Assembly (NCBI GenBank): GCA_951406725.2
Contig: OX597814.1
Location: 22,940,001-23,004,000, forward strand
Source: Octopus vulgaris
Lineage: Eukaryota
DNA length: 64,000 bases
Direction of reading: 5' to 3'
Part shown: positions 1-64,000 of the stretch, piece after piece
How positions within the stretch are numbered: position 1 is the stretch's first letter
Layout: the number at the start of each line of letters is the position of its first letter
Notes under the pieces: generated by a model
What the model saw: the letters and a program-made list of their open reading frames with translations, nothing else
Told to the model about the DNA's origin: nothing
Databases searched by the model: none
Made by a program: the position numbers and the translations under genes

Positions 1-2346
1 TGGAAAATGGTTAAAGAGTGTACTTCACCGATTCAAATGCTTCTCTGTTGGCAGAGGAACCAAGGGATAGCACACTCACTGCATTCTTCAAGCTTTGTCA
101 AGTGGATCCACTCGCTCAAACCTTGCTGTATCCACAGATTCCATCGTACTACACTTGGAATGGAAAAAAATGGGCCCAACGGAAAGCAGGTCAAAATTTT
201 CATGGATACCCTGGCATTAAGTTTCACACTTGCCTTGGGCGAGTATACACAGTGCATCCCACTCAACAAGAGTGCTTCTACCTTCGTCTACTACTGCATG
301 AGGTCAGAGGGCCAACGTCTTTCCAGGCCCTAAAAGCCGTTCATGGACATGTCTGCACAACATACAGAGAGGCCTGCTATCGACAAGGTCTGTTAGAAGA
401 TGGTGCACAATGGGATGCAACTTTAGGAGAGGCTGCTTTATCACAATCACCTAAAAGTCTCAAGGCACTATTTACAGTATTACTACAGGCATGCGAACTG
501 TGTGATCCGGCCACTCTATGGCTCAAATATAGAGATAACCTGACTGAAGACTTTCAGCGCCAAGTTCAACTGCTCTATCCTGACATGGAGGGCATCAGCA
601 ATGAAATCTATAACAAAACACTCATTGACATTGAAGACAGAATTGCTAAACTGGGTGGAAATGAATTGTCGACGTATGGCCTGCCACAAGCATTCAGGTT
701 AGGGTCAAATAGCCTTCCCACTGCTGTCATTCGTGAAACAACCTACGACACTCAAGCGCTTTCAAAGAACAGTGTTGAAAATGAGCCTAAATTACTTCCG
801 GACCAGCTGTAGGCCTACAGAACTATTCTTAACAGTGTACGCCAACGCGAGGGACGAATCTTCTTCCTCGATGCTCCTGGAGGGACAGAAAAACATTTAT
901 TACAAAGCTTCTCCTTGCAGAACTTAGGCTGCATCAGGACATTGCAGTAGCTGTAGCCTCCTCTGGCAATGCAGCTACTTTGTTACCCGGTGGCAGGACA
1001 GCACACTCAACTTTTAAACTTCCTCTCAATTTAGCAGCATCCGAAATGCCTTCATACAACATCAACAAAAGCTCAGATCAGGGACAAGTACTTAAAATGT
1101 GTCATCTAATTGTCTGGGATGAGTGCACTATAGCTCACAAGGGAGCTTTGGAAGCATCAGATAGAGCCCTGAAAGACATCCGAGACTGTCAGGCTCCAAT
1201 GGGAGAAGTAACGCTTCTGTTGTTAGGTGATTTCAGGCAAACTCTTCCTGTCATTCCGAAAGGCACTAGAGTAGATGAAGTCCAACCATGCCTAAAGTCC
1301 TCTACCCTGTGGCATCATGTTACAATCATCAGTCTCTCCACTAACATGAGAGCTCAGCTACACGGCGACAAAATGTCCACAAAGTTTGCACAGGACATTT
1401 TGACACTTGGTGAAGGCAAGATGCCTCTCGATGCTGCAGGACAAATGGAAGTGTGGTCATTTTCCTCCGTTGTTAATTCTGTAGATGACCTAAAAAACAA
1501 AGTCTTTCCCAACATTACACAAAACTACCAAAATTACAATTGGCTGTGCGAAAGAGCAATATTATCTCCAAAAACGTCGCTGTTAACAAAATTAAACAAC
1601 AGCTAATGCATTCTCTTCCCGGCACTATACACACTTACAAGTCTGTTGATACAATTCCAGATATAAATGAAGTTGTGAACTATCCTCCTGAATTTCTCAA
1701 TTCACTGGAGACTCCTGAACTACCTCCATAATATTAGCACTTAAAGTTGGAACTCCTGTAATGCTACTCAGCAATCTGGAACCACCAAGACTTTGCAATG
1801 GAACACGACTGGTGATAAAGAAAATGATGTCACACGTTATCGAGGCGATCATTCTTTCTGGATGTGGAAAAGGTGATGACGTCTTTATTCCAAGAATTCC
1901 TCTTACTCCATCAGGAGCAGAAATTCCATTTACATTCAGAAGACTGCAATTCCCCCTTCGTGTCAGCTTTGTCATGTCCATTAACAAATCTCAGGGTCAA
2001 ACCCTCTCTGTAGCTGGTCTTCTTTTAGAAGAGCCCTGCTTCTTGCATGGGCAACTGTATGTTGGCTGCTCAAGAGTAGGAACCAAAAGAAACCTTTTTG
2101 TATCTGCTCCACAAAGAAAAACGAGGAACATTGTTTACAATGAGGTGTTATAATCTCAATAGCCAGGAGGTATATACATGATCCCCCCTTTTTTAACAAA
2201 CGTCATGTACTTTCATGTATTTATATTAATATACATATATGTATGTGTGTGTGTGGGTGTGGGTGTGTGTATATCCATATATATATAACAGAAAAATCTA
2301 ATTCTTCAATTAAATGTAACCGAGCAACGCCAGGTATCTCTGCTAG
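1..2346 (+). mobile_element. Helitron, 3' part (Pif1-type helicase region plus 3' terminus)
   Basis: ORFs 18-812, 980-1606 and 1761-2153 carry Helitron helicase motifs (LRLLLHEVRGPTSF, LDAPGGT, GGRTAHSTFKLP, IVWDEC, GDFRQTLPVI, LCNGTRL, INKSQGQTL, HGQLYVGCSRV). It ends in a GC-rich subterminal motif CCGAGCAACGCCAGG then CTAG|T at 2343-2347. Confidence 0.95.
18..2153 (+). pseudogene. Helitron RepHel helicase domain, disrupted
   Basis: Continuous helicase homology broken by a stop at 810-812 and by further disruptions near 890, 1570 and 1730. Confidence 0.9.
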
Positions 2347-2393
<47 letters not shown>

Positions 2394-2475
2394 GGTCCCG
2401 GGTTGAGTCGGGGTTAACCACAGTAAATAAGGTACTCAATACATAGCAGAGTAAATTAATTTATTTTATAGAAGG

Positions 2476-2526
2476 AGCTTCTACAGGACTAGAACTGTTT
2501 CATTCAAAAGAAATCATCAGGAAGCT
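2476..2526 (-). ncRNA. Type I hammerhead ribozyme (family A)
   Basis: Minus strand reads AGCUUC-CUGAUGA-U-UUC-UUUU-GAA-U-GAAA-CAG-UUCUAGUC-CUG-UA-GAAGCU: 6-bp stem I, canonical core, short stem II, stem III, GUA cleavage triplet. Confidence 0.85.
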
Positions 2527-2748
2527 AGGTGACAAGAGTAGTCTTGGCATTTATACATTTAGGCAGGTTTAAAGGGGTGGTAGTGGGGGACTTTTTGGGG
2601 TAGGCATGGCGCAAACTATCATTCTTAGGGGAGTGGTCAAAGGAATCGGTGGTAAAGTAGATAAAAGAATAAATAAAAGAATAAATAGAAAAATAGAGTT
2701 TTAGGTAAATAAGGAGACTCTCACTTATACATATACATACATATACAT

Positions 2749-2801
<53 letters not shown>

Positions 2802-3078
2802 CATGTACATATACACATACACACACACATACACCTATGTATACATATGCATACATACATATACACACATATACATACATAGACATATACATATATACAC
2901 ATACACATACGTACACATACACACATACACCCATATACACATGTACATATGTACCCATATGCATGTATCTACGTACACGCCCATACCCATACTCATACAT
3001 ACACTTATATATGTCTACACACATATATATATATATAAAAGGGGATATACACCCCCATACACACACGCTCCCATATCC

Positions 3079-3113
<35 letters not shown>

Positions 3114-3176
3114 CATACACATATATATACACACACCTATATACACATATATATACATACATACACATACATACCT

Positions 3177-3217
<41 letters not shown>

Positions 3218-4477
3218 TATATGTATATATACACACACACTCACATATATATACACACACACATACATATGCATATACATGCACACACATACACACACAT
3301 TTATTCCCTTATTTTAATTTTATTTTAACTTTTGTTTTTATTTTTATTTTTATCTTGACCTCGGTCAGCCAGCCCAGCACTGAAGTGATGTCGTCCCAAG
3401 GGTCTAAAGAGTCCATTTATTGCCCTACTCCCTTCCTTTCTATCTTTCTACTCACTGATACGAGCATTAACACTCACACACGCACACACACTCACACGTA
3501 CACTCATACACATACACACACGCACGTGTTATATTCATACATACATACATCTACATACATGCACGTATATACACATACGTACACGTACCTACAAATTCAT
3601 ATACACATACATACATCTATACACCCACAGAAGACTAGTCCATACATATACACAAATAAATATATATACATATACATATACACATACATACACATACATA
3701 CACATACATACACATACATATATCTATACATATACATATATATATATATATACATATATATATACATATATACACACATACATACACATACACGCATACC
3801 TACATATACATACACACATATATACTTACACCAGCCATATACATACCTACATACCCATACATCCATATATCTATACATATATATACACGTATATATACAC
3901 AAGCACATACTAATACACACGCACACACATCTATCTACATATATAAAAAAAAACCCAACAAGTCCATACATGTACACACATACACATACATACATGCATA
4001 TACATATATATACCCATACACATATACACATACATACACATACACATATATATACACACATGTATATATATATACATATATACACATACATATACATACA
4101 CACATGCATACACATACACACTCACACGCGCATCTATATATACACATAAGTACATACATACATAAATGTATACATATGTTTATACATATGCATACACTTA
4201 CGCACACACACGCGCCTCCTTATATACATAAATACATACATGCATATAAACATATACATATATACATACATGCATACTCAAATAATAAATAATAAATAAT
4301 AAATATATATACATGCAGTTACCCATTATACAGACGGATACATACATATAAACATACACATATATACCTATTTACACATATGTATATATACATACATACA
4401 TACACATACACATAACTCTACATACCTACATATACATAAACACACAAGCGTACACACACATATATATATATATATAT

Positions 4478-4516
<39 letters not shown>

Positions 4517-4728
4517 TCCACACACATACACATGTACATACACATACACATACATATACACGCACGTAAGTACACGCACTCACATACATGCGTATATTCC
4601 TACTAACACCCATACATTTCTATACATATATACAATACATATATACAAGTGTACACATACAATATGTGAATAGTCTTAGGAGAAAAGGTAATTGGGGGTG
4701 CTGGGGGAACGGTGGGGGTGGGGTGTCG

Positions 4729-6050
4729 TCAATCGGGTTGCCGGGTGGGTCTGTAGTTTTTGTAGTTTGCATAAATTTTATGCATGCAATTTGGGGAGTG
4801 TTCCGAGATTTTGTTGAGGAGAGGGCCTTTGGCGAACAAGATCTCCAGGCTCTCAGAAATGCAAAGGTATGGCCTCCTGTGTACGAACGCGCCCTCTGTA
4901 GTAGTCTCCACTTGATCTTGAAGGGGATGGAGTTCCTTTTAAGGTACCAGATGTGGGCGGCGAGGGTAGTTTGGTTGGATTTGTCAGGTCGCCGGAACGA
5001 GTGTGTGTGGGCGTACCAGCGAGTCTTAAAGCTGTTTGACGTCATTCCGATGTACGATTTTCTTTTATCATCGGGGCCTGATCGTACCTCGCATGTGTAG
5101 ACGAGGTCCTTCTGTAGGCAGTTGTTGTTGAGGGGGCAAGTGGTTTTATCAGGGCAGTTGCAATTGCTATCGGATGTTGGATGGGCCTCGGAAAAAGTAG
5201 ATTTATTAAGTTTTTCCACGTTATTGTTGGCTAGGTTCCTGGCTAGATTGGGCGTGGTAGAGTAGGAGAGTCTAATGGTGTTCTTATTTAGGATTGTATA
5301 GTACTTATGTTGGGTGGGGAAGTGTTTCTGTAGGAGAGTGAAGAAGATTTTAGCTACAGGTGTAGCGACCTCACGGTTGAAGGGGGGGGTTGTACCAGCT
5401 AATGTGTCTTCGCCTATTTTTCCTGGGTTGGCGTGGGGCTATGCTAGTATAGGTGATCTTATCTTTAAAGCCACTGCGGGCCAGGGCCTCGTTGTAATAG
5501 GGGGCTGCGGCATTAAAGATATCTTCAGTAGCGGACAGGCTAGATATTCTAATAGAGACACTTTTTACTAGGTTGTCTAATATATTTTTGGGGTGGTTGG
5601 AATTAATGTCTATATATCTAAGGGATTCATTCGGTTTGTGGTACGGGTAATAAAGTGAGGTTTTTAAGTCGAGGGTAACGTTAGCTTTGGTTAAGTTGGA
5701 TTCTAAGGTAATCCTAAGGCCTAAGTTTTAAAAAAAAGTGTAAAGATTTTTCCGGAACCCATCCGTGGTCCTGGGGTTTATTTTGTGGAGGGCAAAAAGG
5801 CCATCATTGCGGTAAAGACCACCGGAGAGGCCTGTGAATAGGGTCTTCAGCCTATGGAGGATGAAAAGGCCCACAAGGTCACTTATTTCAACCGAGTCGC
5901 TAGCACCCATGCTGACGCCGAAAAGGGTCACAGATTTTTTGTTGATCCAGTGGGATCCGTCGTGGAAAAGAAAAGTCTTACGTGCGTGGAGGATCACATC
6001 TTGCTCGGCCTCGGTGATGGTGGAGAACTTCCTAGCGAAGTTAATCGCGT
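4729..6050 (-). pseudogene. PLE RT/GIY-YIG, frameshifted
   Basis: ORF pieces 5728-5997, 4620-5219 and 4729-4911 match the intact frame of the second copy (27074-28423). YRDD is changed to YRND. Confidence 0.9.
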
Positions 6051-6051
6051 C

Positions 6052-7024
6052 ATGTGTATGTATATATATATATTTATATATATGGATATGGGAGCGTGTG
6101 TGTATGGGGGTGTATATCCCCTTTTATATATATATGTGTGTAGACATATATAAGTGTATGTATGAGTATGGGTATGGGCGTGTACGTAGATACATGCATA
6201 TGGGTACATATGTACATGTGTATATGGGTGTATGTGTGTATGTGTACGTATGTGTATGTGTATATATGTATATGTCTATGTATGTATATGTGTGTATATG
6301 TATGTATGTATATGTATACATAGGTGTATGTGTGTGTGTATGTGTATATGTACATGTGTGTGCATATATATATATATATATATATGTATATGTATGTATA
6401 TGTATATGTATGTATATGTATAAGTGAGAGTCTCCTTATTTACCTAAAACTCTATTTTTGTATTTATTCTTTTATCTACTTTACCACCGATTCCTTTGAC
6501 CACTCCCCTAAGAATGATAGTTTGCGCCATACCTACCCCAAAAAGTCCCCCACCACCACCCCTTTAAACCTGCCTAAATGTATAAATGCCAAAACTACTC
6601 TTGTTACCTAGCTTCCTGATGATTTCTTTTGAATGAAACAGTTCTAGTCCTGTAAAGCTCCTTCTATAAAATAAATTAATTTACTCTGCTATGTATTAGT
6701 ACCTTATTTCTGTGGTTAACCCCGAACTAGCAGAGATACCTGCGTTGCTCGGTTACATTTAATTGAAGAATTAGATTTTTCTGTTATATATATATGGATA
6801 CACACACACCCACCCACACACACACATACATATATGTATATTAATATAAAACAGTACATGACGTTTGTTAAAAAGGGGGATCAGTCTATTGAGATTATAA
6901 CACCTCATTGTAAACAATGTTCCTCGTTTTCTTTGTGGAGCAGATACAAAGGTTTCTTTTGGTTCCTACTCTTGAGCAGCCAACATACAGTTCTAGTCCT
7001 GTAGAAGCTCCTTCTATAAAATAA

Positions 7025-7029
<5 letters not shown>
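6052..7029 (+). repeat. Inverted copy of the PLE family A 3' terminal region (plus inverted Helitron flank)
   Basis: 6052-6725 is the reverse complement of about 2408-3119. 6726-6992 is the reverse complement of about 2054-2347. 6987-7025 repeats the 3' half of the hammerhead. Confidence 0.9.
6610..6659 (+). ncRNA. Type I hammerhead ribozyme (family A, inverted copy)
   Basis: AGCTTC CTGATGA TTTCTTTTGAAT GAAA CAGTTCTAGTCCTG TA AAGCT. One G is missing from the 3' strand of stem I relative to 2476-2526. Confidence 0.7.
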
Positions 7030-7071
<42 letters not shown>

Positions 7072-7158
7072 CTTTGATACTTTAATAGGTTTCGGCCAGT
7101 ATTGGCCAGGTCATGTCTAACTTAATAGGATCACCTTGCAAAGTCATTCAAAGCAGGA

Positions 7159-7162
<4 letters not shown>

Positions 7163-7191
<29 letters not shown>

Positions 7192-7633
7192 TGTATGTAT
7201 GTATATATGTATGTATGTATGCATGCATGCATGCATGCATGTATGTATGTATGTATGTATGTATGTATGTATGTATGTATGTATGTATGCATGCATGCAT
7301 GCATGCATGTATGTATGTATGTATGTATGTATGTATGTATGTACGTATGTACGTATGTGTGTATGTATGTATATATAAATATAAATATGTATACATGCAT
7401 ATATACATGCAAGCATATATGCATATATGCACACCCGTTCTAGTCGGCCCTTATAAATGAACGATATTAAAATTTCATTTATTTGCATTCATTTATATAT
7501 CTTAGGCATGTATAGCATGACTTGCATATGTGCTGAAGACGCCACCGATCTATGTGTGCATGTATGTATATATATGCATAGATGCATTCATTTTTTCATG
7601 TACATTTAAGATTATACAGTTTCTCTCTCTAAC

Positions 7634-7715
<82 letters not shown>

Positions 7716-7815
7716 CACACGCATACATACATGCATACATGAATAGATACATACGTACATACATACATACATAAATACATACATACATACATACATACAT
7801 ACATACATACATACA
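7163..7815. repeat. Compound (TATG)n/(CATG)n/(TATC)n/(CATA)n microsatellites
   Basis: Directly visible tetranucleotide arrays. Confidence 0.95.
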
Positions 7816-8816
7816 GTAGTGGCGCCTTCTGCATAAATGAAAGGCATGCAAAGCATGGTTAAGATATATAACTGAATGCAAATAACAAATAATATTTTAA
7901 TATAAATATTTCATATCCATGAGAGACATCAAGAAAGCGTATGCATACGTGTTATGTATATCCAATACCAATAATGTGGCTTTGCTTCCTAAAATCGTAA
8001 CACTCACGTTTTAATATTAGCATTCACCCCGCGACCGCAACACACACATATACAGACAAGCACACGCTCACACACTCACGCACGCACACACGCACACACG
8101 CACATACACACTCACACACACACACACACACACACATACACACTCGTGCGCGCACAAGCACAAACACACAATGTGAACTAACTATAATTAGAGACGTTGG
8201 AGAGTCGTGAAGAAAATTATGCGGCTGGTAAAAAAAAAAAAGTAGAGATGAACTGGACTATAGCTGCAATCGTGTTTAAGTTCCCATCAGCAACAATCGC
8301 AACTGACCATTGTGAAATTAAAGAGCCACTATTGTTAAGTGTTTCATTAATCCAAGCACACGGATCTGAATATTTGACATGTTTCCCACAGTTAATTTGA
8401 TGAAATAAATTGCTGGTGAATTACAAGTTTGTTTTCTATACCAAAGTTTTCTTATGGAGGGTTAATGCATAGATTTTAGCCGTCACTGCAACTGTAAACT
8501 AATTAAAATTAATTAGATCCAACAGACGGTAATCGTTTATACAGCTTATATAAACTACAATCATACATAGATACATATATATATACATGCACAAACACAC
8601 ACACACATATATATAATTAGCTAGCTAGCTTAATACATACATACATGGATGTATGCATGTCCATGTTTACACACACACATACATTTTTACTGGGGAGATG
8701 CTGGGTTGATGGATTAAGCTGGTTTGAGTTCCAATATTCGTGTGCATGTAGATAAAGGATAAAAAAGAAAAACCAGGAAGACACACACACAGACAGACTG
8801 AACGGATTTTATATAA

Positions 8817-9055
8817 TCTCTATATATAAAACTGAGAATGTGTGTCTGTCTGTCTGTGTGAATCTCTAAAACTTGAGAACTACTCAGCCAATTTCATTCA
8901 AATTTTACACATGCCTTACTTAGGGTACATGTAGTGTCATGGGCAAAAAGAATGTTTAACTTTTTGCCTAGGGCGAGCCCACAGCAATATCACATCTCCA
9001 CTATTTCAGCATTACGTGTTAAAAGTGAAACAAAAGCATCTCTCTATTGTAAATT
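8817..9055 (+). mobile_element. Probable 5' end of a non-autonomous Helitron
   Basis: A|TC-TCTATATATAAAA start followed by (GTCT)n, the same style as the Helitron 5' ends at 31557, 38049 and 41324. Confidence 0.5.
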
Positions 9056-9059
9056 TATG

Positions 9060-9114
<55 letters not shown>

Positions 9115-9134
9115 ATATACATGTATATATAAAA

Positions 9135-9350
9135 ATGGAAAGTTAATCCAAACATGAAAGCACAAAAAAAAACAACAACGCGAGGACGTGGAACAAATAT
9201 AGTATTATTGGACACTCAGGAAAGAAGGAAAGAAGGAGATTTAACGTTTCGAGCGGAGCTCTTTGTCAGAAACATAGGAGAAGGAAAGATCCAGAGAAAG
9301 GAAGACAGAGGAAAAAAAATCGCCAACGGTACACACGCGGTCACATTTTG
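9135..9350 (-). mobile_element. Short retrozyme/pLTR-like element with degenerate minimal hammerhead (9238-9273)
   Basis: Minus strand reads GUUU-CUGACAA-A-GAGC-UCC-GCUC-GAAACGU-UA-AAUC, with G8 changed to A. Homologous to 18345-18515 and 50041-50160; flanks are TA-rich. Confidence 0.65.
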
Positions 9351-9558
9351 AATGTATATAAATGTATATGTATACATGTATATGTATAGATGTGTTTCTA
9401 TAGATTTACATGTATATGTAAACATGTATGTCTAGATGTATATATAGTTGTACATGTAATATGTACACACATATATATACACATATATACATGCATACAT
9501 ATATACACCCATACACACATACACACACACCGATCCAACCCCCCACACACACATACAT

Positions 9559-9880
9559 AGGTGCAGGTGTGGTAACAAACTTGGTTCCAAAACACATGGT
9601 GCTCAGTTCAGTCCCATTGTGTGGTAACTTGGCATGTCTCCTTCTATAGCCTCAGACCAACCAAAGCCTTGTCAGTGGATTTTGTAGTTAGAAACTGAAA
9701 GAAATCAATTGTATGTATATGTATGAATATATGTAAGTCTATGTGTATGTCTTTGTGTTTCTCCCTCATCACTGGTTCACAACTGGTGTTCGTTTATTTA
9801 CATCCCCATAACTTACTGGTTTCACAAGAAGAAACTGATAGAATAAGTACCAGGCTTATCAAAATATAAAAAAGCACTAT
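9559..9880 (+). mobile_element. tRNA-derived SINE family B (diverged)
   Basis: Reverse-complement homologue of 20660-21077 (AGGTGCAGG.. head, GTTCAGTCCCA B-box-like motif, GATAGAATAAGTACCAGGCTT). Confidence 0.75.
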
Positions 9881-10349
9881 GCAGTGTCTCGTATTTTTGT
9901 TTGCCCACTCAGTTGTATCTATCAATTTATCTTTGTGTATGTGTGTGTGTGTGTGTATACATACATACATCACTCCGACAAAACTTACACGACGACCCTC
10001 ATCCACCGGACCACAGACTTTATTAGAAGAATCAGGTGGGCGGCCTACCATTTCGATAACCCGGGGAAAAGCAACCCCAACTCTAACCAAGAAGAAATAG
10101 CACACAGGAAGATATTTAAAAGCAGAAGAAACCCACCCTCTAACTACGCACTGGAAAATTTTGAAAAAGACTTAATCGACCTCATTACCAACATCAACAT
10201 TAGTAAACATAAGACCATTTCCAACACCCACTTAAGGAGCCTTTAAAGATTTCCTGCATTCACTTAGGAACGATGATAGTCTTATCATACCCGCCGACAA
10301 GACCGGGAACTGGTATAGGCTAGACTACCAAACCTACAAATCGCACATC

Positions 10350-12431
10350 ATGAGGGAACTTAGCAAAAAATATAAAACTACTTCTACGGATAACCTTAAG
10401 GAAATTAACTGCAAAATCAAGGAAGTTATGAGCAAATTAGACCTCCTGGACAGAACAGAACCTATTAAACCACAAGTACCCAAAATTACTATTAAAGACC
10501 ATAAGAAAGACTTCCCGGATAATGTAGGAGTACGATTAATCTGTCCGACTAAATCGGATATCGGCAGACTTAGCAAGACTATCCTGGACAAGGTGATCCC
10601 ACGCATCAAACCCCACATCCCACTCCAACTATGGATTAACACCGACGATGTGCTAGAATGGTTTAACACTATCACCAATAGGCCCAACTACTCATTCATC
10701 CAATTCGACATAGCTAGCTACTACGCCAGTATATCCCCCATCTTACTTAACAAATCCCTTATATTTGCCCGCAACCTTTCACTCATAGACAGAGAAAAAA
10801 TTGACATAATACTATTAGCTAGAAAAACCATAATAGAATTCGACGGTAGACTCTGGACTAGATCCGATACCCCCAATAACTTCGATGTGGCCATGGGCTC
10901 GAGCGATTCAGCTCAGGCGACTGACTTGGTCGGGGCCTACCTGCTCAAGAAGCTTTTCTCCGAGGTACCGGATCTTCAGGGGGGTCTATACAGAGACGAC
11001 GCTCTCTTCATATACCCCACCAACAATAGGAGTAAACTAGAAAGAATTAGGAAAAAGATCAGGCTTTTTTTCAAATCCTTCAATCTTAAACTAGAATTTA
11101 TGACCAATACTAAAATAGTAAACTTCTTAGATGTTACGTTAGACTTGAATAAGCACCTTCACCACCCGTATAGGAAACCCGAAGAAACTACCAAATACAT
11201 CCATACCTCTTCCAACCATCCACCCTGTATAATTAGCACCACGGTCCAAGCCATCTCAGACAGACTTACAAAACTATCCTCTAATAGAGAAATTTTCAAT
11301 AATCACGCACAACACTACAACCAGGCTCTCTATAGTGCCGGGTATAACCAGAGAATATCATATGTAGACCACCCGGGAACGTCCGTCGGCCATAAAACTC
11401 CCAATTATAATCGAACTCAGCACTCAACTCACACTAGCGATAATTCTAATTTAAACTCCAAACAACGTACAGGAAATAGGCGAACTAATAGAATAGCACA
11501 CAATAGTAACCCTCCCGACGAGAGCAATATAGATCCTATTAGGAGAAATAGAAGGGATAATAGTAGATTACGCAAATATATATGGTTCAACATACCTTAC
11601 AACTTAGCAGTTAGGGGTAAGTTATGTAAGAGAATATTCTCTATCATTTCCAACAACTTCCCACCCACCCATAAGTATAGAAGTATCTTCTCCAACAAAA
11701 CCATCAGGATTTCCTACTCTACCCTGCCCAACATGAGCTGCCTCATAGCTAAACATAACTATATTAATATTAGAACAGCTAGATCAAGAGCAAACTATAG
11801 CGACCAACAGAAACCCCCTCATCTAGATAGTAGACAATATAACCAAACTGGCAGCCATGCTACCCAAACAGTTAGTAATAACACCCGCCAACACAACAGA
11901 GGAAATACTACACCCATCAACAACCAGGAGGATATCAACGCCCCCACTCGTATTGCAACACCTCCGCCTGGGATTAGCAGCACACGACCGAATAATGCAA
12001 TGCAATGCAACTGCAGATGTGCATCAGAGTGCCCGCTACAGGGCGCATGTAGGGCGAAAAACGTAATATATTCATGTGAGGTGAGTACCCAGTTTAACAC
12101 ACTCACCTACATAGGTTGCTCAACCTCCTGGAAATCCAGATACTACAACCACCGGTCCTCGCTGAAACACAGACATAAGGCTAACAGCACCTCCCTTTCT
12201 AAAAGAATTTGGGAATTAAAAGACAAATGCATAGGCTTCAAACTCAGGTGGTCCATCATCGGATCAGCTGCACCTTATTTAAATAATAGAGCAGGATGCC
12301 AACTATGTTGTGTAGAACTCCTGAACATCTTGAAATTCAAAGACAAACACAATCTTATTAACAAAAGGTCAGAGTTCAAACCATCCTGTATACACAAACT
12401 TATTAATACTTTCAAATACTACAAAGCTTAG
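10350..12431 (+). CDS. PLE reverse transcriptase plus GIY-YIG endonuclease (693 aa open frame; real N-terminus lies upstream)
   Basis: RT motifs QFDIASYYASI, MGSSDSAQATDLVG, GLYRDDAL, NFLDVTLDL, YIHTSSNHPP. EN motifs CNCRCASECPLQGAC, NVIY..TYIG, CQLC, LINKRSE..CIH. The upstream frame has FIRRIRWAAYHF and IIPADKTGNWY. Confidence 0.93.
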   Translation: MRELSKKYKTTSTDNLKEINCKIKEVMSKLDLLDRTEPIKPQVPKITIKDHKKDFPDNVGVRLICPTKSDIGRLSKTILDKVIPRIKPHIPLQLWINTDDVLEWFNTITNRPNYSFIQFDIASYYASISPILLNKSLIFARNLSLIDREKIDIILLARKTIIEFDGRLWTRSDTPNNFDVAMGSSDSAQATDLVGAYLLKKLFSEVPDLQGGLYRDDALFIYPTNNRSKLERIRKKIRLFFKSFNLKLEFMTNTKIVNFLDVTLDLNKHLHHPYRKPEETTKYIHTSSNHPPCIISTTVQAISDRLTKLSSNREIFNNHAQHYNQALYSAGYNQRISYVDHPGTSVGHKTPNYNRTQHSTHTSDNSNLNSKQRTGNRRTNRIAHNSNPPDESNIDPIRRNRRDNSRLRKYIWFNIPYNLAVRGKLCKRIFSIISNNFPPTHKYRSIFSNKTIRISYSTLPNMSCLIAKHNYINIRTARSRANYSDQQKPPHLDSRQYNQTGSHATQTVSNNTRQHNRGNTTPINNQEDINAPTRIATPPPGISSTRPNNAMQCNCRCASECPLQGACRAKNVIYSCEVSTQFNTLTYIGCSTSWKSRYYNHRSSLKHRHKANSTSLSKRIWELKDKCIGFKLRWSIIGSAAPYLNNRAGCQLCCVELLNILKFKDKHNLINKRSEFKPSCIHKLINTFKYYKA

Positions 12432-14429
12432 GTTATTATACCAACTCCCCCATGCAATTTCCTCCCACCCGGTGCAACCTGTCGGCTCCAGCACATCCCG
12501 CTTTCCTATATGTGCGTGTATATGCGTATATGTGTGCGTATATATATGTATGTGCACATATGTGTACGTATATGTATATATATATATATATGTGCGTGTG
12601 TGTGTGTGTGTGTGGGTGTGTGTATGTGCATATATGTTTCCCTGCATTTTCCTCCTATATATACAAATTTTGTCTCCCATATATGTCTTCTTTTCCCTAC
12701 ATATTTCTTCTCCTACACCCATATCCTTCCTATATAGTCTCTTTATTTCCCTATATCTATACCCTTTCACATTTCTAACTCGGATGTTGAACGCACACCG
12801 CCAAACTCCACTTCCCACCCTTCCAATTTTCAGTTCCCCCCGCCCGCCCCTACGTGGGCACCTTTAACACACACCTCTAACTTTCAACCACCTTCATCTC
12901 ATGTTAAACTTTACCAAATTATATTTTTATTTTATTTTATTTTATTTTTATTTTTATTTTTATTTTTACTTTTATTTTTACTTTTATTCTACTTCGATTT
13001 ATTCTCATTTTTATTTTCATCCCTTATCTTAATTCTTATAATTTTTATAATTTTTATATTTCATTTCTAACTTTTACATTGTATTTCTTATTTTATACTG
13101 TATTTCTTACTTTTATTTTTATTTCTAATTTTTACCCTTACCCTCATTCTTACCCCTAACTTATCGCTTTATATCTCTATATATGTCTATTTTTTTTGCT
13201 TATCCCTTATTTACTTACCTATGGATCCACTTTATGATTATACGAGCGTCCGTGTACGTATGTATACGTATACATATATGTACATATGTACGAGTAAACA
13301 TCTACGTCTGGATGTACATACCCCGTATTTCTTTTTTTACATGTTTTCTTATATTCATATGTTTACACCTATTTGTATACATCTTTTAATATCTTATAGC
13401 TATACCCATATGCGCGTATGTCTCTGTGTGTGTATGTAAGTGTATATGTGCACGCACATATGGACACACAGCCGTGTGTGCGTGCACGTGTAGACGTGAG
13501 TGCGTGATTCTTTACATACGTTCTTATATACATCCTTTAATATCTTATATCTAAACCTGGAAGCGTGGGCATATGCGTATGTGTATGTAAGGATGGGCGC
13601 ACGTATGTACATATGGGTGTGTACACGTATAATGTCCGTGTATACATGCGGATATTCTGTTGTATGTATGTATATGTACGCGCGTGCGTGTGGGTGTGTG
13701 TGTGTTTATGTACATGTTTACACGTGAGTGCGTGTGTATGCTTATAGGCTTGGAGGCGTATATGTACGCGTGTATATGGGTGTATGTATCCATGATGGTA
13801 TGTATGTACTAGATGACCAATTAATTCAAAGAACCAGATTAAACGCTCAACAGCTCTGATTTACAACACATTAGGTCCCCAGACGACACTGTTGATTTAT
13901 TGACACCCAAAACTTCTACAACTAAATTTTATCAATCTCCTGACCACCATGTTTGGTCCGTAACCTCTATACATCCCTTATCTTTATATTTTTTTACATT
14001 TTTATCATGTTTATTCCTATTTTTATTTTTTTACTTTTTACTTTTATTTCTATTTCTATTTTTACTTTATAACCTTATGCCTTTACATTTATTTATATTT
14101 CTTTATATTCTTTATACCCCCTTTGACATCTCCTTATATCCCTTTATATCTTTATACTCTACATTTTTATATTTTTCTATACTTACACTTTTTATACATT
14201 TTTTATCCCTCGTCCTGAATTCTCGCCCCTCCATCTTCACGTCTATATATGTATTTATTTATTTACATTACTTCAACATCCAAATTTCCTCATTCTACAT
14301 TGAGAGAAGAAAGAGATGGACGCTTCAATTCTATGCTGCTGCCGCATTATGTCGTACGCGAATGAGAGGATTTGCATCCCCAACCAAGAATTTTTGATGT
14401 AACACATGTCCTTGTGGAAGCTGTTGTGC

Positions 14430-14507
14430 GCGGCTGAAGAAGGCCACAGACATACATTATGCATTGTTATAAATCTGTCTAATAAAGGCCCGAAACATAT
14501 GTACCGC
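14430..14507 (+). ncRNA. Type I minimal hammerhead ribozyme with extended stem II (family B 3' end)
   Basis: GCGG-CTGAAGA-A-GGCC..ACAGA..TCTGT..GGCC-C-GAAA-CATATG-TA-CCGC: 4-bp stem I, canonical core, palindromic stem III ACATATGT, GUA triplet. Confidence 0.85.
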
Positions 14508-14538
14508 TGAATCCTTCGCATCATGTTTTTATTTTGAT

Positions 14539-14600
<62 letters not shown>

Positions 14601-14694
14601 GGATTTCGTGGACAGGAACTGAAACAAATCAATCGTATATATATGTATGTATATATGTAAGTGTATGTGTTTTGGTATTGGCAACATGAATGAC

Positions 14695-14960
14695 AATGGT
14701 CAGAGACCACTTGAATTTTGCACATACCATAACCTGTGCATCACTAACACATTCTTTGACAACAAGACATCCCACAAGGCATCTTGGAGATATCCATGAT
14801 CTCACCACTGGCATCAGCTGGATCTCATCATTACACGAAGATCCTTTCTGAATTCTGTTCCACTGATCCGTAGTTACCACAGCGCGGATTGTGACACAGA
14901 TCATTCACTAATAAGAAGCAGGGTGAAGATTCTGCCTAAAAAAGTCCATCACTCCAAGAA
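14695..14960 (+). mobile_element. RTE (BovB-like) LINE fragment, AP endonuclease
   Basis: Translates to NGQRPLEFCTYHNLCITNTFF..SWRYP*SHHWHQLDLIITRR..SADCDTDHSLI. Confidence 0.85.
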
Positions 14961-15200
14961 AATTTTTCCTTTGCACATTCCCACTATCGGTGAATTTTAA
15001 CATAAAATTATAATTACAAAACATGTAAACCCATATGCACAAACATACATGTATATTATGTGAACATCTACATGTATCTATGAGTGTATATTTGTGTGAA
15101 TATATGTATGGGTGCATACATATGTATATTTATATACATGCATACGCACACATATACATGCACAGACACATACACACGCGCGCGCACACACACGCATATT

Positions 15201-15530
15201 TACGAGGGGAAGTAAAAAAATTATCCGCACTTTCGCCATAACATATCTTTATTATTGCCACATTGCCTTCCGCGCATGCGTGCTTACAGTTGATACTATT
15301 GTGGTCACATGATCGAAGTTTGAGCCTGATCGAAGGTTGAGCTGAATCCTCTCGTCGGTGGTGGAGGTTGAGGGGCGTCCTGCTTGTCCGGCCACTTTTA
15401 AATTTCTAGATTCACTCATAAATACCTCTACGCAGTAATGCACTGTCTCCATATTGTGCTAAAAGCCTCCGATGAATTTCAGCACCTGAAACATTTTCAG
15501 TGGTGCACGTTGCTAGTGGAGCGGCCATGC
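15201..15530 (-). mobile_element. Mariner remnant (internally deleted)
   Basis: TA-CGAGGGG..AAAAAATTATCCGCAC mariner-like terminus, and the minus-strand peptide GRPSTSTTDERI typical of the mariner N-terminal region. Confidence 0.55.
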
Positions 15531-16578
15531 TTACACTATAAAGCCAGAAAGAAAAAATGGCGTGATCTGGCTCAAATTTCGATCACGTGAGCATAATAGT
15601 ACCAACTATAAGCACGTATACACAGAAGGCAGTGTGATAATAATAAAGATATGTTATGGCAAAAGTGCGAATAATTCATATGTACGGTTGTATATGTGTG
15701 TGTGTGTGCGCGTGTGTGTGTGTGTGTGTGTGCGCGCGCGCGCGCGCGTATTTGATTTGCTTTGTTGTGGTCAAATATTTAACCATTAAGTTCTTACATC
15801 AGGAGTCATGTGTTGATTTGTTTGTATTGATTAAACGTTTCAACGTTTGGTTTTCATGACAGTAGCCACGTATTATTTTTCTTTTATGATGGTTATATGC
15901 ATGTTTATTTTGAACTTTCTTGCGATATCATTATGGTTTATAAACTACAGATACACAGAAATTAAACACCTAATCACAGGCACGTAAGCCTGTGAACAAA
16001 CAACTAGTGACCAGTAATATCTTTAAGTAACAATGTAAAATTGAAAGTTGTAAACTTCACAACTCCAACCGTTATATGAGGTATAATAGTACAACACTCG
16101 TTGGCTTACCACGCATTTGCAACAGGATTAATCGTAAAGAAAATATACCATACATCAGAAACACATTTAGAACAACATAAAAGGATAATACTTTATAAAA
16201 TTACACACAAAAAAGAAAATATTACACATGAAGCTCTACTTATATCGTAATACAGTGAAGAAATAAACAAGTAAACAACAAACACATCCCCAAAATTTAA
16301 CACAGGCTTAATGACATGAAAACTTAACAGTCAAAAATTTGATTTACATGCTGTAAATTAACACGGGCTTACTGATGTAGGTGCCTAACGGTAAAAAAAG
16401 CATTAGCAGGAAAGTCTACGTGATGTCAACCCGTGTAAAGAAACAGTACAGAGGGCAAGTAAATCCAGTTCCTAAAACATAACACTGGGAAGGCCAAGTA
16501 TCACCGAATATGAATTTAAGAACTTTATTGTTCCAAACTAGCTGTAGAAATTATACATACATATGTATATATATATAT

Positions 16579-16745
16579 AAGAAATTAAAAAAGGAAAATA
16601 CGCACACTTACATGGTTTTAATATAATTTTTAATATATCGACCGGTTTCGCTATCGCTATTCATGATATTATGTTTAATTTATTTGAATATATATTTTTT
16701 CGTAAGAAGAAATTTGGTCCATGTTGTGTGTGATGAAATTCACGA

Positions 16746-16747
<2 letters not shown>
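16579..16747 (-). mobile_element. About 170-bp TA-flanked retrozyme-like element
   Basis: Unique sequence between two (TA)n runs, carrying the hammerhead variant at 16635-16669. Confidence 0.6.
16635..16669 (-). ncRNA. Minimal type I hammerhead, A3:U8 core variant
   Basis: Minus strand reads AUAUC-AUGAAUA-GC-GAUA-GC-GAAA-CCGG-UC-GAUAU: 5-bp stem I, 2-bp stem II, palindromic stem III ACCGGU, GUC triplet. Confidence 0.75.
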
Positions 16748-16783
<36 letters not shown>

Positions 16784-16924
16784 CGCCACCCCGCTGGCTA
16801 AGCGAGCAGGCCAACAGACGAAAGAGTGAGAGAAAGAGTGGTGAAAGAGTACAGCAGGGATCACCACCCCCTGCCGGAGCGTCGTGGAGCTTTTAGGTGT
16901 TTTCGCTCAATAAACACACACAAC

Positions 16925-17786
16925 GCCTCGGAGGGTAACTTTCTAGGTTACCGAAGGGGGTCACAAAATATATATATATTGCGTAGAAAAATGCGAGCAA
17001 GAGAAATAATACTCTTAAAATTATAAACCTGGAAAAGTTTAGGACAACTTATTACATCTGGTACAGCACAGAACAAGAAAATTTTTACTTAAAATATTGC
17101 AACTAATAAAAAATTATTTGATCTTAAATGACAAAGTAACATTATAATTAAAATACGTAACATTTTGTTAAAATATTGACTCACTAGAATACTTAAAACA
17201 TGAGAGTCAGAAGTACCAATTTAGCTAAAGTTTTATGCAAAGTAGAATAGTATATATGGTAGGCAAATTCATTATGTAAAAAGCAGGCATTAGCTCAAGA
17301 CTAAAAATATGAAGTTTTGGTAATAACTTAGGCAATAACACGAGCAAGCTTTACAGTGAATTTGTTGTTATAAGTAGATTTTGCTGTAATATTTAACTAA
17401 TTTTTGTATTATTCTATTTATTGTACAAACTAATAATGTACTATTATTATAATTTTTTGTAACCTATTTTCAATTTTCTTATTATTAATAAAGAAATAAT
17501 TTTTTAAAGTGCAAAGAATATTTTAATGGATTTTAAATTCTTAATAGAAGTAATAAGTAATAACAAATAGAAGTAATAACTTGTAATACAATTTTTAAAG
17601 TTTTAATAAAAGCTAATATTTTCTAAATCTAAATATTTTATTTGAAATGTTATCCTTAGAATATCCTGGAATAGTTTAAGTAAAAATTTTCTTGTTCTGT
17701 ACTTTACAAGATGTAATAAATTGTCCTAGACTTTTCCAGTTTTATAATTTTAAGAGTATTATTTCTCTTGCTCGCATTTTTCTACG

Positions 17787-17828
<42 letters not shown>

Positions 17829-17867
17829 TGACCCCCTTCGGTAACCTAGATAGTTACCCTCCGAGGC
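16925..17867. repeat. Fold-back/MITE-like element with about 170-190-bp inverted arms
   Basis: 16925-17098 is the reverse complement of about 17670-17867 and encloses an AT-rich spacer of about 570 bp. Confidence 0.85.
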
Positions 17868-18295
17868 ACAAGTCCGGGCAAGGTTGTTTATGGAAGACCA
17901 GCAGTCGCCCACGCATACCAGCCTCCCCTCTCCACGCCACTGATGTTATCCAAGGGAAAGTCAGAGGCCGATACAGCTTGGAACCAGTGACGTCGCAGCT
18001 CATTTATTAACGTGCAAGTGGCAGAGCACTCCACAGACACCTGTACTCTTAACGTAGTTCTCGGGGAGATTCGGTGTGACACAAAGTGTGACAAGGTTGG
18101 CCCTTTGAAATACGGGTGAGAGAAAGTTGTGGTGAAAGAGTACAGCAGGGTTCACATCCCACCTCCTGCCGGAGCCTCGTGGAGCTTTAGATGTTTTCAC
18201 TCAATAAACACTCACAATGCCCGGTCTGGGAATCGAAACCGCGATCCAACGACTGCGAGTCCGCTGCCCTAACCACTGGGCCACTGCGCTTCCCA
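17822..18295 (-). mobile_element. tRNA-derived SINE family C
   Basis: Minus-strand head GGAAGCGCAGTGGCCCAGTGGTTAGGGCAGCGGACT..GGTTTCGATTCCCAGACCGGGC (A/B boxes). Partial copies at 16781-16927 and 49675-49751. Confidence 0.8.
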
Positions 18296-18299
18296 CGCA

Positions 18300-18335
<36 letters not shown>

Positions 18336-18344
18336 TTGTGTGTG

Positions 18345-18515
18345 TGTGGTGAGTTCAAATAAACGAGTAAAATAACGGACAAAAGGACGTGCCCAAGAAA
18401 TGTATTAGCTTGATGCTCGGTGAAAAGAGAGAGTTTGACGTTTCGAGCAGAAATCTTCGTCGGAAAGGAGAAAGGGAAAAGTTCAAAGAAAGAAACGAAA
18501 TCGCCAACGTATGTA
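18345..18515 (-). mobile_element. Retrozyme/pLTR-like element with degenerate hammerhead (18434-18466)
   Basis: Minus strand reads UUU-CCGACGA-A-GAUUUCUGCUC-GAAACG-UC-AAA, with U4 changed to C and stem II damaged. Flanks are homologous to 9135-9350. Confidence 0.55.
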
Positions 18516-19416
18516 GTTACATGCATATAACTGGAATCCTACATTATCTTTCACTATACTTTTATGTGACAGAGTATACCATTTATTCGTGGTAATTTAA
18601 TGCTATCTAATAATACCTGTTTAGGCATTAGAATATCGATTGAACCTAGACAATATATAAATCACAAAGGTCACCTCTAACTTGTCCCCAAAATGTCCCA
18701 ACCCATGTTTGGGATCACTGGGAAATTTATTAGGAATCCATAATATATAGCTCATAATCCAGTATCAAAGGGCAAGTAACACATAGACCAATTAGTTTTA
18801 TATATGTTACGTATTTACTTTGCTTACGGTTCTTGTACGAGGACAGAGAGTATGTGAATAAACATGCTCTAATTAAAGAAGAGTTTATATCAATATTAAA
18901 CGATAAGGAAATAATATTTATTTCATTTTGATGTTCAAAATTGAGTAAACATTCATTATTCTGTGGCAAGCTCAAATCCATTGGAAATGTGTGAAGAAAA
19001 TTAGGTGTTGTAAACATTTGATATTAGTACTAAGTGACATTTGTTTACAGAGTTACAATTTAAATTTGAAAACTAAGAAAATCTGAAAACAAATTTTCAT
19101 TTGGCTTTAAAAATCACAGGTACAAATATTTAATTGTCTAATACCTTAACAAATAAGATGATGTAAGATGTAAGCGATAGCTACGTAAAATAAATGAATG
19201 TTTTGTTTTAAGTAAGAATGATTCATAGCAATTTATCTTATAGAAAGAAAAAAAAAACAATTGTACTAATATGCAATATAGGGAACATAAATAAACGAGC
19301 TACAAAATATTATGCGATGTGGTAAAGCATTATTAGTAAATAATAAATATTTTCATTGCTTAGCAAGAGTAGGTGTCATATACAATATGTTTCGGCATTA
19401 TTATATCATCAGCGCC

Positions 19417-19635
19417 AGGCGGTGAGTTGGCAAAAACGTTAGCACGCCGGGCGAAATGCCTATCGGTATTTCGTCTGTGTTCAAATTCCGCCGAGATCGA
19501 CTTTGCCTTTCACCCTTTCGGGGTCGATTAAATAAGTACCAGTTACGCACTGGTGTCGATGTAATCGACTTAATCCGTTTGTCTGTCCTTGTTTGTCCTC
19601 TCTGTGTTTAGCCCATTGTGGGTAGTAAAGAAATA
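19417..19635 (+). mobile_element. tRNA-derived SINE family A
   Basis: AGGCGGTGAGTTGGCA head, GTTCAAATTC B box, GCCTTTCA.CCTTTCGGGGTCGA central motif, AGTAAAGAAATA tail. Many near-identical copies occur in the window. Confidence 0.9.
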
Positions 19636-19639
19636 GGTA

Positions 19640-21712
19640 TTGTGCATCGAGAAGTTAATATTAAAAGGAGAATCTTCCAAGGTGACCCGGTTTCTCCTTA
19701 CTTTTGGTAATTCCACTAATACCCATAACAATGACACGTAGGAAAGTTAAGCTGGGTTACCGATGTGGGAAAAAAGACCCATCATTGAACCATCTTCTGT
19801 TTATGCATGATCTGAAATTGTTTAGGAAATCTGAAAAATAGATAGATTCCTTAACCAAAACAGTCAAGAAGTGTGGGAGGGACATTGGTATGCGATTTGG
19901 GATTACCAAATGCTCTGTACTAGTATGAAAAGAGGGAAGAAAGCAGTCTGCAGAGGATTGCGGTTACCATCAGGAGAGACCATGGGTGAACCGGGAGCTG
20001 GGTGACATTTTACACAGAGAAATGAAAGTCAAGGTCAGCGAGGCGTATCAAAAAAGGTGAAGATGGTGTTGAAGTCCAACCAGAATGCCAAAATTTTGAT
20101 TGCCGCAATGAATATCTGGGCAGTTGCGGTGATCAGATGTAGTGCGTCCATCCTCAAATGGACTAAGGAGGTAATATGAACACTGGATAGAAGGACGAGA
20201 AAGTTGATGAAGCTGCATGGGGTACTACACTCTAAAGCAAGCGTAAATAGACTGTATATGAAAAGAAAGAATGGTGGCAGAGGACTAATTAGTATAGACC
20301 ATTTTATAAGGAGTGAAAGGAGAATGCTTGCTGAGTATTTGATAAATAGTGATGAAGACCTGCTGCAATATGCTGTGAGAGATATGGGTATAAATACAGA
20401 TGAAATGATGGGCAAGGCAGAGTTTAACCAAAGAGCTAAGGAAAAGACAAAAAAAAACTTTCTTGAAATTAGAATGCATGGAAAGTTTGAAAGGAATACA
20501 CAAGACGTTAAGCGTAATACAGCATTGTGGGCATGGTTTTAGCGAGGTGATTTGAAGCGTACCACCAAAAGCCTGATCATTGCTGCATAAGACCAGTCTC
20601 TTGCTACCGATTCAGTGAAGTATACCAACTATAAAACTTCTGACTCCCAGAAATGCACACTCTCTTTACTCTTTACTCTTTTACTTGTTTCAGTCATTTG
20701 ACTGCGGCCATGATGGAGCACCGCCTTTAGTCGAGCAAATCGACCCCGGGACTTATTCTTTGTAAGCCCAGTACTTATTCTATCGGTCTCTTTTGCCGAA
20801 CCGCTAAGTGACGGGGACGTAAACACACCAGCATCGGTTGTCAAGCAATGCTAGGGGGACAAACACAGGCACACAAACATATACACACACACTTATATAT
20901 ATATACATATATACGACAGGCTTCTTTCAGTTTCCGTCTACCAAATCCACTCACAAGGCATTGGTCAACCCGGGGCTATAGCAGAAGACACTTGCCCAAG
21001 ATGCCACGCAGTGGGACTGAACCCGGAACCATGTGGTTGGTTAGCAAGCTACTTACCACACAGCCACTCCTGCGCCTATGTGGAAAGAGTGTGGAAAATA
21101 TGACCCACTTGGTAAGTGGATGTTAGAACCTTGCACAAAAAGAATACAAACGCCACCACGATAAAGTGTGATTGTATTTTCATCGAATCTTATGTTGTAA
21201 ATACCAATATGAAGAAACAGAGAACTGGTATGACCATGTACCAAGTAAAGTTACGCAGGAGGATGGAAAAGTAACAATACTCTGGGACTATGATTTTCCG
21301 ACGGATCGTGTAATCGAACACCGTCGGCCGGATATAGTCATATTGAATAAGATCATTGATGTAGCCATACCATATGACATGAATGTTGTGCGTAAAGAGG
21401 TTGAAAATCACCAAGTACTCCGAATTGAAAGTGGAAATGGCAAGACTGTATGGAATATGAGAGGGGTAATGTAAAAGTGATACCAGTGGTGATCGGAGCG
21501 TTGGGCTCAATTCCATTGAAACTTCAAGACTTCTTAAGGCAACTGGAAAGCCCATGCAAGATTGATGTCTTGCAAAAAGCAGCCTTGTTGGGCACAGCGC
21601 ACATCTTAAGGAAAGTATTATCTGTCTGAGGTCCCTGTTGTGACTTGACAGATGACTAAATACTCCGGTGCATTTTTACCTACACTGTGTTACGAAGAAA
21701 TAATAATGATGA
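19640..21712 (+). mobile_element. Dong/R4-clade LINE, 5'-truncated and decayed, ending in (TAA)n
   Basis: RT motifs IFQGD..SP, NHLLFMHDLKLF, RLYMKRKNGGRGL. CCHC knuckle KCTL-CGKSVENMTHLVSGC. Restriction-like endonuclease ILWD..TDRVIEHRRPDIV..IIDVAIP..LQKAALLGTAHILRKVL. Confidence 0.9.
20660..21077 (-). mobile_element. SINE family B inserted in the Dong/R4 zinc knuckle
   Basis: Minus-strand head AGGCGCAGGAGTGGCTGTGTGGTAAG..GGGTTCAGTCCCACTGCG and a (AAAGAGT)n-type tail. It splits the CxxC codons. Homologue at 42320-42764. Confidence 0.88.
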
Positions 21713-21761
21713 TGGTGATAATAATGATGATGATGATGATAATAGTAATAATAATAATAAC

Positions 21762-21838
<77 letters not shown>

Positions 21839-21890
21839 TAATAATAATAGTAATAGTAATAATAATAATGATGATGATGATGATGATGAT
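21700..21890. repeat. (TAA)n/(TGA)n microsatellite
   Basis: Directly visible; target or tail of the Dong/R4 element. Confidence 0.95.
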
Positions 21891-22536
21891 GTTATTTTCG
21901 ATGTTGTTGTTATTATCAAGTAATAAGAAATTAAAAAGGCGAAATCTAAATGTGTATTATATGACTACAATGAGGCCACCGTAAGACAGCTGCGCATAAA
22001 CATTTATGTGTATGTGAATATTTCCGATATAAAAATGAAAGAGCTTCAAGAGTTGATATGTTTTAAATGCAGCAATCACTGCAGAAATAAGTTTTCTTTA
22101 TTATAACATAATTTATCTTAACTTTTGGTTTTATTTTTGGTATTTAATGAAGTGTTTTGTCTCTGTTATTCTTTCTTCATTTCCAGCTTTTGTTTCTTTC
22201 CCTTTTGCTATTTTTCTCATTAAGCCTACTGGATGATAAATGCATGGTGTATCGAGGGATGACACCAAAGATAATTACTTTTCAAGCAGCATGCATGCAG
22301 GAAGGATGCAACACCTCTCCTCTTTAGTTGTTGCTGTTTTGAACTCATATTTTAAAACAGTGAGAAAGAGAATGTTTATGGAAAACCTCTAATGAAACAT
22401 CTTATCTGTTCAGATTATAAATTTGCAAACATACCAAAATTTATTGATAGACGTAGTTAGGCTGCTAAATAAAATTCGTGATGTTCGAGGTTGCGGACAG
22501 AGAACCAGGCGATCTAACAAGCATTTTGTAAATATA

Positions 22537-22768
22537 TATTTCTTTACTACCCACAAGGGGCTAAACACAGGGGACAAACAAGGACAGACAAAGGGATTAA
22601 GTCGATTACATCGACCCCAGTGCGTAACTGGTACTTAATTTATCGACTCCGAAAGGATGAAAGGCAAAGTCGACCTCGGCGGAATTCGAACTCGGAACAC
22701 AACGACAGACGAAATACGGCTACGAATTTCGCCCGGCGTGCAAACGTTTCTACCAGCTCGCCGCCTTC
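22537..22768 (-). mobile_element. SINE family A with 16-bp TSD
   Basis: TSD GCATTTTGTAAATATA at 22521-22536 and 22769-22784. Confidence 0.92.
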
Positions 22769-23629
22769 GCATTTTGTAAATATAGTCAGTAAGCGAAGCA
22801 GCCAAGCTATGCGAGATTCATTCTCTCAGGAAGAATATGATAGTTACAAAAGAAGGACAACCGTAAATACTTTGGTGCACGCACGCACACACACATATAC
22901 ATACAGACACAATAACCCCTTAAATAGCTCTCAAAAAGTTTCGCTGCAAAATGCATACGTACGCGCTTCCACAGCCCATAGATATTAAGCTAACAGCGTA
23001 CAGCCCATATATATTACGTTAACAACGGACAGAATAAAAGTATATACACTTACACAATTGCACATACATAATTTATTCAGATTTATTTCACCTGTTGCTC
23101 ATGTTAATATGAAACTTCATTCTCTTAGGACACTTGCAGTCATTCGAGCTCCTTCATTTTCGATATGCACTGATACAGAACAACACGTTTTCTCGTTAAG
23201 ACCATTTTATTCCATTCTCCTATAATTCTTCCCACATCAAGCTTCCTAATTTAGAATTTTTAAAGAAGAACTTTTTTTCTTAATATTTCATTGAGCGGTA
23301 AACAAAGAAATGCAGTTTCTTAAAAATTCATTGAGCGGAAAACAAAGCAATGCTGTTGTTTTCATTTTGTTTTAGTGTTAGTTAAGGCGTTATTTTTCAT
23401 AAACGCACACAGATTTATAACCTACTTAACAACCTCAATAGTCATATTTTTCAGGCAGTGGGGTGCGGCCATGCTGGAGCACTACAATTGATGTGATTAC
23501 TAGTTTATGGCATTTTCCACCGCCCACTAATTCATATGTTTACACACACACACACACGCGCACCCTCTCACCTCCACATCATACTCTAAAACGTTGGAGA
23601 AATAATATATCTTTTAGGCAGTTGATTGT

Positions 23630-24710
23630 TATGGCCAATCAGAGAGTGACCCGTGGTTTCGTATCCGTAAAGCATTTAGCCGTTTAGGCGGCAAGTCATA
23701 CGAAAGGCCGAAGGTATATAACCTCTCTGCAACTGGAGGAAGGAATACGTCGTGGTCGATTAGTTTTGTAAACAAAAACTATACATCTAGATTGGTCGTG
23801 CAGGCGGTGATGTCAACATGCAGGACAGGGTTATCTCCCTTACATCCGTTCCAGCTGTTTTGATTTTCGAAGTTACTGTCACTGGTCTATTCAATGATGG
23901 GAGATTTTCTAGCTTGTAGCAGTAAACGCTTTAGATGAAGGCACTGATTTCCTTCCTGGAGTTGGAAAAGGTTCCTGGCTGAAGAGAGTCTTCAGGATCT
24001 TTGATGTTTCTTATTTCTTTATTGCCCACAAGGGGCTAAACATAGAGGGAACAATCAAGGACAGACAAAGGGACTGAGTCGATTACATCGACCCCAGTGC
24101 GTAACTGGTACTTAATTTATCGTTCCCCGAAAGGTTGAAAGGCAAAGTCGACCCCGGCGGAATTTGAACTCAGAACGTAAAGACAGACGAGATACCTATT
24201 TCTTTACTACCCACAAGGGGCTAAACACAGAGAGTACAAACAAGGACAGACAATCTGATTAAGTCGATTGTATCGACCCCAGTGCGTAACTGGTACTTAA
24301 ACGTAAAGACAGACGAGATACCGCTAAGCATTTCGCCCGGCGTGCTAACGTTTCTGCCAGCTTGCCGCCTTCTTTGATTTTTGATCTTTCTGCCAAGCAA
24401 AGCTTATATTGTCTGCTCTCATTTACATATGTCCTCAGCCGTTCAAGGTGCTTCCATTTAGTTATACATGGGGCTCCTGCCTCTTTTAAGCACCATACGT
24501 TGTGCCTTTCCGGTATCCTAAACGAGGACCTGTGATTGTTCAGTCGCTGCTTAAAAAGAGACCCGGTTGAACCTTCATAACTGACCATGACGTATTCCTC
24601 ACTCCAGTTGTAGACAGGTTATGTGTCTTCGGCTGTTTGAATATGACTTTTCGCAAATACGGCTAAGCCCTTTAATAGTGTGGAGCCAGTGGTCACTCTC
24701 CGACCGGCTA
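23630..24710 (-). mobile_element. PLE family C remnant (GIY-YIG C-terminal part) bounded by diverged inverted termini
   Basis: Minus-strand SYEGSTGSLFKQRLNNHRSSF..VWCLKE..KWKHLE..YKLCLAE continues after the SINE as SNSRKEIS. 23630-23757 and 24583-24710 are inverted homologues. Confidence 0.65.
24013..24371 (-). mobile_element. SINE family A tandem dimer
   Basis: Two tail-containing units (24013-24195 and 24196-24371) joined at GACGAGATACC|TATTTCTTTAC. Confidence 0.88.
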
Positions 24711-25168
24711 TATATCAACACATATATATGTATGTATATACTATATAGATAGATTTGCATATATATTTATTCATGCACATATGACGATAATAATGACAGA
24801 TATATTCAAATATATATATATATTTATTTATATCTGCATATATCTCGTTCTGGTCTAACGACCCTCCATGTTTGTTTTCGTTCGGTTTCCTTGTGTTTTC
24901 ACTGTCATGTTTTTGTCCCCAACTTTGATCCTCCATAAATCCTAAATTTTATTTTAGAATTTATGGAGCAACTGTCTTTGAAGACTCATATTGTCGTTGA
25001 ATGCTCGAAATCAGGAGTTGATAGACAGCAGACAACTGATGAAGAGTCCTTTCTCTGTGTTTACTTGTCCCGTTCTCCATTTTTTTCTCGTTCTTTACGC
25101 ATTTAACTCGTTTGTTTATATTTTTCATGTTGTTTGAACTGCTGATGACGTCCTGTACCCATATATGC

Positions 25169-25233
<65 letters not shown>

Positions 25234-25545
25234 TTAGGGTGATGCAAAAAAGGGGGTCAAAAAAGTTTTTCCAATTTTCAGGGAGACACCCTCCTATTTC
25301 ATTCATATTCCTAAAAAAAGCACTGTATACGAAATTTGGGTTTGAAAATGAGTTAATTATAGATTGCTACCAAGCTTTAAAAATAAATGTATATCAGTTT
25401 GTGCGCAAAAATATTGTTTTGTTGATACTATCGCCGGAACCAATATGATATCGCAGCTGAAAAGGCAGAAAACATCTCTCAATCCTTTTTCCTCTCTCTC
25501 TCGGTTAGTTTAAACTGAGATTTATATATACATACATATAAACTT

Positions 25546-25559
<14 letters not shown>

Positions 25560-25582
<23 letters not shown>

Positions 25583-25793
25583 CCTACATACACATATATA
25601 TACACATACACATATATATATATATACATATACACACACACACATACACACATGTACAAATACATACACACATAGATAACTCTACGTACCTACATATACA
25701 TAAACACACGAGCGTACACGTATATGTACATATACACATGCACATACACACGCATATATATACATACATACATACACATACACACATATATAT

Positions 25794-25850
<57 letters not shown>

Positions 25851-26102
25851 CATATATATACACATACACACACATATACATGTGTGCAAACATACATACA
25901 ACTCATACACGCACACACACTTACATATACATATATACACACACTTACACACATATATACATACACATATACATACATACATACATATATGCATACATAC
26001 ACACACACATATATATATACATACATACACATACACATACCTATACATATATATACACACATATACATACACATGCACATACTTATATCTCTACATATTC
26101 GC

Positions 26103-26145
<43 letters not shown>

Positions 26146-26378
26146 TACATATACCTATATACATGTATATATACACATACATATATATACACATCTACAA
26201 TTTGTATCTACACTCACATACATGCACATACACATAACTCTACATACCTACATATACATCGACATACTCGCGTACACTCATATATATACACATATATACA
26301 TATACACACACACATACATATACATATACATATATATATATATAAATATATATATAAATATATACATAATACACATAT

Positions 26379-26463
<85 letters not shown>

Positions 26464-26809
26464 CATACATACATACACATATACATACATGTACATATAT
26501 ATATACATATACATATATATATACACACACATACATATATCAACAATTGAGGGTAAAGTTAATTAGTTATTAATCAATTTCACCAAGTATTCAGTATGTA
26601 AAAGGACCATTATTTCTTTGAGTAAACAATGTCTGAGGGAAAATATTCTCTAAGTAGTGGAAGAGGCTAAAAAACTTTTTTGGCTGCTATTTCTAGAAAG
26701 TTCAGTATGTGGCAAAGTAATTTATTTTACTAAGCCCTAATTATATAATATTTTGTACATACATACACATACATACACACATATATACATATATACACAT
26801 ATACACATA

Positions 26810-26840
<31 letters not shown>

Positions 26841-26842
26841 GC

Positions 26843-26882
<40 letters not shown>

Positions 26883-28722
26883 TACATACATACACACACA
26901 CACACACACATAATACATGCGTATATTCCTACTATACCCATACATTTCTATACATATATACGATACACATATACAAGCGTGCACATACAATATGTGAAAG
27001 GTCTTAGGAGAAAAGGTAATCTGGGGTGCTAGGGGAACGGTGGGATTGGGGGGTTTTTGTGGGTGGGGTGTCATCAATCTGGTTGCCGGGTAGGTCTATA
27101 GTTCTTGTAGTTCGCATACTTCTTATGCATGCAATTTGGGGAGTGTTCTGAGATTTTATTAAGGAGAGGGCCTTTGGCGAACAAGATCTCTAGGCTCTCC
27201 GATATGCAGAGGTCACAGCAGGTATGGCCTCCTGTGTACGAGCGCGCCTTCTGTAGTAGTTTCCACTTGGTCTTGAAGGGGATGGAGTTCCTTTTAAGGT
27301 ACCAGATGTGGGCGGCGAGGGTAGTTTGGTTGGATTTATCCTGTCGCCGGAACGAGTGTGTGTGTGCGTACCAACGGGTCTTAAAGCTGTTTGACGTCAT
27401 TCCGATGTAGGATTTTCTTTTATCGTCAGGGCCTGATCTTACCTCGCATGTATATACTAGGTCCCTCTGTAGGCAGTTGTTGTTGAGGGGGCAGGTGGTT
27501 TTATCAGGGCAGTTGCAATTGCTATCGGACGTTGGATGGGCCTCGGAAAAAGTAGATATGTTAAGTTTTTTCACATTGTTGTTGGCTAGGTTCCTGGCTA
27601 GATTGGGCGTGGTAGAGTAGGAGAGTCTAATAGTGTTCTTATTTAGGATAGTGTAGTACTTATTTTGGGTGGGGAAGTGTTTATGTAGGAGAGTGAAGAA
27701 GATTTTAGCTACAGGTGTAGCAACCTCACGGTTGAAGGGGGGGTTGTACCAGCTAATGTGTCTTCGTCTATTTTTCCTGGGTTGGCGTGGGGCTATACTA
27801 GTATAGGTAATCTTATCTTTAAAGCCACTGCGGGCCAGGGCCTCGTTGTAATAGGGGGCTGCGGTCTTAAAGATATCTTCCGTGGCGGACAGGCTAGAAA
27901 TTCTAATTGAGACACTTTTTACTAGGTTATCTAATATATTTTTGGGGTGGTTGGAATTAATATCTATATATCTAAGGGATTCATTCGGTTTGTGGTACGG
28001 GTAATAAAGTGAGGTTTTTAAGTCGAGGGTGACATCAAGGAAGTTAGCTTTTGTTAAGTTGGATTCTAAGGTAATCCTAAGGCCTAAGTTTTTAAAGAAG
28101 GTGTAAAGATTTTTCCGGAACCCATCCGTGGTCCTGGGGTTTATTTTGTGGAGGGCGAAGAGGCCGTCATCGCGGTAAAGACCACCGGAGAGGCCTGTGA
28201 ATAGGGTTTTCAGCCTATGGAGGATGAAAAGGCCCACTAGGTCACTTATTTCAGCAGAGTCGTTAGCACCCATGCTGACGTCGAAGGGGGTCACAGATTT
28301 TTTGTTGATCCAGTGGGATCCGTCATAGAAAAGAAAAGTCTTACGTGCGTGGAGGATCACATCTTGCTCGGCCTCGGTGATGGTGGAGGACCTCCTCGCG
28401 AAGTTAATCGCGTCGATCAGCAAGCTCTCCGAAATGGAGGCGTAGTAATCCTCGATATCCAGTTGTAGGAATCGGGTGTTGCTTTTATCAGGTAAATCCC
28501 GGAACCAGGTTATTGCCTCGGAGGTCCTATTCCAGAGTGGAAGGGTGAAGCTTCACGCATTTTTGGTAAAATCCTGTCCAGGATCTTCTTGCTGACGGAT
28601 CCGATGTCAGACTTGGTTGGGTTAATCAAACGGACCGACGGTTTATTTTCGAAATGGTCTTTGTGGTCTTTCAGGGTGAAGTGTGGGGACTTCATCCTCA
28701 GGGGTTCGGTTCGGTCATCGAT
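25560..28722 (-). mobile_element. Penelope-like element family A, copy 2 (5'-truncated)
   Basis: RT plus GIY-YIG coding region 27074-28720 with one frameshift near 28545. The low-complexity 3' region shares unique islands with copy 1. Confidence 0.9.
27074..28423 (-). CDS. PLE RT plus GIY-YIG (frame stays open upstream to about 28545)
   Basis: Upstream in-frame FLQLDIEDYYASI; MGANDSAEISDLVG, GLYRDDGL, NFLDVTLDL, SNHP, CNCPDKTTCPLNNNC, LVY..YIG, CDLC, LNKISE..CMH. N-terminally truncated, so not a complete gene. Confidence 0.85.
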   Translation of the reverse strand: MLIDAINFARRSSTITEAEQDVILHARKTFLFYDGSHWINKKSVTPFDVSMGANDSAEISDLVGLFILHRLKTLFTGLSGGLYRDDGLFALHKINPRTTDGFRKNLYTFFKNLGLRITLESNLTKANFLDVTLDLKTSLYYPYHKPNESLRYIDINSNHPKNILDNLVKSVSIRISSLSATEDIFKTAAPYYNEALARSGFKDKITYTSIAPRQPRKNRRRHISWYNPPFNREVATPVAKIFFTLLHKHFPTQNKYYTILNKNTIRLSYSTTPNLARNLANNNVKKLNISTFSEAHPTSDSNCNCPDKTTCPLNNNCLQRDLVYTCEVRSGPDDKRKSYIGMTSNSFKTRWYAHTHSFRRQDKSNQTTLAAHIWYLKRNSIPFKTKWKLLQKARSYTGGHTCCDLCISESLEILFAKGPLLNKISEHSPNCMHKKYANYKNYRPTRQPD

Positions 28723-29122
28723 TTGTATGTTTGTATGTGTGTGTATATATGTATACATATGTGCATAGGTATAAGAGAGAATCTCCTTATTTACCTAAAA
28801 CTCTATTCCCTTTTTTTTATATATATATTTTTTTATTTTTTTATTTATTCTTCTATCTAATTTAACACTGACTCCTTGACCACTCCCCCAAGTATGATAT
28901 TTTGCGCTATGCCTAACCCCAAAAAGTCCCCCACCAACACCCCTTTAAACCTGCCTAAATGTATAAATGCCAATACAATTCTTGTTAACTAGCTTCCTGA
29001 AGATTTCTCTTGAATGAAACAGTTCTAGTCCTGTAGAAGCTCCTTCTATATAATAAATTAATTTTACTCTGCTATGTATTGAGTACCTTATTTACTGTGG
29101 TTAACCCCGAATCAACCCGGGA

Positions 29123-29125
<3 letters not shown>
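28723..29125 (+). repeat. Inverted 3' terminal region (pLTR) of PLE family A at the 5' truncation point
   Basis: Homologous to the reverse complement of about 2393-2730. It ends at ..CAACCCGGGACCT followed by (TA)n. Confidence 0.9.
28991..29041 (+). ncRNA. Type I hammerhead ribozyme (family A)
   Basis: AGCTTC CTGAAGA TTTCTCTTGAAT GAAA CAGTTCTAGTCCTG TA GAAGCT. Confidence 0.85.
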
Positions 29126-29221
<96 letters not shown>

Positions 29222-29987
29222 TGTTGTATTAAGTAGAGTGATCAAAGTTTCTGAGAATTTCCTCAGGAAGACAACATCACTAGTCCTGTAATTGCTATTT
29301 ACAATAACATACATGCGTTATTTGTGTGTGTATGTGCTGCCATTATTATTATTATCGTTTCTATGCTTGCATTTGAAAACTGTAACATATTTTCAGTTAG
29401 GAAAAAAGGCTAAAAGTCCTTCAGACAATTTAATAAGTGATCTCGGATAAGGCAAGGCACGTAAATATGTTTCCCTCGGAGTATTTAGTTTACATTAAGA
29501 TCCATTTCCGCTTCATTGCTAAATGTCAAGATACAAAACATAGTATGTTTAGAAGTGCAGAAGACTTTCACTATGTATCATACCGAAAACTGTATGAAAT
29601 ACAATTGAAGTATTGTAGCAACAAAAGACATAATACGCTGCAATATTATGCGTGCATTGACTTCATATTACTGACATGTTATATGGCGGAATTTCTAGTA
29701 TCTTATAAAAGCAAGTACATTATTTTACTAATTACTTGTATCAGTCAAGAGAAAGCTCACACGGAAATCGCCTAAAAATATGTAGGAGATTAAAAGCTGT
29801 CGATTAGCTCTATATTGTATATTTTCTTCTCGTCAGAGATGTTGTTCTGTCAATAACTCCAACAACAGCGCATGGTTTCCCGGTTGTTATCTTACTTTTT
29901 TTGTTCTTATGACAAGTTGTTAAGCAGGTTCATATGTATGTGTATGTGTGTGCATGTACGTACGTATGTATGTATGTATGTATGTGT

Positions 29988-30075
<88 letters not shown>

Positions 30076-30285
30076 GTATATATATGTATATGTCTATACG
30101 CAGTTATATATAAATACATATACATATATACATGTGTTTATAAACGCACACACACACACACACGTACAACAACAACGACAGCGCACATGTATACACGCAC
30201 TAACACAGTTATATGCGTAATTATATATGCCACTAAGATATTCATGTCGATACTTAAATACCACATACACTCACACCATACACAG

Positions 30286-30329
<44 letters not shown>

Positions 30330-30644
30330 ACACGCTGCATTCCAAATTTGGCACGTACGCACATATGGAGACATGATTACTGGCTTACTATGACATGAAA
30401 TATGCTATAACTTTAAACGTGCATATAGTTTATGCATACCGCTCAAATATATTTACCTGCTCTGAATAAATCTATATAGTAATCGTTAAGTCATGAAAAA
30501 TTAATCCTTACAAATTCTTTTTTTTTTTTTAGTTATCTAATCATTTTTGTGTTACTTAATATATTTTTCATAATAGCACTAATTCAAAAGAATTTTAATT
30601 GCAGCCCTGGGCTAACAAATAATAGTGCAGATATACTTTTTGTG

Positions 30645-31071
30645 GATGTATGCATGCATGTATGTATGTATGTATGTATGTATGTATGTATGTATGTATG
30701 TATGTATGTATGTATGTATGTATGTATGCACGTATGTATGTATGTATGTATTTATGTATGTATGTATTTATGTATGTGTGTATTTATGTATGCATGTATG
30801 TATGTATGTATGTGTGTATTTATGTATGTGTGTATGTATGTGTGTATGTATGTATGTATGTATGTATGTGTGTATTTATGTATGTATGCATGTATGTATG
30901 TATGTATGTATGTGTGTATTTATGTATGTATGCATGTATGTATGTATGTATGTATGTATGTATGTATGTGTGTATTTATGTATGTATGCATGTATGTATG
31001 TATGTGTGTATGTATATATGTATGCATGTCTGTATGTCTGTCTGTCTGTCTGTATGTATGTATGTATGTAT

Positions 31072-31115
<44 letters not shown>

Positions 31116-31140
31116 GTATCTATCTATCTATCTATCTATC
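30645..31140. repeat. (TATG)n/(TCTG)n/(TATC)n microsatellite
   Basis: Directly visible. Confidence 0.95.
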
Positions 31141-31394
31141 TTAATAGAAGTGTGCAATATATATATCCATAACGGCCGATTTAATCGATCTTATCAATCT
31201 CATCACAGATACACGCTATGTGTGTGTGTGTGTGTGTATGTGTGTGTATGTGTGTATGTGTGTGTGTGTGTGTGTGCGTGTAATCCTATTGAAGCCATTT
31301 ATATTTGGTTGCAGGTTGCACTTAGTGTGTACCATGGATATCTGTTAATTTTTGTTCACAGTATTCTACACCTTCTGACAGCTGCCGGATTACC

Positions 31395-31553
31395 TAGTGC
31401 TGGTTTGCTAACGTCCCCGTAGCTTAACGGTAGGCAAAAAGAGCTGGATAAAATAAGTATCAAGACAAATAAGTCCTGGGGTCGATTTTTTTTCGACTAA
31501 ACCATTCATGGTGGTACCCTATCATGGCAGCAGACCAGTGACTGAAACAAGCA
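31395..31553 (+). mobile_element. SINE family B 3' fragment
   Basis: ACGTCCCCGTAGCTTAACGG..AATAAGTCCTGGGGTCGATTT..GTGACTGAAACAAG matches the family B tail. Confidence 0.7.
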
Positions 31554-31556
31554 ATA

Positions 31557-34500
31557 TCTAATATATAAAACAGAGAAGTGTACGTATTCACTTTTCATGC
31601 TAAAACGGCTTCACCAATTACTTCCATACTTGCGATGCATAAATAATTTGATCTCGGACATATTATAGGGTCTTCATTTGATTTTCTTATTAAAAATAAA
31701 AAAATAAAAAAATATTGCTTTATATTACATTCAAGTCTTTCAAAGATTTTAATATTTGTACCTCCGGTTTTCTAGCGTCAGTGACGTAACATATCTCTTT
31801 ATGTATATCTCTCTATCCATCTCTCTCTCTCTCTCTATAACATATCTTTCTATCTATATCTCTTGTTTCACTTTCATTTTACAGACCCTATTCTTTTCAT
31901 TTTTAATTTTCATACGCCATTGTTTAACTTCCATGTTATTGTTTTCACTGTAAGTCTAAGTTTTGAATCGCTATTTACAAACAAACAACGACAAATTACT
32001 GATAGAAACAAGTTCGCAATTACTGATGTAAGTAATTTCATAATTTACCGACAGAAGTATCTTCCTAAATTTCACTTCAATCCGTACAGTTTTGTGTTTT
32101 CCTGTTGTTGACGGTTTCTTCCTTCGATACTGGCTCTTTGGGTCACTGAGTGACAAATTTCCCTTCAACCCCTACAATACTTTCCTTTCCGCTAAAATTT
32201 CTTGTTTACTTTCTGCCCGTCATATTAAGAACTACAGATTTCTGTCCCCCAACACCATTTCCATGATCATAACTTTCAGAATTATGAATATTTTCAGATA
32301 AAATTTTCCATGAATATATGTTCTTTTATGTCAATTTCGAATATATAATTTTTTTTTTTTTGGGGGGGAGGGGGTAACTGTTTGAGTCTACTTCAATTAC
32401 TCTTAGCTTTCAAGAAAACAGATATTTTTTAATGAAATTCTCTACATTAGATTTACTACTTTAAAAAGGTTTCTCAATGTCAACTTCCAGTATTGACATA
32501 AAAACGGCGAAGTCTGTCCCTGTCTAAATTTTAATGTTTTCATTTCAGGTTTTAATTCGCTATTTGTAAACAACTACGATAAATTGCTGAAAGAAATATT
32601 TACTAAGTTCACAAATTTAAACATACGGTTCAAGACACATTTCAACGTGCTTTTATTTATACGATTTTTCATTCCATGCCCATCTCATTCGTTGTTTGCA
32701 ACATTCTCTCTCTCTTTCTCTCTCTCTCTTTCACACACACACACACTTCGGGTTTGATTTCTATATTACACAAATGTCACGTTAAAATCTTGTAATTAAA
32801 TATGTGGCGCCCCAAAAATATGGGCATTATTTTGCTGGAACTCGCAAACTTCGTTTATTTACGTAAAATTTTTTATTTATTTTCTTTTTCACACTGTGTT
32901 CAGCTCCATGTATTTATAAGACACACACGCACACGGGTTTTTGTATGTACGTTTGTATAATTTATGTATGGTGTGTATGTCTGTGTGTATGTGAGTAAGT
33001 GAAAGGGTGTGTTGTCATGTATTCGCACATACATAAATACATATGCATACATCTTTTCTGTATGTGTGTGTGTGAGAGAGAGAGAGAGAGGGAGAGTGAT
33101 GTCTAAGTGGCACACCCGCACACTCTCTCTCTCTCACTCGCACACGCACACGCACACGCACACATACATAAAAAAAGATGTACACCTATTATTTATGTAT
33201 GTACGTATATATGACAACACACCCCTTCACTCACTCTCTCACTTCCATTTCATCTGTGGTTTGATACAGTATGTATATGCATCTGTGTGTGTGTGTGTGC
33301 AGGTGGTGTTCCACAATCGTCAGAAAAAAGCGGAAGAGTTTGCTTTCTTGGCGCTCCTCGTAACACACGTAAAACATTCGTAACATTACTTCTCTCCAAT
33401 GTAAGGCAAACAAACAAAAAAGAAATTGCAGTTGCTGTACCATTGTCTGCTTTAAATTACCACTAAATTACTGGTCGCAAGTGACAGTCTAATTTGTAAC
33501 ATAAGCAAAGATTCAGGTTCAGCAGAAGTGTTGTGCCAATGCCACCTGATCATTTGGGATGAATGCACCATGTCACATAGAGCTGCAAATGGAAGCTCTT
33601 GGTAACACCTTACAGGACATCAGAGGCAACAATAAATTTATGGGAGGAGTTACATTACATTTATCAGGAGACTTCCGACAGACATTACCAGTTATTCTGA
33701 GAGGAACAAGATCTGATGAAATAAAAGCATGCATTAAATCTTCACACCTACGGAATAAAGTATTGAAATTCTCTTTCAATACTAACGTGCCAGCTTCATT
33801 ACATGAGGAACAATGTGCACAACAGTTTTCAACCTGCCTCCTCCAAGTAGGAATTGGGAAAGTACCACTTGATGGGAATGATGATATCAGTTTGGCTCAT
33901 ATTACTATCATGATGAATTCCCCAGCTCAATTGCAGAACAGGGCATTGCCAGACTTAAGTAATAATAATAATACACATAAATGGTTGTGTGAAAGGGCAA
34001 TTCTTAATCCAAAAAATGAGACAGTAGCAAGAATTAACCATGAATTAATGAATAAGATTCCAAAAGTCATTAAGAAGTACAAATCAGTTGATTCAGTCCT
34101 TGATGAAAATCAAGCTGTCCATTACCCAACAGAGTTCCTTAATTTTCTTGAGCCACCTGGAATTCATTCCTCCACATAAACTTTTTATGAAGGTAGAAGT
34201 CCCAATAATGTTTCCAAGAAATTTAGATTCTCCTGAATTATGCAATGGAACTAGGCTGATTCTGAAGGCATTATCACCTAATGTGACTGAAGCTACTATC
34301 ATCACTGGATGTGCCTCTGGGGAAGAGATTTTCATTCCAAGAATTCCAATCAAACCAACATATATATCCTTTGAGTTTAAACGAACACAATTCCCAGTGC
34401 GACTTTCCCCCAATGTCTATTAATACAGCTCAAGGTCATTCTTTGAAATCTACTTGTTTCATTTTCTCATGGTTACTTTGTTGCTTGCTTCAGTGTAGGT

Positions 34501-34722
34501 AGTTTGCAAAACTTATTTGTCTATGTTCCAAACCAGAAAACCAAGAATGTTGTTTACCCAGAAGGTCTTACATAATTTCCTTCGACATATGTGGTAGAAT
34601 TTGTCCTTTCATAAAAGGGGTAAATTTTGTATTTTCGTTTATTATTATTATTATTATTATTTTTATTCTTCCAATATGCGAGGAAAAGTTTCATTCCCGG
34701 GCAACGCCGAGTGCTTCTGCTA

Positions 34723-34723
<1 letters not shown>
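31557..34723 (+). mobile_element. Internally deleted Helitron with helicase remnant
   Basis: 5' A|TC-TAATATATAAAA. Helicase remnant at about 33410-34570 (IIWDECTM, GDFRQTLPVI, WLCERAILNPKN, LCNGTRL, RTQFPVRL). 3' CCCGGGCAACGCCGAG..CTAG|T at 34720-34724. Confidence 0.85.
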
Positions 34724-34801
<78 letters not shown>

Positions 34802-34974
34802 CAATGATTTCACTTAGACATAGCAATACTAAAACTCCAGTTTTAGACCTCAATAGCCATATGGTTTTGAGTAAATCCTTAGCCGAGTACAGAGCTCTTC
34901 ACAGCGTAATAACACTTAATGAATTATAAGGGAAAGTATCAATTGTTTACACAATTCCTGTTCCCTTGTCATCC

Positions 34975-35007
<33 letters not shown>

Positions 35008-35059
35008 CATACATACATACATACATACATACATACATACGTATGTATGTGTATGTATA

Positions 35060-36610
35060 TACAGTCAAACCTATATCAAAACGAATTCACCTAAATACAA
35101 TTTTAAAAACTGCATCGTTTTCATTTTATATGAGACTGAATTCAATTGTGAACGAATGCACTTCATGCACGAAAATTAAAATTAGGCATTTATCTTGCTC
35201 CAGTGACTACATATTAAGTCTGCTTTGGGTGTCGTCATGTGCTACAATTTCTTATTTTATATAAACGAACTTATCTATATTGAGGGGAAAATGGAAACTA
35301 TATATACCGCAAGAGCTTCTATTGCAGAATAATTTATTACATTGGAGCAGAAATTTGCTGCAATAAAACGCCATATATACATGACGATAACAATTCATGA
35401 ATTGGCTGAGATCTTGGTATTCCTGAACTGACTGTCCGAAATATAATAAAACAAGTAGTGAAATAAAAGGATAAAGTAAATCAGCATGAGGCATTTGTAG
35501 GTTGTAAGCATGGAGAAGAAATAGAAGCATTGTCCTGATAAAAACGGAATGTATTCTTGCCCTATAGAATGAGGACTATTATTAAAAACAGATGCCTGTT
35601 TCTGTTTCTGTCACAAGTTTCGAGGATCTTTGCAACTGTGAAGAAATATTCAGTAACCCCACTCTGAAAAGACATTTAATGCAAGTTATGATTGGTTCGA
35701 ACGTTTGCATAATATAAACATTTGTGGTGAGTCAGCCATTACTGACCAAGAAATTGCACCAATGTACCCTACATTTTTAAAAGAGAATATTCAAAGTGGG
35801 GGTATTAGAGGCAGTGAGATTGGATAATTTTGGAAAAGAGTGACTACAAAATATAAAAAAAAGAAAAATCAATTACCTTAAAATGAAAAATCTCAACCGG
35901 GATATAGTTTTTAAGGATCGTTTAACTCTTTTATTTGCAGAAAATGCAGATGGGCTTTCGAGTTATAACCACTGGTGTGTGTCTTTCGCTTACTCTCTCT
36001 TCATTGGAAAAATCCAATTCAGGTATTCTGGTGAGCCAATGAAGCATGCATGACCAAATCTCTTTTTGAAGAACAATTTTCACTATATTTTTGTTCAGCC
36101 GCTGAAGACATTGTAAGTTAAGTGCAAACATTACTGAATATAAATATTGCCTATCCCAAGCCAACCGACTACACTCGATCATTTGAGGGAAATGTAAAAT
36201 GTTATCTTTATTGCCATATACGACATCATTATTACAATCACTGGACCAAGGCACTCTCACGACATTTAAGGCCTACTGCACATGGCAAACGTTTCCACAA
36301 GCAATTACCAAAACAGCAGCTGACAGTGCGATTTCCTTCGCTAATTCTGTAAGAACAGCAATAGTAAATATGCCAATGGCAATATTACTCATGCTTGGGT
36401 GGAAATAGAAGTAACTCTGAGCCACAACCAAACAGTCTAGAAATTGTTATTACTACAATGCGCGCATATATTTTCGAAGAATTTGTTTCTCGAGTGCAAG
36501 ATGCTGTTGAAGAAATAACATACACTGAGAAACAGGTTGGTTCTAATTAATTCAACAAATGTTTTTGAATTGTTTGACCCTTATATGGAAGAATAATATA
36601 ATAATAGTTA
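35060..36610 (+). mobile_element. Tigger/pogo-type DNA transposon, decayed
   Basis: TA-CAGTCAAACCT terminus. Transposase remnants FNASYDWFERL..GESA, KDRLTL and LLPYTTSLLQSLDQGTLTTFKAY (DDE_1-like). Confidence 0.75.
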
Positions 36611-38594
36611 TAATATTGGGGAACATGGTTATTGTTGTCTGAGAGACAACTTTCCTTGTAATATTGGGGTGCTGATTTCAAAAATGAAATTCATTTTGCT
36701 CTATCCCGTCAGGATTTTCACAAACTCAAATGTCAATTTTTCAACGTTTCCGGTATTGTTACCATTTCTAAGGATATATTTGGCTTCATCAAATGCAGAT
36801 CCATGTAAGGAGCTTGACATAACTTTGAAAACATAGTTTTTCACTATCCTTTAAAGTAAAGGCAACTACAAAGTGAAAGTAAAAGTCAAGATTTAAGTAT
36901 CTTCAGTAAATAAAAAGCATTCAACTCGCGCAACTCACTGTTTTCAATCTAACCAGTTTTAAATGTTATGATGATTGTAGAAATGTCCTTTATGCAATTA
37001 GATGTTAATAAACATCACATTTTTATAGTCCTTGACATCATACATATCTCATATTTGTGGAATTAGTCGGCACATTTGCCTATGCTGTGCTTCATTTAGT
37101 GTAACTATCGTTGTAAAGCAGATGAGACATGTTTTGTTGAACCTTTAACTATTTCTTATAAAAATCGGTATTTTGAACGAGCCCTTAATGTTTTAATTAT
37201 GAGGTCACATGGGTCAAGATCAGATTTTGTGAAGTATGGTCAAAGAATTGTAGAAAGGACTTCATGGTGTCTATAATCTTTATGGAAGTTTGCCATTGCA
37301 AATCTGCATTCGCTTACTTTATAACGATTGACAATTCTGAAAATGCTTTTCTAATGTGACAACTGGCTTGAATATATGTTTTGTATTTCTGAAATGCGAC
37401 CAATTGTGAGAAAAGAAAATCCAAAAACAGGCCCGACATCTGTTATATTTGTGGATGTTACACTTTACCAAGGTAGCGAAACAAAACAACATATTTTGTG
37501 AAGAAAGCTTACCTTACTTTGGCATGAAACTGGGGGATCAAGGCAAAGCCTGGGCACCAAATATGGTGTGTAAAACATGTGTTGAAACACTGAAACAGTG
37601 ACTGTTTCATATACTTAAGCAGAAAGATTCCAGCTTTGTCTTGTAAGAAAATTAAGTTTGATATGTTTGACGGGCCACAGATTAGATGGCTATTGCAGGA
37701 TAGCCATTTTTGGATACCATCAAATTATGAAAAACTTGCACAGATCCTGTTAACATGTTTTCGAGTACTGGGATGTAACATGAGTTCAAAAGTGTATTTT
37801 CTGCTCAGTCATCTGGACAGCTAGCCTGAAAACTATAGAGCAATAAATAATGAGCAAGGAGAAAGATTCTACGAAGACATCGAGTTTATAGAGATTAGGT
37901 ATCAAGGCAGGGGGAACACCAATATGATGGCTTATTACTGCTGGTCTCTACAAAGAGACTGTCATGATGCTAGTTATTCACGCAAAGTAGCAAAGAGAAA
38001 GTTAACTTTTTGAGCAGCTGAAACTCCGGTTTGAATGATACATCTCTATCTCTTATTATAAAAGGCAGATTTTATCTGCCTCCCTTTGTCACTTATATAA
38101 ATCTACAATATAGGATTTCTTCAATTACAATTTACCTAGCATTTTTAAGAGTAGAATGCATCGGTCATGCCAGGTCCAGTTTTTAAAATTTAAACTCCAA
38201 TTAAGCAAAATTTACAGAAAACTCACATTCTGGTGTGTATGTCAAATGCTTTTCTTAATGTGGTTTACACCACACGCACACGCACACACACAGTGTGCAA
38301 CGAATAAAATGAAAGTAAATAGCGACAGAGTGATTTGAGGAAGACTAAACTGAAAGTATTTAAACCACTACTCAAAAAATAAAAAAACACAGCAAACAGA
38401 AACAAATAAATACATAACGATTTACTCCTCACACAATTTCTTCAATTAGAGTTTACCTAAGATTTTTCAAAGTACTCCATTCGCTCATGCCATAATATAT
38501 TTCTTTCAATTTCACCCCCAATTAAGACAAAATTCGAGAAAACTCAATATTTTAACATTTCACTCCGAAAGCATTGATGTACATGTGTGCGTGC

Positions 38595-38641
<47 letters not shown>

Positions 38642-40124
38642 ATGGGTTGTGCGACACAGAAAGTGTGGTGTGTAAGTGAAGTGCTTTTGTTAGTGTGTGT
38701 AAAGAGACAGACAGAGTGAAAGACAGAAATAACTGAACTTTTTTTATTCACTTTTTGTAGTGAGTGACTGAGAGAGAAAAGAGAGAGAGAGGTTATGTAT
38801 GTATATATGTATGTATGGCTTCAGTGACACACACATACACACACACACACAAAAACACATACCTACGTACACCTAAAGCACGCACACACACACACACACA
38901 CACACACAAGCGGAGCGCGAACTTCAAAATTTTGGTAGTATTAATTTGCGAGCGTACTTCTAAACGCGCGTAATTGAAAGTTTTCACTATGATATCATCA
39001 CGTGCGAAAAAATTCGAAGGGTTTTGAACAATTGAGATACAGATGTCACGCCTGTATTGAAACCATTGCTAAGCTGCCGTAATTGCTTAATTAAGACTTT
39101 GTTTAAATTGAAAGGGGCAAATATGTGACGAGGTTGAAAAAAAATACCCCAGAAAAAAAAATGTACTGCTGGTATTTATATAATTCACTACTATTTTGCT
39201 ACAATGTCACGAAAAAGAAAAAATTTAGGTATGTAAATCGAATTCGCCACCCCCTTTTCCCCGTTCGCGTTTGTGTAAAAAAAATTATTATTTAAGTTTT
39301 AAAAATTATTTACTTCGTTCAAAAAATATTAATATTAATTAATTTTCAAGAATTATTTAATTTTATTCTGTAAAATAGTAATTAATTCATTTATCTGTAA
39401 ATCCGCGAGGTTGTTACTCAGGCACCTAGAATGGTAACCTTCAACTAACACTATCTCCTCCGAGACCCTGCGGCGCAAGTTGACCAAAATTGAGAGTATG
39501 GTAGAAGAAGGGTTGCTCTTCCTTCCGTAGAACATAAAATTCAAATCGGACCATGTTAACACCAAAAATTATTTACATCAAAAAGATGCTTTTTTCTATG
39601 AAAATCCCTATTTTTTACGATTTTTTCACTGCTGTGTCGCCACTTTTCGGTGTATTTCGACCAGAAAAATGTTCACAAAATTTTTACTTTTCAAAATTAC
39701 AATTCCAGCGGGTCGAAACAAACCCGAGCAACGCCGGGCGATACTGCTAGTCTCTTATTATAAAAGGCAGATTTTATCTGCCTCCCTTTGGGAGTTATAG
39801 AAATCTACAATATAGGATTTCTTCAATTACAATTTACCTAGCATTTTTAAGAGTACAATGCATCGCGTCATGCCAGGTCCAGTTTTTAAAATTTAAACTC
39901 CAATTAAGCACAATTTACAGAAAACTCACATTCTGGTGTGTGTGTCAAATGCTTTTCTTAGTCTGGTTTACACCACACGCAAACGCACACAAACAGTGGG
40001 CAACGAATAAAATGAAAGTAATTCACTTACTGTAGTGAGTGATTCTTTCACTCTGCCTCCCACTTCCTCTTTCCACACATAGACACGCAAATATATAAAT
40101 AAAATTGTAAGCTAATGTGCGTGT

Positions 40125-40176
<52 letters not shown>

Positions 40177-40270
40177 GTGCATGTGTGTGTGTGTGTGTGT
40201 GCGTGTGCGTGAGTGTGTGACAGGAAAGTTTTTTACGACGAATATAACACCTATATCCAAGTAGCAGAAA

Positions 40271-40535
40271 GATAAGACGGTAAGGTGTGATTTGAGGGAG
40301 ATTTGGCTGCTATTTCTACCATGTCTAGCTGCCATGTAGGGGTCTCCCTCATAGGCTCATACATACATATATACATATATTAAGACAGTAAGGTGTGATT
40401 TGGGGGAAATTTGGCTGCTATTTCTACCAGGTCTAGCTACCATGTAGAGGTCCCCCTCATTGGCTCATATATATACATACATAAGACAGTAAGGTGTGAT
40501 TTGAGGGAGATTTGGCTGCTGTTTCTACCAGGTCT
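40271..40535. repeat. About 110-bp minisatellite, about 2.5 copies
   Basis: TAAGAC.GTAAGGTGTGATTTG.GGGA.ATTTGGCTGCT.TTTCTACCA recurs near 40272, 40381 and 40482. Confidence 0.9.
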
Positions 40536-40904
40536 GTTAGGCCTTCTCATGTAAACTCAAGCTTTCTCATGCCTTGAACATAAGACCAAAGCAGAGAATG
40601 TATTCTTTTATTCTTCTGCTTTTTCCAGCCATTGGTCTGTGGCCATGCTGGGGCAATGCCTTGAAGAATTGTAGTTTAATGAATCAACTCCAGTTTTATT
40701 TTTGTAAGCATTGTACTTATTCTATCTGTTTCCTTTGTCAAACCACTAGGTGACAGGGATGTAAACAAACCAACATTCGTTGTCAAGCAGTGGTGGAGGA
40801 CAATCACAAGCACAGACACGCACACACACACACACATACATGCATACACATATACACACATACATACATACATACATATATATATATATGTGTGTCTATA
40901 TATA

Positions 40905-41163
40905 TTGCAGCGTGGAAGGTGTTTGTAAGCCATTTAAGAAACACACAAAAACCGTTACATTCACTTCAACATTTAAATTTAATTTGCCAAAATATTTTCG
41001 TCGCTTTCAGACCGCGACCTGTTCACTGACAAAAATATCGTGCTAACAGGTCGCGGTCTCAAAGCGACGAAAATATTTTGACAAATTAAATTTAAATGTT
41101 GAAGTGAATCTAACGGTTTTTGTGTGTTTCTTAAATGGCTTATAAACACCTTCAACGCTGCAA
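40905..41163. repeat. 119-bp inverted repeat with 21-bp spacer
   Basis: Arms 40905-41023 and 41045-41163, with 5 mismatches by eye. Confidence 0.95.
40983..41033 (-). ncRNA. Minimal type I hammerhead, G3:C8 core variant
   Basis: Minus strand reads UUUGUCA-GUGAACA-G-GUCGC-GGUCUGAAA-GCGAC-GAAA-AUAU-UU-UGGCAAA: 7-bp stem I, 5-bp stem II, palindromic stem III AAUAUU, UUU triplet. Confidence 0.7.
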
Positions 41164-42319
41164 CTGTTTTCGTTCCAGCACACGATCTCAGATCAAGTCA
41201 CTTGCTATGCAAGTACATCTCTGTAACTATATATATATTTATATATATATATATGTATATTGGTAAAAACAGTAAGATAACAAAAGAAAGAAAGAGACCT
41301 CAATATTATGTAAATAGAGGAAATCTTTATATATAAAAGTGAGGTTGTGTGTCTGTCTCCTACGATTTAGATTCCTAACTACTCCCACATTTTGCGGTGC
41401 AGTTTAACCAAAACCGGGTATCTTATAGTCGTGATTCATATCGAGACCGTCTGGGTATTAGCGCGCGTCTACGATGAGTCTACGATTTAAAAAAAAATTT
41501 ACCATCAATTTTTCCCATTTTTAATCCATTTTTGTCATATATGAGGGAAGTAACTCTCTAAAAATGAATTATTAAATCTCAGAACGTAAAAAGCTACAGT
41601 AACACCCCTCCCCCTTTGTGGTTAGCCATATTGAGATGGCTATTATATTTTACATCTCTAAAAATGCTTATATAATTATTTCCCTTACAAACCCGAGCAA
41701 CGCCGGGCGATACTGCTAGTATATTATAAACGGCAAAATGTCTGTGTGTTTGTGTATCCTTTATACAAATCCACAATTTTTCAGTTAGAGGACTCACACT
41801 TTCTATGGTCATTCAAGACCGTCCAAGGGTGGTCGTGCACATCTTTACATTTTCCCAGTCACCCCGCAAAGTCATTAAAAAATCAATAGAAGTGACTTTT
41901 TGTGAATTTTCTATCCAAAACCCAATCAAAATGCCCGAAACTTGATGCGCCAATTGAATGCCAGCTATCTGTATGTGATTGGTCGGAGATTTTGGCAGTA
42001 CGCGCGTGTATGTGCGCACGTACGCAGCTGTATATGCATGCACTTGCACTATGACCCGGCGTTGCCGGGTCATAGTGCTAGTCTACTCTAAGATGTGTAA
42101 TTAAACATTTGTGTAATATATTTCTAAAACAATAAAGGGTAGTATTTGGTTTGTGTTAGTTTTTAATTCCATTATTGCATTTAATGGCAAATCTGATAAC
42201 TTTTGCTAACAAATTGAATTCCTGTTTAACGAAATCTTGACGTAAAAGAAAATTTCTGAGGGCATTTCTGAACCCAGTACCATCAAATTAGGTAGGACAA
42301 ATTGTAAAAAGCAAGACAA

Positions 42320-42577
42320 CTCTTTTTTATTCTTTTATTTGTTTCAGTCATTTGACTGCGGCCATGCTGGAGCACCGCCTTTAGTCGAGCAAATCGACCC
42401 CAGAACTTATTCTTTTGTAAGCCTTGTACTTAATCTATCGGTCTCTCTTGCCGAACTGCTAAGTGACGGGAACGTAAGCACACTAGCATCGGTTGTCAAG
42501 CAATGTTGGGAGGTCAAACACAAAAACACACAACACACACACACACACACACACACCACACACACGCACACACACAG

Positions 42578-42608
<31 letters not shown>

Positions 42609-42764
42609 ACGGGCTTCTTTCAGTTTTCGTCTACCAAATCCACTCACAAGGCTTTAGTCGACCCGAGGCTATAGTAGAAGACACTTGCCCAAGTTGCCAC
42701 GCAGTGGGACTGAATCTGGAACCATGTGGTTAGTAAGCAAGCTACTTACCACACAACCACTCCT
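42320..42764 (-). mobile_element. SINE family B
   Basis: Near-colinear with 20660-21077. A further partial copy lies at about 40600-40820. Confidence 0.88.
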
Positions 42765-42879
42765 GAAAATATTCCGTGGTGTTTTCAATAAAATAATAAA
42801 AGCAGCTGACTTACGGACAAGCAATATAACTGTGCTTATTCAGAGAGTAATCTGTAAAAAAAAAAAACGTCGCCTTACA

Positions 42880-43286
42880 AGCACTTGTGCCCGTGATAGT
42901 AGGGTGCCAAGAGCACCATCTGAGCGTGATTGTTGCCAGAGCGGCTATCTGGTTTCCGTGTCCGTGGCACGTAAAAAGCACCATTCGAGCGTGATCGTTA
43001 CCAGCGTCGCCTTACTGGCACCTGTGCCAGTGGCATGTGTAAAAAGATTCGAGCGAGGTCGTTGCCGGTACCGCCTGGCTGGCCCCGTGCGCTGGTGGCA
43101 CGTAAAAAGCACCCACTTCACTCTCGGAGTGGTTGGCGTTAGGAAGGGCATCCAGCTGTAGAAACTCTGCCAGATCAAGGTTGAAACCTGGTGCAGCCAT
43201 TTGGTTCGCCAGCCCTCAATCAAAATCGTCCAACCCATGCTAGCATGGAAAGGGGACGTTAAAATGATGATGATGATGATGATGAT
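42880..43286 (+). mobile_element. RTE-related SINE/LINE-UTR fragment with (TGA)n tail
   Basis: GTTGGCGTTAGGAAGGGCATCCAGCTGTAGAAAC motif, repeated GGCACGTAAAAAGCACC, and an end in GGACGTTAAA(ATG)n. Confidence 0.6.
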
Positions 43287-43513
43287 TGAAGAAAACTGAC
43301 TGTAGTTTCGAAATCAGAATGCCAATTTTAGTCTAAACCAAATGAAAAAACAAACTCAATAGAAATTATGTTCAAAGTTGTTCCTTTGTGTAACCTTTCG
43401 TTAAACGAACAGTTAAACATTTGAAGACGCAGATAAAATTGAGGAAAATTCTAATAAACAGATATGGGAGTTCTCCATCAATGAATACGGAAATATATTT
43501 AGAAATGGGAAAG

Positions 43514-43637
43514 GAGGCGAGCTGGCAGACACGTTAGCACGCCGAGCGAAATGCGTAGCCGTATTTCGTCTGGCGTTACGTTTCGAGTTCAAATTCCGCC
43601 GAGGTCGACTTTGCCTTTCATCCTTTCGGGGGTCGAC
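43514..43637 (+). mobile_element. SINE family A, 3'-truncated
   Basis: Head and central motif only. Confidence 0.85.
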
Positions 43638-43842
43638 TCGTCTCAGGTAAGTATCTATTAGTATTGTGCACTAACATAAATGTTTTCAGACCACTAACAA
43701 AAGACAATGTCATTTGCATGACTGACAGGCGCTTGCTCTTTCAGCTGGTAAGGATTCATTAAAAGATTGCTTCACTTATAATATTGACTGGCTTATAAGA
43801 TCAGCATTTAAAAAAAAATCTATTATATATTAAACATATTAA

Positions 43843-44073
43843 AAGGCGGCGAGCTGGCAGAAACGTTAGCACGCCGGGCGAAATGCGTAGCCATATTTCG
43901 TCTGTCGTTACGTTCCGAGTTCAAATTCCGCCGAGGTCGACTTTGCCTTTCATCCTTTCGAGGTCGATAAATTAACTACCAGTTACGCACTGGGGTCGAT
44001 GTAATCGACTTAATCCGTTTGTTTGTCCTTGTTTGTCCCCTCTGTGTTTAGCCCTTTCTGGGTAGTAAAGAAA
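43843..44073 (+). mobile_element. SINE family A with TSD
   Basis: Full unit; TATATATTAAACATAT is duplicated on both sides. Confidence 0.92.
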
Positions 44074-44553
44074 TATATATTAAACATATAAAGGAATTAA
44101 CAATATCTATAGTAACTGCTTACTTTGCATCAAATTTTTAGTATTTTGCATGTTTAATGTGATTCACTTCAAAATGCTTGGACGCCTTAAAAAACTTTTT
44201 CTCCATAAATTTTTTCCCCTTTTTTCCAACTTTCTACATAAATATGATATTTTTTCTGATCATATTTAAGACAGTCTTTATGTTTTAATTACGACTCGTA
44301 ACGGAGTATTTTCTAAAGACTTAGTTCTCGGGAGAGTTGTAGAGACTTTGGAATTCTTTTTTCTTCCATAGAGATCACATGACCTGCCTACCTCAATCTG
44401 ATACACTGTAAGAGAGCTTTCATGCACACAATATAGCCTAACTCCAAAGACTTGACATCATTCACTAATCTGTCTAAATGATCCAACTATCAAATACGTT
44501 CTGAACATATTGTACATGCTTCACGACCATTCAACAAAATAGAAAAATGCGTG

Positions 44554-45570
44554 TGTAACGGCATAGATTGTAACGATTAAGTTTTTGGTTCAAGTCGAGG
44601 GTCACCAGTGTAACGGAAATAGTTGTAGCGGGAGAAATTGGTTGGTAAATAATATTTCTTTCTTTACTACCCACAAGGGGCTAAACACAGAGAGGACAAA
44701 TGGATTAAGTCGATTATATCGACCCCAGTGCATAACTGGTACTTAATTTATCGACCCCGAAAGTATGAAAGGCAAAGCCGACCTCGGCGGAATTTGAACT
44801 CAGAACGTAACGGCAGACGAAATACGGCCGTTACGTTGGTAAATAATATTATTGATGATGTTGATAGTCAGCAGTTGTGACGATAGGAGTTTGTTGTTAA
44901 AACGACAAGTTGTAAAATGTGTAAGATGAACAATGCATGAAGTTTTAAGGAAATGTTTATTTGCCGTTACGTTACAATACTTTGCCTCGACGGGCAGGTT
45001 GATAAATCCAAAAGCATACGAAAGTTAGATGCGGTAGAATGTTTGAGTTTGGGTTCTCTTCATTGTTTAGTAGTAATTGGGGAGACCGATAGAATGATGT
45101 TGTAAGAGAACAGAGTTCGAGCTAGTGAGAGTGAGAGAGTGTGGGACGTTGTCTGAAGTTGCTGGTAGGAAATTTTCTTTCTCTCTCTGACCATTAAATG
45201 CTAGCAGTCCTTTCTTTACTAATTCAGTCATCGCGAAATACCTTGTTCAGTTGCCGACAAGTTACTGACTGATTTTTGCTTGGGGTGTGTTTGCTTATAT
45301 AAAGATCAAGAAGGATAGATATATCGTTGAGAACACTAGATTTAGTTGGTGGACTTGTTATCTATTCTAGCCTTTGGTGAAGTAGAAGAGGTTAGAAAGA
45401 GTCAAGTGGTGAAGACATTGTTTCGGCCTAGCTAAGAGGCATCTGGAAGATGTAAAAACTGCTGTCAGAGAAAAACCATCGGTCCGCCGTGGGAAACGTT
45501 CTGTAGAAGTGTTGATTTAAATTTGGCTATGGTGGATCGAATCCGCTTCATGCATGCAAGATTCGTTACA
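44554..45570. mobile_element. Solo LTR (Gypsy-like)
   Basis: TGTAACG...CGTTACA termini with 4-bp TSD CGTG (44550-44553 and 45571-45574). Contains a 5'-truncated SINE A (about 44655-44835, TSD GTTGGTAAATAATATT). Confidence 0.8.
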
Positions 45571-46379
45571 CGTGTTTCAGGACAGACAACTAACATTACA
45601 TGGACAAAACTAAAATCGAAACAATTGGGAACAGATTAAAAAGCAAATGTTTCTGTCATCAGACAAAATTGATATCACTCCCTACTGACGTTCTATAAAT
45701 AAAAGATAAACGAACTCGTTTCGAGCCACGGAATTATTCTCAAATATCTCCTGATAAACTTAAAGCAGACCTCCCTTGATTGATGAATAACAATTTGACG
45801 ATAGAGGAGTGCAATTTAACTAAATCGGTCGGATACGTACTGTGATAAACTTAATATTAGTTGCATAGACATTTTATGACAATTGCTTCCATATCATTTG
45901 TTTTTCTTAAATATTTATAAGATGTAAGACGTATCAGTAATAAAAGATCAGACATCCTTTCGGTAAACCACTTTTCCTATCTTTGAATATAATCTAATTT
46001 TGGTGAATACTGTAATATCTCTCTCCAGAAAACTTCTTGTTAGTGACCCATATCAATATGACAACAGATAGGGCAGATAATTTTGTTTTGACCTACAGTG
46101 CACTGCAATCTGATATAATTAGCCATTATCATACACTGTAGGGCCTATCCTGCGAAGTTTTATTGTTCTATATATCATGGATAAAAAGAAAAGAAAAACC
46201 ATTGCAAAAAAAACCCAAGCAAACAAAAAACAAGGAAGGGACAGGCAATATATCGACAAAAAACTTTAAGCAGAAATAATAAAGCAAAACGAAAAATTAC
46301 GAACAGGCTTTGTAATGCTATTGCAGAATGTAAATAAAGTTAATGGGTTTTGCAATTGAACAAGAATTCGAATAACCCA

Positions 46380-46680
46380 TTTAATGATCTCATGAATGAA
46401 GGCGACATTGTTATATTGTGGAAAACATGTCATTGTGCTAAGCATTACACTGAGACCTTCTGACACCAATCGGCTATTCACTCTTTCCCGATTACAGATT
46501 CCAGTTCAAGTGGTTTTCACAATAACAGTCAATAAATCTCATTGTCAGTCATTGAGTAAACTGTTCTATTTGTGCATGGATAATTGTATCAAACTCTGTC
46601 TAGAATTATTGTGGTTGCTGCAGGTATAGTGACAATATCGAAAAAAAACCACTAACATCGTACACACGGAAGTTTCGAGT
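46380..46680 (+). mobile_element. Old Helitron helicase C-terminal fragment
   Basis: PSDTNRLFTLSRLQIPVQVVFTITVNKSHCQSLSK corresponds to the RLQFP..FAMTINKSQGQSL motif. Confidence 0.7.
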
Positions 46681-46844
46681 ATTAAAGCTTGCTTCTCATC
46701 TTTTAAATCCTCTGGATATTCAGTCACATTTAGATATACGTACTTATATTTTAGCATTTATTCCCTTTTATTTTCAATCATCATTCGTCATCACCACCAC
46801 CAACGACGAAACTGCTTCCTAGCAGAGCTATAGTGGGTACCTTT

Positions 46845-47044
46845 CTGAGATTTGAAACCGAATCTACCCGCTTATTGCTTATCAAAACAAGCGGAAAATC
46901 CTCTCCACGCCACTTGATTGATGAAGAATCACTTGACCGCCAAGGACCAGTGCTAGTCAAGTGTTTCCCATCAATCATCTGGTGTGGAAAGGATTTTGCA
47001 CTTGTTTTGACAAACAAGCGGATAGATTTGGTTTCAAATCTCAG
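46845..47044. repeat. Imperfect palindrome, about 90-bp arms
   Basis: CTGAGATTTGAAACC..CACTTGAC (46845-46937) pairs with GTCAAGTG..GGTTTCAAATCTCAG (46956-47044). Confidence 0.88.
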
Positions 47045-47384
47045 GCAGGGAGAAGCTAGGTCTTTACACCTTCATTTGTATGGTTTTATGTCTGTGGGAT
47101 GAATGGAATTACTAGTAAGATATAACATTTCTATTTGCAACATCATGCCTAGTAGATTGTAATCAATGGGAGATGCAGTCGTTTCAATTTCAGGCTGGTT
47201 ATTTGAAATTCTAGTTTAAAAATCAGAAAACCATACAAGCATTCGCCATGTATTAGATATATTAATTTGTCTTGTACAAAAAACAGACGTGTATGCTGGC
47301 ATCCGCTTACAGGCACTGATACATATACGTACGCTGTGTGACAACGTCTGTGTAGGTATTTTACGCGTGGATGTGAGAGTGTAT

Positions 47385-49080
47385 ATATATATATATATAT
47401 AATTCACTTTGTGTGCGTGTGTGTGTGTATGTTTGTGTGTGTGTGTATCCTCTATGAACGGCCAAACCGCTGGATCAATCTGTACCAAATTTGGCATGAA
47501 GGTTTTTCATTACTCGAGGAAGGTTCTAGGGGTGTGGGGGTAAATTTTGGCCCTTGCCCATATTGGGGGCTGTAGCTCCCCTATACGACCTTTCCGATTA
47601 TTTTTAGCGGTATAATATTGTTTCACGTTTATTCTTTCACTTTTGATAAGACCTTAATACTGTTTATACTACATACATACAACTGCTTAAAAATAGAGAT
47701 TAACGTACAATTTTTTCTATGTTCATAATTTTTTGTTTACAATAGTGAAAGATGCCACCAAAGAAAGGATGTAATATCTCCAGAAACAAGTATAAAGCAA
47801 GGAAGATTGAAGAAAACCAAAGGCGAGAGTCTCAAGAGATAAAGGAGATAGGACTTTCTCAAGATCAGCAAATGCATGCTGCAGCACATCAAATATAGTC
47901 TGAAGAGAGAAAGAGAGATGTGACTTTCCCAAGATCAGCAAATGCATGCTGCAGCACGTCAAACGGAGTCTAAATACTGAATGGAGATGAAACTTTCCCA
48001 AGATCAGCAAATGCATGCTGCAGCACGTCAAATGGAGTCTAAATACTGAATGGAGATGAAACTTTCCCAAGATCAGCAAATACATGCTGCAGCATGTCAA
48101 ATGGAGTCTCAAGACAAGCGAGATCAGCAAACGCTTGCTGTAGCACATCAGATGGAGTTTCAATACAGAAGGGAGATGAAACTTTCCCAAGATCAGCAAA
48201 TATATGCTGCAGCATGTCAAATGGAGTCTCAAGACAAGCGAGATCAGCAAACGCTTGCTGTAGCACATCAGATGGAGTTTCAATACAGAAGGGAGATGAA
48301 ACTTTCCTAAGATCAGCAAATACATGCTGCAGCACATCAAATGGAATCTCAAGACAGATGGGTGATGACACTTTCTCAAGATCAGCAAACGCATGCCGTA
48401 GCACGTCAGATGGAGTTTCAATACAGAAGGGAGATGAGACTTAACTAAAATTTCCAAATGAAACTAATGGCATGCGCTGCTCAGACGGTAAGATTGTCAG
48501 CTCTACCAGCTCCTCCTCAACCCCCTATAGATCTTCTGGAAAGCACTTCCATCCAGTCAAAGGATTTTCTGAAGATTATCAGACAATACGACTCTGCATT
48601 TCAACTGACATCGTTTGGTACATCTAAGGAGATAGTTGAACATGGATTTACGCCAACGTTCAAAGTTCAAGAGCAAGTCTATCGCCCTATTGTTTCCTTG
48701 TTACCCACAAATGAACAACCACACTTCATCCAAATTTACTTCGTGAGTGATGTAGGACAACAAACCCGAAGGAGGTGTCAAAACTTCAGACGATGGGTCG
48801 TGTTAGACGCAGCACCGACTGCTGCAAAGGAGAGTATATCCACTGACAGCTTTCCAGTGCGTTCAGAAATCACGTACTCCCCACCAAATTTCCACGACAG
48901 GTTAGGGTCTGGAATACTCCAAACAGAAGCATGACATGTCACTTAGTCGAATTAGCCCATCATTTACACCACAAATGTTTTGTCATCAATGCTACAGTTT
49001 CCCGTATCACCTGTTTCAACTGTAATATATATACAAACTATGCCATTTTAATCCAAAGCATCACCGGGTATCTCTGCTAG
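47385..49080 (+). mobile_element. Internally deleted Helitron retaining the Rep N-terminal region
   Basis: Tandem repeats of about 69 and 54 bp at 47850-48440, then IRQYDSAFQLTSFG..GFTPTFKVQEQVY..SLLP..FIQIYF. The 3' end GGTATCTCTGCTAG|T at 49080 is identical to the end at 2333-2346. Confidence 0.8.
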
Positions 49081-49138
49081 TATATATATATATGTGTGTG
49101 TGTGCGCGCGCGCGCCTAATGCGTGTATGTGTATATAT

Positions 49139-49372
49139 ATTTCTTTACTACCCACAAGGGGCTAAACACAGAGGAGACACACAAGGACAGACAAAGGGAT
49201 TAAGTCGATTACATCGACCCCAGTGCGCAACTGGTACTTAATTTATCGACCCCGGAAGGATGAAAGGCAAAGTCGACCTCGGCGGAATTTGAACTCGGAA
49301 CGTAACGGCAGACGAAATACGGCAACGCATTTCGCCCGGCGTGCTTAACGTTTCTGCCAGCTCGCCGCCTTT
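49139..49372 (-). mobile_element. SINE family A with TSD
   Basis: GTGTATGTGTATATAT is duplicated on both sides. Confidence 0.9.
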
Positions 49373-49750
49373 CCTTGTGTATGTGTATATATTTGAGTGT
49401 GTCATGTAGATAATTTGCATCTATACTTTATATAAATGCTTTACATATGCCACTTACTTTCACATATGTTAAATATAAAGGAGATGAGCATGGAAGCATA
49501 GATGCAGTCGATCGGGAATTCGTATCTGATGACAGTAAAAGAAACATCTAAAATGAAAGCAGACCTACTAAAATAAAATCTACAATCTCAGGAATCTACA
49601 TGTAACAGACAAGACACTAGTAAGACTCTTTAAAAATTTTTAATGGTAAATTATTCTCGAGCCTACATGTCATTTAAACACTCACAACGCCCGGTCTGGG
49701 AATCGAAACCGCGAGTCCGCTGCCCTAACCACTGGGCCATTGCGCCTCCA

Positions 49751-50160
<410 letters not shown>

Positions 50161-51624
50161 ATATATATATATATATATACATATACATAAATATATGTGC
50201 CTATGTACACACACGCACACGCATATGAAATCCAGATCCAAAGATCCGAAATTTTCAGCAAATGCAAATATATGGACAAATTTCTTTTGGCGTATAAGAG
50301 GACACCATCCTCTCGGATTGAGCAGCTGTATCGTAGACTTTGGCCCTCCCCTCCGTTGATTCATTCAACAATAAATATCTTTATTACGGCTTTATGAGAA
50401 AATGGCACGTAATTCTTATTTTCTTTTCTTATTCCCTTTTTCTTACCCTTCCACCTTTTGCATCCACCTTCTTGTCATTTCTCCTCATGATCTCTCTTTT
50501 TCTAGCGTCCTGATTTGTAAATTGTAGAGGCCATGTGCTCAGAGCACGTATTTTGGGTTGACATGAGTTAATTTAGTGAAATCGCGAGACTTTGACGTAT
50601 GACAGATCTCTACCACCTGAAGACTTCCGAAATTAGACAAACATAATACTGTGTCTTGAAATCATTGGTTAAACAGTTTCAGCATCCCTAATCAGGGGGC
50701 GTTTTACAGAATTAATCAAGTTTTCGAGGACTTGATCAGGAATGCCAATACTCCTAAAGCCTTTATTCAAACTGGTATAAATATGTTCTTATGACTGATC
50801 CGTAGCAAAGCGCATCACACACTGACTACTTTTTTAAATAACTGTACAGACTTCAAGAAGAGAATAAGATCTAACTTTTCCCCAGACAGATTGCAGCCAG
50901 CCTGTAGCTGCCTCAAGCACAGGTTCAACTAGAAGAACAGGTTCAGCCTGCAATATTATTATTTATTGTAATGACAAATTCAAATATAGCTTTAGATCAG
51001 CTATAGGATATTGCTATCTGTTGTAAATTTGGAAAATATTTCTAATTAAGACTGCACATAATCAGACTTAAAAAGTTATAATTAAGATTGAGTAATCTTT
51101 GAACTTCAATAACATAATTGTTATATTAATCAGGCAATTTGGCTTTGATTTTTACTCGATGCCTTCATATGACTTTTCGAATTGCGTGATATTTGATGAG
51201 AAATTGACAGTAAAATGAAGTATGTATACGAGTTTTGGTTATTATTCTAGAATCTTGTCAAAAGACAGTTGTGATTGTTAGTTGTCAAACCAGGACTTAT
51301 ATAGTGCCATATACATGTCTAGTGAAATGGAAGAGAATTTGTTTTCAATAAAATAAGATTAAGAGAGTGCATATAGAAATTATGCCCAAATAAACTGACT
51401 AGTAATTTGATTACAATCAACTTGTATTTACGACAGTGGACGTTGTTTAGTCAGAGGTAAACCTTAAACAAAGCAGTCCTATAATGAAAAGCAAACCAGT
51501 GTAGATATTTTCTTTTATTCTGATGCATAAATTTAACGAGAAAATTGATAATAATTGTTTTTTAAAAATCGATGAATTTTAGCACGAGGGAAATGGAAAG
51601 GTATTAATATTTAGGGAAGAGAGA

Positions 51625-51856
51625 AGGTGGCGAGCTGGCAGAAACGGTAGCACGCCGGGCGAAATGCATAGCCGTATTTCGTCTGCCGTTACGTTCTGAG
51701 TTCAAATTCCGCCGAGGTCGACTTTGCCTTTCATCCTTTTGGGGTCGATAAATTAAGTACCAGTTACGCACTGGGGTCGATGGAATCGACTTAATCCCTT
51801 TGTCTGTCCTTGTTTGTTCCCTCTATGTTTAGCCCCTTGTGGGTAGTAAAGAAATA
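51625..51856 (+). mobile_element. SINE family A with 19-bp TSD
   Basis: TSD AATATTTAGGGAAGAGAGA at 51606-51624 and 51857-51875. Confidence 0.93.
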
Positions 51857-53127
51857 AATATTTAGGGAAGAGAGATAGTCCCAAGTAAAAGACTCTAAGA
51901 GTTGGAATACAAAAATCATAGTAATATACAAAGTTAATAATGTTTGTTATTAAAAGGAAGGTTATGCTGCAGTATATGTTGGAGATGCGTAGTTAGCTGA
52001 AAAGTCAGGCATGTGTTAAGAGGAAAGTCACTAGCTGTAGAGTTTGGGAATGTGTGCACATACGTATCTATCAGCCTACCAACTTCATTCTTATTCGCCT
52101 CATCTTACACACTATGACTCTGCTTCTCCAATAAGCTGTCCTTCGTGAATTTTTCAAATTTGACCCAGTCCCTTTCTAAACTTAATCTTTGCTTGCACAA
52201 GCTTCAGATTTGTAGTTATTTTACTCTAGTCATACCCAGTCTGGAAGGTTCACTTACTCCTCTTGTTGTGAAAAGAGTTTTTAAAAAATTATTATATCAT
52301 AACAAATGTGTGAAATATTATCCTCTCTCATATCACTAACCGCTTATTTTCCCTCCAGTTCATTCCCATATTCTTTCTAAACTCCTCACTTGCAGAGATG
52401 TAATCACATTACTTGGCCCTTCTGCTCAAATACTAAAAGTACTGGTATTACTGGTATCACCTGTACTCAGGCACTGACCAATACACACCTCGACTTTGTT
52501 GCTGTATATTCTTCCTCTCTGCGTATGTCTTTTCTATTCTACTTTATGCAGAAACCACACAAATACACGCTCACTTCCTATATCACTATTGCCATGACTC
52601 TTTGATAACAGCACACAAATCTATTTTCATTTACTATTTCTATCTTGATAAAAAGGCTCAAGCCATCGGCTTTACCATTTTCACTTTTTCCATAAAATTA
52701 CATGTTACGGGTGCAAACTCGTTATAAATTTCACAATTCTGGATTTTAATTTAATATAATTGGTACTGAATAATCCAGATATGTCGTTCCTAAGATTTGC
52801 GAAAAACTTGGCGGCTATCTTTAGCAAATTGAGTAATATTATCGATACTCTACCGTTAGCTCGTTATTTATTATAATTATTAACAATTTCGTACTCGATC
52901 GCCGACGTGCCCCAAAGTTAATATCTTTGGGTACTATTAGCATTAAAAATGAAATTAACTGGGCATGTTGATGTGATATTATTGTTCATGGACCCAAAAT
53001 TCTAACTGCTACTACTAAATGGCTTGGTTCGAAAGCTTTAAAACTTTGAAATGATGTTTTAATAATAATGTTTTGATGTGGTCACTTCTACAGAAAGGTC
53101 AGCGTATTGCTTTTTATAACAGGCACA

Positions 53128-54145
53128 TACAAGGTAGTATCAAAAGCTTCACGGACTAGTTATGTTCAATAACAAATCACTTATTCACCTAAGTTTTAAC
53201 ATTATCTCCTTGAAAATAGTTACCTTGCGTAGCAATACACCAGTCCCAGCGTTCCTGCCACTTTTGGAATTCAGCCTGGAAATCGTTTTCCGTAAGCGCG
53301 TCGAGGACGTTTTGCGATTCGCTCTTGATCTCGACAACGTTGTTAAAACGGCAACCTTTGAGCTGCATTTTCATCTTGGGGAAGAAATGGAAGCCTGCAA
53401 GAGCTAAATCCGGCAAATAGGACAGGGGCAGAAGCAATACCTTGTTGTTTTTGGCGAGAAGCTCACGAGTAAGGAGACCTCGGTGAATAATCCAATACTT
53501 CTCGCTCCACAGATTCGGTCGCTTTCGCCGAATGTCCTTCCTCAAACACTTCAAAACCTCACAGTAGAACTCTCGATTGACGGTATGGCCCTGAGGGACG
53601 AATTCTCGATGCACAATATCTATTTCTTTACTACCCACAAGGGGCTACACACAGAGAGGACAAACAAGGACAGACAAACGGATTAAGTCAATTATATCGA
53701 CCCCAGTGCGTAACTGGTATTTATTTAATCGATCCCGAAAGAATGAAAGACAAAGTCGACCTCGGCGGAGTTTGAACTCAGAACGTAGCGGCAGACGAAA
53801 TACCTATTTCTATTTCTTTACTACCCACAAGGGGCTACACACAGAGGGGACAAACAAGGAGAGAGAAACGGATTAAGTCGATTAAATCGACCCCAGTGCG
53901 TAACTGGTACTTAATTTATCGACCCCGAAAGGATGAAAGGCAAAGTCGACCTCGGCAGAATTTGAACTCAGAACGTAGCGGCAGACGAAATACCACTAAG
54001 CATTTCGCCTGGCGTGCTAACGATTCTGCCAGCTCGCCGCCTTTCGATGCACAATACCACATTTCCGGGGGTGACGCTCGTAGTAGGTCTTCCAGATTGA
54101 CCATCATCTTCCAGTGACGTTCTATGGTTTTTAAAGTACAAGTCT
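53128..54145 (-). mobile_element. Mariner transposon, internally deleted, interrupted by a SINE dimer
   Basis: IVHREFVPQGHTVN..YLPDLA..FHFFPKMK..LKG.RF..WQERWDWCIATQGNYFQGD, with the N-terminal piece TSLEDDGQSGRPTTS fused to it. TA-CAAGGTAGTATCAAAA terminus at 53128. Confidence 0.9.
53619..54043 (-). mobile_element. SINE family A tandem dimer with 13-bp TSD
   Basis: TSD TCGATGCACAATA at 53606-53618 and 54044-54056 encloses both units. Confidence 0.92.
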
Positions 54146-55749
54146 TGCCAAGGCCAACTCTGTTTTTCATCCATCCGGGGACCGTTAAAATAAAATACCA
54201 GTTAAGTACTGCGGTCGATATAATCAATTAATCCTCTACCCTCAAAATTGTTCGCCTTGTGCCTAAATCATCATCGTCGTCGTCGTCGTCGTCATCTCGA
54301 AACAAATAAACAATAAGGCTTCTCAAGTCGCGAGGACAATTAGCTCTTCCAACAACCAACATAAAATAAATTTCCCACTAATACCTGTTACAAGAAAATG
54401 TATTAATAGCAATGGCAACGTAAACAACAACAAAAACAAACAAAAAAGCACAAATAAAGAGAGAAGTGAATGCAACATTACAACTGTCAATACCGACTGA
54501 AACAGCAACAACAAGAAAAACTGAAAACAAAAATTAACATGAGAAACAAAGAAAATTTAAATTGTCGCTTTAACACACCTTCTAATTTCACCTTCGCCAT
54601 CACTACTATTAAAGCCAATACAATATAAATGAGAATGAAGTCATTACGATTAGCAGAACCAGTGTTATGTGTTTGCTAATACCGTACGGCAGGAAAAAAG
54701 CAATTTTATCTACTGTAGACTTAAAAAAATACTAAATAACAACTTCCTTATAAGGTCTGGGCGAAATATAAAACTAAATATCCTAGAATCATTCCGGTAA
54801 GAAACTGACAAAGCAATCAAAACCTGGAAAACAGAGAAAGCGACATGGCAGAAACATGCCTCAGACCAATCTGGAGAAACATGGAGAAAATGTTCGACAC
54901 GATAGAAGTGAGTTTGAACGCATTTGATCTGGGGTCACAATGGAAGCAGGGCCACCTGCTCAACGGCTATAAATTACTTGATGTGAATATAGCGGCCAGA
55001 ATTCCGACCTACCAGCCTTCGCACCCATTTGTGGTTGATACAAGGTGTACACATCACAAAGTCGACCAGGACTGGGATTTTGAGTGGTTGTGTTGTTTCG
55101 GAAGGTTTTGGATTTCACGATACGGATAGTCTCCTTGGATCCAGAGGATAAGATAGGAGTCCTGGCTGTGAATAACAGCGTTGGCAGTGTGCCCTCAGAT
55201 TAGTAACTGTCTATGACCCGACAGACATGGGGCAACAAGATTTCTTCAGGCCTTTAATGTTTTACTAGGAATTTCCTATCTTTAATGTTAGAAGGCGATT
55301 GGAACACTATCTTTGTTGTACATTTGTATTGTGTGGAGCTATCCAATAGTAGATGGGGGTATAAACCTCTTTTGTAGGCCTCTGGATTGGAGATAGCATA
55401 GGTTGTACACAATTTAATATTATGGGATGCACAGGCCATGAATATGAGATCTTTACTGTCGATGTAGATAGGCTTTGTAGGTAGCGATCTGATTACTGGA
55501 AGCTAAGTACGTAGGTCCCGTCGCGCAAAGCTTACAGAGACCGGATAAGCGGGTGTTGACGTATACAGTCGTCAACATCAAATGGTGGTTCGTTCTAAAA
55601 AAAGGGCGATTAGAGTAGAACTGATAAGGTTTAGTAATATGGTAGCGATAGAGAACAATAGTATAGATTAAGAACTAGGATAACACAAGTGTATCGCAAC
55701 TTACGTACTTGCGATAACATTGGCCCTTGACCAATTCTTCAATGTGAAG

Positions 55750-56900
55750 CATGAAGGCGGCGTTGTCAGAGCTAAGGCATATGTTTAAAGGCACGACAGG
55801 ATGACAGAGGCACAAAGCAACAACAAAACCAGAAATCGGTCTTTTGTGAATATGATGGGTGTGTTACTTGACACTAAGCAGATGTGTGCGGCCTTTCAGC
55901 AGCACTTTGCTCGGCTGCCCTAGATCTGTGGTGGGCCAGAACACAGTAAAGTTTCCAATGCCTTCCTCAACGGCCTACTGCAGCTCTTGGTAAGACGCGG
56001 AGTGCTGTTAAAAGCTAATAACAGCTTTTTAAATAAAGGAAGCAATAATTGGCCGCGCAGTGAACAATCACAGTTTGCATGATCTACCTACGGGCTTTAC
56101 TTTTATATACCAAACTTGCTTGGTGACCTCTTGGCAGATAACTACCGCAACTGACAATAGAACGGAAGAATTCCCAGTTCCGTGAGCTGAGAGAGCATCC
56201 AGACAAGGGGGATTCTATTGATAATTTTCTACTCAAAATAACTCTGTCAAATACAGATTTCCAAATCCTGTCCAATGTGTTAGCCAAAACGTTGGCGCTT
56301 GTTGATGGTCGAGTTTGTGACATACAAACATGCGTCATCCTGAACAGATCTATTCACGAGAACTTTCACCTCATACTATACATCAAACAGTGTGTGATAA
56401 GGAATCTGGCATAGATGATGCCTTGATCAACTTGGGTTAATCAAAATCGTTCGATAAATTTGGCCATAAAACCTTGGCAGCTCTTCTCAAAGCAGCCGTC
56501 TTCTGCAGTTGGATAACAGCAATGTACAGCGACTTCTGCTCGAAGGCTGGTGTAAATGGCCACCTATTATAACCTTTCGACATTACGTGCTTGTTCAGTC
56601 AAGATTATCCCTTTTGTATGTGCTTACTCTTAAACCGCTACTGCAGAAGCAAGAGATGCCGAGGGATATCTCGTGTGAACTAGGATTTGGAAATCTGTGT
56701 CGGAATAAGTAAACAACGTAACCGTCATTGTGTCAGACAACAAACCCATCGAATTGATTGGGATTGCTTAAAGGGACTATAACGCGGTGACAGGAGCAAA
56801 AATCAACCACCAAAGTCGGCATCTAGAGAGGTAGGTCCTTCTTGTGGATATCATTGAAAATGGTTTTAGCAAAATGAGCACCATGAGAAAGTAGTGTTTT
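55750..56900 (+). mobile_element. Tx1/L1-type LINE RT remnant, heavily decayed
   Basis: ITLSNTDFQILSNVLAKTL..QTCVILNRSIHENFHL..ALINLG*SKSFDK..LSLLYVLTLKPLL. It may extend upstream to about 54840. Confidence 0.7.
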
Positions 56901-57760
56901 GTGAGCTGTTCAGGACAGGAGTTGATGATGAGAAGGATATCGTTCTCACTGATATGATTCAATCAATATTTTCTATCACAACATGGAAGTTTATAGGCAT
57001 TCTTATCTCTTTTGTGGATCAAGTTCTTAGCAGCTATCCCCAGTTCTGAATAGAAAAGTCATAAATGTGATGTAGCCATCACAGGTCTAGGAGTGGCTGC
57101 TGTCTCTCTCAATATTGTTGGTGTTCTCTAGCTTGCAGGGTATGTACCAAGGCATAATCTCTTAATCTATTGTTCTTTTTATTGTTAAGTACACATGTGT
57201 TATAGTAGTTTCTCACTTAACTGTTCTTTCTATATTGTTTAAGTGGTACGATGTGGTACACAAATTCCATCTAGACTGATCTTTTCCATCCTTTCGTTTA
57301 CCATAGATCCTGTTAGGGTCACTGTTGATGTAAACGGTACCAGCTGTTGTTAGTATCATCCTAGTCCTGGTCTCCAAGTTGTAAGTCTCATCAAGTGCAG
57401 TCCAGTACATCAAATATTGGTACTGGAATTGCGAAAGTATCGTGGAATAGTATCTTACTGAACTCGGACAGCTTTGAATTTTATGACTCTCAAAGTCTGC
57501 TGAAGTATTCTTTTGTCACTCAAGTTTCACTCAGAGGACCGAAGTATGCAGTATTCTTGTCAAGTCCAAGATACTTGTAACATTCATTGAAGGCAGGGGA
57601 GATAGACAGGCCATTGGCATCAATATTCTTTGTCTGATCAACAATCTGTTTTCGATTGGCTAGCAGATAAGAACACTCATCCTCACCAAACTACATATGT
57701 GTGCCCTGGGAAACTGCTGTAACTTCTTCTGTCTCTTGATGTCATTAACTTTACTTGAAT
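56900..57760 (-). mobile_element. Dong/R4-type LINE fragment (RT C-terminal region)
   Basis: YKYLGLD..VTKEYFSRL..LETRTRMILT..NSDPNRIYGKRKDG resembles the same region of the other Dong copies. Confidence 0.6.
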
Positions 57761-59645
57761 AAAGTATGAGATTATTAACAGAAGAGATATATATACCAGT
57801 GTATGTATATGTGTGTTTATGCATGCGTGTTTGTGTGTTTAATATCATCTTGTCCGTGTGATTAGAAATAACTGTCCGGGTTTGAAAAAAATTCGGCTAG
57901 CTCGTGCTAACATAAAAGAGGCTAAAAGAAGATGAAGTTAAATATAAGCCTAATTTCCCTATTATTAGCCATTAATCATAATAGTGTTGAATTTATGATC
58001 AACTTCAATCACATGATGATAACTTCTATCTGTTTCGTTGTGAATTATGAAACAGCCATGATAAATGCTTTGTGTGAAGAATAGCTTCTATTACAGATAT
58101 TAGTTTTTCATGGTAACAAATTTCCTCACGAAACTTTTTATTGATATGTTTTTATTGGGAAAGAGTCTTTATTTTACGTTGTGTTTTCTCATCAATTTCT
58201 AAATCTCCTGTTTCATTTATATTAATTCCTCAAGTTACCAAAATGTTTGCCAAAATTCTACAGCTGATCTCCATTGAAAAATCACAAAGAAATAAACACA
58301 ACATAAATATTAGCTTACGTGCTTATTGATTGTTTTCTACTGCGACCTGAAATGCCGACTACAACCATAACTATCTCTAAATACACAGCAAATATCTGGA
58401 ATAATACTGAAAGTCACTGAGTTTTCAAAGAAGAATGGTTGAAATATATATTGGTTATTTAGAGACATGCCGGAATTGAAGTAGATTTCATGACGCAACT
58501 AAATGGCTTTGTCAACATAGTATTTAATTAGAATAATTTCTATCTTCCACCAAATGCGTCTCTTTGCAATCACTAATCTGATAACTGAATTGAAAATTCA
58601 ATTTTACTTTTCATCGCTATCTTGATTGTTTTGTTTAAGCAGAAATTTAGTTACTCTTTGAAGATCTATTTTATTTGGCGACAGAAATCTTTTCATTGAA
58701 CTTGTTGATACACGTGTTTCATTTTCTCCAATATTTACTTTGCCCAACATGTACACAGTCAGTATTTCTGTCCATTGCCATTCGCAGGCATAATTTAATT
58801 TCCTTCTTGCAACAATCAATAAACACTATCTACGTCTATCAATTCTATCTCATTATTTTTTCTTCTCAATATGACTCTGTGTTTTATTTGTCGTTGCCAA
58901 GGAATACCAAAAGTATACTTGATAAAAGAGTTTCCTGTTATCACAAAAAACTGAAATACTATATTTTAATCAATATTTTTATGACGATTTCTTCAAAACT
59001 TTTCTTTTATTGCAAACTGATCAAGACCTGTTTGAGTTTGTTTAGCAACATATATTCTGATCAGATACAGAAAAAATAAACAACATAGCTGACTAGAATA
59101 TTAAGATGACACATATCTAATCTCTTATTTACTTTTTCAAGTGAACACGGCATCATGTATATCGTGTGTTATCACTATAACACCTTATTTGTGGTTTCAA
59201 GATATTTTCTGTCTATTTGTTTCAGATATTCCAATGAAAAGAATAAATACGATGCATGACTATCATGAGATAATTACATCAACGATTATGTATTTAAAAC
59301 ATTAAGATTTTCACTCTAATTTTTATTGAGATGGTTTGAAAAGGAAATGGTTGAGGCTGAAAATTTGACTACTTAATTTTAGACGTTTTAGATAGCATAC
59401 TATTACAACCTTTACTAGTAAGAATCTGTTGCTTCACACGAGGTCTATGAACTGCTTCGGATTTTCACCAGGATATACTTACTTCTTTGTACGTTAACAT
59501 AAACTTGAGTAGATTCAATAAGCTATACACATTCCTTGTGTTGTATCAACTTAGAATTATTGATATTTTCTGACTCATTCAATTGTTTAAAAGTTTACTC
59601 TGAAATTTCCCTATGATTTTCGAGTAATGAGCTGATGGTATCGAC

Positions 59646-59688
<43 letters not shown>

Positions 59689-59710
59689 GTTGTTGTTGTT
59701 GTTGTTGTTG

Positions 59711-61185
59711 TTGTTTTCTCTTTATCATAGGTTTTGTTGGAGCTCCTGGAGTCTTGCGTGCGTAGCGGGCTTACTACCTGCAGCCTACAATACCATGCTA
59801 TTCGTTCTTTTCAGCTATCTAATACTTTTCTCATTATTCTGGGCATGCCAAGGAGGCAAACCTTTTGTAACAGTTCTACGGGGAACTCTATTCCAATTTC
59901 CTTTATATTCCCCTTGATGGCTTCTAATGTTGTTCTCAAGGACCCAACAATAGTTGGCACTCTCTTCACCCTCTTCATTTTCCATAGCCGCGCTACTTCG
60001 TACTTCAGAGGGTTGTATCTATCTATCTTTTCGCCTTCCTTCTTGACTATTCGTAGGTCAAATAGCAATGCAGCATCAACTATATAGCATATGTCGTGCA
60101 CCTTGTCAACCAGCACTAGGTCCGGTCTGTTATGTTCTATTTGGATTGGGAAATCCCAGAGGACCTTGCTAGTCACCGACACCGTCACTCTCTGTGGTTT
60201 GAGCTCATACCAAGACTTGCCTCTCTCTAGCCCCCACTTTTCGCACAGTTTCCAATGTAGCACTTTCGCTACCTGATCGTGTCGCCACAACTTTCAGTAG
60301 TTTGAAGCACGTCTAGCGCATTCGTTCGTGATACGGGCAATGGTTTCATCCACTATATTGCAGATGCTGCACAGCGGAGACACTTGCTCATTCCTAAGGT
60401 TGACCTTCCAGTTCGTAGCCAAGGCTTGGTCTTGGGCTGCCAGTATCGTGCTCTAGGTTTCTTTTTTAATGTTCCTTTCATCAGTCAATCCCACCTACAC
60501 CTAATTTTCCCAGCATCTTCTGTTGTGGCTACATGGAATTGATAATATAGTCTCTTGCTTAATTCTTCTTCATGTCCTTTTTGTACTTCTTCCTTTGTTT
60601 TCCCTTTCTTCTCTGCTCTCAATACTCCCTCGTCACTAGCAAGGATTCCTTTCTTTGGGTTAGGTATCTCATTAAGCTCTCGAGTTCGATGCGTACGCAG
60701 TCTTCCAGACTTAGTCGTCTTCCTCCATTTGCTCTCTTCATGTACAGGCGATCAGTGTCTGAACGTAGATGATGGGCTTCATGAATCGTTAGGAACTTTC
60801 TTGATTTTCTGTCCATCTCATCTAGCTCCTCCTCTATCCACTTCCAGATGCTTGCTCAATCTTTGCGATATTATTGCTGTAAAGGCTTTGTAAATTGTAG
60901 GGAGAGAGGTTATTGGTCTGTAGTTATGTGAGTTTGCCGTTTCAGTGGATTTGGGAATTAGGATAGCTTTCCCTTTCATGAGCCATTCAAGCATTGTCTC
61001 TGGCTCTGCTAATATGTCGTTAAAGTTTACAGCCAGCTTTTTGTGTGTTCGTGTCAGATATTTTAACCAGAAGTTGGGGATCTTGTCGTGGTCAGGTACC
61101 TTCCAGTTGCTTAGTCTTTGCAGTGCCTGGGTGACCTCTTCAGTTGTTATAGGTGTCCAGAGTTGTTCAGGTGCTAAGTTCGTTG

Positions 61186-61187
<2 letters not shown>
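59711..61187 (-). mobile_element. Dong/R4 LINE, internally deleted, between (TAA)n arrays
   Basis: RT N-terminal NWKVPDHDKIPNFWLK..NYRPITSLPTIYK is joined near 60840 to MDRKSRKFLT..RLYMKRANGGR. Endonuclease RHDQVAK..LWDFPIQ..NRPDLV..LLQKVCLLG. Confidence 0.88.
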
Positions 61188-61266
<79 letters not shown>

Positions 61267-61271
61267 CATCA

Positions 61272-63110
61272 ATATGAGACTCTCGGATATTTCTTAATTA
61301 CCGGTTATTCTTTATTTGAAAGCAGGCAAATACAAATCACCAAAGGTTTCAAGAAGTGCCTTCTCCTGTGACTCAAAGAGACAATACTCTCCTTAGAATG
61401 CGAGCTGTACCCAACAATGCTGTCTTCTGGATCACCTCCAGCCTGCCAGCAGCTCTAATGTTCTTAATATGTTTTTCAAAGTCCTTAGAAACTGCTCCTA
61501 ATGCTCCAATTACCACCGGTATCACTATTACTTTCCTCATACCCATAAATTTCCTACCTCGTCCCGCAGAGGCTGGTATTTCTCGATCTTTTCTGTTTCC
61601 TTACATTTCACCCTCGAATCGCCTGGTATTGCAACATCTATTATCTTTACTTCTTTTTCATCTTTATGGATGAGCACGACATCTGGTCGACTCGCCTCTA
61701 TGACTTGGTCGCACTGCATGTTAAAATCTCAGAGTATTTTGTAATGTTCGTTTTCCATTACTCCCTCTGGCTAGTGTTAATACCATTGTTCAACTCTCTG
61801 GATGTTTGCTTTATTGTACAACAGTCAGTGGACATATTTGGCCACATTGTCGTGTCTCCTTTTGCATTCGCGTTGTACGAGCTTACAGCACTCACTAACA
61901 ATATGGCTTATACTTTCTCCCATTTCAGAGCACATCATACACTGTAGCGAGTCGATATTTGGAGTAGTTTGTTCTGAGAGCTTGTTCTTGAGCACTGCAC
62001 ACTAACGTCTCGTTTGGCATTTTTCAGTCTCTTTTCTGCAGCCATTGCCAGGTTCTGTTCCAATCAATCTCATTTTTATTCTTCAAGAACTGACTGTGCA
62101 TTTTCTTGTCCAGCCAAAGTTTCTTCATTTGCTCTCTCTGGTCTTTCTTAAATTGTGCTGCAGTTAAAAACTCTTCAGTCTCTGCTTTGAGTCCTGAGCT
62201 TCTCAGCTATTGTTGGGATTTTGCTTTGTCTATTTTTTACTGTTTAGTTTAGCCCGTTATTTACCATCTAAAGGGTTTTCTTGCCACATTTTATCACGAT
62301 ACTTTGTTGTTCCAGCTTTTGTTTGGATTTTAGTTGTTTTACATCCGTTGTTGTTTCTTTTTCTTCATAGCTGTCAGATACAATGGTTTCTCTCTTGTAT
62401 TTTTCAGCTTCTTCAAAGACAGAAAATAGCTTTGGTTTTGCTCGTATTTTGTGGCTATTTGTACCAGTTTTCTTTGCTTCTGGATTAGGTATTTCTGTAA
62501 TCCTATGGTAGTTATTTCATAATAGCTTTCTAGCTGTATAAGGCCTCAACCACCTTCAATATGTTATATATATAACCTTTCTATGTCAGACTTTGGGTGG
62601 TGCATCCTAAATACTGTAATTCTTTGTCTTGTTTTCTTGTCTAGTTTGGTTAGTTCATTTAGAGTCTAATTAAGAATATTGTAGCTGTAACTTATAACTG
62701 GATGGCTAGAGTGTTGATACCAGTTATCTTGTTTTTCACATTGAGTTCTGTTTTCAGTATTCATCTTACACGTCTATAGTATTCCTTTATCTTCTTGTTT
62801 ATTTGTACGTGTTGTACTGTATCTAGTTCATTGATTCCTAAGTATTTGTATGTCTGGCTTTGCTCTAATTCTCTTATTTCATTTGCTTTATCATATGTGA
62901 TATTGTTACTCTTAACTAGTTTTTCTCTCTTCAAGGTTGCTTTGGTACATATTTCTAAGCCGAATTTCATGCTTGTTTCTTTGGTAAATCCATGCACTGT
63001 CTGTAGTAATGTTTCCAGCTGTTTGTCCTTTGCAGCATGCAGTTTTATATCATCCATATAAAAGAGATGGTTGATTACTTTACTGTAGCAGTTGTATCCA
63101 CATCCAGTTC
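61272..63110 (-). mobile_element. Dong/R4 LINE fragments (two subfamilies joined)
   Basis: NHLFYMDDIKLHA..YKYLGI..RLYI (62150-63110), then W..KKMHSQF..RHDNVAK..SRPDVV..IIDVAIPGD..QKTALLGTARILRRVL (61272-62150). Confidence 0.85.
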
Positions 63111-63130
63111 TGTATTATTATTATTATTAT

Positions 63131-63568
63131 TTTTCCTTCTTCAAATTTTCTTCCGTTTCTCGCCGAGTGTTTTCTGTACACCTAGGGCAAAGAAGCTCAT
63201 TGTATGCATTCCCAGATTACAAATGCAAATTCACAGGTAAAATATGTATTTAAAAAATTAATAAATAAATAAATTCCCGAATGGATGTTGTTTTCACAGC
63301 GATAATGCTCTTCTCAGCACATGAGCCGTTTCTAGTCAACACGATTTTTTGCACTTCCTGTAGGGATGGTAAACCTGGTATCATTTTCAAATAGGTTTCA
63401 GTACCTTTTTTTCTCATTCCTAGAGATCCCACAATTACTCGTACTGTAGTTACCCTGAGATGCCACATTTTTTCAATTTCCATTAAGTCCTTATATTTAC
63501 TAATCTTGTTAAATTCTTTCGCCGCTATATTGTGATCTGTCAAATTCTTTCGCTGCTATATTGTGATC

Positions 63569-63570
<2 letters not shown>
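63131..63570 (-). mobile_element. Dong/R4 LINE 3' end between (TAA)n arrays
   Basis: KEFNKISKYKDL..EKMWHL..VIVGSLGM..LQEVQKIVL, plus 3' UTR. Confidence 0.85.
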
Positions 63571-63619
<49 letters not shown>

Positions 63620-64000
63620 GTAGCAGCATCAGCAGCAATAGTAGTAGTAGTAGTAGTAGTCGTAGTAGTAGTAGTAGTAGTAGGAGGAGGAGGAGGAGGA
63701 GGAACAATGAAAATCATCTCTGTAATATGAAGTAAAGTCTTTTAAATAAAATTCTGTGAATTGGATTGTTAGCTTAAGTCTATTCTTCCTACTACTCTCT
63801 TAATATATGTACATTATAATGCTGGGCAAAAAAATCTTATTACATATACCTTTAACCATATTACTTAAGTAAATGATAGCCTTTGCTAAATAATTTCATT
63901 AAATTAATTGTCCAGAATAAAAAAAATATATATGTATATATTAAAAGGATAAGTAAAATACATTTGAAAGGTATTTCAAAAATTGAAATATCATATATTG

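Follow-up and report, generated by a model that had tools for sequence, protein, structure and literature searches.

The window, that is, the whole stretch of 64,000 nucleotides of Octopus vulgaris DNA analysed here (contig OX597814.1), carries a minimal hammerhead motif with an A3:U8 core pair, embedded in a short remnant of a Penelope-like element (PLE) that adjoins (TA)n runs on both sides (Table 1). Two further hammerhead motifs are present, namely, a canonical C3:G8 version associated with a Hydra-like PLE and a G3:C8 version in a separate element that lies head to head with a partner devoid of the core. The ORF of the Hydra-like PLE gave no Pfam match at E 0.1 and was placed by its fit to the description of Hydra-clade PLEs. 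Elsewhere in the window, open frames resembling Helitron-type helicase fragments were recognized by eye in the translations (15-2150, 33550-34420 and 48449-48931), a dispersed repeat of ~240 bp recurs with 91-92% identity at 43842-44080, 51624-51861 and 53806-54044, and a 297-bp inverted repeat (98%) pairs 2737-3033 with 6125-6421.

Table 1. Hammerhead motifs and associated mobile-element features in the window
Feature	Position	Strand	Basis
Minimal type I hammerhead motif with A3:U8 core pair	16635..16669	-	sequence parse, genome matches, fold, covariation
Stem I, 5' strand; pairs with 16635-16639, 5 bp	16665..16669	-	sequence parse and covariation across families
Core A3 U4 G5 A6 A7 U8 A9; A3 = 16664, U8 = 16659	16658..16664	-	
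Stem II, 2 bp, G10.1:C11.1 first, 4-nt loop	16650..16657	-	
G12 A13 A14 at 16647-16649, then 6-nt palindrome A15.1...U16.1 at 16641-16646, predicted intermolecular stem III	16641..16649	-	
C17 of the GUC site; cleavage predicted 3' of C17	16640	-	hammerhead numbering
5'-truncated 3' end (pseudo-LTR region) of Neptune-like PLE, family A; 169 bp, without 3' tail extension	16579..16747	-	
(TA)n run adjoining 3' end of the stub	16566..16578	n/a	
(TA)n run adjoining truncated 5' end	16748..16781	n/a	
Separate element, hammerhead motif with G3:C8 (G3 = 41026); family of ~8,000 copies	40984..41032	-	any-pair descriptor
Core-less partner, head to head with the G3:C8 element	~41045-41163	+	
Separate canonical C3:G8 hammerhead, long stem II, 8-nt palindrome, near 3' end of Hydra-like PLE	14430..14507	+	by eye
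Hydra-like PLE ORF, 731 codons; DKT, RT-like and GIY-YIG-like motifs, CxCX5C linker	10236-12428	+	by eye
Fragments related to the Hydra-like ORF	27077-28552; 4623-5438	-; -	

The letters of the minus strand between 16669 and 16635, together with the hammerhead register proposed for them in the initial annotation, were matched base for base. All positions required in a hammerhead core, U4 G5 A6, A9, G12 A13 A14, A15.1:U16.1 and H17, are present, and the hexamer at 16641-16646 is self-complementary. The literal CUGANGA consensus (C3, G8) is absent, and the Watson-Crick pair required between positions 3 and 8 is provided by A:U. The assignment of the cleavage site to C17 rests on established hammerhead numbering. 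The core pattern matches the window once and was not found in any of 100 shuffles, and a descriptor open to any 3:8 pair yielded two matches in the window versus none in 60 shuffles. A search of Rfam with the region 15000-18500 returned no hammerhead at E up to 10 and only low-complexity, miRNA-type noise.

The motif had been placed in a TA-flanked element of about 170 bp. This unit is real (16579-16747), but it represents only the truncated 3' end of a far longer element. A first look at the 2.8-Gb genome, which is rich in microsatellites, gave 1,590 candidates for the 169-bp unit; 40 were scored and are 93-100% identical to it, and among some copies the homology reaches more than 1.5 kb upstream, into an ORF. 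Longer copies contain an RT domain (PF00078) together with a GIY-YIG domain at the C-terminus (PF01541) in a single ORF, both above the Pfam cut-offs, and the match is colinear over most of a 753-aa sister ORF. In the translations, the two domains are joined by a CX4CxxC linker, within the CX2-5CxxC definition of the PLE zinc finger, and the nearest named protein matches are cephalopod. The motif lies ~270-300 nt behind the ORF in the longer copies, i.e. in the terminal-repeat position of a PLE, so that the link to PLEs, initially an assumption, follows from the RT and GIY-YIG ORF ahead of the motif. Canonical endonuclease-bearing PLEs, as described by Craig et al. (bioRxiv 2021.04.23.441226), combine RT, a CX2-5CxxC linker and C-terminal GIY-YIG with targeting of microsatellites, inverted 5' copies and a one-sided tail. 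Family A, to which the window copy belongs, displays 5' truncation, frequent inverted 5' copies, a one-sided tail (a short extra tail is found on 16 of 33 copies) and microsatellite targets. With the Neptune clade it shares RT, the zinc-finger linker, GIY-YIG, microsatellite targets, inverted 5' copies and the tail, a likeness drawn by description only. Judging from its sequence, the element is an endonuclease-bearing Neptune-like PLE, the clade name being given from domain order and linker, again by description. A non-LTR retrozyme, which would be a head-to-tail tandem array of 150-450-bp units that all bear a hammerhead and lack an ORF, was considered and rejected, as family A is dispersed and ORF-linked. 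Direct repeats on both sides of a full ORF were found in none of seven long copies; the two same-strand pairs encountered are local duplications without a full ORF. Among 139 matches, about half of them belonging to family A, the longest open frames of this family span 635-673 codons, most ORFs are broken and no full-length open family A ORF was found, and family A appears from these sequences to be dead. The window copy is probably an inert by-product of retrotransposition, since it is a solo, 5'-truncated insertion without a partner nearby.

The A3:U8 pair is a fixed property of the family. A 25-nt core pattern has 333 exact matches in the genome and none in the reversed control, and the same pattern with C3:G8 has no match at all. 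Both A3 and U8 are found in 33 of 33 copies that cover the motif at the 30 top BLAST loci. The motif is therefore neither single-copy nor a deviant of a C3/G8 consensus, all 333 exact copies being A3:U8, in agreement with the fixation anticipated for the family, and the counts of 333 and 0, together with the lack of a hammerhead hit in Rfam, bear out the prediction that CUGANGA descriptors miss this variant. A looser pattern with A3 fixed and position 8 free gave 1,751 matches versus 199 in the reversed control, i.e. about 11% chance background; among the first 100 matches listed, 83 have U8 as counted by eye, three are single-change family members and the remainder mostly lack the stems. The variant had been called rare, a description that does not hold for a genome with about 1,500 A3-type matches above background. 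The lower variation within the motif (9/1160 cells) than in its flanks (103/4408) is not counted as evidence, because the copies compared are top BLAST hits. Likewise, four contig sets from four organisms span the motif, and none of the differences listed (40) falls on position 3 or 8; these data were not used as evidence either.

Related PLE families in the same genome display both the same and other 3:8 pairs. Family B has A3:U8 with another stem I and U at position 7 and lies behind a related endonuclease, and family C, whose endonuclease is ~50-60% identical, combines A3:U8 with other stems I and II and with GUA as the cleavage-site triplet, in 155 matches versus 0 in the control. A3:U8 persists among families whose endonucleases diverge by 35-50% and whose flanks cannot be aligned. 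Motifs that share the family A palindrome and lack A3 gave 1,788 matches, against 8 in the control. The sister family D has U3:A8 with the same 2-bp stem II and includes a U3:G8 subfamily; some copies of this wobble subfamily have intact ORFs, and it could be a natural intermediate between U:A and C:G. Protein searches revealed four further PLE families, E, F, G and H, all of which have U3:A8; in three of the four, intact ORFs are numerous. Family F is young and intact, with a ~2-kb 3' non-coding region that is largely microsatellite-like and part of the element, and its hammerhead has a U-U mismatch at 10.1:11.1. In families G and H, the former young and with many intact ORFs, an additional A in the GAAA strand gives an 8-nt palindrome and an ambiguous N17.

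Covariation was followed in an alignment of 18 representatives, hand-picked and mutually related. All five pairs of stem I change on both sides, and 90.7% of the cells are paired, compared with 62.7% in shuffled and 28-42% in slid controls; these percentages are not probabilities, because the rows of the alignment are related. The 10.1:11.1 pair is G-C in 14 of 18 rows, with three of the four misses explained by a one-base alignment shift, and 10.2:11.2 is C-G in families A and B and U-A in family C. Stems I and II thus covary across divergent A3:U8 families, as had been expected. U4, G5, A6, A9, A13, A14 and the region of A15.1:U16.1 show little or no variation, and every one of the 18 representatives has A, C or U at position 17, whereas N7, the loops and the stems drift. 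Positions 3 and 8 are paired in 18 of 18 cases: A-U in eight, U-A in seven, U-G in two and C-G in one. What selection keeps is likely to be the 3:8 pair itself, given that related families in the genome use U-A, C-G or G-C.

The history of the pair was traced on a protein tree that combines 26 natural copies with 7 database proteins (398 columns; 6 rows are less than half filled). The U3:A8 families F and E are outermost, and D lies beside C and the remainder. The U3:A8 families G and H are nested, together with the A3:U8 families A and B, in a clade with 98/99 support. The fewest changes of the 3:8 pair on this tree are two, and the test rejects (p-AU 0.0023) a topology in which the 15 A3:U8 rows form one clade apart from the remaining 11. 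Trees without families E-H had given a single A3:U8 clade with weak support, a result overturned by the addition of more families. One of the two switches may represent an exchange of 3' ends instead of point changes, because the hammerheads of G and H also have an A that those of the A3:U8 families lack, and their stem II is longer. The positions of E, F and D suggest that U3:A8 is likely ancestral. The double change at positions 3 and 8 was initially interpreted as compensatory, and this interpretation is supported: A3:U8 is a family state that is kept with different stems and alternates with U3:A8 on the element tree.

The remaining pair orientations are also represented. In the G3:C8 motif of the window, stem I has 6 bp, stem II has 5 bp and stem III is palindromic; the pattern of this motif has 8,007 matches in the genome (control 3). 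A tighter pattern without G3 matches 163 times, mostly as single changes that retain C8, implying that G3:C8 is fixed. Members of this family are short elements that often lie head to head; 16 of 30 copies carry a tail, and none of 30 loci has an ORF upstream, from which we infer a non-autonomous PLE derivative. A search for its autonomous counterpart yielded none. The window element and its flanking microsatellite (40900-41100) closely match a second site elsewhere on the contig, which suggests that they were duplicated locally. The motifs that share the family A palindrome and lack A3 include, besides family D, retrozyme-like tandem repeats of ~359 bp; these belong to a family other than A, and their type I hammerheads have either C3:G8 or U3:A8. 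The window contains three of the four Watson-Crick 3:8 pairs and the genome all four, since the G3:C8 family and the C3:G8 retrozyme-like repeats join A3:U8 and U3:A8.

According to fold predictions, the monomer cannot close stem III. The MFE structure of two copies is a double hammerhead in which the six palindrome pairs have probabilities of 0.65-0.88 and the stem I pairs fall below 0.5. Folding energy was dropped as evidence: the monomer is no better than its shuffles (z +0.73), and 48% of shuffles are as stable as the dimer. A second, long palindrome, which A3 creates across stem I and the core, outcompetes the hammerhead dimer in the two-copy fold of two minor A3:U8 families; it was rejected as a general explanation, because it is absent in family C. 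Position 8 is described as acting in catalysis through its 2'-OH (PMC6155905), and a base swap that preserves the pair could therefore preserve catalysis. In the mechanism we propose, A3 would pair with U8 as C3 does with G8, the 2'-OH of U8 would serve as the general acid and G12 as the general base, two motifs would assemble into a double hammerhead through the 6-bp intermolecular stem III, and cleavage after GUC would process transcripts of tandem elements. Cutting would probably be slow and helped by the element protein. Metazoan PLE hammerheads are reported to cut weakly and only as dimers (PMC4209133), and one PLE hammerhead is reported to need the element protein, to lose cleavage upon single changes at position 3 or 8, and to be partly rescued by the C3G/G8C double swap (PMC11167929). 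Collectively, the comparative data argue that A3:U8 motifs probably cut tandem element RNA, slowly, while their families were active. Points against cutting include the folding energies, the stem II of only 2 bp and the decay of family A while the U3:A8 families have many intact ORFs.

An alternative is a vestigial ribozyme: the fold would serve the element as a signal for protein binding or reverse transcription, or persist by hitch-hiking, and the A3:U8 motifs would no longer cut at a meaningful rate. The very weak predicted folding and the decayed state of the A3:U8 family examined are compatible with such a scenario, as are the reports that hammerhead cleavage is dispensable for insertion of the same PLE in vitro and that no read ends mapped to the cleavage site (PMC11167929); furthermore, a path from U:A to A:U would pass through a mismatched intermediate, which implies that selection was relaxed at times. 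The conservation of the core positions and of position 17 against drifting N7, loops and stems, and the pairing of 3:8 throughout the representatives, would however be expected of catalysis and not of a generic hairpin, and we regard the loss of meaningful cutting as unlikely. The high copy number in itself reflects amplification of few masters and not independent events, so that a single master copy with two unrelated, coincidentally complementary core mutations might simply have been amplified. Such an accident would hardly account for the persistence of A3:U8 across the divergent endonucleases and non-alignable flanks of its families, for the lack of an abundant mismatched 3:8 class among the matches listed (100 per listing), or for at least two switches on the tree; it is largely refuted and we consider it highly improbable. 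Still less credible is that the copy in the window has been domesticated and works as a ribozyme on a transcript of the host. Its motif is intact and it is 96-99% identical to other copies, but its conservation is no higher than that of its siblings, it is a solo stub with no second copy in the window, the monomer is unable to form stem III, and the recognizable long ORFs of the window are mobile-element fragments. Slow cutting of tandem element RNA by the A3:U8 motifs while their families were active is thus the reading that we prefer.

Minimal hammerheads in the pseudo-LTRs of metazoan PLEs have been described by Cervera and de la Pena (2014, PMC4209133). As presented there, they share with the octopus motif the type I topology, a short stem I, G10.1:C11.1, a palindromic stem III, predicted action as dimers, a site 3' of the RT-EN ORF and occurrence mostly in solo truncated copies and inverted pairs. 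They differ in stem II, which is usually longer than the 2 bp of family A, and in family A position 9 is followed by 10.1 without an inserted base. The 56 representatives in Fig. S3 of that work, collected with a descriptor that required the usual core, include 53 with C3:G8, two with U3:A8, one with U3:G8 and none with A3:U8 or G3:C8. Natural U3:A8 core variants have been published (Perreault et al. 2011, PMC3088659; Schistosoma PLEs, PMC4209133) and likewise represent a natural compensatory change of the 3:8 pair, but, as reported, they are transitions that keep a pyrimidine at 3 and a purine at 8. By contrast, the octopus genome has purine3:pyrimidine8 pairs (A:U and, in a second family, G:C) fixed at copy numbers that range from hundreds to thousands. 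Lunse, Weinberg and Breaker (2017) reported small variants of PLE hammerheads with cleavage as dimers; according to the review PMC6765202, through which we compare them, these are also very short, PLE-associated and equipped with a palindromic stem III, and they may include A3:U8. Within the readable literature, we found no natural A3:U8 or G3:C8 hammerhead, and for cephalopod hammerheads the Naiad paper alone. Palindromic A3:U8 motifs in metagenomes, at 120 loci, were attributed to chance, as only four passed a crude stem filter and the best of these falls within bacterial coding sequence, with no PLE protein match. A scan of viral sequences with one narrow A3:U8 pattern gave three loci; judged by eye, stems I and III are convincing at none of them. 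Overall, PLE hammerheads and natural U3:A8 are already known, and the fixed A3:U8 and G3:C8 families are new within the readable literature.

The chemistry itself is unsurprising, because engineered swaps of the pair are known to work. Przybilski and Hammann reportedly introduced such swaps in 2007, with A3:U8 cleaving in vitro. Cleavage in vitro is supported by an engineered G:C pair as well (PMC11167929), and in both cases the molecules are laboratory mutants and not natural families. Tentatively, and with slightly less than even confidence, we propose that retroelement ribozymes of this genome, abundant and working, have each of the four Watson-Crick 3:8 pairs fixed in them, with a U:G wobble subfamily in addition, a natural saturation experiment that would include ~1,500 A3:U8 and 8,000 G3:C8 copies missed by standard descriptors and Rfam. 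If so, purine3:pyrimidine8 hammerheads would constitute a class that is large and hidden, and such versions may be present in some of the PLE lineages described as hammerhead-less. In this one genome, about 10,000 candidate ribozymes escape searches based on CUGANGA. Furthermore, the tree provides evolutionary evidence, as opposed to isolated hits, that the constraint on positions 3 and 8 acts on their pairing rather than on C and G as such. Finally, natural sisters matched in stem II and palindrome, one with U:A and the other with A:U, would make it possible to ask whether hammerhead cleavage matters for the retrotransposition of PLEs.
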